Assembly (NCBI GenBank): GCA_030704615.1
Contig: CM060731.1
Coordinates: 77,500,001 to 77,564,000 of the forward strand
Direction: 5' to 3'
Length of the DNA stretch: 64,000 bases
Source of the DNA: Takakia lepidozioides
Lineage: Eukaryota; Plantae; Bryophyta
Numbering within the stretch: the first letter of the stretch is position 1; every line of letters begins with the position of its first letter. Shown one piece after another: positions 1-64,000 of this stretch. The position numbers and the translations under genes were made by a program. The notes beneath the pieces were generated by a model. It was not told the DNA's origin. It worked only from the letters and a program-made list of their open reading frames with translations, and did not search any database.

Positions 1-374
1 CTTAGGGTCAAATCCCATCTACAAATGCAGAAAAAAAAACTTGCACCCTTGTATGTATTTATAAAATTTTGTAAAGTTTATATAAATGCATTATCCCTAC
101 CTATATTTAAACATTTTGACCAATCATACCCCTGCCCATACATATATTTCGTACAAGATTTTTTTTTCAAAACCCCATGTGCGGAAAAATATTGATCACA
201 CATGGTGTGGTAGCCTAATGAAGAGTGAAGAGCAAGTAGAGCAACTTCCTGATGATGTGATCTGTTTGAGCGATTCAGTCAACCCACCTGTAGATCTACC
301 GAGTACACCTCATACGAATATATGCATACCACTGTCATGGAAGAAACAAGAGATGTTATTGGGGCTGCTAAGTT

Positions 375-2420
375 TGTGGCTTTAACCTGCGAAGAAGTCT
401 CGACAGTTGACAACCAATCATGGATTCAATTCATGCTTATGTTGTCGACAATTGGGCGCGTGCTCCTAGAGAGAGTTGTGGAGGGGGGATGATCTGATAA
501 TCTCACAAAGAAGATCATGGAAGCACTCATGATAGGTGGAGGCATGCCACAAGAGCGCATTAGAGATAAACTATTGAGCTTTGGGGCAGATGGAATAAAT
601 GTCTTTCAAGGGGTGAGAAATGGAATAACACGGCAGATCCATGATGTATAGGCCCCTCATTCTTTGGGGATAAATTGCATGGCCCATCGCACTAACTTGG
701 CGGTGGAAATACTGTCAAACTTGACACGAGTGAGCAGACTTGAGAATTTATTACAAGCTCTATACACCTATTTTGTTCATTCACCAAAGAGGCATGTGGA
801 ATTTACAAAACTTGCTACCATCATGGAAACAAAAGGGAACAAGTTGTTGAGAAATGTGAAAACCCGCTGGATTTCTATGTTGAGCCCAACCAAGCGTGTG
901 GTGTCAGAATACCGTACCTTGCTCATGAAGATGGCCTTGGACAGTGCAACAAACAGTCAAGCAAAGGTGAACTATGAGTCACTTTGTGACTTGCAGATTT
1001 TGCTTGGCCTTGCTTGTCTTTTGCTTTTGTTGGCCAGAAACTATTCATGCGCTAATTAAACTTTGCCCAGATGCGGGATGTGTTCGTATGTGATCTGGTG
1101 GCAGCGATAAAAGTGTGTCAAGGTGATGTTTTCACTATGTACAATGACCAAAACTCTGCCTACAACTCAGACATATTTTGGGCATTTAGATCTCTATTGG
1201 AGTGTAACCATGACAAAATATACATGCGTTTGGTCCTTGATTTGAACACGAGGGTCCACCATCTTGCTTTTGACATTAATGGACAACACATTTGGGCTGT
1301 CCACCGCAAGGAAGTCACTGGGGAAAGACGATTTGTGACACAAGAGGTCTTTGAGGAAGTGGAGCAACTTGTCAAATCAGAGTGTGCAGGTATGTAGTCC
1401 CTTATAAATGCTTTCTGAATTTGCTTTCAGTCATTCAGAGCTACATTATGAAATTGATGTTATGGTTCGCTATTGACTACGGGGTGGATTGGCTTTTGTA
1501 GAAGCTGCCGAGGCTCTTGTGCGTGAGCTTGAAGGGTGTTTTCCAGCACATGGCATCATGGATGCCTTGGGAATTGTCTACCCACAATACGCTTCAACCA
1601 GATTGTGAAGAGACCCCGTGTACCGCTGGCTTTCAAGAGCAATATTGACTGTCAGTATCTTGTACCAATGTGTACCACTGGCTTTCAAAAGGGGTTGACT
1701 GTGAGTACCTTGTACTTGTGTACTATTGGCTTTGAAGAGGAACTGAGTGTGAGTACCTTGTACCAATGCCCATTACTATGAGTATCTTGTACCATGTGTA
1801 CCACTCGCTTTCAAGAGGGGCTGATTTGTGATTTATTTCACCACCTCTACAAAAAAATTAGCCACCAAATGCTCCAAAAAAATCAAACTCGCCATATTTA
1901 CATATAGAAAATTTACCTATAGCCACCAAAAAAAATGAGCATGTTAATTGATTTCGCTACATGAGCACTAGTTAGATGAGACAAGTAGACTCGCCAGGCT
2001 CCAACTACTTTACAAAATCCAAAAAAGAAAACATGCGCACAACAAGAGGCAAATGGGTGGTAAGACTGTTACGTAATTTTGACTTGACAAAAGTTCAGAG
2101 GCACTTGAACATCATTAAAGGTCAATAATGCTATCCAAAGACTGTAATTGCAGGGGGGAAAGAACATTCAGTGACAGAGGTGTTGTCCAGTTCAGCTTTG
2201 GACCAGCAACAAGGCATGTTCAAGTTAACTATGATGAATAATGGTGTTGCAGCAATGGCTCCACCTTTTGATCTGAATCCCTTGACAAGGCTTTGGTGGA
2301 CTGTCACTGTATCTAGAGTTCTGGTTCACAGATTTCCAGAATATATTAAAGTGGCTGAGATTGCAATGGTGCAGGTTGTTGGCAGTGTGGATGACGAAAG
2401 GTGCTTCGGCACTTTGGCTA
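375..2420 (+). mobile_element. Degenerate hAT-superfamily transposase remnant
   Basis: ORF pieces contain the hAT CxxH motif (CMAHRTNLA), YFVHSPKR, KTRW and a C-terminal dimerisation-like motif (VVGSVDDERCF). Several stops and frameshifts; interrupted by non-coding inserts at ~1600-2080. Confidence 0.75.
1616..1830. repeat. Minisatellite, ~50 bp unit, ~4 degenerate copies
   Basis: Recurring tgtaccactggctttcaa...tgactgtgagtaccttgtacc unit. Confidence 0.75.
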
Positions 2421-5025
2421 GGTACTCACCCCTCTTGAAAGGCAGGGGAACACATGGTGCAAGGGTTCCATTGTTAACAAAACTACTATATGAAACCTAA
2501 ATGAAACCTATGCAAAATGTATATTATAAACAAGGTCAACTCCTATGAAACAATGAGGACAATAATATATCAGCCATGTCTTTCCAACACGGTATTCACA
2601 TCTAAAACAAAACACATTGAGTGCTTGAAAAGCAACCCAGAAATTATACTAAAGAAACCATGCAAAAATTATCCATGACATGAGACTGTAGAATTCACTA
2701 TAGCTGTCGATTAGACAAAAGACACAGGCAGTAAATGTGGGCTCAGCCCATAACGCTCTCTAAGATCAAAGAAAGATGGTCGTGAGCATATATGTTTTGA
2801 GTGCGAAAATGCCCAAACCAGTGGTTCAGGTTCTCTATTTATAAAAATGCAAAGATGGTACTATCTCTGCTCCATGAGTTCATAGACAGAAAAATTGTCT
2901 TGTCTTATTCCATCATAGCATATTCACAATCATTGCACTTGAAGGCCAACGATACACATGGTACAAGATACTCGACTTGAAACAAAGCTCTTGCATTTAT
3001 TACACACAAATCCAACTCACATCTGGTTCTCAATGAACCAAAGCCTGAAGCACAATGATATGAAAACAAGATGGGATTACTGTAAATTAGACATACTCGG
3101 GGAAGTTGTCATTACTATTGAAACACCCTATGTCATCGCCATGTGTTTCATCATCATAAAAAACAGGTTGCCTTACTGGAGATTGGTGAGTTACATTTCA
3201 ATGATTGTTGTTTCAAATTTCAAATTTGAATGTTCAGGGTCTCTAATATGAGCGTATGAGGAGCCATGTTCACACATACAGGATTGTATGATGACAAAGT
3301 TATGATGCGATGGATGCACTTCTTGCATTCATGGGGCATGCATGATGGATGCGTGCCATACACTAATACTGACTTCAATGTGTGGCAGTATTTTTGCAAG
3401 CAAGGGACCCGACGCGGGGGCGGCAGGTGGAGTGGGAGTGGGGGTGCCTGGCACGGCAACCGCGGGCCGTGGCTTTGCGGCGAGGGGGGGGGAGGCGGAG
3501 GGCGGGGTGGGGCCACACAGGCAAGCCTGCCGAGGCAACATTCAACTCCCGGGCCTCTTTTATCACTTGCCGTAACATTTCAAGGTGCCTTGTCCAAATT
3601 TTTTGGCATTATGATAAATTTTCCGTCCTAGATGTTATCTTGAAGATTGCCCATTTGGCTGCCATGTAGGCAGGTCAATGGTGCTCTAACAGTGGATTTC
3701 CTTAAACCTTGGCACTTTGCAGAATTCTAGGGGGCAGAGCTTTTATGATTTTTTTGGCGCTGTAAATTCCCACATGTTCTCCTCTCTGACATCTACAATT
3801 CATCTTCAAGGTTCACTTCCATCCACTATCATCCATGGGAAGTGGAGCGTGGCAAGTAATCGGGTCGCGTCGTCCTTTAGGGGTCAAGGGCCCTGCGGAC
3901 GAGGGCGCAAGCCCAAGGCGAGGGCCCAAAAATCCAGGAACACCCAACACAAGGGCCCGTAAGTACCTCCAAAGGCAAGAGGAAAGTTCTGGTCGGTAAG
4001 GACCTCCAAATATAAAAGAAAAATTAGGTCGGTTTTTACGATTTCTCTAGATCATCCCATTTACCCTTTAAGCTTATAGGGCCCACTCCTGAAAGGAGTC
4101 GGTAGCCGCAAAGGCCAAGTGGCTCTTATTAGTTTCGCAGTTTGGCCAGAGTCGTCTACTTCTGGTGATCATCCCAATCTTTGGCAGAGGCCTTAGCTTT
4201 GTAGGTCCGAAGTGCCTTCCGTCCTACCTGCTGATCCTTCATCTTCGGGAGACAGTTGACATATTTTGTAGTTCTTGGGTTTGGTTACATTGTCCCATTG
4301 CCCCTCACGGCCCTCTGTGGACGTTTTGAAGCTTCTTTCTTGTGTGTGATTTTGCACCAATTTAGCATAGGAACTAGTGTGCGGGGGATAAGTTACTGGT
4401 TTTTGCTGTCAGTTATTCTTGTCATTGTCAGCTATTTGCGGCACTGGGAAGGATCTATTCATTGGGTTGTGGAGGCAGGGCAGGGATGGAATGTGGGTGC
4501 AGATCCATCCTCAAGGTCCAGTTTTCAAGCACAAGAGCACCAACCAGCTCCCGTGGATTGATAGCTACAGAAAGTATGTGGGTGTACATGGTCGATTGGA
4601 GAAGCTGCAAGTGTGCGACGAACCCTGGCAGAGGAAGGTGGTTGGTGGGCTTCCAGTAAGACAGTCCCTCCTCTTTTAAAGATGCAGACCTTCCACATTT
4701 TTTCTTTCCTCTCCCTTTATGGAAATGGAAGAGTTGTGTGTTTGGGGGGGGTACATAGGATGTTACCTTCATTGAGGGAGTCCTACACGGATGTTTTGTG
4801 TTGCAACTTTGGTTTTCAGAAAGTGAACAGGTTTGTGTACTTGATAGCCCCATGTTTGGAAGGATAGTAATTTTAAGGCAGCTGGTGTCCAAGCCGACAA
4901 ATGAGAAAGGGTGATCACTGCAGCAACCCTGTTGTAACAATCAGCCTCTGTTCATTTATTCTCTTTGCAGTAAAGGAAAGCTGGTTCTGTATCTGCTCCA
5001 AAACAGACATTCAGCAAGCCTGACA

Positions 5026-5190
5026 GGGAGAAGATGTGTGCGTCAATGCACGCATCTTCCCCCCTGAATGTCCCAAGGCATGTTTGATGAGAAAGAGCAG
5101 CGGGAAGGAGGTCTAATCAGTCCAGCACAGCTTACATGCAGGAAGGGGGGGGGGGATGCGTGCGTGCGTTGATCTTCCACATCTTCCCCC
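5026..5190. repeat. Imperfect inverted repeat (MITE-like hairpin) upstream of the PPR gene
   Basis: gggagaagatgtg...caatgcacgcatcttcccccctgaatgt versus the reverse complement of acatgcagg...gggatgcgtgcgtgcgttgatcttccacatcttcccc. Confidence 0.55.
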
Positions 5191-5356
5191 TCGCTGCCCC
5201 AAAGGAATCTCCTATGTGATGAAGAGGATGGAATTCAGCACAATGAAGAAATAACAGGTGAGGTGCACTGCGGGGGAGGACAAAGGCTCGGAGGGCAGAG
5301 CTTCGGCGGGAGGAAAGGAAGGATGAGAAGGACTTGATGGAGCAGTGGAAGCAGAT

Positions 5357-7631
5357 ATGCTCTGTGGGTTTGTGCGAAGGTTTATAACTAAGAGATTTCA
5401 GTCATGCAGGATGGCAGGGTTGAGGCAGGCACAATCATGCGAATCAAGCACCTCCACTATGGCCACTGGTTTTGGAGGTAGACCCAAAGAGGGAGTCAAC
5501 AAGAATTCTTCTGACAGTTGTGGGGATGTGAGGACTCTATGCAAGGCAGGACAGTTGAAAGAGGTGGTACACAGTTTGAACCGAGGAGATTTTTCCGCAG
5601 ACTCCAGTACTTATGTCTCTCTCTTTCAGGAATGCATCAAGATGAGAGGCCTAGCACAGGGAAAGGAGGTGCATGCCCACATCATCCAAAGTGGATTCAA
5701 GCCAAACACCTTCCTGCTGAACAGCCTTGTCAACATGTATGCCAAGTTGGGAAGCCCAATGGATGCACGCCGAGTGTTTGACAAAATGTCTGAACGAGAT
5801 GTGTTTACCTGGACCATAATGGTGGCAGGATATGCAAAACATGGGTGTGGTAGGGAGGCCCTAGAAATATATAAGCAAATGATACAGGAAGGAGTGACGC
5901 CCAACGGTGTCACGTTCATTTGTGTCCTCAAGGCATGTGCCAGCCTGGCTGTCCTGGGAAAGGGCATAGAGGTCCATGCTGATATCATCAAATCTGGAAT
6001 TGCACCAGATATCATTCTTCAGAATACCCTTGTTGACATGTATGCCAAATGCGGGAGTCTCATGGATGCAATTCAAGTGTTCAACAATATGGCTGGGCGA
6101 GATGTAGTCTCATGGAACACAATGATTGCAGGATATGCTCAGCATGGGTGTGGTACAGAGGCCCTCAAGATGTATGAAGAAATGATACTTGAAGGGCTCT
6201 CGCCAAACAGGGTCACGTTCATCTCTGTTCTCAAGGCATGTTCCAGGCTGGCAGCCCGGCGAAAGGGCGAAGAGGTCCATGCTCACATCATCAAAGCTGG
6301 AATTGCACCAGATGTCATTCTGGAGACGGCCCTGGTTGACATGTATGCCAAATGTGGTGACCTGAAGAGTGCATGTCAAGTGTTCTGTAATATGGCTCAA
6401 CGGAATGTGGTCTCATGGAATGCCATGATTACAGGGTACGCCCAGCAGGGGTGTGGTAGGGAGGCTTTCAGAATGTACAAGAAAATGATACAGAAAAGGG
6501 TTACACCAGACAGGGTCACATTCACTTGCATTCTGAATGCGTGTGCCAGCCTGGCTGCCCTGGAAAAGGGCAAGGAAGTCCATGTTGACCTCATGAAAGT
6601 GGGAATTGTGCCAGATATTATTCTGGAGACTGCCCTTGTTGACATGTATTGCAAATGTGGAGACATGGAGAATGCATGTCGGATATTTGACAATATGGCT
6701 CAAACAAGTGTGGTCTCATGGAGTGCAATGATTGCAGGATATGCTCAGCACGGGTGTTGTGGAGAGGCCCTGCAACTATTTAAACAAATGCAACTGAAAG
6801 GGTTGAAGCCAAATTCTATTACCTTTACATGTGTTCTTGCTGCATGTAGCCATGCGGGCCTAGTTGATGAGGGCTGTCACTACTTTGATTCCATGTCTCG
6901 AGATCATGGCCTCACTCCTACAGTGGAGCATTTTGTTTCCATGGTGGTCCTTCTTGGCCGTGCAGGGCGATTGGATGAGGCAGAGGACTTCATCAAGAAA
7001 ATGCCAATCGAACCTGCTGCTGAGGTGTGGCGGGCCTTGCTTGGTGCCTGCAGAATCCATGGAAATGTGGAAGTGGCAGAACGTGTGACAGAATGTGTCC
7101 TCAAGTGGGATCCCCATGACGCGGCAGCTTATGTACTGTTGTCCAACATCTATGCCACAGCTGGCAGGTGGAAGGATGCTGCAAAGGTGAGGAAAATGAT
7201 GAAGTACAGAATGGTCAGAAAGGAGCCAGGTCGCTGCTACATTGAGGTGGACAACCATATACATTCATTCTTTGTACACGACAAACTGCATCCACAGATT
7301 GGGGAAATCCATGCTGAGCTGCAGAGATTGTCTGGGCAGATGAAGGAGGCCGGGTATGTGCCTGACACGTGCTTTGCATTGCACAATGTGGAGGAGGAAC
7401 AAAAGGAATTTTCTCTTTGCCACCACAGTGAAAAGCTGGCCATCTCTTTTGGGCTCATCAGCACTCCCCCTGGGACGTCCCTGCGGGTCATCAAGAACCT
7501 GCGGGTGTGTGGTGACTGCCACACGGCCACCAAGTTCATCTCAAGGATTGTTGGGCGAGCAATTGTTGTACGGATACCACCGCTTTCACCACTTCCAAGA
7601 TGGGGTTTGTTCTTGTGGGGAGTACTGGTGA
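5357..7631 (+). CDS. PLS-class pentatricopeptide repeat protein with E and DYW domains (organellar C-to-U editing factor type); frameshift at ~7574-7580
   Basis: Intronless, with ~101-aa P-L-S triplets (LVDMYAKCG / VVSWNAMI.GYAQHG / VTF..VL.AC). Has an E domain, PG box (KEPGRCYIEV), HHSEKLA and CGDCH deaminase motifs. The terminal RFHHFQDGVCSCGEYW* is in another frame. Start codon uncertain (5357 or 5411). Confidence 0.93.
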
Positions 7632-8256
7632 GATACTCTTCATAAAGTGTAAGCAAAGAGTAGATAAAGAATGTCCTTGTATGCTTCTTGTATGCCTCAT
7701 TGTGCAGCATTCCTTTGGTTAGTTGGCTCTCCTGATCCAGTTGCAAGAGCTCCTGTCCCCTGATCCCAAGCAGCTTATCAGACACTCTGCAAAATTTATA
7801 CAACATGTAAAATTCCAGAACCTAAAGAATGCCTCAAAAACAAAATGCTTGTGGTGGTGGGTGTCTTCCATTTTTTTTCTTTATTTTTTAATCTTAAGAG
7901 GAAACCTGGGAGAGAATGCTCACAATTCAGGCCCTTGAGGAGGGGCCCCTTCAAATAAGCCATTGGGCACACAAGAGGCGAAGGGCACGCCCGGACTGTC
8001 ACGGTTGTAGAGTCGGTGTTCGGTCGAGGGAAGAAGGGTAGATTCAACCTGCTTCTGAGATTCCTGTTTTCGGTTTCATTTTGAAGACTCCACTGATTTC
8101 ATACATCTGGGATCTTGACGGAGCTTGAGAGCCTGTCTCTGGAAACTTGGGCGGTCTTCTTTTGCCAGTGCACAGCCTAGACAGGAAGTTTGTAGCTATG
8201 GTGACTCCATGAACACAGACATCGGTGACCACCGCCCCAGCGGCTCGTGCCCTGTT

Positions 8257-8410
8257 GCACGTGGATCAGAGGCTATTCGATTCGCCCTGGCACAGACACG
8301 TCCATGGTCGGAAATGGTGGATCGAGCGTCGTTTGGCAGGCCCGAATCTAGCAGCCGCCTTCGCAAGAATGTGAAGTATTTCCACTACAGCATTGTTGTA
8401 ATGGCGGCGT
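8257..8410 (+). pseudogene. PRA1 (prenylated Rab acceptor 1, B-type) N-terminal fragment
   Basis: TRPWSEMVDRASFGRPES-SSRLRKNVKYF resembles the PRA1.B motif RPWxELxDRSxFxRPES...SRLRKNxxYF. It has an internal deletion and no transmembrane remainder. Confidence 0.7.
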
Positions 8411-9214
8411 CAAGACGAGGTTGGGAGACGGAAAAACAAGTCATGTAGCTACAGTGTCAGGAAATTGTTGGATGCGAAATGCTGAAGGAAACCTGACTTT
8501 ATACACACATAACAAGTCAGATGATTTCTGCAAGATCTCTTCAGAATATTGTCTATCTCGCTTATGGTGGAGGAGTAGGCTCAGCACTGGTCGCCTGTGC
8601 TCCATTACACACAAATTCAAAGGCACGAGTAAACATCTTTTTCACAACTCCAAAATACATGACTTCATTGGAGAATGCAACAGAGGACTCCTGAAAATCT
8701 GTGAGCTGCACATGTAAATTATTATGCAGCCATCAAAGATATCCAAAAAAACTGCTGTAGAATGAAACAGACACCCAAAGATATGCATTGTCCAGTTTGT
8801 TTTATTAGTGCATGGTACGCGATTAATACATATCACTCCTGCCGGCTTTTTTTGAGCCTTCTCGTCATTGCTTATAAGGGCCAGATTTCTCAATCGCTAG
8901 CTTATCTAGTGGAGGTATAGCAGGATCTTACTCATTTTTGGCACCAATGCATGGTCTCTCCCTTACTTATAGGGAGGAGCCAATAAAATTTATCTGGCAG
9001 GGCCTTACTAAGTCCCCTGGGAAAAAATACTTATCAAAACTTGTTAAGCCTTGAAGGAGAGGGAACCAGAGCGAGAGAGAGGGGAGGGGGCGGGGGAAGA
9101 GATCCAAAATACAGGGATCCGGAGAGACCCAGGGAGGGGGGAAGAAAGGAGGAGGGAGAAGGAGATTCTTTACGTTTTCCAAGGAAGGAGGGACAGGGAG
9201 ACTGTGAGAAGAAG

Positions 9215-10133
9215 ATGTCGGGACCTCTGGCCAGAGCAGGAAGCTATTTTTTCGCCAAGCGTGCACAAAAGGAGTTGGATTCTTGGGGAAGTGATGTCAA
9301 TGTAATTCTCCTCCTTTCTCTAACCTTCGCTTTCTGTTGGGTTTTCTGGGATGACGTTGGTGTACTCTTCCAGAAACCCCATCTAAGTATTAGTCTGCTG
9401 GGTCTTTGGAAAATGCGTACATCATGTTAAACTTCTCATGCTTTTAATGCAGATCTTGAAAAATGGTGTGTATGGCTGGACGGAGCAGTCCATGTCTAGC
9501 AGCGTAGAAGAAGGTGGCAAACGTTTCATCAACAGATTAAGAGGTTCTATCTCTCTCGACATTGTGCTATCACTCAGTGCATGTAAAATCTTTGCTCAAC
9601 TGTTGTGAGACTTAAATGCTACTGTTATGTGAGCCTAGTCGATGTGGTAGGCTCTGAGTTACTGGTTTGGGCTATTTTGAGGTTGCTGCAGTGGTTACAG
9701 GTATATAATAGCTATGGCCAGCATTTTCTTTTGGAGCTCAAGTGTACCTTAGGGTTTGAGTGGAGATGGCAACTTTTTTGACTGAATACACCCATCAGGA
9801 AGAGCAACTTTGGTGGAGGTTGAACCTGAAAGATGTCTCTCTTGGATGGAAGTGGTAATTGAGGCTTGAAGTAAGGAACATAAGAACCAAAAACGAAGGA
9901 AAAATAAAGGAAAAAGAAGAACGAAGAGGAAAGAAGAACAAACAAGGAGCTGGAAGAAAATGTATTTAGTGAGAGAGAGAGAGAGACAGATTTGGAGTGG
10001 TGCTCAGGCTAAATGAAGGTGGGTGTGGGACAGGAAAAGTGCAAACACCGCTGCCAGATCTCCTGCAACGCTATGAGCTTCCAAGAGGAACATTTCCTAA
10101 AAATGAATTTGATGAAGCCACTGGAAAGATGAC
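9215..10133 (+). pseudogene. DUF538 family (At5g01610-like) gene, first 2.5 exons only
   Basis: GT-AG exons 9215-9301, 9489-9543 and 10034-~10133 splice in frame to MSGPLARAGSYFFAKRAQKELDSWGSDVN-SMSSSVEEGGKRFINRLRG-KVQTPLPDLLQRYELPRGTFPKNEFDEATGKMT. Homology then stops; ~4 aa are missing before EFDE. Confidence 0.8.
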
Positions 10134-11611
10134 AAATCGGTTAACCAAGGCTCAAGGTGCGCTAGTGCATGCAACTTCAGCCAAGGTGAGTTTCTCGGCA
10201 TCTACATTGGAGCTGTAGCTCCGTCTAAAGCACGGCGGCGCCTCTCGAAGGCCTTAGAGACGAGACGCCGTGTCATGCATAGGATAGTTGTTCTGCGCAA
10301 GCAGCGAGAGCAGGCCTGGCAGAGTGAAGTCGGCCGTCTGGCATTCCAGGCATGGACCCACGGTTATCGGAAGGCCCTACATACCCTTGGGTCAAACATG
10401 AAGGCGAAGAAGGCAGTGTTTGATAAGGCTACAGAGTCTGGCATGAAAGCTGCCTTTGATCTAGAGTATACGATGCCAAGGGAGAACCTCAAGAATCTTC
10501 TAACCCAAGAGAAAGATCGCTTCTCCCGCCTGGGGTGGGACTATATTCCCGCTCCTGTGAAAAGGGCTTACGAAAATCTTATCCGGACTATGGAGGAGAC
10601 ATGTGAAGAGCTCAATGGTGGAATTCACGAGGATCATCCTGGTGGTTTTGCAATTGACAGTTGTCAGGATCAGGAAGACCCTGCTTTCCTTGGAGTAGAT
10701 GAAGATGTAGAAGATCACTTTCAGAAAGTGAAACCTAATACTGATATGAAGTATCATAAGGTCATGGATTTGATAGCTGACCAAATGCACTTGCAGCAGC
10801 GTATGATCGTATCAAATCCAGAGGTCCAAGGATGATCTTAGGCGGGGATACTGAATTGGACCCTCCGGGAGAGGAAGTGGTCTTACACTCTCTGGAGGTT
10901 ATCAACTGGGGATGGTTTGAGCACACTGCAGATCAACTGCATGCTGGGACATACTCATTCAAACCTGCGAGACAAGTGAGCCTCTTGAAGCCAGGAAAGC
11001 TGAGGGAAAAGAGACAACTTATGTTGATTGGTCTTGGGGACCAAATAGTACAGGAAGCTGTCAGAGAGGAATTAGAGAGGATTTATGAACCCACATTCTC
11101 GGAGGATGCACATGGGTTCCGACCCGGGAAGTCCTGTCACACAGCACTGAAAAGACTGAGGTCTGGATGGAAAGGAACCGCCTGGTTTATCCAGTTGGAC
11201 TTTCAAAAGTGTGATGATACCTTGATTCAGGAAAGGCTCAAATCCATTCTTTCGGAGAAAATACAGGATCAACAGTTTATGGATATGTTGACACAGATGT
11301 TCAAGGTGGGTATTGTGAGTGTTGGAAGACATACATGTGAGGGTGGAAGCGAACTATCACCTCTGTTGTGTAATATCTACTTTCAGCAACTGGATAAAGA
11401 AGTAGATCAGATTAAGAAAGAGTGGAATACAGGAACTAAGAAATGGAACGTCGATCCAGAACTACAGAAGCTAGTTGATGTCCGGGTCAGGTACATCAGA
11501 TATGTGGATGATTTTCTGATTGGTGTCGCTGGGAGCAAGGCGACTGCACTTGAAGTCCTGAAAAGGGTGAAACATTTCTTACACTCAAACCTAAAGCTGT
11601 ATCTCACCTAA
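10134..11611 (+). CDS. Group II intron maturase / reverse transcriptase (MatR-like), permuted domain order, two 1-nt frameshifts, no X domain
   Basis: RT0 L.AAYDRIKS (~10791), RT2 DQIVQEAV..LE.IYEPTFSEDAHGFRPGKSCHTAL, RT3 WFIQLDFQKC, RT4 GSELSPLLCNIYF..LD, RT5 RYIRYVDDFLIG and RT6 FLHSNLKL. An RT7-like VEFLGIYI lies upstream at ~10186-10208. Confidence 0.85.
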
Positions 11612-12159
11612 AGCTGCTTCCTACCTGCTTCACTTCTTTTGGGCCACTTGTAAATGACTAGACTTGCTTGTTTCCTGTGCTTTTATTAGGTCTCTACTAT
11701 GTTCAGAGCTGGGTGGTGATGGCTGTGAGAGATGCAGGAGGTTACGGTCAATCAGTTTTATGGGGTTCTACTCATGGGTCTTGCAGAGAGTGACCTTTGT
11801 AGTGTGTGTGCGTGCACTGTCTACAAAGTCGCCATGTTGTGATTGTCAACAAGAACTACGTGTGCAGCAGGAGCCACTCATGCCATTCATGTCTTTGGAC
11901 ACTATACTGGGTAAAATTGGCCTCGGACAGGCTACTCACACTTCAGTCAGTAAAAATGTCAGAGATTTAATACCACAGCCAGAGTGACAAACTAGAAAGC
12001 AACCCTTCTGGCGGTTGTAATAACATGGAAGAAAGTCTTTGATAGAATGGAATCAATTCATTCTCACCAAATATCATCCTGATTATACAGCTATGGACAA
12101 TCTGCTCTCTGTGGAACTCCATGAAACTGGGATTGACACAATCATATCTGCAGCCAGTG

Positions 12160-12463
12160 TCAAAACTGGGCTCCTTCATAAGACTGACCAAAACTCCAAC
12201 CCGCAGGAGCAACATCCATGGATGTTAACGACCTCCCATCAGAAGTGGTAACAAGAAATGATACAGCTTGTCCCACGAACTTGGTGCTGCACTGCCAGTT
12301 CTGGCTCCAGTTTCTTGACATTGGAACCCAATTGGCGTTGGATCCTTTCATCGAAATTGAGCTCACATCACCGGTACCACCCACATTGGTGACAAGCACC
12401 AGATTGAAGAATGGATTTCCATTAATTGTGAAACGTATTCCCCCCGCCTTCACACAGGCAGTT
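12160..12463 (-). pseudogene. Alpha-expansin terminal exon (orphan)
   Basis: [29 protein letters not shown]...[10 protein letters not shown]...[12 protein letters not shown] preceded by the acceptor ctttcag. No upstream DPBB-domain exons found in 12.5-16 kb. Confidence 0.85.
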
Positions 12464-14089
12464 CTGAAAGAAAACATCCAGAATTGTTAATAGCAATCGT
12501 TAACATGCAAGCAAAAACGGGGGAGCCGCGTTTCTGGGAAACAGTTGAGCTCACCACCTCAAGGGATTTCCAGGATTTAACCTACTGCTTATGAGTATAC
12601 AAGGAAAACAAGCAGTTAGTCGCGTAATGGCACACCCTAAACGTCTAAGTAAAATTTTTTCTTAAAATATTATATTGAAATAAGACAATCACACATTCAA
12701 ACTATATTTTAAATTGCATAAGAGAAAATTGTGAGCAGTCGCTCCCAGGTTTCCTTTAAAAAAAAAAAGAGAGAAAACATTATTTATTTTTTTATTTATA
12801 AACCAGGGAAAGGCGGCCCTGTCAGAACTTTATTGATGAAAGTTAAATTATTGATGTATGATATATATATATATATATATTGAGGAACAGGGACGGACCC
12901 TTGAGAACTTTATTAAATGATTATTTAAGGGAAAACAATTAAAACCCTTTAAATGCCCTCAGGCTGCCATAAGGCATAACACACGGAGGACCGTGCAGGA
13001 TAGGTCCGGGACCATAACCGAGAGAGGACTCTGGAATGAACTGCATTTAGAACCCACAGGGACTCGATGCATTTTCTAAAACCTAGAAGACCTTGGTAAG
13101 ATCCGCCAGAAACCATTATCCGTAACGGAGGTAGGACTGGATCTATGATAGTGGACAGAACTGAGAACAGGGAAGCAGAAGGATGGTGAGGGTGCATGGA
13201 GGAGGCTGGGAGAGCAGGAGAATAGCAGGGCGAATCTGATTGCTAATTGCCTGCCCTGGAGAGAGCCAAGAGTCTAGCTGTGGAAATGAAGACGAGTTGC
13301 TGAACCTGCTCTAATATGCCTCCAATTAATCTCTGTTCTGTCAAATTCTGGGGAGGCTGAAGAGGTAACTCCTACTTCCTTGCTAGCAGGAGGGGATTGA
13401 ATCTGCCCAAAGACGGGTGAGGCCAACAACTTTGCAAATGAGTCCGTGCTTGATGATATTACAAAACTGATCTTCAGATTTACTAATTATTAAAATATTG
13501 AGATGCTTGTTGAAATATTAACTGAAATGTTGAAATACTTGTTAAAGAACTAGTAAAATATAAAATTCTTGCTGGCTGAAATACTGGAATACTCGCTGAA
13601 AAACTGGCTGAAATACTGAAATACCACCTGAGCCTTATACACATATGCTGCAAGAGATAGTCCAAATGCTACCTCTAAGAGGATTCACAAGTTCACTTGA
13701 TAGCCCAAAGGCAGTGGATACTTTGCTGGAATTTCATGATAGATTGCAAGGCAGGGAGCGTTCCCATCTCAAGATATAAGAATACCTTAAAGTAACGGAA
13801 GAAGGCTGTCTTCACAAGTTTTTGGAGAAGTGGGTGAAGGAACATGACCAACTTAAGTTCGTACATGACCAACTTACATTGATACATGAGCCGTTTTAAA
13901 TCCTCATGAATGTTGCTCCTCATCCATGTCATTCATCCGTTTGGGAAGTGGGGATCGCTACCCAATATCCAGCGGTTCACATTTATCCTTGTTTTCCCAC
14001 TAGCTCCCTTTCCCGTGCTATGTTGAGATCGGGGAGAGGTTCCCATGCTTAAAGTAACAAGTTGTAGCGCTTGATTGCTTTGAGAGTCG

Positions 14090-14619
14090 TCTATTGGTGA
14101 GACTTCCAGTACAAATAGACATATTTGCTGAGTCAAAAAGACATCGATCTTGAATCATTCTTGGCGTTGAAGACTATTCGTTGAGTTCTAAATCATGCCT
14201 CCATACCATGTAGCCTCTAGGGTACTGTCCGCAAACCAAAAGCTGAGTTCCTATAACTGCTGACTCCTTGTCAGAAACTTCAAAAGTATAATCCATAGGA
14301 TAGCCTGACAGACAACGCCAACGTGTACTAACGGAATCAAACGCCCACCACTTCCGTGCACATGAGAGGCTGTACATTGTGTGCAGATCAGCCAACATGT
14401 AACCCATTCCTCTTTGATCTCTACCCGTTTGTGAGTCTCAAGGACATCGTTGCGGCCTTCGTCATCAACCACCGCTAGCGTATTCTGCCATTTCTTATAA
14501 CCACCTTTCAAGGGTAAATAATAAGAGCGAGGCACCCGTGCAACGCATTCTAGTATCACATGGTTTGTTAATCCCGGAATCAAGGAGTTGTCCTTCGACT
14601 GGTCCTCCGGCTCTGCCAT
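14090..14619 (-). pseudogene. F-box/kelch-repeat gene remnant
   Basis: F-box LIPGL...LECVARVPRS, then a frameshift into WWAFDS..RWRCL...SDKESAVIGTQLLVCG, an in-frame stop, and MIQDRCLF (kelch). Confidence 0.8.
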
Positions 14620-16158
14620 TGCTAGAATTCCATTTTATTTATAATTTCATACTATAATTTTGTACTCAACTCAATAAAATATACACTAATGTACATGATA
14701 GATGTTGTTTTAACTAGAATAAAAAAAGATGATCGACAATGCGCTCTTGCGCACCGCAAAAAGAATCCTCTTGGCAATCTCTTCCGCATGCAACTCTTGC
14801 AAAAGTTTCCCTGCCCAAGCTCCTTGGAGCTGTTGTTCCACTTTTCGTTTCTGTTCTCTTTTCTGGGTTGCCGTCGTTACCACCTTTGTAGCCTCCTCCG
14901 CAGCCTCAGCCTCAAATTGAGCGACCCAATGGTCCGAGGGAGTATCTAACACAATCTCTTCTCTCGCCCAAGGTGCACTTGAATCAAAAGAGGCATACTT
15001 ATAGATATCTTCACTTAAACGGGCACGCAAGTCATGCATAAACGTCAATTCAAAGTTTAGCTCAGGTGTGACTTCTGGAAGCACCGTTTGAGAGCTAGAA
15101 GGAGCGGCCATGGCGTGCAGCACAAACACAACCTGTGAGCTCACGTAGAATAGAGACAATTTGCAGCAAACAGCGAGCCCGGGGCAGTGCCATGGTGCCT
15201 GTCCTTCGTACCTGTACCCTGATTCTCCTGCCAAAATAGTTACAACAATGATCAAACCTCATCCATTATGAATTCTCGCAATGCCCCCCATCTCCACCAT
15301 GATTCCGGGGCCGTGCGATTATTCCTCGCTTTTACCTATACTAGGGTTATATGCTCTATAGGGCAACGCTTGCTAGATAGGGAAGAAACTGTTCAAGTAT
15401 CACACGCTGTCACTACTTTTCATCCAACCACATGCAATCTTTCTCACAACCAGCTCGTACAACTCATGAGATCCAAAATCAACCAACCAGCTCTCTAGGG
15501 TTATGCCAAGGGCCCCTGAGAGACCCAGGGTTCCGTTTAAATAGAGGTGCCAATCGGCTAATCACGAATACAAGTGTTTGTGCTGCCATTGGCCAGCCAG
15601 ATTACGAACTACTGCCATCACACATAAGTGGCCACATAGGATGACCCTGATCCTAAACTAGCTGTTAACTAAAAGACAAGCTTAACTTAATATGGCTTAG
15701 CTGTGACAGCTCAGGCTAGCGTAGAAATATCATAGCTCATCCAGCTCCATCCGCAGATCATTCATCCAGATCATTCATCCAGTCCAAAAGCAAGGTGGGG
15801 AGGAATCCAACCTTCACACCCCTGTTAACTTAATTAAAATAAAAATAAAAAATCCAACCGATTGTTGGTTGGAGATTTATAAGACCTGTTTGCCTGGTGG
15901 CTCTATATGAAAGGTAGTTACTTTTCCACTCCCATTCCAAGGTTCACTCAAAAGCAAGGAAAAGAATATGGGATCACTTTCAATCTAAATTTAAGGTTCA
16001 ATTTGTTTTTGAAAAGCCATGAAGTTAGTCTTTCATAATTCCAAGAACTTCACCTCTGACAATGAAATTCGAATAATCGGCATTCCTTTGAGGGACAAGT
16101 AAAAACCGTCCGAAGGCACATGAAGGCAGATACTGATTTTTTTGAAGCTCCATCCTCA

Positions 16159-16398
<240 letters not shown>

Positions 16399-16906
16399 TT
16401 AACATGTTATCGCCAATACTAACCAGCCCACCTGAGGATCCCATAGCAAACCTCTGAAGAGAGAGATGTTTCATGGTGCCAGAGATGGTCTGGGTGATGA
16501 CCAGTCTAGTTGTATAGAAATACCAAAAGATGGGACCCGCTCTAGGACTGATTGGTTTTCTATAATAGAAAATAAAAATATTTTCAATCCATAAACATAG
16601 AAAGAACATAATGAAAATTTATTATAAGATATCTGAGAATTATCTAGGCATGCAAGGAGAGGATGCGGAGGGGCAAGGGTGGTGGCAGACAGGTGATGGG
16701 CAGGTGGGGGTGATTCAAAGACAGAAAAGCGAAGAATGGAGAGCGAGAAAGCAACCATATACCAACAAATCCTTCGGACAACAAGAGGAGGAGAAGTAAC
16801 TAATCCAACTCCCATGGTACAAGCGTAAAACTCAATTGGCAATGCAGGAACGACGAGTCAGGAACTCCGTAATCCTCCTTAACTCTCAACCCAACAAGAT
16901 GCAATT

Positions 16907-18456
16907 ATGGCATTGAGACAGGAAACTATGGCAGGAAAGCAAGAGGAGGAAGTAGAAAAACAAGAAGAGGACGTATACTTGGTAGGAAAACCAGAGGAGG
17001 AGATATCTAACTTAGTGAGACAAGAGTATGAGTCTGTGACAGTGAAAGAAGAGAAGACAGCTGCATTAGTGAAAGCACATGAATTAACGGAGGACAATTT
17101 TGGTTTACCAAAATCTAATGTCTGTAAGGACCAAGGCAACTCTTCTCCAAAAGAAGAAACTAGAAATTGCCATTGCGGATGTCTAAGCTACCTAACCAAG
17201 GTGACAAAGCCCAATCACAACAATGGCAAACTGTTTTTTGGTTGCGGGGCATGGACACCCTCGAGGGTCGGAGATGTGGCTTTTTTGAGTGGTATGATGA
17301 GGAACAGATGCACAGGAATGAGAAGGTACCGAAACAAGAGGAGGAGGTTATCATGGCAGTAAATAGAAATGGGGAGGCACTGAAACAAGAGGAGGTCATC
17401 ATGGGAGTGAAACAAGAGGAGGTGCCTATCTTAATGAAACAAGAGGAGGTCATCATGGGAGTGAAAGAAGAGGGGTTGCCTATCTTAATGAAACAAGAGG
17501 AGGTAATTATGGGAGTAAAACACGAGGAAGTGCCTACGTTAATGAAACACGAGGAGGAGAATGGTTCTTCTGGTGCTGGTTCCTTATCAAAGGCTTTACC
17601 AACGTCTAATGGCCAAGAGAACTCTGATTTGAAAGAAGAAATCAGAATTTGCTACTGTGGATGTGTAAGCCATCTCACCAGGGTGACAAAACTCAACTAC
17701 AACCATGGCAGAATGTTTTTTGGTTGTGGGGCATGGACACCCTCTGCAGGACGAAAATGTGAGTTTTTTGAGTGGTATGATGAAGATGAAGGGCACATGA
17801 ATGGGCAGGGGAAGACAATGGGCATGGAAACAGAATATCTCCTCAAACTTCAATTGAATATGGAAAGTAGTGATAGCCTGAAAAGAAAGCATAGGAAAGA
17901 AGTCACCCAGGAGGAGGAAGATCATTCAGTGGAGATGGGTTGCAAAAGAATGCATGTGGCAGAAGACTCCACAGAAGACTCCACAGAAGACTCCACAAGG
18001 ATATGTTATTGTGGAGCAGTGTCTTACAAAACTAGGGTCACAAAGGCTAGTTGTAACAACGGCAGGATTTTTTATGGATGTGGCCGGTGGACACCTGAGG
18101 GGAGGAAATGTCAATTTTTCGAATGGCATCCAGATCATTATAGTGCCCCAAGGGTATGGGATAATTTTGTAATTAGCACCATCGCAGCAAATTATGCCCT
18201 TCAAGCTATGAGAAAGAATCTGTTTGATTTCGATGAAGAGGATGAAGAGCAAGGACCCTATTCGGATGAAGAGGCTGGATCCTGCGGAGTCGAAGAGGAG
18301 CTCTCTGATTACAATGAAGAGGATGGAGAGGATGGCCCTGATTCCACTGAAGAGGATGGCTGCAGTGGAGTTGAAGAGGCTGGGTCTGACTTCAATGAAG
18401 AGGATAAATCCAGCAGAGTTCAAGATGATGGACTCAGCCAGAACAATTCTGTGTAA
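16907..18456 (+). CDS. Protein with three GRF-type zinc fingers, KQEE repeats and an acidic tail; 1-nt frameshift at 17263
   Basis: Three copies of CxCG...N.G(R/K)xFxGC...CxFFEW. ORFs 16907-17362 and 17167-18456 join if one G is added at 17263 (~516 aa). Confidence 0.75.
17380..17560 (+). repeat. Coding tandem repeat (54-nt period, KQEEVIMGVKQEEVPILM, ~3 copies)
   Basis: Directly visible in the DNA and the translation. Confidence 0.85.
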
Positions 18457-19314
18457 ATGAGCAAAAATTCTCTCTGCATAAACAGGTATCATGAATTCTT
18501 CTAGTACAAGTGAAGGAATCCTGGCGGGGGGAAAGAGAGGGCAGCTCATGTGAACCCAGTGGGTCTTCCTGATCATGCAATGCATTTATGGCATCTGATG
18601 CAAACTGCTAGGTGATGCCTGTATCCACCACTGCATCGAGGACAGAACAAGATCTTCAGCTGAACATGATGCAATGCCATGCAGGATGTCAAGGCTTCTA
18701 CTTTCTCTTTCAAACAGTAGCACATGTAAATATATTCAAGAATCTTTTTGACAGGAGCTGGACCTTGATCTTAGAATGTCTATAGCTCATACTTTTGCTC
18801 ATACTTTTGTCTATAGCTAATACTTTAGCTAATACGTGGTCAGCACACTTTTTTAAGCATACATTGCTTGACTTATAACTGTCAATGTACATAAAAATCA
18901 TCTTTGGCTCTTGAGCACTCTTGAGTTGACATTGAAATGTCTCTCTTGTATGTATGGCTCTTCATAGCATCTGCTCTTCTTGGTGTGTGATGTGTCATCC
19001 ATTTTGATGTATAAGCAAAAAGGTTGGTGAACATGTTAGATGATTATGAACCATGAAGAGCAAGATGTCACAGGTCAGCCTCTTTCATTAGTAGTATCAG
19101 GCAAGAGGCTAACTGGTGACCAGTAAGGGTACTTGATACAGATGAGTGAATGGCAGATCAAATTGGAGAAACGTTGTGTTGGTGGACAGCAGCCTCCCTC
19201 TGTTGATCATTGATAGTGTCAGTGGATCTATTATGGTCTACTCTTGTTTACCCCAATACACTCAAGCCTGCTTCCTTAGATGATGTACCACCAGATGCAG
19301 AAGGACTCACAAGA

Positions 19315-22300
19315 TCATTCCGGAGTGGGCTTGGGCATGGAAGCTATAAGTCCCTCTGCTGACAGTTGCATTTCAATGGCCTTCTTCAGGAGGTGGGTCT
19401 GGGCTCCCTTGATGATGGAAGAGGCTGCATGCATGGGATAAGGGCCAAGAGAAGCACGTGCACATCGGATAAGCTGTTGTGGTTTTGCTGATGCGATTGC
19501 CTCTGCTGTCTTGTACCCTGCATTGTAGCTGAGTATGGTCTTCTTGGTGTCAGCCTCAGTTTTTAGGAGGCTGTGATTAACAAATGAAGTGACACTGCAG
19601 ATCTGTGACATAATTTGTTCAAGAGCGACCCTGGAAACTTAGCAAACTACGGGGCTCATTATGATGCCACCCCAAACCCATGCACATTTTCTCCACATAG
19701 GTGGCTAATACCTCTGTATACATCATGACTACTGGCACATCTTGTTTAAGAGTCAGGTCCTTCTGGGCAGGTGGTAGTCATGATGAGACGTGAATGGCTT
19801 AAGCTCAATAACATCTAACTCAAGCAGACAGGTTTTATACGGGCAACCGAATCTGTCACTGATGAGTTGAAGCTTACAGCATTCGTGCTCGTGATGCTCC
19901 TATGTGTGGGAGCTCAACCAGAGGAATGATTTCCTGTCTAACTCCAAGTCCTGTGCAACAAAAGAATCCATCTGGTTAGCTGGAGGACTCCACCTTTGAT
20001 TATTGGGCAATGTAAAGAAATGGCCACTGAGCTCTTAAACTATTCTATATGCTTAGGAAGGTGTCTGGTTTTCCATCATAACTCAGGCAGCAGGCTGATG
20101 GATCTTCCTGCTGGTTATGGATGTTTATTCCTCAAGGTAAGAACTTTTATGAAGAGAATATTTTCTGGGAAGACAAAATGTTGTTGAGGTTGATGGCTAA
20201 CCCAGGCGGGTGATATATTTGCTGATGACCAGTTCTAGTGCCCACCAGCCCATTCGAGAGCAGAAGCCCACTGTGGAGTATGCAAAATATGAAGCTGCCA
20301 TGCTTGGGGTACTATGGTCAGTACCTAACTAGTACGACCTTGCCTAAACACTCCAGGGTCTTCGAAGGCTTTCTACCTCCTGAATTAGAGACGTATATCT
20401 GGTAATCCAATTTCACATTGATTAGGACAGACAAGAACAATATGATGAGACAGTTGACCTCTACCCAGCTCTGCTTCAGACCCTACATTAGTCAGCAGCT
20501 ATTGCACACTAGGATTGCTATCTTATGTGCAGGAAAGCTCACTGTAAGATGATGGAATTAGGTATGCTTATGAAAATGTCATCGTAGCAACCAGGAGTTA
20601 GATTAAATTGAGGTTGTAGAATCAGTAAACTAGGAACTGATAGTTCTAGCCTGCAGAATTGCTGTGGAGAGAACATACCGCTTGTCATGAGGCTCTGGAC
20701 ATTTCCTGATGTTGTATTATATTTAGCAGCTAGAGAAGGAAGGGTGATTTCATGGATAGCATCGTGTAATATCAGCGCACACCAAAATCGCCTCGCAGTT
20801 AGCTCTGTGTGCTTTGAAGGTGATCCGGACAAAGTCCTACCTGTAGCTGTGTAGAAATGGAAAGTTGTACTTGTGAATTGATCTGCACACTTCTGCAATC
20901 AAAGAACTGTTGTTTGACAGCAATTTGCAAGAGACTGAATAAGGCACACTTACATACCCAGTGGTTCAGCACTAGAGCCAATGTGCCTGAGCATTTATGA
21001 ACCACCCACTCAAGGTCCTCGACTCTTATTCTGCACCTACTGCGGACCTCCTTGGGACATTGGAAAACACTGCAGAAAGAATTTGCTTAGAAGCTTAAAA
21101 AATGAATATGTTGGACCTTACCCTTGTGTGCCAAGAAGCTTTCAGTCAATCCCACTGCTTTGGCCACTTGTAGTTGGCAGGGTGAGAGCTGGTGAAACAT
21201 CTTGTAGTATCTGCTTTCAACTCAGACTAAACAATGCTTTTGACGAGATCCAGGAATATGCTGGGCCTTTACCTTCTAATCACGACATTGAGAATCTGCT
21301 GCAGGGTAGCTATAAGGGGCCCATGGATACCATCGGCAGTCACATGAATTGGCTCTATGAAAAGGATATGCTGGAATGGACAAACAAGCAATCTTCCCTC
21401 TTATGTTGTATTGAGTTCACACCATGAAAATCACCGCCAAAAAAAGTGCAGGTTTCAATGCTATCTCCCCGAGTCTTGTACCTCAGAATTTGAGCAATAA
21501 AATGGGATGAACATAATTAAGGGATACAAATTCCAGTCTGGATATGGAAGGCCCGTGATGGGAGCTGTCAGAAAAACCAAATGCTGCAAACAACAGAAGT
21601 GGGATGTCTTAGTCATGTGACAGTCTGATCATGTAGTATGTCTGGAACTCATCCTTGTGAATGCAAGGACTCCGGACTTACAAGTTCATCGGCAAGGACA
21701 AGGTGGTGTTGGGCTTTGAGTAGCTGAGCTTCCACTTCAACTGCATCCTGGACAAATATGGTCAGAATCTCTTAGGGCGTGAATGGTCTTGAAGGTATCA
21801 ATTAATTCCAAAAAGTATTGGAAGAAATCTGAAGTAATACCCAATGTATATATGTCAACATTGACAGGAAGTGTACAGTTACCTCAATTGCAAAAGCCGT
21901 CTTGAATGTTGCGAGTCCAAGGGATAGTGCCAGAAAACATGGGGAATTATTGTCTCCTCTCTTGGTCTCTACAAATTTGTTCTTTTGCAGGTAATCTAGT
22001 GCCATCTTCTGTCGTGTCCACAAGGTATCTTTGTCTACCTGTATTGCAAGAAATGACCTTGACAGACACTCCTCCATTTGCTGTGTCTGCAAATCAGATA
22101 GCAGGAATAAGAAAATTGATTGTTTAGGTTGCAGGGTAGCTTTGGTGAATGGTCAGAGATGTGGCACTACGTACCGTTGTAGCAAGTTTGCAGCATATCA
22201 AGTCTAGGCACAAACGGATGAGTCCATTCTGGTCCTTGTACAGGGATGATTCGCACTTCTCAAGAGGTTCGTTCATTAGCTTTATTGCCAGCTGTTGTTG

Positions 22301-25300
22301 ACTCTCTCTCACAACAAGATAGGTCTCACCATAAGGGTCAAGTCCTGCCTGTAAATGAAAACCAGAATAAATTTTATCAGTCGATGAATCAGGTAGTCGA
22401 TATAGAAGTTTGCTACAATCCAAAATTGTATCCAGTGGACGGTCTTGGCAAAGTGTGCTTAAGAAAAACATAAACATGTTTCATATTTTTTTTTAACAAA
22501 AGCAACCACGCACCCTTCCTGCCCTGCCAATCATTTGCCTGTATCCAGAGCTGTGCATCACCTCGCTCCCAATCATTGCTCCTTTTAAAATAACCCTTCT
22601 TGCAGGAAGGTTGACTCCTGTAATACCATTCCCGCAATCCCCACAATATAAAGGTACAGCTCCTGATGGTAATTTTATTTGCCAGAGCTGGACATGCAAT
22701 GAAAACATTGCACTACAAGAAAACATTACCTACTCTTGTAAATACTGGAATATTTGCAAACATACTTACCGGCAGCCAATGTTGAGGTTGCACAAAGAGT
22801 TTGAATAACCCGGGACTTGAAAGCTTTTTCAACAATTGATCTTTCCTCCATTGTCAAGCCTGAAAGGCTCAGGGTCTGGCGTCACAATCTAGCACAGGTA
22901 CTTCAGGTTTACTCCATATGTACAATTCAGGATGTGTACATACCTCCATTGTGGTATGCAATACCAGACATTATAACCCTGCAAAGCAGTTCAGCTCAGA
23001 GTTAAATCCGCCTATGTTCCAAAATTAATGTTAACTTGCCCTGGCATTATGTGATACTCTGCAGTACCTTTGCAGGTCGCTGTTGTAGTTGTGAATGGCT
23101 TGCAGCTCCTTAATTATTGCAAACCTTTGTGCATATAACTGCCAGAGTGCTAGATCACAAACCAGGAAGTGAGTCAGATTATTCTCAGCTGAAAAATAGC
23201 TTTCTCTAGAACATGTTTTCATCCCAGGGACATTGAAATGGTGCTAGCATGCAATCCTCAAAACAAATTTCAAGTAAAATTGTCAATCGCCAACCTTGAG
23301 AAAATCACATCCTGACAAAGTTGTAGCTGTAATCCTGTTCTGCACGTAGTAATAATGTGAAACTGGAGTTCAACATAGTGGGGAGAGAGAAGAAAAGAAG
23401 CTTATTCAGTCCACGGGATAGATAGAGGTAGAATGGGGGCATGAAAAAGGATTTAGAGACTAAGAACACAGAAAGAGATTGGGAGAGACAGTTGCTTCTT
23501 CAAGCTGGCCAGTCTTTTGCACATAATCAGCCAGCTGAATGGCAAGCAGTTGCGTGGATCTGCGAGTTGGGCAGAAGATGAGCGTTGATATTGATTTATC
23601 CTGCATAGATAATCAGGCACTGGGACTTATGGGCAGTAGATGGTTTGCTAACTACTGGTAAGCCATGGAAGGAAGAGGCTCCAACTATTCTGTGACAGGT
23701 CCAAACGAATGCTAGCAGAAATTACCATGGAGATATAGAAAGAGCAGTCCTTGTCTGCACTAGCTGGTCCACTACAAGCTGAAATATGGTCTTGTAGACA
23801 TTTTGCATTTGCAGAACCTGCAAAATGGCCAACTGCAGGAGTGCTCAAATGCTTCTTGTATTTTCAAGGAGTAAAGACTGAAGCATATTTCACTATGATG
23901 AGCACTCTGATGTATGGGTTCAGCCAGTTTGTTGACTTCCTATGATCACAGTCACTGCTATTGAGTGCATTCTGTGGTGCTTTTCACAAATCCTGACCTA
24001 GATTTGTAATGCCAACAACCACTAGGAACGGACTAAAAATCTTCATCAAGAGTACAATATCTTTGATATACTCTATCATTCCTCCCCCGTGGACCCTCAT
24101 GAGATGTTGACGATGGCCACCTTTTGATACGATAACAGGACGCCCTTCAATCTGGGGATGGCCATGAGGATAAACACAAGAGAGGAGAATACCATGTCAT
24201 TACAAGATATTGTTGTGCTCAGAGCACTGTAACTTACAGTCACTTACATAGAGATATTGTATGATCACAAAATAAAAGAGTAGTGGAAGGTATCCCAGGA
24301 AAGGTAAATGAAACCAGGAACATGTCTAAAAGGAATTTTGAGGTTGCGTGGGAAAAGTAATGTCAGAGGAAGTTCAAGTTTGCCAACTCCGTACCTTGAT
24401 GTGCTCGTGCAAAGGTATGGGCCGTTCAGTTGACACATGATAATTTGCACCAAGCCATAACACGAGATCCTCATAATTTGGTATGGTTGCAGACATGCCT
24501 GTACAAATTATGACACTAACCACGTCATTAGAGTGCTGGCAAAAATTGTCACTGGAAACTCTGTACATCAATGTATGAAAATTGCCTTACCCACGATTTG
24601 GACATGATGAGAAGGAAAACCATCTGGGCTACAGCTATTGCAACAGTGGATTTTTGTCAAGGCTGCCTCCAATATTGCACCTGCCATCAACAGGACTGTG
24701 ATGTCAGCATTTCAATGGGACAGAAATTTATAGATATTTCACTGAAGAGCAACCAAACAGCGTCAGAGTGGTCGCATCAATGCAAACCTCTCAAGAAAGT
24801 AGGTCTCACATACCTCGATCCTCAGCTGCAATCAAGTGAAGCTCATCCACCACAATAAGCCCCAGCTCTTCAAGGCGATTGTCCTCAAGCATATGGTTGA
24901 CTACATTGTTAGCCTGCAACAGAAAATGGCCATTAGAGACTAACTCCCTTGATATGCACTTTGACTCAAGCCCTGAACTCAAATTTTGTGGCAATGCCAA
25001 AACTAGGAAACACATTCCACAGAGGATCAAAACACTGAGCAATATAAACAGACTGTACCTACCACTCCAATATTTAAAATTTCTCCGATCATAGGTCCAA
25101 TCAACAGCTGGTGCATGTGAGTATTCATTTCTTTGGGAAGTTATAGTGGAGCCGTGCCCTGAAAAAGTGACAGTTGTTGCATAATGTCGATTGGCTTGCT
25201 TGTGACCACAGTTGAGAGGAGTTAGGTACATGTTTGAAGTGCTCATTGGTTCTAGAGTGTAGAACACTGACCTTCTCAATAGTGCACAAACATAGAAGCG

Positions 25301-26996
25301 GTCCAGATGGCACAGGCATTGGTCCATGACTCCCGTAGTACACCTGGATTACAGGACCCCCCCATCCACTCCTCCCATATCAGTTCAGATCCTCAATCTC
25401 AACGCATTTGCATACATGTGGCTGAATAAATATGCAGCCTGGGGAAAATCTTTTGCATGGGCAGCAGCAAACACCAAATGGAGAGCGGCTGCTGATGAGC
25501 TTGAACAAACAAACGGTGGAACTTCATAATGTCCCCGAGCAACCCAAAAGAGCTTCTGGGATGGACACAGACGGTTACCGATCTCTTTCTTTTTAACCAC
25601 CCCGTCCATATCTCTGCCTAGCGCTCATCCACCCTCTCACTGTGGCATTGGATTGGACAAAAGACTAGACAAACTGAACTCAAAGACAACACTGACTGCT
25701 GGAGGTTGGGGGGGGGAGGATGACTGTGTGACGTAAAGTCAAGGTGCCAGTAGCTTGGCTTCAATGTTGGCACACAAGTGCTGTTTTCCACGCTACCCTT
25801 TCAGTTTGTCAATCAAAGAATCAAAGCTTCAAGGTACGCCCTAAACAGACCTCAGTGCGAGAGCCAACAGATATGCACAGCTCTTCAAGTGCTTGAGCCT
25901 TCTCCGTGACAATGCTTATATCTGTAGGAAGGGGCCATAAAGTTCCAACACTTCCATTCCAACATTTTCGGATCATCTTCTAGAGACAATGACAACATTT
26001 TTGCTTCCCTTGCAATTATGGTGAAATGCAGAACCATTTGCAGAGATCTGCATACTTGGCAAGCCTATCAAATCAACCAGCCCAGTATTGGAGGATACAG
26101 GGTAATATCAAAAGTTGAACTGTCTTGTTTTTCCCAGTGGCAAGCGATAGCCTTCGCAAGAGCAATACCTCTGCCTGAATGACAAAAGATTCCACAGTGA
26201 GTTGTGGAGGTTGGTCTCTGACAGCCCTGCCGGTTCCTCAAAAACGACTGGTGTATTAGGCGATCACACTGTAGAAATTGATGCTCAACAATTCTCCCCC
26301 AGATAACCAACAGAGGATACAGACACAGCTCAGCTTACCACCAATGACTTTCCACCCCCTGCAATCAATCGAAAGGACAAATTGAAGTCAATACAAATGG
26401 TGCTTTCAACCGAATACACACCCTAACCACATACTGAACTGAAATTTACAGATATCACACCTTCTGGTTTGAGTTTTTCCCATTTCTGCCAATAAGATGG
26501 CTGACATCTGCCACCTGAATTTGAAAACAGATGCAGAAAAACCTGTAGTAAAGCACTACCACTGCGTCTTCACATCAAGCTATAAACTTGTCTAAACTGC
26601 AGAGGTTTTACCTGTTGGCACGCTGTAGATGAAGTTGTCCCCATCCTATTCCATAAATAACAAGAAAAAGGGTATCAAGTCCTGTTCCAAGTGATACTCT
26701 CCCGCGATACAGGAAAATGTTCTAGATTCTAAATGCCACATTACTGCACATTTCGATACATTTCGCTGTGGATAATGGCATTAGCGTCGAGGATGACGAA
26801 GGAAGAGTGACCTCATGAACTCACGAATTCATTCCTTTTCCTTTATTGCTGTTACCAAGATTGCACACAAAAAAGGGAAAGAAAGGAAGTGACGTCCAGA
26901 GACGGAGCAAACAGCACCTACAGTACTACAAACTTTTACCAGTATTTTCGGATTGGTGAGGGATTGATACTGCCATTCGTAAAGTTGTGTTACTCC
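19315..26996 (-). CDS. Ski2-like DNA helicase, HELQ/HEL308-like, without polymerase domain; many short exons; 5' end unresolved (may extend to ~27.4 kb)
   Basis: Exons give Q-motif LYEWQ, Walker A YSVPTG/GGKSLV, CTIEKANN, VVDELH, RGAILE, GMSATIPN, IFCPTR, IAYHNGG, CATSTLAAGVNLPARRV, YRQMIGRAGRAG, ARRF..ALIL, RARML-YNAGYK, then a stop ~70 aa later at 19315. Confidence 0.88.
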
Positions 26997-29233
26997 TACA
27001 CAAGAGCGTTTCGTCAATTAATTAAATGCTAGGTCTGAGACTGTACATCCACCTGTGATTTTGTGACGGAGATAATCGTGAGTGGTTTAACGAAGAGACT
27101 ACTGAGCATGTAGGAGGTGACAAAGAGCCGAAGTTAGCGTAATTAATAGCCTCTTCCCCTTGCGGATACCGCTCCTTTCGGGGTTGGGCAAAGCAAGTAG
27201 GAAGTGAGAGAATGATCTCAAGGTAATAGCTACATCTCTCGGGGCAGCTTTGGAGGTTTCTTTGGATTTGATGCAGCTCCGACGATTTTGACTATACATC
27301 CTTACAGTTGAGACACGTGACACAAGTTCCTAATAACATATCTGAACCCTAAATTGCGATGGATGGAGGTCCATTTCAGAAGATTATTCTAGCAGCAGCT
27401 ACCAGAACCTTAGTTACAGGTGTTCAAGCAACACCGAAATTGAAAGCGGAATGAAATCATGGCCAACGACACAATGAAGAGATAGACACGAATAGCGCTG
27501 CCGGTAACATAGAAGAGCTACGACATCTCCTAATTTCATACTGGAGCCACGAAATCCCCTTGGATGTAGATCGATTTCAGACGATTTCAGCTAGATTTAT
27601 TCCTTCAAGAGAAGCATACAGAACTCTAGATGCTTACTTTCCAGCAGCACACAAATTGCAACCAGGATGTCAGTATAGCCAACGTGGTGATACAGGGCTA
27701 GAGACACCAACCACGCGCAGCGTACAATTCCTGAACAGCAAGAGGAAGCCCGAATTCCTTTGCAACGAACGGAACAGATGCATTAGAATGCGAGGTCTGT
27801 CCAGCATCCATGGTGACACAAACCACGGATTGGTGCGCCACACACTCACCACAGGAAATCGTCCTCGCTCGGGCGTGATCTTCAAAAGCAAAAGAGGCGC
27901 CAAAACCACAGCCGATTGATGAATGCTTTACGCGTCATCCATAACTGGAGCATTCGTTCACAACGATGACAAATACGTGAAGAATTTATCTACATTCGTC
28001 CCTCCACATTCGTCCCTCTATGAGGATATAGTGATGGATGAATGTCGGTGGCATTCATGCGGCAAACCGTGATTATAAGATGCCAGATGAAATTCGATAA
28101 TTCCAAAGTCCTATACGTCTGCAGTGGCCTGTTCAACGGTCTAGTACCCATAGAATATTGTTAAACCAATTTGAACTACCTAGTCACTTACATCCTAACA
28201 TGGTTTTTCACGTACTGGCTGCAATAACAATTTATATAAGGTTTGGTAATTAGACTTATAGGGTGGAACCATTATTACAAGAGTAGCCGCTATTTGAGTC
28301 ATGCATATAATGTGGAGACATAACGTATAAAGTTGAGATTGTCGAGTAACGTGGGAATGAGAGCATACTAGCTAACGGTTGCTTGGGCGAGTAAAGTAGT
28401 AGGGTCTACATTACTCTGAGCAGAAGCTTATCTCCACTTAAGTAACTGGACTTGCAATGTGCATTCTATATGTTCAAATAATTATTACTGTGCCAGTGTT
28501 ATTTCCCAGAAATATTACACTTGGCATGATTACATTGGACAAACCCTCCTTCCGAACTCCACCCTTTCTATATTATTCCGATACCTACATCATTGGGAAG
28601 ACATATCATAATCATTCATTCTTCTGTTATTATATAGGTGTACATTTTGGTACTTTATTCGATCGAAATAACGATTTTCGAAAAAGAAAAGAAAAATAAA
28701 GAGAATTAAAGGTGACGGTGTAATTGGTGTGAATAGATGGACGGTGACGTGAAGCAATGGACGGTCACGTAAGGCTAGCATTCGAATTACGTAGTACAGA
28801 TCCGAGGTTCAAATCTGTGCTTAACGGGGCTGTCACAAAATTAAGTGCGCAGAGTGTTATTGAGAGCAGTATGATTATTGCAAGGAAATGAACGGGATAA
28901 GAGGCCATCATGAAGCAACGACGAGCACGACCACCGGCTGCCATAATCGGTAACCAAAACTGCTCGTACGCCGCGGTGGGACATTCAAGTTGAGAAAGGC
29001 ATGTGAGCCTGCGGATGCTTGTAGATTGTGACTCACTTTGGCTGCTATTTCTTGGAGGCCAAGTTCTGGGATTACGCTTTGGACTGTCGGCAGGGGGTTG
29101 CGGGCTATGGAAATCTGTAGCGGATTGTGTGGTATATAGCATAGGGGAGGAGTGCTCAAATTCCATGATCAGACAGCAGAGTTCATCGGGAGGATTCTTG
29201 CAGGGGGAGTTCAGGCATTGTAAGCCGGTTGCA

Positions 29234-32200
29234 ATGGGTTTGAATTGGCAAGCAGCGGTGGTTTCTCTGTTTGTTGTGTGTGCGCTGCAACTAGAAGCAG
29301 GCACACTCGGGCAATCCTTACAATATGCTTGCGACTTCCAGAGCGGTCCAAATCTCCGGAATATGGCTTTCTGTAACACATCCCTTCCTGACAGGGACCG
29401 TGTGATTGATCTGCTGTCTCGACTCACGTTGGAAGAGAAGATTACACAGCTTGTCAACAATGCAGAAAATGTGTCGAGATTGGGGTTGCCTGCCTACTCA
29501 TGGTGGCAGGAAGGATTGCATGGAGTGGCGCACGTGAGTTTTGAGGGTTCTCTCCCGGCCGCGACCAGTTTCCCCCTGCCTATATTGACTACAGCATCGT
29601 TTAATACCACTCTTTGGAACCAGATTGGCCAGGTATGTGCTGCACTCTCTGTCGTGTAGAGTAGACCCTGTTTAGATATTCAACTAATTTTAAGGGGATG
29701 ATCATTGTTCACTATTGCTAAGTTGAATCTTATATGAGAATATGCGGAGTGTCCCGTCACTTACTGGCGGCTCGAACCTCGATTAGTATTGAGATAATTA
29801 AGATAGTGAGTGCAGGTAAAATTTCAAAATATCGGGCCTTCGAAATCTTACATGTGCGAGACGATCACGTCGACCTCTCAGCTTCCCATGAGCTCGGAGC
29901 ATCCTTGCGCAAGATGAAATGAATATAATGTCAATCAATGAATCTCTGATAATGCCAAGTGCTAAACTCTGTGAAGTTCTTGTCTTACTGAGGTGGGTCT
30001 CTGTTTGAAAGTTGTGGTCTGTTTAAGACAACTGGCATCAGAACACCTTCACTGTACTGGAAACAGGCGGGCTCGAAAAGGAAGCTTCTCTTATTGCTAT
30101 ACTCGTAACGACTAACGACCTACTATGGTGCTGTGATTCCTAACTTTCATACAGGTTACACATGTCCCTAAAATGAACTTGTACACATATATATACTAGA
30201 AACTCCAGTTTTGCCAGACTTAGAACTATACTTATATTAAGATTTCCAAGTCCTGCAATGTGATTTTTAATTTCGCAATGTCAACTGATGCTTACTCTCG
30301 CTGAAGCCTACAACTGTGCTCTCTCCAAATCTTGCCCGCGTAATATCTCCATCTTGTCGTCTCGGAGAGAAAAGAACTGGGATAGCCTCGAGCACGCATA
30401 CGATCACAGAACAAACGTCTGATCTCGCAGAAGCCTACATGACAATCTAACCCACCCACTGAGGAACTGCCTCCACGTCATCTAAAGCCTTGCAGCATTG
30501 CAATGAACAGTTTGTACTTGTTCACCAGATATGATCCACCACTCTCTCTCTCTCAAAATCTAAAATCACATTCTGATGTACATATAAACATCATGTTCAT
30601 AAGTCTTTCTACTGTTGCATGCGCAGGCTGTGTCAACAGAAGCCAGGGCTTTCTACAACTCAGGAATAGCCGGCCTGACATACTGGTCTCCAGTAATCAA
30701 CATTGTCCGAGATCCAAGGTGGGGAAGAGTCCAAGAAACGTCTGGAGAAGATCCAACACTCACAAGCTCTTATGCAACGTACTTTGTAAGGGGCATGCAG
30801 GAGGGCGATTATGGAGACACTAGCAGCTCACCAACTTCCGGGCCGAATGATTTCAGTGTCACTGGCCCCAGCAGGATGAAGGTTTCAGCATGCTGCAAGC
30901 ATTTCACAGCATATGATCTTGACAACTGGAAGGGCATAGACCGATATCATTTTGATGCTCAGGTATTCACACTTCTTCATGTAGCTGAATACCAACCATT
31001 GATTGCTCTACCTCGTAGTAGAAACTTTGATTTACGTATGATGTACAAAGAGATCTCTTCCTCAATCTAGTCGAGATTTGAACAGTGCTAAATTGTACAT
31101 ACGTATAACTTAGTTCCTAGACAACGAACATGTCGTGTACTGTATATGGACGCCATTAATTTACAACCAAGGCCTCAATATGTATCGGGCGGATTCGACC
31201 AGCTTGACGAGGCTTGGACAGGTCTAGATTTTATGAACCATGCTCAAAAGTGGATTTCAATCATCTTGCACGATGAAGATAGTGCTGACAGTCACAAGAT
31301 TGACTATCACCTAGAGCTGATTGCTTGTTTTTGACGAGGGTCATGGGCGAAACTCCCTCGCTGAGCAGGATAACCATGTGATTGCAGGTCACTCAACAAG
31401 ATCTCGCGGACACCTACAATCCACCTTTTAAGAGTTGCGTTCAAGATGGTCGATCAAGCAGCCTCATGTGTTCTTACAACAGGGTGAATGGAGTTCCCAC
31501 CTGTGCCGACTATACTTTCCTTACAGAGACAGTTCGCAACAGTTGGGGTTTGGATGGGTAAGTAGTGAATTCAACAACAATGTCTAGTGTAATCGTAGAC
31601 CTTTGCCGCCGGGGCGTTGCCTGAGTAGCTAGTCGTTTGAGAGTAATTTGCCAATCTTATACACAGTCTGAAGAATGGAGCTGTTAGATCATGGTACTAT
31701 CAAACTAACTACATGTTTACATTACAGGCGTTCTGATATGCCACTCCAGAGTGTTAGCCTAGTGCTAGAGTTTTTTGTATCCGGTAGGTTGAGAGTAGAT
31801 TCTACAGCATGATCAAGGTTTTCAATCCAATCAATTTTCGTCACTCATTTTGAAACTTGAGTTGCATGCACTATACTATGAATTTGTTACCGTACGTTTA
31901 ATTCGGTACTGTGACCAGTCACTACTGTTCTGTATTCTACCTAGCAATGCTATGGACATTCCAGTTAACACATTCTTACACACAATATGTATGTGACAGG
32001 TACATTGTGTCAGACTGTGATGCAGTTCAGGTCATGTATGAATCAATCCGGTATACACCTACCCCTGAAGATGCTGTAGCCGATGCCCTGAATGCAGGTA
32101 TTGATATGTTCCATGTGCACTAATCCTGTCTGTCAATGTAGCTATATCTGTGGCTCGAGGTTTTGTTTGCTTTATGTTGTTTTATGTTGTCCCTCGGAGC

Positions 32201-35163
32201 ATGTAGGCCTACCGTGGACAATGGATTTCTCTTTCTCCCTTTTCTTTCATTGTCTCCATATAGGTCAGATCCGTAGCTCCCAGGGGGACCCTGCCATATT
32301 CCCAGCCTTTATCAACCGCCACTTTTATGATTTGTGCTGTCTTGGCACCTCTGCCGAGCCGGTCGGAGTCTTGTTTTCGTAGTTGTCCTGTCACAGTCCT
32401 ACCTCTTTTTGCTGCCTTCGTGTCCACTGTTGTTGCTGGCGACATTGCCTTTCGTATCTATAGTATATTTTATGTCAGAGATTCCGGAACTCTTTGTCTC
32501 TCCACTTTGGTTGTGCATCTGTAGGTTCGCAAACAGCTCGCTGAGCAGGATTATTATCAAAAACTGGGTGATTCATTGTCCACAAGAAGTATATGACGAC
32601 CTCGTGCCATCTTATGCATTAGTTTTCATGTCTAAACAAGGAACTTCCAGATATTTTTATAATTGAGCCTTGGTTCCAATCGACGTCATGGACCACTGTG
32701 CATCCAGGTTTGGATCTCAACTGTGGATCATATTTTTCACAATATACTGAATCCGCAATCGACATGAGGAAAGTCGATGAGTCAAGGGTTGACAACGCAC
32801 TCTTCAACCTCTTTTCTGTTCGTATGCGGCTTGGAATGTTTGACGGAAATCCAACAAATCTGCAATATGGCTCGCTAGGGCCAAGTGATGTTTGCACTGA
32901 TGTGCATGAGGACCTTGCTGTCGAGGCTGCAAGGCAGGGCATTGTTCTTTTGAAGAATGATGCAAATACCCTCCCCTTGGCTCGTAGCAGTAACCTGACA
33001 TTGGCAGTCATTGGCCCAAATGCAAATGCATCTCAAACAATGCTTGGAAACTATGAAGGTGTGTACCTAGACTTACTTTGTACTTCGTTCGTAAGTCTCC
33101 CAATATTTCTACGAGTCTTCACTTACTACGTCTTTTATTTCATTTCATACTTTATGAACTGCATTGGCTTGCCATATCAATTTCCATACTGCCCTAGCCT
33201 TCCCCGATCCGCCCGACTAGTTACCTCAAGTCCATGGCTGCACATTTCGTTCCTTCCTCTTTCACTACGTTCTTGTCACAACTGTCTCTTGAGAAACCCC
33301 TATTCGCGGTGTGAGTGAGCAAGATCGCTATGCGCTCACAATTCTGAAGCAATGATTGGCTGTGTGCAGGCATACCCTGCAAATACATCACTCCGCTTCA
33401 GGGACTTGCAGAAATAGGGGTTGGGGACTACGACAGGGTTTTCTATGCACCTGGGTGTTCTGATGCCACTTGTGATCAGGACGAAGATCTCATCGCCTCT
33501 GCCACGGATGCAGCGTCAAAAGCGGATGCTGTTGTTCTAGTTGTGGGGCTGACCCAGGTGCAAGAAACAGAAGGGCAAGACAGGACCAGCTTACTTTTAC
33601 CTGGTAGCCAGCAATATCTGATCTCTGCTGTCGCAGGCAATGCCAGCGGATGCCCGGTAGTGCTTGTGATTATGTCAGCGGGACCCGTGGATATATCATT
33701 TGCAAAGGATGACAGCCGAATCCAAAGCATTTTGTGGGTGGGTTACCCTGGTCAGGCGGGAGGCCAGGCCATAGCTGAGATCATCTTTGGTGACCATAAT
33801 CCAGGTACTTAAGTCAGCTTGCAACATATGGAGAGTGAAATATGTCGTGTGATGGGAAAAGGAAAAGGTGAGCAGTACTCAATTTGTTTGCCCTTAAGCA
33901 ACCAAAGCAATGGGTGAGGGTAAACATTTGATCTGTCGAACAGTGGGGTTCCTTTCTCTGGGACCTTCACGAAGAGGGAAAAGATGCAGCCACAAAATTG
34001 TGCATCCTGAAGGATCCATAAAGCACCGCATCCAAGCCTCCAAGACAGCTCAGTAATAGTGGTCTTTGCCCCAGTTTCATAAATGATATAAGTAAGTTGC
34101 CTTTCCAGCATTTGACACGTACATAATGATGTACCTTTCATGCCTGACATGATTGGTAATCTTCCAGACCTCATGATTGGAAATTTCTTGTCTGCATTGG
34201 GAATTGGAAACCTTCAGTGTCTCCAGAGATTCAGGGAGATCTTGCTTCTATTGCTTCTCTCTTTGAGATGAGGCACGGAGTAAAATTCCTGACTTCTGGC
34301 TTCTTGCTGCAGGAGGGAGAGTACCAGTCTCATGGTACCCAGAGGAATACACAGAATTAGACATGACGGATATGAGGATGCGTCCTGACTATTCGACAGG
34401 ATACCCAGGTCGCACCTACCGTTTCTACACAGGAGAAACAATATATGAATTTGGGTATGGCCTAAGCTACTCCACTTTCACACATTCATTTGCATCAGCA
34501 CCATCTACTCTGGATGCTCCAACCTTACAGCAGCAGCTCTGTAATCCCCATGAGTCTTTCACAAGGGCGGGACTTGAGTGTTCTGAAGAAGATACAGGTG
34601 ATCTACCCCAGATGGAAGGCTTGGATGTTTGGTACTTCGTGAATGTCGTACACTTTGATTACTGCCATGGAGACAAGCTTTGGATAAGACGTGCTCAAAT
34701 CATAGATAACTGTGTTAAAGTGAAAAGATGTCAAGATATTTGCTTTATTGGTTTTTTTGGAGCTTGAAAGATCTGCCTTTATTTGTCAATGAATTTTTTG
34801 ATCTTTTGACTGGCATCAGGTACCTGTGAGAAAAACACTTTTACAGTCAGTGTGACCGTTCAAAATGAGGGCCCTATGGATGGTAAACACTCTGTACTTT
34901 TATTCTCCACACCTCCTACAGCTGGAGTTGATGGAGCTCCATTGAAGCAGCTGCTGGCGTTTCAACTAGTGCACTTGAGTGCAGGCATGCAGCGTGAGCT
35001 TGTATTCAACATCAATTCCTGCGGACATCTCAGCACAGTGAAGGAGGATGGCACTCGCACATTGGATGTTGGCGAGCACATACTTAGGATCGGGGACGCC
35101 AAGCACTCCATCACCCTAGTGAGTGCTGATACGTCCACAGCTAATTCTCCTTCTGGTGCCTAA
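29234..35163 (+). CDS. Beta-D-xylosidase / alpha-L-arabinofuranosidase, glycoside hydrolase family 3 (BXL-like), 8 exons
   Basis: Signal peptide; [61 protein letters not shown]. Exons 29234-29632, 30627-30962, 31388-31557, 32000-32097, 32708-33058, 33370-33804, 34313-34597 and 34820-35163, all GT-AG. Confidence 0.95.
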
Positions 35164-35731
35164 TAGGTTGAGCAAATGTCTCATTATTTTCTCTTACAAG
35201 CCCCAAAGTACTCCTTTAGTCAAGAGAGCATGATAATGACTTCAGTGTAGTGCAGATTGAATAAGGTTGTGAGGAACATTCACAGCCCCATTCAGGTCCA
35301 GGGTTTTGGCAGCATAGTAATCAACCTGAGCAGCTTGCCAATCCCTGAAAAGGAATCTGTGTTATTGCCTTAGGAATGTAGAGTAGATTCAATTGTTGGC
35401 TTCATAAATTTCCCACTCTTGGGTTTACTACATGTCCATTGAGATTCTTTCTAATGGCTATTCCAGCCATGGCTTCCATCCTACCATTATTTTACCAATA
35501 AATTTCTCCATTTACACCAGTGCACCAGATGCCTCTCATTCTACAGTTTCAAGTTGCATAAACTACATGCATCAGTGCGCGAGGTTGAGTGCTTTGGTAG
35601 AGTTGTTGATCTTGGTTGACCATGTGGCATGTAAGCTCCATGGATTGGCAATCACCTTAACTGAAGATATTCCTCTACAATATCGTCTGTAATTTGTTAT
35701 ACACAATGGGATCGAACTGTTGTAACTGTGC

Positions 35732-36827
35732 TCAAACCCGGATACTAAAGGTTGGATTGAATGTAAAGACTGCCTTAACATCTAGGATAGTACTCCCACC
35801 GTCGGGTCTACATGGGAGAATGCTCCAGGATCTCCATGAGAAGTCAAAGAGTATGGTTGCATTAGAGCCAGATTTTGAGACATAGATTAAGTCCCCGTGC
35901 CCAACACACATCAACGTTGGGGCTGGCACAATTTTGTGGAAGAAGGCTTCGACCTCCGCTTTCAGGGGCGCTGCCTCCACCTTTCTCCACTGTGTTCTCA
36001 GATGATCAAGCTCCATCAACCTTTGTTGACTTGCCAATGGGACCCACCAGTAGAATATCCCCGTCTCGCGCAACCAGGCTGGGAGTAGTTGAGAAAAAAG
36101 GTATGTTTGGCAGAACGTTGCTCCACTCATTGGTCAATTCATTGTAGGCTCTCACTTGGCTTGCACAACACTGCACATAGTGGAAACTTCCATCCCAGAA
36201 AGTGCACTGCTTTTGAACCCCATATACCTCCTGAGGTAGATTGCCGCCGACCTTCCAGCTATGTGTTGATGAATCATAGAGATGGGTCTTCATGGCCTCA
36301 TCATCTCCAAAGGTAAGAATCTGCCCTGCCAAGATAAGTTTGTATGTCCTAGAGCTTTTGTCCACATGCATCCCACAAACCAAAGGCGGTTTCGCAGGTC
36401 GGTTGTGAGGGAAAGGGGGAAGCTGTTTCCAGGTGTTGGCAATGGGGTTGAGAACTATGAACTTGACATCTTTGTTGGGAGAAGAGAAACCAGTCATGAA
36501 GCACAGAAGCCCTCCATCTGCTGCAATCGGGAATATGTCACCCGGGGGCTTCCACAGATGTAGTGAAGGGAAATTTGGCCTAAGGTTACACAGAGGAAGG
36601 TGATACCACTTGCACAAAGTAGGACTAAAAGTTGCCAGAGATGCCTTCTTGGGATCCACAGATGGGAACACCAGATATGGCCTTTCACTCTCATTGCCTA
36701 GCCTGTTGCAAGGAAGGGAGCTCCACTTCTTGCACACACACTGCATGAGACATAGTATCGGAACAGGCAGCCTCTCCACTAAAATCTCCTCGAGGAGTTC
36801 ATTCCACAACGTTGTACTGGTATTCAT
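35732..36827 (-). CDS. Intronless F-box protein with beta-propeller (kelch/FBA-like) C-terminus; frameshift near 36015-36050
   Basis: F-box LLEEILVERLPVP.L..MQCVCKKW, AADGGLLCF and VLNPIANTWKQLPP. The C-terminal CVGHGDLIY...FTFNPTF is in a second frame. Confidence 0.8.
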
Positions 36828-38054
36828 GATCTTCTGTGGACAAGCCCAGAGACAAAAAGAACAAGGTAAAGCCCGAACAGAATGGCAAAGAGAGCGAAAG
36901 AGACAGACAGCAACTTGTACTGCATATCCATCGAGACTGATCGTCTCACCCTGCTTTCGCGACGCAGGTGATTACATGAAACCCTCTCCAAGAGAATCCA
37001 GTTGCTGTCTGTCTGTTGGCCGTTGACGGCTGCACTGGGTGGTGACTGGTGACGGAGGTTTCAGTTGTAGTGCTTCACTTCTGTTTGGAAACCAAGTGGG
37101 GGTGCTTCATCAGAGTGCTTCATATGAATAAAATTGATAGAATCATCTATTGACCCGGATGAAGGTATCATACATTGATGTTTGCGCTCATTCTTTCACT
37201 TACAGACCCATGCAATAACCCAACCTCACCCATCTCTGCATGCACTAAACAATTGTGGGCACTCTTCCAAACAAATGACAGTAACCAACTGCTTGTTGAG
37301 CTTAAAAGTCTAGTTTGTAATCTGCGGAGAGTTTTAGAAGAGACAGCAGGGAAACATGTCCTTTGTACATAGACCTTGGTAATGCAGTCACGAAGTTTTA
37401 ATACTTCTTCTGCTTCCGTAATACATTCTCCCGCTTGTCCATCGTAGTAAGAACTAGCAGGTAACCCAATTCAATCAAAACCCGGATAGGTAGAGTCCAA
37501 AGAATTGATTGGAGTGACTGTTTCCCAATTATGACCTTTTTGGTCCAACAGGTCTAGACAATTGTCACCATGCCTCAATTGGCACTCTGTACACATGAAA
37601 GATACCAAGTTTTCAAGGAAGAAGGTAGCATGGGGTCATTGACAAACGGCCCATGTTGCCGGACTTTTCTTTTCACCAAAAGCTTGCTCGCTTTATGGAA
37701 ATAACGGTCAAGATGCTCAGCACGTCTGATGATGCAGACAGTCATAAAAGATTAAACGTTCCAACTCCCAGAGCAAGCCCATGGCAACGTGGGCTGTGTG
37801 GAAACAAGGGTCCAGCCATTGCGACCAGAACCTAAAATATGGGTCAATGTGACCCTAACAGATAAGACTCTGTACACTGTGAAGACACCGAGTTCATGAG
37901 GGAAGGGTCCATGCTACTGGCTCTCTGTTCCCTCTTTCACCGAGGTTCATTTCTGTGCTCATTTCCCAGCACCATTCTGGCACTAGGCTTTTCAAAGCAT
38001 CATGGACACTTTTGATGGCTACATAAAGCACCAGAAAAGACCAAATGTGATGGA

Positions 38055-41000
38055 TCAGAATACACGACGGCCAGTCCGAGCCCAACTCAAGGCATCCAAC
38101 ATTCCATCAATGTAGTTAGAACAACTGTGGTCAGTGAGCATGGTGTTCGATAGGACAATTCGGCCAAATCGAGAAGATGGATCTGTCCCCCGAACTACCA
38201 CATGCCGCACCCGTGATGGTCTATGAGGCTCTTGTCCCTCCTTGGAAGGTGCAGCAGGGACAGGCAGCTCCTGGCCTGGTTGCAGAGGCTGGCGAATAAT
38301 ATGATAGAGAATCCCAGGCACAAAATGCCTTTGCTTCTCCAAGTCTTCCCGGCTCCTTGAAGTTCCAACAGTGGCTATTGCATTCACAGACACAGCCGCC
38401 GCCGCTACACCTTCATCTCTCTTCTCACCGTTCTTCTCTGCTATGGCAGTCAGGGATTTGTCCACATTACTTGACACTGTTCCCCACCACCAGCACCACA
38501 ATAAATTTAACTCCATTCAAGAGAAGAAAGTAGTAGGTCTTGTTAGTTCTGATCCTCCAAATCACACAAAGTAGGAACACATCTCTTTCCTTGCTAGTGA
38601 CAGATGGCCCACACCTTGGTTAGAAGCAGCTTTGAGTGCATCATTAGCAACAGTAGCTCCAAAGGTCAAGTAGTCGGCAGCAGTCTTTGCCGCAGAGCCA
38701 AGTTCGCCAGCTCTCACTCTTGCAAATCTGGAAAACAGAGTACTTGTGGCTGTTACCAGTGCAGTATAGCTATGCTCTTTCACTCTGTTGTAGGCCTCCA
38801 CCATGCCAGGTGGCAATTCCACTTGTTGCAACACCTCAACCACCTTCTTTGCTGGACCCTCCTTGAATGCTTGGCTCCTGCTAATCCCAATAGACGCAGG
38901 AAGATATGGGCCAATGTGTCACATCCAATTTCACGATATAGTCTTTGAGCAATAGGAACCAAAAATATGAGCTGAGTATAAAAGTCCAGTGTGTGAAGTT
39001 GATACCCTGGGAAAATCCTACAATCTCTTCAAATGCAGGCCTAGATAGTCAAATGGCCACTTTTGAGGCCTCAAATCCACAGCAGTAGTGGGGGAAAGAT
39101 GATGGAAACAGGCTTCGAGCAAGCTACTTGAGTGATATTGTCATATAGAACCAAAGAAAGGAACCCTACCACTCTGTCTGCACGATCTCGGAGCGCAGAC
39201 CTTCAAAAGCAGCAGGGCTAACTCGTGCCACTACATCATCCTGTCCGTACCCATCCCACCAGCCAGCACGCACTGCTTTGACTTGGTGAGATACTGTGCA
39301 GCCACTAAACCAGAGTTCATAGAATCTGAAACCCACATCCTAGTTATATGTCATGCCATAAGAAACCATGAGCCAGCTTCTGGCTCATATGGTTATGATA
39401 GTGTCAGTCCACATTATCAGGTAGTATTCAGCAGTATATCCATATAGGTTTATAAAACAAATGTGTGAGATCCCCCTGCTGTAGAGGATGCTTACTTTCT
39501 CACAATAAAGAACAGTATAAGCCAGCTGCTGCATGGATGACACTCTCTCAGCAACACCCTTCTATAATGGAGGCAACAGGGAAATTGAAAAATGTGAACA
39601 GGGCAAGACCTGAAGCACCACATTGTAGGTAAAATTGGCTGGCTCAGCAAGAGTGCGGTCAACACATGGTGGGCATCCAAAGCCCCAACATATCACCATT
39701 TCTGGTGGGATTCCCAGTGTCTTTGAAAACCGTCCATCTGCAGTTTCTCGTAGCAGCATACTCAGCAGAAATGCTGTAGAAGCCCCCAGTGAATGCCCTG
39801 TGAGCACTAGTGCATAACCCTGTGACACATCCCATCATCCCTCCTATCGTCAGTGGCCCATACCAGCCACACTTGCAACCATCTTGCTTTGAATCCCCTC
39901 ACCTCCCTTTCTTTGTGTGTTTCTCTCTCCACATCTACAGAAAACAGTGGAACACAGCAGTACCAGGTAGAGTCTGGGCTACATGCGAAGAGTCACATCT
40001 AGCTTTCTACTGTCCAGTTGTTCAGCTTCAGGTTGCTCAAATCCAGAACTTTATGCAAACCTCATATCCGTAAACACTTGTCAGGCATGTAGCAGTGATT
40101 TCACATAGTAAAACTGCAAGCCTAAGGCAGTGATGGAGACTATGTACGCACCCGATTGGACTGAAGGTAATCACGCAAAGTCTGTCCTTCATTCTCCAAG
40201 AGCCACCGTGCTGCCACCAGCATCCCTGAGTGTGCATACCTGTGCTAACAGACATTTTTCTTACTGATCTAAGCTAAAACTTTGCCCACCCTTAGTCTCA
40301 CCATAGTTGCCACCACTCAGCACCAGTTTCACTGGCTTATGATGATGATATAGGCAAAAAAACTTGCAAGAGAAAGCTGCCAGAAAGTTTAATTGACAAA
40401 ATACCCTGAAAATTTTGTTTTGGTCTGCCAATTTCAGAAACCTACAAGTTACTCTGATAGGCCTCAGACGGTTACTTACCCTCCTTTGAAAGGCTCACTG
40501 TGAGGATTGAGGTCAGTCAAAAGATCAGTAGCAGTGTAAGTTCCGCGAATGCCCATCACCACACAGCGGCGTAGATGGTGCAGCGCCACAAAAAATGCCG
40601 GCTTCATCACTGCTGATGTGCTGACCATCTTAACAACATCCTCCTCTCTTATCTGTTCCTTCCAGACCACCAGTTGTTATGCCCAATTCCAAAAACACCT
40701 CCAAATTTGTTCGCAATTTGTGCCACCTTGTCAATACAATACAGAAGGTGATGTGCAATTTTTGGGAAAAAATTATTAAGAGCTGGGTGTGGGGCCGACT
40801 CTTGACGAACAGACATTTTCCAAAAGCTTTTAACGGTATTGAAACAATTCCAACAAACCTACCATGCTATCAAAAACACACACTAAAGCTCTTTAGCTCG
40901 CATCTAACAACGCCCAACGACCTTTGTTTCAAGCCATCAAACAAGCCTGTCAAGTACCTTCAAAGCATCAGCAAGAGCGAGTCTGTCTGGTTTGTATGCA

Positions 41001-41650
41001 GCCATAGCCCAGTGAATCCACTCCAACATGGCTTCCAGTTCAGCCCTACATAAAAAGTCAGCCATTTTCCTCTTCCTATTTCTGGTATGGAGGTACTTGT
41101 GTGTAAGAATCACCCTTGATGTATGTCAAACATCATTGTCGAAATGCACATTGAAATGCTTCAGAAAGATCACTCAAGCAGTGTGGCAAACAGCTGAGGC
41201 TGAAAGTGTGAAGGGTTTCCAGGTCATTGTGGGGAGTACAGATTATAGTTTGATTAAACTCACACCTGTTGGAGAGGGACCATTGTCCTAACCAGACACT
41301 AACCTCTTGGCACAGAGGGCTGGTAAACTCAACTACAGATGGATACGACAGAAAATTCAGAATGTTTGATTTATATCTACTGCTAGAAATATCATTCTTA
41401 CTACACAAGGAAAACTGAAATTGAAGGTCAAACCCAGCTGAAGGAAGAGGAAGGCTTACATATTAGAGACAGGAAAGCCAGAGATGGTGTCAACAGCACC
41501 CTCCAGGGAATGGCGACCTGAGAGCTTGTAAAGACCAAGAGTGAGCTCAGTTATGCTCCATTTGCTCACGCCGGAAAAACTGTGCATTAAACTTGCTGCT
41601 ACTGTGACCAGTGTCTTCTCCATGCTTGATGGAACCAAGTGATCTCCTAC
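38055..41650 (-). CDS. Lipase class 3 family (mono/diacylglycerol-lipase-like), multi-exon; further 5' exons may reach ~43.5 kb
   Basis: PAFFVALHH...GIRGT..ATDLLTD, the nucleophile elbow GHSLG, WGFGCPPCV, DDVVARVS and the terminal RIVLSNTMLTDH. Confidence 0.87.
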
Positions 41651-44373
41651 ACCCCATCAGCCAGTGTCAACAAGGTTGTAATTTTGCATCCATTCATGCA
41701 CAATAGGGCTTCTCTCTCTCCCTCCTTAGGCAAACAATTAGTACATCCTCTCCTTTTCCTCGAATGTGTCTAAGTCCCAAGTAGCACCACTCAAGGATTG
41801 CCTGAGCCTGATATTCTGTAGAGAAATTTGTTCACAACAGAACGGAATAATGGAGTGACTCATTAGGGGTTTCCCTAGGTCTAAACATACAGCAGCTGCC
41901 CTATAGTTTTACAAACCCTGGCCACCCTTTTCATTTCCAAGACAAACAGGCAAGAGCTGAAGGAGAAGTCACCTTACTGCTGCACTATGGCTCTCCCTCT
42001 CGTGGGCAACATTTTATGTTTTTGGAAGTGGTTTCTTAGTTGTTCTACTTGTCCCATGAGCCCTCAGGGGCCCCTAAGGACAATATAAAGTTCCTTTCTT
42101 ATTTCTCTCTCTTCTCTCAGGGGCCCCATTCAAGTACTCGTCTGGTTCTTTGATCCTGTCCTGCCCCTGTGCCAAAGTAATTTAATGGTTCTTTTTGTCG
42201 GGTGTCCCTTGGGTCCTTTGGTTCTCCTGGGACATGGTAAATTTTTCAAGCACCTTCTCCAGACACTCAAACACAGGCTGCAGGACAGATCTTGTTCTCA
42301 GAGCAAGGGGAAGGAATTGGGCAAAGGGGCACAGCAATTGTGGCTTCTACCATACCCACTTACCAAGCTGCTGGCTCAACACTTTTCTTAGCACAGCAGA
42401 AAGTCTAAAGCAGGGCCATTGCAGAGAGGTAGGCGGAAGTGTGAAGAGATAAGCTATAAGATTGAACCGAATAACATAACTAGGGACAGTCATGGCCCAT
42501 TTCTGAAGTGACCGCTAGAGGCATGACGCAAAGCAAGCATACTCCTGCTCTGGAATACACTCCACTCTGCTTAAAGCGTCCACTTGCTTCCGTCCTGGTT
42601 TCCAAAGGTGCCTGTCGGTAAGGTTGGTCCTTAGTTTGGCCGAGGCTCTGATTCACTTTCAATGCGAATGTGCGTGTGTAATGAAGCCCCCTCGCTCCTC
42701 AACCCATGCACTAGGCTCTTTAGAATTCCACTGAAACAGACAACATGTTGCTCGGATGGTAATTCTCCAGAGAAGAACTAAATTTAGAGTTCGCAATTCC
42801 TAATTTGGGCTGTTGCTCTACCAAGAGCCTTAAATTTGTCAGCTACATGACTTTCTTCAGATCTGGTTTGCAGTGATGATGACGAGCATATCAAAATAAA
42901 GGGTACAGATTTCACGGTTCACTTAAGCACAAACAAAGCGTCTGAGAACAGAAACGTGAGTTACAGGAATAGCCCAGAGAGGAGGGTGGGGAGTTGCACC
43001 ATGTGTATGAGATTGGACTGCGGGTCGTATGAGATGTGCCCATTGCTCCGCAGGCACTTGCTGTAATATGTCTTCACTTCGCACCCGTTCCAATGCCATA
43101 CTGCCTTCGCCCACTGTTTCTATGTTCCTCTTCTGAGTGGTTGCATCACCATTACTGGCAGTTGGAAAAGAAGAGCAGCCTGAGAGACAAAGAGTCTTAC
43201 AGAGACAAGTAATTCAAACTCCCAGTTCGCAAAGGGAATGATTCGTTCCAGCCTCGTGGACAACCCATACAAAACTCACTCTGTGGTGAAAAGCCATGTG
43301 GTCAAACATCTTGGGTCATACATGCAGTGAACAGGGACAATCCAGGAACTTACTTGAGGGGCAATTTCAATGTTTACGCGTGAAGACACCACTTGATACT
43401 CCTTCATTGAACACTGGACGATTGCAATGTAAGTAATCAGTGTTGGCCCCACTCTCCTCACAGAATTGCCTGGCTAATAAAGCTGCATGGGTACTCATTG
43501 CTCCAGCCCAGCATCACCACTAAGCGACGGTCCATTTACACTACTGACCAACAACCGTTCATGAGAACAGCACCTATTAAGTGTGATACATAGTACATCG
43601 ATTCATTCCCCAACACCCAGAGGGATGGCTCGTTGTGACATGTCTCTAACAGGTTGGTATACCTACTTCTTAGAAGGTGGGTGTGCACAATCTGAAAATA
43701 ATGTATTACCAACGAAAGAAAGCGGAAACACACCTTCACACATTACTTCGAACTCTCCAAGCATCATCTCAAATCCTACTCTCTTCTGAGATTTTTTGTC
43801 TAATTGGCACCTCTCTTAGAGCTTGAATTTGAAACATGTGATATTGTGGATGAGTTTTGCCTCCGATTGTTCCAGTAAACGTACACATGAAGTGAGAACA
43901 AGATCATTGTGAGGAAAAGAAATGAAGTTTAATGCCCAGCAAGATAGGTAGCCAGTGGTGAGATAGACAGCAAACCATCCACTCATGGCAAGTATGTGGC
44001 TCCATCATGGATATTAAGTTAAGAGATGATAACTGCCCTTAAAAAGGTTTTGTTGGTGATGGAAGACTCAGAGAGATCCCACAATTGGGGACTAATCTCT
44101 GGTGTCTAGTTTATGCTGGCTTGCCAGTAATATTATGGTACCCAATTGATAGCTTTGGGAAGCACCAAAACACATTAGCATCATACAGAACCTTCTTTGG
44201 TACCATCATCTAGCCATCCAAGATGGGCTTGATACCTTTGGAACAACATACAATCCTTACTTTGACATAAAAATGCTTTCCGAAGATATTCCTCTGGTGG
44301 TGGAGGTTGAAATTGGGAACTGAGAATGTCTTGACATGATTAAGTCTAGCATTTAGAGCAAAGTCTGGTACTT

Positions 44374-47300
44374 CTAGCTGTCGTGCCCAGCAGGTTTTCT
44401 CCTGATTGCAGAAGTCTGGATAAGAGAGAATACTAATAACACTGGCACAGCCCAGGCGTAGGCAGGGGATGCCACCAAAGCACTTGATCCATAGGCTCCC
44501 AACAGCGTGGAGCATAACTGCAACCAACCCCCATCATTAATCTCACTGTCAGCATGTCCTTGAGCAAGCATGCAAGTTGGTCACTTTCGCACAAAAATAC
44601 ATGCGGATCAAGCAGTGTGTGGATGACAAGGTTAGGGAATGTGACCATGCAGTCAGGATAACTGAGGGCATTTTTTTAGGAGTCCAGGCGCACTTCTGAA
44701 CTCCTGCCCAGTCATGGTTGTTAAATCTGAAAGGGACAGTTACATAATCAATTGCCAAAGCTAACAAGGAAAGCTTACCCGCCAGTGAATCCATGCAACT
44801 GACAAGCACCCTACAAAGAGGGCTTTTCGAACCAGCCGGTTGCACAGGCTGCAATAGTCCGTGTCCTCTTCCTTAGCAAGTAGCAATGTCTCAAGCTCTC
44901 CTTCTGGCTGAGCCATAGCCTCTTCCTTAGGCGATGGCTGTGGCACTTCACCATTTGTCTCATCAGAACTGGATTCACCACTACCATTACCAGCTTCAGT
45001 TTGAACAGCAGTTTTCTTTGGATTCTTCCAGATGGACTTACACTTTCTCTGTGACCCGCATTTACCCACAGTTGCAACATGAAACTCGCATGCAGCTCGC
45101 TCAGCTGAGAGAGCAGACAGCATTAAAACCAATGGAAAGAGCACTGCATACACAAATGGCAGAACAATGCCCATAATGTCCGGCACACCTAAACCGGACT
45201 GCTGATGTACAGTGGAGGTATTGGAAGGACGAACGGTCCAACCATGGAGCGACATGTAGCCTTTTGGGTAGTCATCCGCAAGTACTCGCCCGGAGAACCA
45301 GGGGAAGAGAATCAGATATGTAACGTACGCCACCAAAGCCACCCATAGATGTGTGTTGCGTGAGCCCTCTAAAACAGCCCAAAAAGGAACCTTGACAACT
45401 TTGACAATATTGCTGTCTGAGGAAGGGGTGAAGACAGACATAACCCACTCCTCGTAAAGACCCCTTCTTTCAAGATAGAGATGGAAAATCTTCGGGATGA
45501 CTAGCAATGCTAAGATAAAAAAGAGCATTCCCCAAAGTAGAATGGGATAGAAATTCTCCCATTGAAAGCCCATGACAAGGTATCCCAGCCACGTTATCCT
45601 GAAAGCACCCAGTTTCCCTTTCACAGAAAAGGGACGCAATTCACTCTCCGCAACACTTTCAGTAGAGTTCTTCACTTGAATTTGAAGCCAGTAACGTGTT
45701 GCTGAATCATCCACAAACTTTTCACTCTCCCAAGGAGCATTGTAGTAGTGTGCTCCACCTTGAACTCTTCTGTGTCCACCCTTAACAAGCTTCATCTCTA
45801 TCTCATCAATGAGGACCAAGGATCTAGATGTGAAGTCAAAAATTCTAGCCATAACAGAGATGGGGGGTGTCTCAGCAAATACAAGAGCTCGGATTGAATC
45901 CACATCCGATTCTCCTGCTAGCACATCACTGGAGGCCCGAAGCATGGTTAGGGAGTCAAGAGGGTAGGTTGGCAGTATGATTGTAGGCATCACAAACTCC
46001 TCAGAGTTGTCATCCTTGTGGATAAGCTCAATGTCAACAAAAGAGGTGTATCCATTATCAACTGCCAGTACACGCATCATGCGGCTAACACGCCAGTCTC
46101 CCGTCTCCCACTCCCAAAACTCTCCCATTTTCTTTGAATCCTGCGAGGCACGCCTGCAGACAAGTTACTCATCAGTACAATTTGGGTGGAAACAGATATA
46201 GGAAAGGGAAGCAACATTTATCTCCCACAGATAGCTCTGGTATACAGAGCCTTTTGGGAAAGCTCACAATTTTTGGTAACCTCAAGAGGGATGGAAAATC
46301 ACCAGGCATTTAGCTTCATGACCAACTTGGCAAGCTTCACGTTGGAGGACTCTTGAGGGACTGATGGAGATTACCAGGAAGGTACGCCTTCAGGCCTGGA
46401 AGGGGTGCTTCCTAATCAAAACCTTTATGGACTATTTTGAAGGGATTCCGGAGAGATTCTACCATTCATCACACAAAACAGAATGAAGGACCCCCTGCAG
46501 ATACTGTAATGCGATCATTCCTCTGAGTGTGAGGGCTACCTGCTATAGGTGAAGGATCTGTGTCCAAAGGTAACAAGGAAATTTGTGATATTGAGGCCTG
46601 TCCTTGCACTTGTTGAAAAGCATGAATACTGCTTAGGTGATTTTTTTTCTTTGCTCAAGAGGGCACATACTTGTGATGCTTGTAGAGATGCCGTCCAAAT
46701 TTGGTGTGCAAGTGCCCACAGAGATACGCTGCAATTTCATGCTTAGCAAAAATCTCCTCTGGACGTTTCCCTGTGGATGTCGAAGCAGTGAATGACATGG
46801 GAAAGTGACCGAATACAATTTTTGTCACGGGTTCTGAAGTGCCACGGTCCCATTGGCTGAGCTCTGTGTCCAGCTCTAATAAGCTGCTATCAGTGGGATG
46901 CCCAAACAGGTTGGAGGGTCCCCTCAACCCCACACTCATGGAGTCATCCACTCCTACAAACAAGTGCTTTCGACCACCATGCGCCTACAAGAACATCAAA
47001 GAGGAACAATCAGCTTTCTATTCAACACATTGGACTCTAACTTGAAAACTTCATAACATCCAACCATGCTCAAGTGTGTAGTCTAAAGTACTATGGAACT
47101 CAAATTACAAGATTCCCCATCTCTAATACCAATACAACACTACAACGTGACCCAGCCATGGCTATGCTATAGCCGATTTACTGACCATTTTATAGGTTCA
47201 TAAAGATTACAGTTACAACTTGACACTTCCTTACAACGATCCCAACACTCTTTGGTTGCACTATGCTGTAACCACCACTACTCACTTGGTATCTCTTGCT

Positions 47301-49265
47301 ACTGCCCTTTCCACCAATACCAGAATAAGGAGGAAACTAACCATGCCTTGCTTATGGTAGCATTGACCATGCCCCTACTTCCAGTCTCTACTGGAATGAG
47401 GATACTCCAAATCGAACACACTCATCTATACCTTTCCATGAATGCTTCAATGAGATAACACTCCATCTTGCACTTTCATACACATTGTGTGGCAGAGGAG
47501 GTTTCATGGCAGATTTCTCACCAAAACCGTCACACTTTGAACAAGGCTGCTGCGGTTCAAGCGAGCACTGATACTGTACTGTGAAAAATAGTCAAGGGGG
47601 CTAATCAGAGGAACCCCATACTTGTCATGGTTGCCCCTCATGTCAAAAAAGGCATGTAGAGGAATCCCACTGTCATCCACCACCTTCTGCAAGGTATCTC
47701 GATATTCAATCCACTCTGCCTCATCCTGCCGTGTTGCTGTCTTCTCCTTGTTCTTTGCATCTGCTCCCATTTCCGACAAACACCTGTCAGTATAATTGCT
47801 ACCAATTCCTTACTTCTAGAGCTGTTATGTCTTACCAATCAACAGTACACTATCTCATGTATGACTTCGATGTCCATTTGAAAGCCTCAAGTTGGGCACC
47901 CAGAGTTTACATTTATGTCTGCACCTCCACAAGTATCAACAACGGCACCGAGAGCCACCACAACAGACTGTTTTTTTAAGCAAAAAGGATCTGTATGGCA
48001 AAGAAGCAGAATCAGGCTGGATGGAGCAGGTGCATGTGAAATTCCTTCTAAACCTTCTAGGGCTCAGTATGGCCACAGTGTTCTAACCACTTGCCTATCT
48101 GTGCAGGTGTGGCACAGACCAAGCCCCTCACCTTTATATCGAACTGAAGGGCTTGTGACATAAAAATTTATCTTTTGGGTGAGGATTAAAAATCTTTAAT
48201 TTCAATTTTGCTTCGAGTAAAGTTTTTCAGCAACATTCACCATGCAACTGCATGAATTCAATTAATAGGATGTGGAGTGTCTGTGCCCTCCGTGCAGAAA
48301 TTTAATTAGGTGAGGCATCAACAGCTACCAGGCTCACATATTTCCTGTAGAGCCCACCCCTGAAGCTCACCCCAGTCCCCACATGTGGAAATTGCGCTTT
48401 TATGCGATCACCCTCTTCCAGGAGCCAAAGCTTCAAAAGATGCTAACAGGCAGGCTCCCAACAGGAAGATGTGGCCCTACAATGGATAACTCAATATTCC
48501 TCAGGAAAAACCTGTGCAGGCATTTCAGTATTTCAGACCAATACTTGAGTACTTCATATTCTTGATAGCCCCTCTATAGCATGAATGATTTTATAGTGTC
48601 ACAGAAAATTTCGTCAAAACAGAGAAGGAATCCCAGCTACATTGCTCCACACTTTTGTAACTAAGGGCACCCACGAGTGGCAATACCAACTGTGTAGGTC
48701 AAAATACAGCCCTTCCTTTCCTTGTAATGGCACTATAATCGGAACTGGGAAGATCTGAATTCTACCAACAGACTGCGTGCATCTTGCTCAAGCCTGGAAT
48801 TCAGTATGCTTGGATGTTTCTTACCCGACTATGCCACAGAAGTACCTTTAACAGTTTCCCTGTTTCAAATGGAAAGTACTTAGTTTATGAGCTCCACTTG
48901 AAGATAACCTAGTCTTTCTTTCATTTCTTGAGGACCAAATTCGCAGTAGGTGGAAATGGAAAGGTGAAGAGAAGAAACCCACCAGTGAGATCGCCTGTGA
49001 CTAACACCAACGATGGCTTAATCAATGCAAGGGTGTGACCCAACGATTTTCTCAAGGACTTTCCACGCTCTGGGTAATACGCACTAATATGCAAGTCAGA
49101 CACTTGCACCACCCATACCACCCCTGGAGGCCCGCTCTCCGAGCTCACCAACTCCCTCCACCCCCTCCCTGAATTGGGTTTCGTGATTGACATGACATGA
49201 CTTGGACATAGACACACCCAGATTCCCAGAATGATTAACAAAACTTGGATCCTTGATGACTCCAT
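44374..49265 (-). CDS. Membrane metallophosphoesterase (calcineurin-like; At3g03305/TMEM62-like), 5 exons
   Basis: Signal anchor, QVSDLH, TGDLT-DAK, RGNHD, FGHFP, CGHLH, WEWETGDWR and several C-terminal transmembrane segments. Confidence 0.92.
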
Positions 49266-50012
49266 CGAACGCTCGGTTTCCCCCTCTCTCGCTCCTTCTC
49301 TGTCTGCCCCCGCCTCCCCTCTAATTCAATCTTAATTTCTGATATGGGATGAGAGAGAACAGATCACCCCCCTAATGAATACCTCTAGCTACCATAAACA
49401 CTCCGTCTTCTCTTTCCCTCCACAAGGTCATTGACGCTTGGTGGAACTGCAGGCTGACTGGTCACAGTGGGTCAGAGAACCCAAAACGGATTCTGTGACC
49501 CATGAGCGCCTGTCATTACGGTGATCATCGCACACCCACAACACCTCTCTCGTTTAAGGATCAATTCGGGACGACCCCGCGGAATACTAAAAGGGCCTAG
49601 TCTGTAGGAATGAAAACAGTTCAACATCCGTAGAGTCTATTCCAAGTCTTGCTAGGAAAGGCACTCGAATATGTTCAGGCATCCATAAGTTTCTAGTGAA
49701 GTTTCCGAATGCTGTAATGTTGGGGCCGGAGAGGATGGCTGGTAACATGCAGTTGTCTTAAAGAAACCCGCCACAAGACATCCATGCGCTTGTCAGAATG
49801 GCAAAGCCAGCGTCTGATATTCCCTAGGCAGCAATCGACTTTGTGAGGGTGCAGATTACACAGGACATTAGTGAATGGCCAGAAGCCCAACGTCCTTATG
49901 TGAAGACGCCATAGACTGGTTGTTCATTTTCTTTCGACTCTTAGAAACTGGCACAGTAGTGAAGGAGTGCTGTTGTTGGTTGATTCAGACCGCACTTAGA
50001 GATGTGAAGGCT

Positions 50013-50477
50013 TGTTTTGAGCAGGAGGAATATGCAGCGTTCCTCACCGTTAGCGCTCTAGAAAAGAAGGGGTATAGTTCAAAAGAGCATGCAATGCAGA
50101 AATTGAGGCACACAAACACGCAGAGGACGGCACATAGGATTCTCACGCCTGTTCATCCACTGGCAGAACCCCGAAGACACACAGATGCACACCTTTCATA
50201 CACGATTTCACCAAACGACCCTTGACCCCAGATCGGGCTAACTTTAAACGGGAGATCAGAGGTTAAGCCCCAGGCCACGTGCCTGCTTGCAACAAGACAG
50301 CCGGATTTAGACTAAGATCACACCGTTGGGCAGTCAACGGTACAGATGCAGCCGCTCTAGCCTAGGTTACCAGTATTGCAGCGTATGTATAACGGTTATA
50401 CATAAAGACAGGGATGGTCATTGTCAGGTTTGAATGAAAACCACCATTATGAGGCAAGGAGAGAATGTTACATCACA
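50013..50477 (-). repeat. 3' LTR core
   Basis: Near-identical to 57602-58068 (roughly a dozen differences by eye). Confidence 0.92.
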
Positions 50478-50490
50478 TATGTGAAGGCTA

Positions 50491-50511
50491 CCCCCCCCCC
50501 CCCCCTTTTTT
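50491..50511 (-). promoter_or_regulatory. Polypurine tract (A6G15 on the minus strand)
   Basis: C15T6 run on the plus strand, 13 nt from the LTR core. Confidence 0.8.
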
Positions 50512-50724
50512 AATCTGAGCTCCGCGAGGTAAGCTAATACTAAGATTGACATACCCCTAAGTGGAGCCTCCTCCATTGCTGGATTAAAAACCTTGATGGG
50601 GAAAAACCCGGCACCTGCAAATTGGGCCTAGGGACAAAATCTACCAAGAAGGAAAACCGTGCAAAGAGTACAAGTGCGGCACCATCTAATGCTATACTGC
50701 AATAAGCCATGACTAGGCGAAAGA

Positions 50725-52058
50725 TCAGGAAGGACCAGCTTGAGAAGCCAAAGGCGTGAGTACCACCGAACGTCCCTCCACATTAATGCATGTGAGATCA
50801 AACACCAAAGTCGAGTGGATCAAATCAGTAAGGTGAACTGGTTCATCATGTGATTTTGTATTAGCGCCTTGACGAAGAATCAGAGCACGCTGACCACGCA
50901 GCAGCTTGTAGAGCAGATACGGGCCGTCGATCTTCAACTTGGATTTGCACACATGCATGTCATGTTGAAGTCTCAAACACACGGTCTGTCCCTCGTAGAA
51001 GTGATCGGTGTACTTGACCCTCTTGTTGAAATTGCGAGCTTGTGCTGCTTGTGCAACCATAATGTTAGCCTTGGCATCATTGACTGAAACAACATGACGA
51101 GCATGCAAATTCCAAAAACGTATCAAGGTCTACTGGGTCAGCTACAGTAGAAATCAAAGGAGATGAATGCAAAGGAGAGACACACTTGCGACCGTAAAGA
51201 AGTTCAAAGGGAGTTTTCCTCGTGCTAGCATGGACAGCAGTACGATAAGCAAAAACTATAGGAGGTAGAAAGATATCCCATTCCCGAGTTAGAGCCCCAT
51301 TCCTTTCCAACATCCTGCAGATGGTCTGGTTGAAGCGCTCCGTCAAACCGTTGGTTTGAGGGTGGTATGGAGCTGTCGTTCGATGCTTCACCCCAAAATT
51401 GAAACAGATGACAGTCATCAGCTAATTGCAGAATTCCTTGCCCTGATTAGATAAGCCAAGTCTATGCCTACACGAGCAAAGACATGAGTGACAGGCAAGG
51501 GCTGCAATTCATAGACAACTCCAACTTGAGGAAGAGGTACATTAGCACGACATGCCTCACACTTCGAGACAAAATCAGTCACATCATGTTGCATGTCTTT
51601 CCAATAGTAAACTTCCTGAGTGCGAGCTATGGTTTTCTTAATGCCAAGGTGTCTGGTATACAAAGAAGAATGAAACCGCTCCAATAAAGAGGTCAGTTGG
51701 CTCCGTGGTGGCACCTCCAAATAGCAAACAATTCTTTCCCTGGTACACGCTTTGAACAACATGTTGTTCATACAACAATGCGTGCTGATGTGATATAACA
51801 CATGCTTCTTCAGGTTATCAGGAAGTGTTGTCGGCGTGCGTCCGGTAAGACACCACTGAGTAGCGCTGCGTGCAGTGAATCATCCATGGCAGGTCTGCAC
51901 ATAAGTATGGTCCAATGGGTTTAGCAGGGGTGGACTATATCCATGTCAAAGGCCTGCAAATACATAGCCCACCGAGCAAGTCTCCCATATAATTCTCGAG
52001 GTTTAACTATAGCTTTTAACGGTAGATGATCAGTTTCAACCAGTATCCTGTCAACAAC
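50725..52058 (-). pseudogene. RNase H C-terminal half and integrase with GPY/F module
   Basis: VETDHLPL..GRLARWA, zinc finger H..HLG..C..C, RVGID, YHPQTNGLTERFN, TPFELLYG and DGPY. Frameshifted. Confidence 0.9.
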
Positions 52059-52480
52059 GTTTTGTCTCGAACTTGGGAGTACAACTGTACTACGCGGGTG
52101 GGTTTTTGGCTTAGCACGCCGCGGGCTTGGGAGTGTGGCGATTGCGGACTACACGATTGACAAGCACGAGGTGCTCAAGGTGTTGACTCCCCATGTCTGG
52201 CACATCGTCACGCCGAGCACTGCATCTGCCTGAAGGTACCCCCACGTTGGTTGATTCACGTTCTGCATGTCTGCCACGTGGTTACGATCAGGCAGAGACC
52301 GTGGAGCTTCACGGGGTATGGACACCATTTTAGAGATTGGAACTGGGCCTGCCGGTGATGATTCGGGGCTGGTCAGAGAAGGTTTTTCTAACATGAGCCT
52401 GTGTAGTCCTAGTCATGGAGTGACTCATGTTGTGGCTTTTGATGACTCTCTATCTTGTCATGAAACATTAGGATCGAAGG

Positions 52481-55400
52481 ATGTTGTTGATTCGCCTCTT
52501 CCATGCACTAATTTGTATTCAACAGCCTTTCGTGATGGTGTTACTGGGGATGTTGGTAATTCAAGACCGCCCACCTGGCCCCACTGGCTCTACATGGCAG
52601 CCAGACCCTATGTTTGATAGAAGAAAGGGGGAGGGAACGGCTGCTCAATTTGGAATGTATTCACAGTGTGGTGTCCCAAGGTACACCACCCACTACCCAA
52701 CTCTTGTGTTTGATTTTGGACAGTCCAGTTCTAGAGGGCCAGTGAGTCGTCAAGTTAGCTTAGAATGTGGAGCTGAGGCTAGGAGTAGCTGGTCCACACA
52801 GCCAACGGCAGAGCCTCTTCCCCGTCCCATGGGAGAGATGGCCCGGCCAGGCAACCTATCCATGCAGCCTTCCTCCCCAACTATGGGAGAGGCGAGTCTG
52901 CCTGTCAGTCAGTCACAACAGCTTATTGCTCGTCCAGAATCTGAGTCGGTTCCTGCTAAGGTGAGAAGGCCCGAGGACCAGTATTATGATCAGTGTAATC
53001 AGTTTTTGAAGCAAGAGAACTGTTGTGTTGGTCATGGTCCTTTGCATAGTGGCCACCATGGGCATAATCACCAAGTCCCATGGAGCCCTAAACCCACTAT
53101 GCACCCGTACCCTGAATATTCTATGGGAGATAAATTTGAACAATACTTGCGTATGTTTCAGATAACTGCTGAGATGAATGGTGTTCCTGCACAATTTCGT
53201 GTGGGTGTGTTTCGAATGAGTATGAAGGGACAGGCTAGAGATTTATTGCATGTTGTTGTTAACGATGAGCCTAACTTGACCTAGGACATGTTAATTCGTA
53301 AAGCTAGAATGTTGTTTAAACCAGCTGAGAGGCCCCTCGACTGATTTGCCAAATTATCTACACGGGTTTATAAGGAAGGTGAACCAATTTGGCAATATTA
53401 CATGGATCTTAAAGAGGCAGCAGCAGAAAACTTTGAAGATGTGGTGCAGAGAGATAATATGTTCAAGACCTACTTTTTGATGGGTTTGCCTGTTGAGATC
53501 CAGGCATGGGCTCAACGTCGCACATTTAAGAACAATGATGTTATGGTAGAGGAGGTTAGATTGAGGTTGTTAGATTTGGCTAACAACAAAGTAAGGCAAC
53601 AACATGTTAGATTTCAGGCTCCCGTCATGAGTCATGAATTTGATCATGTGTCTGCTACAGTTGCTCCCTATCTCCCGCCTGCTATGAAGGCCAGGGCAAA
53701 TGAATTATCACTGCAGCAATTGGCCAACACGGTGGAAGATCTCAGTAGCTCTATTGCTACAGTTTGCTGCTTTCAAGGTGAGTGATCAGAGGAAAGAGTG
53801 GCAGCCCAAAAAAAATGAACAAGGGGGTGGTGCCAACATGGGTCGCACTCAGACAGGTGACAGGTATGATAGTCAACGTGTTGCATGCTACATTTGTGGC
53901 TCACATGAACACTACACTAGGTTCTGCCCTGAGAAGGATGATGTGGCTGATTGGATTAGGGCCAAGAAGGCCGCTGGTCCTGGTCCTTTAAACTAACCCG
54001 ATCTCTTGGACAGGGGGCAAGGGATCAAAAATTGACTCACCTTGCTACTCAGGTTACGTTGCGTGCTGTCTTATCCACCAACTTTAAGGCCCTGCACTGC
54101 GAATTTAACAAGAAACATAAAATCCAAAAGATCAGTCCCCTAATGACTTAGTGTCATGTGCATGCATTGAGTTTCCTTTGTGTTGTAGACACGGGCTGCA
54201 CCATGTCTGCAATACCCCTGCAAGTAGTTAGAGTTCTCGGTCTTAAGCTTATTCCTGCTACCGGACTTAAAGTCCTTATTGCTGACGGGTCTAGATATGA
54301 ACCTTTGGGGATGGTTACTGTCCCCATAAGGGTTCACAGAAAAGAAGTTGTTGTTACATGCATAGTCACTATTGGGGATCAGTTCCTGCTGGGTCTTGAC
54401 TGGATGTCTGGAGCTAGAGCTACTATTAACTTGGGGGAATTACTCTGTGCATTTTTCTAATGGGGAAGGGAATGAGGTGGTGGTGCCCTTGAAATCAGCT
54501 ACTATGAGATCTGGATGCGCCACAGCCAATCTGTCTAGGGTATAAGCCATGGTAAGTGAGGTGAGACAGCGCTCCTTAGGTGACATGAATTGGTCTGATT
54601 TATATAAATACAAGCCAGATCTTCAGTACATGTATCAATGGCATGCTCCTGCTGTGGGCCAGAAAACTAGTGCCCCTATCACTGTGCTTAAAAACACCAC
54701 TTTGATACGAGCACCTGTTGATGTTGTCATTCCCCCCATGACCCAGAAGATTGTCAAGACTAGTCTTGCTTTCATTTGTCCTCGGGGTCATTATCTTGAA
54801 ATTGAAGGATGGAGGAGACTTACTGCACTAAGACACTGTCTTGTGGCTGCTGGAGTCCTAGATCGTGGGTACAAACAAGAAATTCAGATCCTAGTGGCAA
54901 ACCCAGAGCCATTCCCTGTCACTATCAGACGTAGTCAAGTTTTGGCTCGCATTTCTGCTTTGCCCATTACTGATATACATGAAGTCCAAAGGGGCTTTGG
55001 TTTGGAGGCTCTTGGGATTGTGTATGGACAGGTTGATGAGGTCATGGCCTTGGCTGCTAGTACTCCTCCACCTACTTCCCATTTGCCTGCAGCAGATCAG
55101 ACAGCTCTCAAGAAGGTTTTATCTGAAATTAATATAGGGGAGTCTCTTTCCAAAGCTCAGCGCAGAAAGGCTGAATCCTTGGTTGCTCGCAACTTAGACA
55201 TCTTCAGCTTAGGGCCCTCTGATTTGGGTAAGACTCCTATCCTGGAGCATGATATTATTACTGAGGGGGCTCCTGTCAAACAATTTGCATATCGAGAGAG
55301 TATTAAGGAAATGTCAATAGTATATAAGGAGATTCATAAGATGTTAGATGATGGTGTCATTAAACCTTCAGTTTCACCATGGCTAGTCCCATAGTCTTAG

Positions 55401-56318
55401 TAGGGAAGAAAGATGGGAGTACCTGTTTCTGTGTTGACTTCAAAAAGTTAAATGAGATTACTAAAAAGGATGCTTACCCCTTGCCTAGAATTAATGAAAC
55501 ATTAGACATGTTGCATGGAGTCACTGTTTTCTCCTCCCTTGACCTTGCTTCGGGCTTCTGGCAAGTGCCCCTCACTGAGACAGCCAAAGAGAAAACCTCT
55601 TTTGTTTGTAGGATGGATAAGTATTAGTATGAGAGACTGCCCTTTGGGCTTTGCAATGCAACCTCCACATTCCAGCGGTTGATGGACATTGTCCTTGACA
55701 ACCTCAGGTGGGAATGTGCTTTAAATTACATAGATGATATCAATGTTTATTCTGCTAGCTTTGAGGTTCATCTACTAGATCTTCAGAGGGTGTTCAGCAA
55801 GCTTAGGACTGCAGGATTAAAGGTTAAACCAAAGAAATGTGAGCTTTGCATGCCTGAGTTGGTCATGTGCTGACCAAGGATGGTCTGCTGCCTGATCCTG
55901 CTAAAGATTGAGGCTGTTTGGGGGTTTCCTGTCCCTAGGGATAAACATTGTGTCAAATCATTCCTGGACTTGCTTCCTATTACAAGCGATTTGTTAAGGA
56001 CTTTGACCAGCTTGCTCATCCCCTCACCAAGCTGTTACTCAAGGAGGCCCGATTTGAGTGGACCAAGCTGCAACAAGTAGCCTTTGATAGGCTAAAAGTG
56101 GCCCTCACCTTTGCCCCTATCCTCATCTTTCCTGATTTTCTGCTTCCTTTCAAATTGCAAACTGATGCATCTGATGTTGTTATTTCTGCAATCTTATGTC
56201 AAGTCATAGATAACAAAGAACACGTCATAGCTTATGCTTCTCGTAGACTTGATAAACATGAATTTTTGATAAGGAGGGATTGGCTCTAGTTTTTGGAGTT
56301 AAGCATTTCCGCCAATAC
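52481..56318 (+). pseudogene. gag-protease-dUTPase-like-RT-RNase H (N-half), inverted relative to its LTRs
   Basis: Broken ORFs with a CCHC knuckle, DTG, a dUTPase-like segment, [43 protein letters not shown] and VKHFRQY. Confidence 0.9.
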
Positions 56319-57588
56319 AGACACTTTCGCAGCCTAGGCCGTAAGATGTGCTGAGACTCAAAGCGTTCACCCCCCAAAATCAAAATGTCTGCATGCAGGC
56401 CATCAGTATGATCACACGTAAGCCCGTCCAACAAATCAACAGCAGAGGGTCTGAAGGATGACACCCTGTACTGAAAGCGAAGAGCTCGTAGCAGCAACGC
56501 TCATGTTCCCCAAATGAGCAGGGACAGCCACGCCTCGTCCACCAGTCCCGATTTCACAAATGACTGCGGATGACGCTTGGCAGATAACGAGTAATGTAAT
56601 CCCAGCTCTTCCCACGACAATTCAGCGTAGTCGAGAAATCGGGCCTTGTTCGTCGTCAATGAGAGCCTGCAAGCATCCCTAAGTTTCAAAAATTCACGAG
56701 CGTCCGCCAAAGTTTGCTCGTGCACACGTACAGGGTCCCTACAATCGTCATGATGAACAGCCTCCCTATGCTGTATAGTGTTAAACAAATCTACCTCATG
56801 CACTTCAGTTTCAACTTTGTCAAACCACAAGGTATCCTCCTCCACACCTCACGCAGAGAATTCTCAAAGCTAATATTACCCCCAACTCTCTCTCAATCTC
56901 ATTCGCTCGTTGTGTTGTGTCTAAAGAATCGGGATCATCTGAATAATAGCAATCATCATAGTTGTACTTGTCTGGGTCTCCACTCGGCAGGAAGCCTGAG
57001 CCAAAGCTCTCTGCCCTATGCAATGAGGATCGATGATACTCTTCTTCAGCTGCATGAATCAAAGCTTCATCAATGCTATCTGGAGAGCCAGGACGCACAG
57101 CAGAAGACAAGCTATCAGACAAAACAACAACAGTTGTGGGAACCACCACCTCTACAGGCAAATCGCCAGAAAGCGAAACCACCGGAGAAGCAACAGGCAC
57201 ATCTACACCTCGTGGCAACTATCAGACACAGAAGGCACATGAACATCAGTGGGAACCACAACATCAGTCGAACGACTATCAGAGAGCGAAACTACTGGAG
57301 AGACAGTCGAAATGGCAACGCCTGCAGGTAAGCTATCAGCTAGAAACGGGAGAGGAGCAACAACACCCGGATTCAAATTGAAGGTTAAGAGATTACAGCC
57401 GCCATTGTTAAAGCAAACCAATGAAACGCTAATAAGTGCGCAGGAGCTTAACGCGACAAATTCGGAGAGAGTGAAGGTGGCCGCCATCACGTAAGCTGTC
57501 TTATGCCCAAAACCCTCACACAGAGATTAGTACCCAACCACAGAGTCGTAAGCCAAACTGAACCTACATCCAATCTGCGCGTACCCGA

Positions 57589-57601
57589 CGCGTCTCCACC
57601 A
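57589..57601 (-). promoter_or_regulatory. Primer-binding site, probably tRNA-Ala
   Basis: Minus strand TGGTGGAGACGCG abuts the LTR and resembles the complement of a tRNA-Ala 3' end (...CGCATCTCCACCA, recalled). Confidence 0.7.
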
Positions 57602-58068
57602 TGTTTTGAGCAGGAGGAATATGCAGCGTTCCTCACCGTTAGCGCTCTAGAAAAGAAGGGGTATAGTTCAAAAGAGCATGCAATGCAGAAATTGAGGCAC
57701 ACAAACACGCAAAAAGGACGACACATAGGATTCTCACGCCTGTTCATCCACTGGCAGAACCCCGAAGACACACAGATGTACACCTTTCATACACGATTTC
57801 ACCAAAAGACCCTTGACCCCATATCGGGCTAACTTTATACGGGAGATAAGAGGTTAAGCCCCAGGCCACGTGCCTGCGTGCAACAAGACAGCCGGATTTA
57901 GACTAAGATCAAACCGTTGGGCAGTCAACGGTACAGATGCAGCCGCTCTAGCCTAGGTTACCAGTATTGCAGCGTATGTATAACGGTTATACATAAAGAC
58001 AGGGATGGTCATTGTCAGGTTTGAATGAAAACCACCATTATGAGGCAAGGAGAGAATGTTGCATCACA
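57602..58068 (-). repeat. 5' LTR
   Basis: Direct repeat of 50013-50477, immediately followed on the minus strand by the PBS. Confidence 0.92.
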
Positions 58069-60295
58069 GAGAGTCACACGGGGTAAAGGGATCATGAAGT
58101 CTTGTGTATGGTATCATAGGAATAGGGAACTTACTGGAATAGAATTCAGAAAGTGTCATTGGGAGATCCCAAATCCATATATCACTTCTCACTGCTGTTT
58201 TTGTGATCACCCCAGATTCCTAATACTGGGCGGAAACGAAAGGTATTCATCTATGCACAAGCGGTATCGATGAGTCACACATGTATTCCTTTTTACCGGT
58301 ACCTATGATGAATGGCTTAGTTAAACGTGCTATATGCTCGTATTATAAAACAAAAATTTCGGAGAGTATCTTGGGAATGGCTACACGTCGGAAGACGTCG
58401 TAGCTCCAGGACCATCTTTTGTCCTCTAGCTGCACACTTTCTGGTTACTAGGCGGTTTCTCCTATGTTTGTTTCAATCGGGGTAGAGCAAGGCATCCTGC
58501 AAAGTAAACTTGTTATGAATCTTGTCACTCAGCCCGTTTATAGGCCTGGTCTTGTTGCAATTACCTGCCGAGATCAGCACTGCTGAGGTTTGCAGCAGTT
58601 GGTGCCCTCCGCCGGGCATCCCCCCAGAACGTTGGATGGTGTTGGGGTCCCACACTGTGCAATGCTATCCTCAGCGAAGTAAAATTTACTCTTGGAGGCT
58701 CTGAGCAAAATGCGACCTTGTCTAGTTCCGCTGATTGATGAAGTAGCAAGTGTGGTGAGAGGGACATTAGGTTCAACGCAATTACTTAAGATCTTGCCCA
58801 CTAGAGAACATTATTGCAGCTTGTAGACTTTCCTTCCTCTATTGCCACTCTGCTACGTGTGCCCAGAGCCTTGCTTGAACAGAGCAGATGGAGGACTATA
58901 GCCTAACACCGAACCAGATTGATGTGTGACGTCCTAGCGGGCACAGGAAGGTTGAAATCGGAGGAAGGTCCAACTCCCAACTATCTCCACGCATGCAGAC
59001 ACCTCACTTCATTATTCCGACACCTTTGTCTCTTGCCGCTGTAGTTTATCCTGTCGGCGTCTGAAAGAAGGTATTTGCATCTTGTGACTCGTTGATGTGC
59101 TCATTGACTGTCTGAATTTGTGAACTTTGCATAGGACTTCGCTTTAAACTCCTCCTGGGGCTAGTTATGGGTTCTCCTAGTAATATTTTTGCAGGTTCTT
59201 GTGGTTATGAAGAGCAATTCCTCTAACGAATGCTTGGAAACATGAATTTGGTTTCCTTTACCGCATGGTAAGTCTTGACAGGCTGAATTGGACGTTGCGA
59301 GACATCATATTGACAACTTTGGGTTTTGAGTAAGGAGCAAAAACGATGCGGAAGGAAAAGGGCACAGGCTACGTGGAAGAAGGAACCCCACTATCAAAAC
59401 CAGCTACTCCACGCACAATGAAGAAGGTTAGCGACCTTTTTATTTGTATGTCCCCCTTTGCTCAATGAGGTAAACTTGGAGCCACTGAAGGTCGAGTTGT
59501 AAAATATGGCTGTTGTGTCAGTTCAAACCTTTTTCTATTTGGACATGGCTGGTCCAGCCCCCAGTATGGTCACAAATAAGAAAGAATGTACTCCTAACAT
59601 GATGTTTGATGGAGCCTTGACACAAGTGAGAAAAGTAGACAGAGACAGAAGACATGCCACCACCTGTCTACATCATTTGCTCCATTCTACTCTTATCTTA
59701 GGAAACACAGTTTTTTGTGGTGATTTCACGGATGTTTGTGAACTATTTGTTGGGTCTATCTGAAAGCTAACTTTCCTTGATCCCAGCTGAGACAGTAGCT
59801 TGATACTTTTGTAAATTAACGTTTAAGAAGGCTCCAATGCCTGAAAAAGGGATACTTTGGACATCTTGACAAGCAGCCCAGCATTACAGTCAGGGATAAC
59901 TTAAATGAGGGTTCTCTATTGACAATCCTACAAAACAGTTGGTATCACTTTCAAGAGTGGTGTGAGTGCAGATCACCCTGAGAGGTGATTGGCTGTGTCA
60001 GATTGAAATTGAGAATCCAGCTCTGGGGGACCTCCAGCTGGATATTCTAAATTTTTGCTGTCTGAATGAGGAGGGAAGGAGTGCCTGAGTGAGGAGTGAG
60101 AAGGGAGATCGCATAAAGCTGAAGGTGCTCTGCAGCATTCTTCTGCCGCAAGGCATCTGCCTTAAGGCCATGGTTGATGGATGGTTGATACATTTATGGC
60201 ATCCTCCCCCTAATGAAAAGCACTAATTTCCAACACTTTGCATGTATTTCAACCAGAAAAATAGAGCGAAGGATGTGTTCTGAGTTTAAGCTTGT

Positions 60296-62644
60296 TTGTG
60301 GGTGCAGAACGGGCATTCCCCTCCACAACATCCTGCCCTGCCACAAACCCCGGCCCCATACCATTATCCCTATTACTACAACCCATATGCATACCCTTAT
60401 GCATACCCTCCATACTCTCAACCACAGCACCCTCTCCCAGCAGGGCAACCTCCATACCATCCTCCACAACACCCTCCACCAGCAGGACATCCCCCATACC
60501 CTCCACCACCACAAGACCGTCCCCCAGCTGCTACTTATCCTTGGCCAGCTCCCCCTACATGGCCCGGTCCTTGGTCTGGCCAGCAGCCACCTCCTCTTAC
60601 AAGCAGCGAGGGGGCTGAGGAACTAGGTGGGGATGACGAAGTCAGTGAGGAATTAGGTGGCGACGAGGAAGACGACCTGCTTACAGGCAAAAAAGTGAGA
60701 AAGGCTGAATTGAAACATGAGCGGAAGGCCATCCCAAGAGAAATAACAAATATGGACAATGACAGGCAAGAGCTGGGGCTCCCTCTGTTCAAGGTTGAAT
60801 GCAATGATGAGGGGAAGAGCAAGGGTGACAGTGAACTAGGTGGAGACAAGGAAGATGATCCACTTACTCAAAAAAAGGTGAGAGAGGCTGAGTTGAAGCG
60901 TGAAAGGAGGGCCATTGCAAAAGAAATGACCAATATGGGCAATGAGAGGCGAGAGTCGGGGCTCCCTACATACAAAGTTGAATGCAACGATGAGGGGAAG
61001 GTAATTGGTCAAGGCCGGAACAAGTGGACAACAGTTGTGAGAAGTCTTGCACTCCAATACCTCGACCTTGCCATTGACAACATCAGAGAGCAAGATAAAA
61101 GCAAGCTTGCCTTAATCAAGAGAGAACTTGATGAGCACTTCGAGTATGATGGCCATCAACTTAGTGATAGGGCATTGCGCAGGCAGTGTGGTAATGTGCT
61201 GAGGAGTGAACGCAGCAAGTATAAGGCTCTTTGGATGGATGGCCATGATAAGCCTGCCTACTTAGGTGATACAGTCTGGGATAATCTCATTGCAGTTTGG
61301 ACAAATGAAGAGAAAATGAAGAAAGCAGCTGTCTTGAAACGTGCTCGGGCACAAGTTCAGGACCTTTCCCATGCAGGGCGTTTGGGCAAAGTTGGCATTG
61401 AAGCTAGATTGGTGGGTGTCTTTAATTTCTTCTTTTGTTGTGTGCTTTAAATCTGAAACTTATGCATCTTCATTGACTGTTGATGCCCCTAATTGTGACT
61501 AAGATAGCAGAGTGTTTATGCACACAAGAACAGAAAAGAAAGTTGCAAAGGAGCCCGTCACTCGGAGAGATAGCTGAACATGCCAAGTCACACAAGGGTT
61601 ATGCAACTGAAAGCCACGGTGCACCCATGGTGAGGCCTCAACTCAATGCGCGGTCCTCTTGTCATAGAAATCCTTCGTACGTATGTCATGTTGTGTCATA
61701 TGAAGTTCACATTGGTATGTGCTGTGCTGTTGTCTTATGTGTGCAATAACTCACGGCTAGAATACAGTACATACTCACAATTTGTTATGGCAGGATCATT
61801 CTGCTCTGCCAGGTGACCCCATCACAACAGATGCAACTCCCAAAGGCCTTGGTCATCATCATCGCCAAACTGTTGGTGTCCCTTCAGGCTCCGCAGAAGT
61901 CGAAACGGCGAGTGTTTATGTCCTGCAAGAAGCTAGGTTGAAGAACTTGGAAAGATGGAAGGAGACTGTGGATGAGAAGTTGTCCATGATTTCTAGCTCC
62001 ATGTTAGAGATTCGGGACATGTTAAAGGGAAGAACAGCTGCCAATGTGGCCCCATCGGCACCGGTGCCACATGATCTTGTAGTTCCCACCTGGTTGGTCG
62101 CATCTGTTGCACCTACTGTTGAGGCGGGGGAAGACATGGTCATTGAAGAAGTTGTGCACGAAGCAACTATCAACGTGGGATTGTTGGCGGTACAGCACAC
62201 TGCCACCAAAGATTAATGAGCATTTCCTTCCAGTACTTTGTGTTAGATCAGGTACATATGGAATGTTTGCAAATATGTTAAGATGTTTTTAGCTCAAGTA
62301 TGTGTGGTGGCTTGCAGGATGTTGCTGCTACGCAGCGTAGCCATGAGACAAGCCTGCAACTTCCCGTGGCTGCGCCCACCTTGAATGTGACGGGCACTGC
62401 TACTTCAGAATCTCCAGTGGCTGATATGTTGGGAAAGAGGAAAACTTGGGATATGGGGAAAGGGGGGGAAATCCAAATGCAAGATAGTGAGAGTACAGAG
62501 GAAGGAGGGAGGCGAGAGAGTGAGAAGGAACATGAAAGGAAAAAAGAGAGGGCAGGTAAAAAGAGGGAGAGAGTTGGGGAGAAGTCCAGGCCTAATACGA
62601 GAAGGAGAACTAGAGAGGGAGGTCAAGTGGCTGTGGATGACTGA
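60296..62644 (+). mobile_element. CACTA/En-Spm TnpA-like (Ptta/En/Spm Transposase_24-type) intron-containing gene
   Basis: KPAYLGDTVWDNLIAVWTNEEKMKKAAVLKRARAQ....HAGRLG fits the P...W..L...W......R.....H..G pattern. Pro-rich N-terminus and downstream coiled-coil. No CACTA TIR identified; boundaries approximate. Confidence 0.6.
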
Positions 62645-64000
62645 ATTTCATGGGCAAGAGTCAGCCTGGACAGGGAGCCATGATTTGAGGTCAGTGCCTT
62701 CTGCTACGGAAGCATGAGGAAATCCCCTCTCACACTGAATAAATGTTAAGTATCATGAGAACACAATTATAGACAGAGTGAACACTGCAACAATTATGCA
62801 GGGTGATCCATGGGAAATAAGACGCTGTCAAGGGTACATAAAGTGGAGATGAAAATCAACACATCGATTTATTGTTGCCTGATGCGTTGAACTTGCAACC
62901 AGGCCTCTTCATTTAGGCAAGTCTATCAAACTATGATTCCAACATGTGGGGAAATAATTTACAGATAGCTAAATGTGTAACTGCCATGGATTGTGCAGGT
63001 TAAAGTAGTGTGGTCCAATGATTCATATGAAACTAGCCAAGGTAGGTGGCATGTGAGAGCATTAGGGTTGCAATAAGACGACATTGTCAATTAGGTCATC
63101 ATTTGTTATGAAAATGAGTAAAATGGGGGTTGACAAATCTCTACAATGTGACTAACTGGCAATTTTCTGTTTTTATTTTTTGGAAATAACTGAAGGCTAT
63201 AGTGGGGCATCTTGCTCCTTCAATTTTCCTTTTTTTCCTGAGAAAGGGGACGGAGCCGGACGGAGTTTTGATCAAATTAATGGAGGACAAGATAATCTCA
63301 AAGGCCATAACGCAACAGGGAAAGGCCACTTCAGGACCGCAGTAACCAACACTCCTTCACAAGCGAGAGCTGAACCACTGCAGTATAGCTACACAAAGAC
63401 AAACCGGAAAGGAATAGTGCACAAACAAGGAAACAGGAAGGAGTGTATAGGGGAAGGCCTTGAGTGGAGGGCTTTCTTGGATTTGAGGGCCTCAAGTCTA
63501 GGGCAGTAGACCAAGGCGCAGGCTTGACATACAAGGGCCTTCCCTGTGTACCTATTCCCCTATACAAAAAAATTCAAAATTCAAATTCAAATTCATAATA
63601 TACATGTTTATTTTAATTCTAAATTTTAGCTCTTTCTTTTTCCTTTTTCTTTTTTGTTGGCCAAAACACTAGGAACCGTTCATAAATATGTCAATAAAAA
63701 GAAAAAAGCCATACAGAAATTAGGAGCAAAAAATCCCACCTCCCATCCTCCCCCAGCTTTTTTTTTGTTTTATTTTTCTTAAGAGAACAAGGGATTGGAG
63801 CCATGGGGAACTTTATTGGCTCCTCCCTCAAGAGGAGACCACGCATCACTTTTGAAAAAGTGGGATGATCCTGATATACCTACATCCGATCTTACCTACA
63901 ACAAGGATACAACACCCGAAGCCCTATGTTGTAGATAAACCTGCCCTAGTTAGCAATGGATGTTAATAATATGGAGTAGCTCCATAAATGTGTAGTTAAT

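What the first reader, a model, noticed from the sequence alone, without database searches (positions are those of the whole stretch)
9215..11611. Spliced DUF538 exons fused in frame to a nuclear MatR-like group II intron maturase
Seen: DUF538 exon 3 runs without a stop into maturase sequence at ~10134. With two single-G corrections the three exons give one ~573-aa ORF that retains a YVDD motif. The segment VEFLGIYIGAVAPSKARRRLSKALETRRRVMHRI closely recalls the post-RT7 region of mitochondrial MatR (VEFLGTVIREVPP...RELEKRLRVKHRI, from memory). No group II ribozyme flanks were recognised. Inference: an organelle-derived maturase that has acquired a host promoter and N-terminus, possibly for targeting, which is a route to new nuclear splicing factors. 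The 4-aa deletion in the DUF538 part argues for some real decay.
Basis: partly seen in the sequence, partly recalled or inferred. Interest (0 to 1): 0.8.

Follow-up and report, generated by a model that had tools for sequence, protein, structure and literature searches.

The report
Chimeric copy of permuted moss maturase
A moss-like nuclear locus joins the first exons of a DUF538 gene to a copy of an old, apparently undescribed moss gene family whose maturase (reverse-transcriptase-like) motifs stand in circularly permuted order and which lacks domain X. The copy is transcribed, but two one-base deletions break its frame, so the fusion itself is probably not a working protein.

Summary
From about 10131 the sequence is a group II intron RT/maturase (LtrA E 3e-36, YVDD kept). 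No ribozyme RNA is present.

The "RT7 before RT0" order is real and conserved. The locus belongs to a nuclear gene family found in Sphagnum, Physcomitrium, Ceratodon and other mosses. Family members begin with RT6b-RT7 plus a basic linker, continue with RT0-RT6a, stop just after "LKL" and have no domain X. The window's copy is sister to all the others and alone keeps the three catalytic Asp residues.

The DUF538 exons are specific to this locus. A 97%-identical transcribed copy in the same species has unrelated sequence upstream of 10131.

The first one-base deletion (10188) is present in every DNA and RNA contig. The second (10780) is polymorphic.

RNA contigs cross the fusion point, but none covers exons 1-2. 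Differences between the copies are 10 of 11 synonymous in the RT part.

Best reading: a young, transcribed chimeric duplicate that is probably decaying. The scan also flagged the permutation separately on this same stretch (s1-473843).

The parts
9215..9301 (+). Exon 1, DUF538 (At5g01610-type) N-terminus, starts with ATG, donor GT at 9302
   Evidence: Only PDB hit is At5g01610 residues 7-29, colinear, E 0.36. No RNA contig covers it in X5 or X6.
9453..9543 (+).
   Evidence: No Pfam or PDB hit of its own and no RNA coverage. This is the least supported part.
10034..10130 (+). Exon 3, DUF538-derived part (KVQTPLPDLLQRYELPRGTFPKNEFDEATGKM)
   Evidence: At5g01610 residues 49-86, E 9.3e-5, 4-residue gap. 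X5 RNA contig record 9 begins at 10076 and runs across 10131.
10131..10188 (+). Maturase RT6b segment (TNRLTKAQGALVHATSAKV), still in the DUF538 frame. This frame ends at stop 10216-10218. 10131 is also where the 97%-identical variant transcript starts to fit.
   Evidence: Aligns to Sphagnum SKSIRAQGALVHAMSSRV and canonical EKDSVVHVTSGHV. X6 record 17 fits only from 10131.
10188..10189 (+). Frameshift 1: one base missing in the Lys codon of KVKFLG. It creates AAG|GTGAGT.
   Evidence: Ceratodon GCCAAGGTGAAGTTTCTGGGC against window GCCAAGGTGAGTTTCTCGGC. No contig of X1, X5 or X6 shows an indel here.
10188..10600 (+). RT7 (EFLGIYIG) plus conserved basic/helical linker, in a second frame. In canonical maturases this stretch lies between RT7 and domain X.
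   Evidence: P0097 residues 391-531 map to 10191-10610. Representative search, Pfam maps, alignment A2.
10601..10779 (+). Acidic, fast-evolving junction between linker and RT0. Probably a remnant of the old C- and N-termini joined by the permutation.
   Evidence: 8.6% divergence from the variant, 15 of 18 changes non-synonymous. Variable in all relatives.
10780..10781 (+). Frameshift 2: CCC shortened to CC in the conserved ADP of RT0. Polymorphic.
   Evidence: An extra C is present in X5 record 10 and in X1 DNA record 5, and absent in X6 record 17. Relatives read ADPxxLxAAY.
10781..11611 (+). RT0 to RT6a in a third frame, with catalytic Asp in RT3 and YVDD in RT5. Ends NLKLYLT, then the stop codon.
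   Evidence: RVT_1 2e-17. LtrA residues 73-340, 2.6e-36. Alignment A1. 10 of 11 differences from the variant are synonymous, P 6.6e-6.
11612..11851 (+). 3' untranslated stretch shared, with indels, with the variant transcripts
   Evidence: X6 records 20 and 21 and the loose end at 11669.

Best explanation
The locus is a young chimeric gene copy. Its 5' part (promoter region, exons 1-2 and the first 97 bases of exon 3) comes from an At5g01610-type DUF538 gene that has lost its 3' half.

From about 10131 it is a copy of this species' member of a moss-wide nuclear gene family derived from a group II intron maturase. In that family the order of the RT motifs is circularly permuted: RT6b-RT7-basic linker, then an acidic junction, then RT0-RT6a, then stop. 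Domain X is absent.

The family most likely arose by tandem duplication and fusion of an X-less 'RT-half' maturase gene, which mosses also keep in canonical order. This step is inferred.

The join at 10131-10135 is in frame and is transcribed. However, a one-base deletion at 10188, present in all sampled sequences, ends the DUF538-led frame at 10218. A second, polymorphic deletion at 10780 splits the rest. The full fusion protein is therefore most likely not made from this allele.

The RT part was under strong purifying selection until recently. The copy is thus either freshly decaying or still gives a product that does not need the upstream frame.

What the family proteins do is inferred: organelle-targeted RNA-binding splicing cofactors without polymerase activity, since all members examined except this one have lost the catalytic Asp residues.
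For: - DUF538 origin of exons 1 and 3.
- Maturase identity.
- Permuted order relative to canonical maturases.
- Same breakpoints in Ceratodon KC19_9G055100, P. patens XP_024400042.1, two Sphagnum paralogues and metagenome/SRA contigs. The ORFs are uninterrupted (Sphagnum) or carry one intron (Ceratodon chromosome, nuclear neighbours).
- No domain X in the window, L001, L007, P0146 or P0152.
- Tree: the window is sister to all permuted members (94/83). Together with the X-less canonical-order P0153/P0154 they form a 100/100 clade.
- DUF538 exons are absent from the relatives' loci.
- The variant transcript (X6 record 17, 33 differences over 1048 bases) carries 405 unrelated bases upstream of 10131, and their last 30 bases occur nowhere in the window.
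- X5 record 9 (3 differences) crosses the junction.
- Deletion 1 is in all contigs and deletion 2 is polymorphic.
- Synonymous/non-synonymous pattern.
- X5 and X6 behave as RNA. They cover only exonic stretches, and the 56-base stretch 13784-13839 has unlike sequence on both sides, as a spliced exon would.
Against: - The first deletion is shared by the variant copy, yet the RT part shows dN/dS near 0.03 between the copies. That argues that function survived the deletion, or that gene conversion spread it.
- Only 30 bases of the variant's upstream sequence are known. Translated (EEYEEDSTG), they resemble both the DUF538 stretch (NEFDEATGKM) and the Sphagnum N-terminal region, so a diverged DUF538 leader on the other copy is not excluded.
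- DNA depth in X1 is near single copy over much of the RT part. The 'second copy' could therefore be a divergent haplotype rather than a paralogue.
- X6 record 17 is a mosaic of variant and window letters and may be an assembly chimera.
- No RNA evidence exists for or against splicing of exons 1-2.
- AlphaFold2 on the Ceratodon protein was poor (pLDDT 58, N-terminal 77 residues below 50). It gives no support that the N-terminal RT6b-RT7 strand pair completes the palm.
- The species is coded. 'Moss, probably Takakia' rests on earlier scan notes and on the tree position.
Confidence: 0.57

Rival explanations
1. Working fusion protein. The three DUF538 exons and the whole maturase are translated as one protein of about 585 residues, and the two frame breaks are sequencing or assembly errors.
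For: The join is in frame. Residues on both sides of each break are conserved. The break at 10780 is absent in X5 record 10 and X1 record 5. The RT part is under purifying selection and keeps its catalytic residues.
Against: The break at 10188 is present in every Illumina-derived contig of one DNA run and two RNA runs from different studies, so it is not an assembly error. No RNA covers exons 1-2. The DUF538 piece is a truncated third of its domain, and no remainder lies downstream.
Confidence: 0.05
2. The maturase part is still functional but independent of the DUF538 leader. It would be translated from a start or splice variant downstream of 10188, for example Met 10275, where relatives have Ile. 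Or it would come from exon 2 joined to an AG at 10184-85, which would be in frame. The DUF538 exons would then serve only as promoter and 5' leader.
For: 10 of 11 differences in RT0-RT5 are synonymous although both copies carry the 10188 deletion. All three catalytic Asp residues and an RVT_1 score of 64 bits are retained, against 24-32 bits in other mosses. Alleles with an intact 10780 exist.
Against: Several out-of-frame ATGs lie upstream of 10275 in the transcribed stretch. The AG at 10184-85 has a poor pyrimidine tract. RNA contigs show no joint in this region. Such a product would lack the RT6b (and, from Met 10275, also the RT7) strands, which are highly conserved in the family. The window allele also has the 10780 break.
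Confidence: 0.22
3. This is not a duplicate but the species' single native orthologue. Its normal 5' end is the captured DUF538 leader, much as one Sphagnum paralogue is modelled with a uL11 N-terminal fragment. The variant contigs would be divergent haplotypes.
For: X1 DNA depth is near single copy over the RT part. The window sequence is sister to all other mosses' genes, as an orthologue of an early-diverging moss would be. Sphagnum models CAK9203289.1 and CAK9863887.1 carry a foreign N-terminal fragment. The translated 30 bases upstream in the variant faintly resemble the DUF538 stretch.
Against: Identity drops from 97% to unalignable exactly at the DUF538/maturase boundary. The variant's upstream 30-mer is absent from the window. 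X5 holds two sequence types in one sample (records 10 and 11).
Confidence: 0.15

Closest known systems
Moss permuted maturase-like proteins: P. patens XP_024400042.1 (LOC112294103), Ceratodon purpureus KC19_9G055100, Sphagnum CAK9201220.1 and CAK9203289.1. All are annotated only as uncharacterized, hypothetical or 'reverse transcriptase domain-containing'.
   Same: Same two breakpoints: start at ..GALxHAxSxKVKFLG, end 3-6 residues after LKL. Same linker-acidic-RT0 junction and no domain X. 43-54% identity in RT and 39-51% in the linker.
   Different: The window copy has a DUF538-derived leader instead of a presequence-like N-terminus and lacks the intron found in L001, L007 and Ceratodon. It keeps the RT3 Asp and YVDD, which the others lost. 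It carries two one-base deletions.
X-less 'RT-half' moss maturase in canonical order (P0153, P0154, P0165; JGI peat metagenomes).
   Same: Closest canonical-order relatives (100/100 clade). They also end after the linker without domain X and have an acidic stretch before RT0.
   Different: The motif order is RT0-RT7-linker. The permuted family reads as if two such genes in tandem had been fused and trimmed.
Canonical plant nuclear and mitochondrial maturases: nMAT1-4, MatR, and Selaginella XP_024524942.1. LtrA is the structural reference.
   Same: RT0-RT7 motifs, GFRPGKSCHTAL, SPLLCNIY, YxDD and the basic post-RT7 stretch.
   Different: These proteins have domain X after the linker and canonical motif order. 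Named nMAT and MatR sequences could not be retrieved here, so the nearest angiosperm clade is not determined.
At5g01610 (PDB 1ydu), a DUF538 protein
   Same: Exon 1 matches residues 7-29 and exon 3 matches residues 49-86.
   Different: Only the first half is present (residues up to about 86 of 170). The beta-rich core is missing, and there is a 4-residue gap.

Membership tests
Group II intron reverse transcriptase/maturase | RT motifs 0-7 with the conserved palm and fingers sequence | tested here: met
   RVT_1 64 bits, E 2e-17. LtrA 2.6e-36 over residues 73-340. RT7 plus linker match canonical maturases. The order of the motifs is permuted.
Group II intron reverse transcriptase/maturase | Catalytic Asp triad (RT3 D, RT5 YxDD) | tested here: met
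   LDF in RT3 and YVDD in RT5 align with the LtrA catalytic positions.
Group II intron reverse transcriptase/maturase | Domain X (thumb/maturase domain, Pfam Intron_maturas2) C-terminal to the RT | tested here: not met
   No Pfam hit in any piece. tblastn with the X-bearing canonical proteins P0097, P0095, P0109 and P0110 finds no X match in the window.
Group II intron reverse transcriptase/maturase | Encoded inside a group II intron (ribozyme domains flanking the ORF) | tested here: not met
   Rfam E<=1 search of 7000-14000 finds nothing. The neighbours are nuclear genes: a PPR-DYW ORF and an expansin.
Moss circularly permuted X-less maturase-like family | N-terminal RT6b-RT7 (ALxHAxSxKVKFLG) followed by basic linker, then RT0 | tested here: met
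   Alignment A2. In the window the RT6b and RT7 halves lie in different frames because of the deletion at 10188.
Moss circularly permuted X-less maturase-like family | ORF ends 3-6 codons after the RT6a 'LKL' | tested here: met
   NLKLYLT-stop in the window. The relatives read LKLRFH, LKLQAFEEG, LKLHGP and LKLQMP.
Moss circularly permuted X-less maturase-like family | Falls inside the family clade | tested here: met
   Sister to the 14 other members (94/83). Inside the 100/100 clade with the X-less canonical-order genes.
DUF538 (PF04398) | Pfam gathering score (25 bits) over the 112-position domain | tested here: not met
   18.1 bits on ORF 9997-10215 and 13.3 bits on the DUF538 part alone. 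Only about the first third of the profile is matched.
DUF538 (PF04398) | Specific similarity to a known member | tested here: met
   At5g01610: exon 3 at E 9.3e-5, and exon 1 colinear as the only hit. This makes it a fragment of a DUF538 gene, not a DUF538 domain protein.
nMAT1-4 / MatR orthology | Groups with a named nMAT or MatR clade in a tree | not testable with these tools
The one aimed at named maturases (query P0097) returned only four hits. No named MatR or nMAT sequence was available.

The most novel reading that the evidence does not exclude
Mosses carry an ancient, functional, circularly permuted maturase: RT6b-RT7-linker moved in front of RT0-RT6a, with no thumb/domain X. It would work on mitochondrial group II introns together with a separately encoded domain X protein. 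Its N-terminus has been replaced repeatedly by captured host exons: a uL11 fragment in one Sphagnum paralogue and DUF538 here. The member in this early-diverging moss still has a complete catalytic triad and may be the least degenerate survivor, perhaps still able to polymerise.
Probability: 0.3. Interest if true: 0.8.

Novelty: new variant of a known kind. Interest (0 to 1): 0.58.

Why it matters
Nuclear maturases are the proteins through which plants keep their degenerate mitochondrial group II introns splicing. They are also models for how intron-encoded proteins became general splicing factors.

A family kept across mosses in which the RT fold is circularly permuted and the thumb is missing would be a natural experiment on which parts of a maturase are needed for RNA binding and splicing. 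It is present in the tractable model Physcomitrium patens as an uncharacterized gene, so it can be knocked out and localised directly.

The locus itself is a clean, datable example of chimeric gene birth, or birth and death, by joining the 5' half of one gene to the body of another. Both transcription and frame decay are visible in public reads.

I found no paper describing permuted plant maturases in the searchable library. Guo and Mower 2013, which lists Physcomitrella nuclear maturase loci, could not be read.

Tried and rejected
- Pfam alone leaves the DUF538 label unproven. I nearly rejected it until the PDB comparison.
- ESM Atlas searches of the exon 3 ORF and of the linker gave nothing.
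- The word-index search with the RT ORF reached only 35%-identical bacterial-type fragments, because of its length window.
- The search with canonical P0097, meant to fetch named MatR and nMAT sequences, returned four hits and was wasted.
- I looked for remains of RT6b-RT7 after the stop in L007. The tblastn extension past the stop shows no real similarity.
- I looked for the missing DUF538 3' half downstream and found none.
- I looked for terminal inverted or direct repeats that would mark a transposon capture (Pack-MULE or Helitron style) and found none.
- Retrocopy origin was rejected. The missing intron is also absent from the uninterrupted Sphagnum ORFs, so intron absence may be ancestral.
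- A splice junction at 10131 was rejected: there is no AG there, and the contig differs at 33 positions.
- AlphaFold2 of the Ceratodon protein with a 22-row alignment was too poor to judge packing of the N-terminal strands, so no fold search was run.
They were searched only piece by piece, by reference.
Full report
**What is in the sequence**

- Exon 1 is 9215-9301, followed by GT.
- Exon 2 is 9453-9543, flanked by AG and GT.
- Exon 3 starts at 10034, after AG.

The exon 3 frame stays open to a stop at 10216-10218.

A second frame is open from 10116 to 10835. It reads GEFLGIYIGAVAPSKARRR....

A third frame is open from 10781 to 11611. It reads PNALAAAYDRIKS...YVDDFLIG...NLKLYLT-stop.

One continuous ORF therefore needs two one-base corrections, at 10188 and 10780. 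It would have about 585 codons.

Every search was done piece by piece, by reference.

**Is the upstream part DUF538?**

Pfam alone says 'perhaps':
- 18.1 bits (E 0.0038) for the ORF 9997-10215.
- 13.3 bits (E 0.12) for the DUF538 part alone.
- Nothing for exons 1 and 2.

Part of the longer Pfam alignment also lies on residues that are really maturase.

The comparison with solved structures decides it. Exon 3 matches At5g01610 (1ydu), a DUF538 protein, at residues 49-86 with E 9.3e-5. Exon 1 hits the same chain at residues 7-29. That is the only hit in the PDB, and it is colinear. Exon 2 has no hit.

So the 5' part is the first half of a DUF538 gene. The second half is not found downstream.

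**Is the downstream part a maturase, and is the odd order real?**

The RT ORF scores RVT_1 2e-17. It matches LtrA residues 73-340 at 2.6e-36.

The 239-residue frame before it has no Pfam family. An exhaustive profile-free search places its residues 23-165 in the middle of long proteins. Pfam maps these as RT, then this stretch, then Intron_maturas2. An example is P0097, with RT at 150-396, the match at 390-531 and domain X at 565-660.

tblastn confirms the inversion. P0097 residues 150-374 fall at 11012-11599, while residues 391-531 fall at 10191-10610. No domain X is found anywhere in the window.

The same search also found proteins that begin with this linker and continue into RT0, just as the window does.

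**A conserved family**

Following those hits gives complete proteins with the same layout:

| Protein | Source | Length |
|---|---|---|
| KC19_9G055100 | Ceratodon purpureus | 530 aa |
| XP_024400042.1 | Physcomitrium patens | 542 aa |
| CAK9201220.1 | Sphagnum, paralogue group 1 | 631 aa |
| CAK9203289.1 | Sphagnum, paralogue group 2 | 672 aa |

Several contigs from SRA assemblies and metagenomes carry the same gene.

All of these proteins share three features:
- They start the conserved part at ..GALxHAxSxKVKFLG, which is RT6b-RT7.
- They run through a basic, helical linker and a variable acidic stretch into RT0.
- They stop 3-6 codons after the 'LKL' of RT6a, exactly where canonical maturases continue with EKTxIxH...FLG.

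The Sphagnum ORFs are uninterrupted. Ceratodon has one intron and lies on a chromosome between a tRNA synthetase gene and a kinase gene.

None of them has domain X. Their RVT_1 scores (24-32 bits) sit at or below Pfam's threshold, which may explain why they are annotated as hypothetical.

The nearest canonical-order relatives are X-less proteins that end after the same linker (P0153 and P0154). In a maximum-likelihood tree of the RT part:
- The window is sister to all 14 other permuted sequences (94/83).
- This group joins the X-less canonical pair with 100/100 support.
- Within the permuted group the branching order is Sphagnum, then P0092, then the clades containing Ceratodon and Physcomitrium.

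That order is what a gene inherited vertically from the moss ancestor would show if the window comes from an early-diverging moss. Earlier scan notes guess Takakia, but I could not check the species.

The simplest origin is tandem duplication of an RT-half gene, with fusion and trimming. The acidic junction would be what is left of the old termini. This is inference.

**What is special here**

(a) The leader. The DUF538 exons have no counterpart at the relatives' loci. The Ceratodon and Physcomitrium models instead start with a basic N-terminus free of acidic residues, which looks like a presequence. I judged this by eye only.

(b) The active site. The window keeps the RT3 Asp and YVDD. The others read VADE, FADE, YAED, YGDE or YAEE and have lost the RT3 Asp.

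(c) Two one-base deletions.
- At 10188, Ceratodon reads GCCAAGGTGAAGTTTCTGGGC where the window reads GCCAAGGTGAGTTTCTCGGC.
- At 10780, the conserved ADP of RT0 has lost a C.

**Reads**

One call laid contigs of four public runs of the same coded organism on 8700-14600.

X5 and X6 behave as transcriptomes. They cover only exonic stretches, and the 56-base stretch 13784-13839 carries unlike sequence on both sides, as a spliced exon would.

Both runs cover 10076/10131-11669 but not exons 1 and 2.

X5 record 9 (525 bases, 3 differences) runs from 10076 to 10600. The DUF538/maturase joint of this locus is therefore transcribed.

X6 record 17 (1453 bases) fits 10131-11178 with 33 differences. Its first 405 bases fit nothing in the stretch, and their last 30 bases occur nowhere in the window. 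So a second, roughly 97%-identical copy or haplotype with a different 5' part is expressed. Identity breaks exactly where the At5g01610 similarity ends.

No contig of any run, DNA or RNA, has an indel at 10188, so that deletion is real. At 10780 an extra C is present in X5 record 10 and in DNA run X1, so that deletion is polymorphic.

**Selection**

All 29 differences of X5 record 10 are listed by the tool.
- In RT0-RT5 (10781-11443), 10 of 11 are synonymous. About 24% would be expected by chance (P 6.6e-6).
- In the acidic junction (10571-10780), 15 of 18 are non-synonymous, at five times the divergence.

The RT part was therefore a constrained coding sequence for most of the time since the copies split.

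This sits awkwardly with a shared frameshift at 10188. Three readings are possible:
- The deletion spread by gene conversion or recombination.
- The useful product does not depend on the upstream frame.
- A third, intact copy exists that was too divergent to be laid at the 95% threshold.

I cannot decide between these with the data at hand.

**Verdict**

The reading 'organelle-derived maturase that has just acquired a host promoter and N-terminus' is only partly right. The capture of host exons is real and in frame. But the maturase body is an old nuclear gene of a permuted, X-less moss family. The DUF538 piece is a truncated gene half, not an evident targeting signal. And the frame is broken in all reads.

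I rate a transcribed, probably decaying chimeric duplicate as most likely (about 0.55-0.6). A leader-independent functional product comes next (about 0.2), then a single native orthologue (about 0.15).

The more important result is the family itself. I could not find it described. The scan flagged the permutation separately on this same stretch (s1-473843).

No Rfam group II intron RNA is present, and no repeats mark a transposon capture.

Noticed in passing
L008:5445-7770 and protein P0188: One Sphagnum paralogue of the permuted maturase lies 290 bases downstream of a Ribosomal_L11_N exon. In NCBI models (CAK9203289.1, CAK9863887.1, 672-673 aa) it is fused to that truncated uL11 N-terminal fragment. 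This would be a second case of a captured host leader on this family, if the models are right.
   Followed up: partly
window 5345-7645 (+): Intact 766-codon PPR protein with E, E+ and DYW deaminase domains, 1.6 kb upstream on the same strand. It is probably an organellar RNA editing factor and is not linked to the finding by any evidence.
   Followed up: partly
window 12160-13840 (-): Expansin gene (Expansin_C 2.4e-28) converging on the 3' end of the maturase copy. RNA contigs show a 56-base exon at 13784-13839 with spliced flanks.
   Followed up: partly
window 8897-9093 and 12640-12836: Short stretches with 35- to 70-fold excess depth in DNA run X1 (about 1900 and 3600 against about 50). They are probably small dispersed repeats flanking the gene. 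They do not match each other as direct or inverted repeats.
   Followed up: partly
window 9040-9210 and 9870-10000: GA-rich low-complexity tracts, one just upstream of the DUF538 start codon and one inside intron 2.
   Followed up: no
window 10275: The conserved Ile of RRRVIHRL is Met (ATG) in this species. This creates the first in-frame ATG after the 10188 deletion.
   Followed up: no
window 17167-18456 (+) and 44764-46128 (-): ORFs with two GRF zinc fingers and with TMEM62 Ig-like and C-terminal domains. Both look like ordinary nuclear genes.
   Followed up: no

Follow-up and report, generated by a model that had tools for sequence, protein, structure and literature searches.

Maturase reverse transcriptases (RTs) are relatives of Prp8 and of the LINE and telomerase RTs. 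To our knowledge, the order of their motifs, RT0 to RT7, has been treated as fixed. The nuclear maturases of plants (nMATs) keep RT0 to RT7 in this order, together with a conserved domain X (PMC3927076, PMC9321910), and as far as the account in PMC3927076 goes, Guo and Mower 2013 added five new nuclear loci from Physcomitrella. MatR carries a long insertion between RT7 and X (PMC9321910). Maturases are anchored on intron domain IV through RT0 and the fingers-palm (PMC7641739, PMC9321910), and for LtrA the thumb/X domain has been reported to be essential in splicing (PMC7641739). Natural permutations have been described in related retroelements, namely, circularly permuted group II introns, in which RNA domains are permuted (PMC8637638), and Penelope-like elements, in which whole protein domains are reordered (PMC8557442). 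As far as these accounts go, neither case involves a cut inside the RT palm.

Here we describe a maturase gene family in which all group II (ML) type RT motifs from RT0 to RT7 are present but their order is permuted. One copy lies in the window, the 64-kb stretch of Takakia lepidozioides DNA that was analyzed. Our results point to a real, conserved circular permutation at the level of a family, apparently unreported so far. The literature searched contained no report of a permuted maturase protein; Guo and Mower 2013 lay outside that search, and an earlier notice is possible. In Zumkeller and Knoop 2023, the string "permut" does not occur. We consider it probable that two layers are superimposed here, an ancient permutation of an X-less nuclear maturase in mosses and, in the window, a pseudogene copy captured by a Pack-type element.

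Like nMAT1 to nMAT4 of angiosperms and the nuclear loci of Physcomitrium, the members are free-standing nuclear genes derived from a mitochondrial group II intron ORF, and they share with nMAT-type genes a degenerate RT, an acquired N-terminal exon, and purifying selection. Unlike the nMATs, they begin with RT7 and the linker, end after RT6, and have no X. As both the canonical order and domain X are missing, we regard the family as a variant and not as a plain nMAT-type member. The MatR-type maturases (MatR/mat-nad1i728g2; Coleochaete YP_009710066 and YP_009710072) and the permuted family both have a long RT7-to-X segment, and the post-RT7 motif of the family, K.LE.RRRV..RI, matches the Coleochaete proteins. 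However, MatR-type maturases are intron-borne, have the normal order, and retain X, whereas the permuted family does not share these features; MatR is without RT0, which the permuted family has. In the RT tree, from which land-plant MatR was left out, the permuted family does not group with the Coleochaete proteins. An X-less moss nuclear maturase family (P0003/P0157 and P0237) falls in the same starred clade (described below), also lacks X, and ends at the same linker helix. These proteins and the half maturase XP_024361148 have the normal domain order, unlike the permuted family. The X-less family is represented here by metagenome contigs alone, so its host is presumed. The locus at L010 3275-5113 and P0237, with normal order, an end after the linker, and no X, look like a further undescribed family of nuclear maturases.

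Domain order and reading frames of the window copy

The original prediction placed RT7 and the linker ahead of RT0-RT6, and aligning both halves to profiles confirmed this order. The segment at 10132-10614 precedes the RT half, which ends with its stop codon at 11609-11611. A profile made only from the post-RT6 part of 24 canonical maturases had a single match in the six-frame translation of the window (nt 10188-10614, E 6.5e-16; runner-up, E 0.79), and this linker match covers profile positions 16-150 of 181. RT0-RT6 at 10781-11608 match LtrA (E 2.6e-36) and Pfam RVT_1 (E 2e-17), and both matches end just past RT6. Identity to the Sphagnum protein P0195 is 58% over 19 aa in RT7 and 49% in the linker. 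The two ends also dovetail at RT6/RT7 as predicted: the C-terminal end ..LKLYLT, directly before the stop, and the N-terminal start QGALVH..KV meet within a few residues. Canonical relatives read LKLNLT-GGEITH..KVKFLG across RT6/RT7, and the two ends of the window copy are therefore complementary to within a few residues. With a frame open from 10116 to 10832, there are indeed ~197 stop-free codons between RT7 and RT0, and the predicted absence of domain X was likewise found, as the X profile had no match in the window and recovered the control locus L013 at 1.8e-51. Canonical profiles gave no match to the spacer at the permutation join, which in orthologues is variable in length and under relaxed selection. 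The features are listed in Table 1.

Table 1. Features of the window copy, of the putative element around it, and of the Sphagnum L11 exon (fragments of other genes in the element are termed captured on the putative reading)
Feature	Position	Strand	Remarks
Left terminal inverted repeat (29 bp)	7899..7927	+	27/29 bases are the reverse complement of 12727-12755
Captured PRA1-family fragment	8287..8406	+	Pfam PRA1 E 5.3e-07, slightly below the curated threshold
Short high-copy repeat inside the element	8903..8988	.	DNA contig depth 2855, many loose ends
Captured DUF538 exon 1 (ATG to GT donor)	9215..9301	+	GT at 9302, phase 0
Captured DUF538 exon 2	9489..9543	+	CAG before, GT after
Captured DUF538 exon 3, 5' part, to the fusion point	10034..10130	+	Pfam DUF538 E 0.0038, under the threshold
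RT7 (primer-grip hairpin) of the permuted maturase	10131..10210	+	Aligns with canonical post-RT6 segments
Helical RT7-to-X linker, complete to its last helix	10191..10614	+	Canonical-only profile E 6.5e-16
Permutation join, acidic spacer from linker end to pre-RT0	10615..10700 (limits approximate)	+	
Pre-RT0 and RT0-RT6, TAA stop 11609-11611	10701..11611	+	RVT_1 and LtrA matches
Captured expansin 3' end	12031..12477	-	Expansin_C E 2.4e-28
Right terminal inverted repeat	12727..12755	-	27/29 match with the left end
L11 N-terminal-domain exon	L011 6001-6190; L001 6001-6186		Start of a Sphagnum paralogue

One point of the original prediction did not hold. It had read 10134-11611 as one ORF, but three frames are involved. 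Compared with the orthologues, the window copy is one base short at 10189-10190 and again at 10780-10783, and thus the stretch is not a single ORF. Frame 1 contains the DUF538 piece followed by NRLTKAQGALVHATSAKV and a stop at 10216. Frame 2, the open frame mentioned above, holds FLG and the helical segment, and frame 3, which encodes RT0-RT6, is entered through the one-base loss at 10780-10783. The peptide that had been quoted as the start of the maturase also turned out to span two frames, with the break at 10189-10190. In our analyses, the gene was translated through the breaks with an X placed at each. By exon phases, the DUF538 frame enters RT7 and ends at 10216-10218 after 108 codons. 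The two frameshifts and the end of the spliced frame at this point indicate that the window copy is a pseudogene, one that retains YVDD and the RT3 aspartate. The base loss in RT7 creates a consensus 5' splice site, AAG-GTGAGT, at 10183-10191, and no joint from 10185 was present among the contigs.

A local misassembly, which the original prediction had named as a possible refutation, can be ruled out, as gap-free contigs from two other studies run across both joins; the evidence consists of assembled contigs, not long reads. A contig of run X5 is gap-free over 10076-10600, crossing the DUF538/RT7 join and the first frameshift, and one of run X6 is gap-free over 10131-11178, crossing the linker/RT0 join. 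X5, X6, and the DNA run X1 come from three separate studies.

The contigs also revealed a second maturase copy in this organism, with the same order and a different 5' end that joins at 10131. Both parents of the junction at 10130/10131 are seen in X6, where contig 16, with 12 additional bases at 10102, continues from the DUF538 side past 10130 into other sequence and another contig has 405 different bases leading up to the start of the maturase. DNA contig depth is ~30-38 on window-identical (flank) contigs versus 52-60 on collapsed contigs, which points to two copies. An additional C follows position 10780 of the other copy in X1 and X5 and brings RT0 back into frame. Among 37 differences between the copies, which are a listed subset, there are 12 silent and 8 replacing differences in the conserved parts and 2 silent and 15 replacing ones in the spacer and pre-RT0 part. 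Contig 17 of X6 has the 5' end of the other copy yet carries both frameshifts and, judging by its variants, is probably a mosaic of the two. An intact donor copy is likely to be present in the Takakia genome. Two runs guessed to be RNA contain contigs identical to the window, so the window copy may be transcribed.

The permuted family in Sphagnum and other lineages

The closest relatives of the RT half of the window copy have linker sequence at their start and end right after RT6. On Sphagnum chromosomes, the permuted order, the breakpoint, and the stop after RT6 are found in two paralogues and four species (S. jensenii, S. troendelagicum, S. tenellum, and S. balticum). Both paralogues are annotated at full length, the first as CAK9863887.1, CAK9203289.1, and CAM6058486.1 (672-673 aa) and the second as CAK9201220.1, CAN5957672.1, and CAM6029057.1 (631-650 aa). 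Intact permuted ORFs of Sphagnum span 574-673 aa with both halves in one chain. The loci are nuclear (chromosomes 18-22 Mb, nuclear neighbors), and their proteins are currently annotated as unnamed, RT-domain, or L11-domain proteins. A Ribosomal_L11_N exon begins one of the paralogues (Pfam E 1.4e-10). The exon resembles that of a mitochondrial L11 and would be compatible with a borrowed import signal.

The same order and end occur in contigs L002, L003-L006, L007, and L012, and P0235 also belongs to the family. The contigs derive from metagenomes or unlabeled runs; the tree and the introns suggest that they represent four to six further moss lineages. A spliceosomal GT-AG intron is found at one shared linker position in L002, L003/L006, and L012 and is absent from the window and Sphagnum genes. 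A word-based search found no Physcomitrium member of the permuted clade, but it also missed the known P0001 and P0007, and this blank is therefore no evidence of absence.

Some individual loci deviate in detail. In L001 (Sphagnum jensenii, GCA_963971075.1), the permuted gene has an in-frame TGA at 7102-7104 that is skipped by an annotated intron in CAK9261468.1, and in L011, from another S. jensenii assembly, the frame is open at this point. The L007 orthologue is out of frame through a one-base loss before the donor of the linker intron (~725-740), either an error or a sign of a pseudogene. In L003, the linker intron (930-2210) contains several decayed, incomplete repeats of the exon edges that flank it, with pieces resembling LRSGL and KAKQAIFDKATELGM. 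As read from the sequence, these repeats are a trace of an internal tandem duplication within a permuted gene.

Both halves of the permuted genes are under purifying selection. Among intact ORFs, dN/dS values (Nei-Gojobori) were 0.03-0.41 for RT7 and the linker and 0.26-0.40 for RT0-RT6, with most of the deeper pairs saturated at silent sites. Between the Sphagnum paralogues, the join spacer gave 0.61-0.72. A structure was modeled for P0217:101-631 from a 52-row alignment, with a mean pLDDT of 65; only these rows were used because deeper mixed alignments misplaced the RT7 rows, and a run on a shallow alignment (pLDDT 44) was set aside. The modeled RT0-RT6 superposes on crystal structures of maturase RTs (Z 20.5, rmsd 2.5 Å, 229-240 residues), and the superposition, made with a sequential aligner, ends where RT7 should begin. 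The N-terminal RT7 is predicted to form a two-strand beta-hairpin followed by long helices (pLDDT 48-55), and in a true permutant this hairpin would be docked on the palm.

Age and origin of the permutation and a possible function

In a tree of RT0-RT6, the eight permuted rows form one clade (95/94, starred) in which the window copy is sister to the rest. This clade is nested in a larger starred clade (100/99) of moss nuclear maturases, to which the X-less, normal-order P0003/P0237 and the RT0-RT4 family of Physcomitrium XP_024361148 also belong. The nearest sampled relatives of the permuted family, as judged from the sequences, are normal-order moss nuclear maturases that also lack X. Within the RT tree, the grouping of the permuted with the X-less proteins is weak (85/26), and fast-evolving nuclear copies may attract each other in such trees. 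In the linker tree, the permuted family is nearer to algal mitochondrial maturases (unstarred). A search with the Coleochaete linker returned only itself. A single permuted clade with a shared breakpoint indicates one permutation, which took place before the window lineage split from Sphagnum and the rest. The intact, conserved orthologues with the same order argue for an ancient circular permutation of a nuclear maturase.

This bears on the interpretation offered by the original prediction, of which one part stands, a true circular permutation cut between RT6 and RT7, and the other, the origin of the window copy, does not. The window copy had been derived from a circular intermediate opened at this point, but its parent was already permuted, as seen in Sphagnum, in the other lineages, and in the second copy. 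The other source suggested, a parent gene with tandem RT domains, was found neither in the window nor in loci L001-L014, nor was one among the 398 proteins retrieved. With the same order present in the orthologues and the second copy, a circle or a tandem duplication is possible only for the ancient event. A recent permutation of the window copy is ruled out by the occurrence of the same breakpoint in intact orthologues from many independent assemblies. More broadly, we rate the chance that it was either permuted recently through a circular intermediate or misassembled locally as vanishingly small, since only the dovetailing ends speak for this, while intact orthologues share the breakpoint and independent contigs bridge both joins.

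In the ancient event, the piece that moved comprises the complete RT7-to-X linker through its last helix, the very point at which the X-less family stops, and in the permuted proteins the pre-RT0 motif comes after the spacer. The permutant is therefore a full rotation of an X-less core. We propose that a nuclear-encoded maturase of the mitochondrial group II intron type, with domain X already lost, was circularly permuted early in mosses. The old C-terminus, at the end of the post-RT7 linker, would have been joined through a flexible spacer to the old N-terminus at pre-RT0, and new termini would have arisen between RT6 and RT7. Of the possible routes, tandem duplication, followed by in-frame read-through fusion and trimming of both ends, is our first choice, with moderate confidence; a DNA or RNA circle comes next at a clearly lower level, and a fusion of two donors is rated slightly lower still. 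For the circle, one would suppose that eccDNA or a back-spliced single-exon RNA of the X-less gene was opened at RT6/RT7 and integrated before a targeting exon. This full scenario is improbable in our view, although the new termini match up to within a few residues without a real overlap or gap, the displaced piece and RT0-RT6 add up to exactly one full X-less core, and the core is a single exon in both the window and Sphagnum. A tandem fusion trimmed under structural selection yields the same end state, however, and the join is diverged, variable in length, and unmarked by a splice site or repeat; moreover, the circle would have to be in frame and free of the old stop. Fission and fusion, in which the halves came from two maturase paralogues or were separated by mitochondrial recombination before transfer and then fused in the nucleus, appears a shade less probable than the circle. 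Under this scenario, the N-terminal piece may be a separate helical module that does not dock. Such an origin would fit the similarity of RT7 and the linker to algal mitochondrial maturases (E 1e-12 to 1e-9, versus 1e-5 to 1e-3 for the X-less moss family), the separation of the permuted from the X-less family in the linker tree, and the existence of split maturase genes in mosses, where XP_024361148 ends after RT4. Against this, grouping with the X-less family in the linker tree, that is, one donor, was not rejected by an AU test (p-AU 0.31), the X-less linker sits on a long branch (2.18), the documented split lies behind RT4 rather than RT6, and the exact complementarity at RT6/RT7 would be a coincidence.

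Selection maintains the product as a fingers-palm protein that is RT-dead and without X. No member retains the PQG of RT4, and in the orthologues YxDD and the RT3 aspartate are without exception lost or degraded, with YxDD replaced by FADE, VADE, YAED, NAEE, and YGEE. These losses make polymerase activity of the permuted protein unlikely. The X profile matched only the control L013 and none of the permuted loci, and Pfam recognized neither Intron_maturas2 nor GIIM in P0195 and P0217. As LtrA is reported to need its thumb/X, a protein without X needs a partner or works differently. The simplest reading of the sequences is that of an imported, RT-dead, RNA-binding splicing cofactor whose X would be supplied by another protein or which would act as an X-free chaperone. 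Such a protein would most likely enter mitochondria and bind group II intron RNA through RT0, with RT7 contributed from the N-terminus and any thumb or X function from another protein. Mitochondrial import, RNA binding, the splicing role, and the trans partner are deduced in this proposal, as are the permutation route and the transposon capture. We suggest only tentatively that the conserved moss permutant is the RT-dead fingers-palm subunit of a modular mitochondrial maturase, binding intron RNA and assembling with a domain-X protein from another gene.

That a permutant with its cut inside the palm is under selection across deep moss lineages suggests that the maturase fold tolerates new ends at RT6/RT7 and that maturases can be of use even without domain X, which is considered essential for splicing. 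Domain annotation has hidden the permutation. In a moss amenable to gene targeting, the family could be used to test directly how maturases borne by introns become trans-acting, modular splicing factors, and if the modular reading is true, it would be an extant example of a cis-acting maturase dismantled and rewired into such factors.

The putative element around the window copy and its neighbors

Pack-type elements (Pack-MULE and Pack-TYPE) have terminal inverted repeats around fragments of several host genes. The window copy is enclosed by a putative Pack-type DNA element of 4.9 kb (7899-12755) with 29-bp inverted ends. A 14-mer core of the inverted repeats occurs at only two sites in the window, both of them element ends, and the same ends were found nowhere else in the 64 kb. 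The element resembles Pack-type elements in its gene fragments with introns, its chimeric frame, and the lack of a recognizable transposase between its inverted ends, and it differs in that its ends are only 29 bp long. A possible target-site duplication, TAA, flanks the element only when its two ends are shifted outward by one base, to 7898 and 12756, and the AT-rich flanks weaken this further; a TAA flank would presumably point to PIF/Harbinger. The DUF538 introns are kept inside the element, and contigs show DUF538 joints at 9301-9492 and 9541-10032. The joint from 9301 is seen in a contig of a diverged DUF538 parent from a run guessed to be RNA. Diverged second copies were seen for the DUF538, maturase, and expansin pieces; the expansin one, from X6, has a loose end at 12465. 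The earlier description of this DNA had not picked up the inverted-repeat element around the copy, the DUF538 fusion, or either of the frameshifts.

Judging from these sequences, a nonautonomous Pack-type DNA transposon would have picked up the gene after its permutation, leaving out the gene's own 5' end, and placed it behind the DUF538 exons, alongside the PRA1 and expansin pieces. The alternative is that the window copy is a functional young chimera of a DUF538 leader and a permuted maturase, its frameshifts being assembly errors or spliced around from 10186. The intact DUF538 splice sites, the in-frame join into RT7, the window-identical contigs in two runs guessed to be RNA, and the retained YVDD and RT3 aspartate are what one would expect of such a gene. 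Nevertheless, we consider it highly doubtful, as the 10189 loss is present in contigs of two independent studies and the 10780 loss in one, all gap-free, no joint from 10185 was seen, and the copy sits in an inverted-repeat element full of gene fragments. With capture by the putative Pack-type element as the preferred reading, the window copy makes a small point of its own, namely, that such elements may shuffle pieces of these genes in the Takakia genome.

The window as a whole is plant nuclear DNA, with matches to PPR-DYW, expansin, DUF538, GRF-finger, Kelch, and TMEM62 proteins. At 5345-7645, there is a PLS-type PPR gene with E, E+, and DYW domains. Its DYW match spans only positions 1-74 of 93 and the end of the ORF is out of pattern, and the sequence suggests a late frameshift in this gene. 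An ORF at 17167-18456 encodes a pair of GRF zinc fingers, contains a tandem array of 27-bp units (17354-17557) and acidic repeats of 33-48 bp, and may be part of a transposon. A dUTPase-like ORF (Pfam E 4e-08) lies at 54549-55394.
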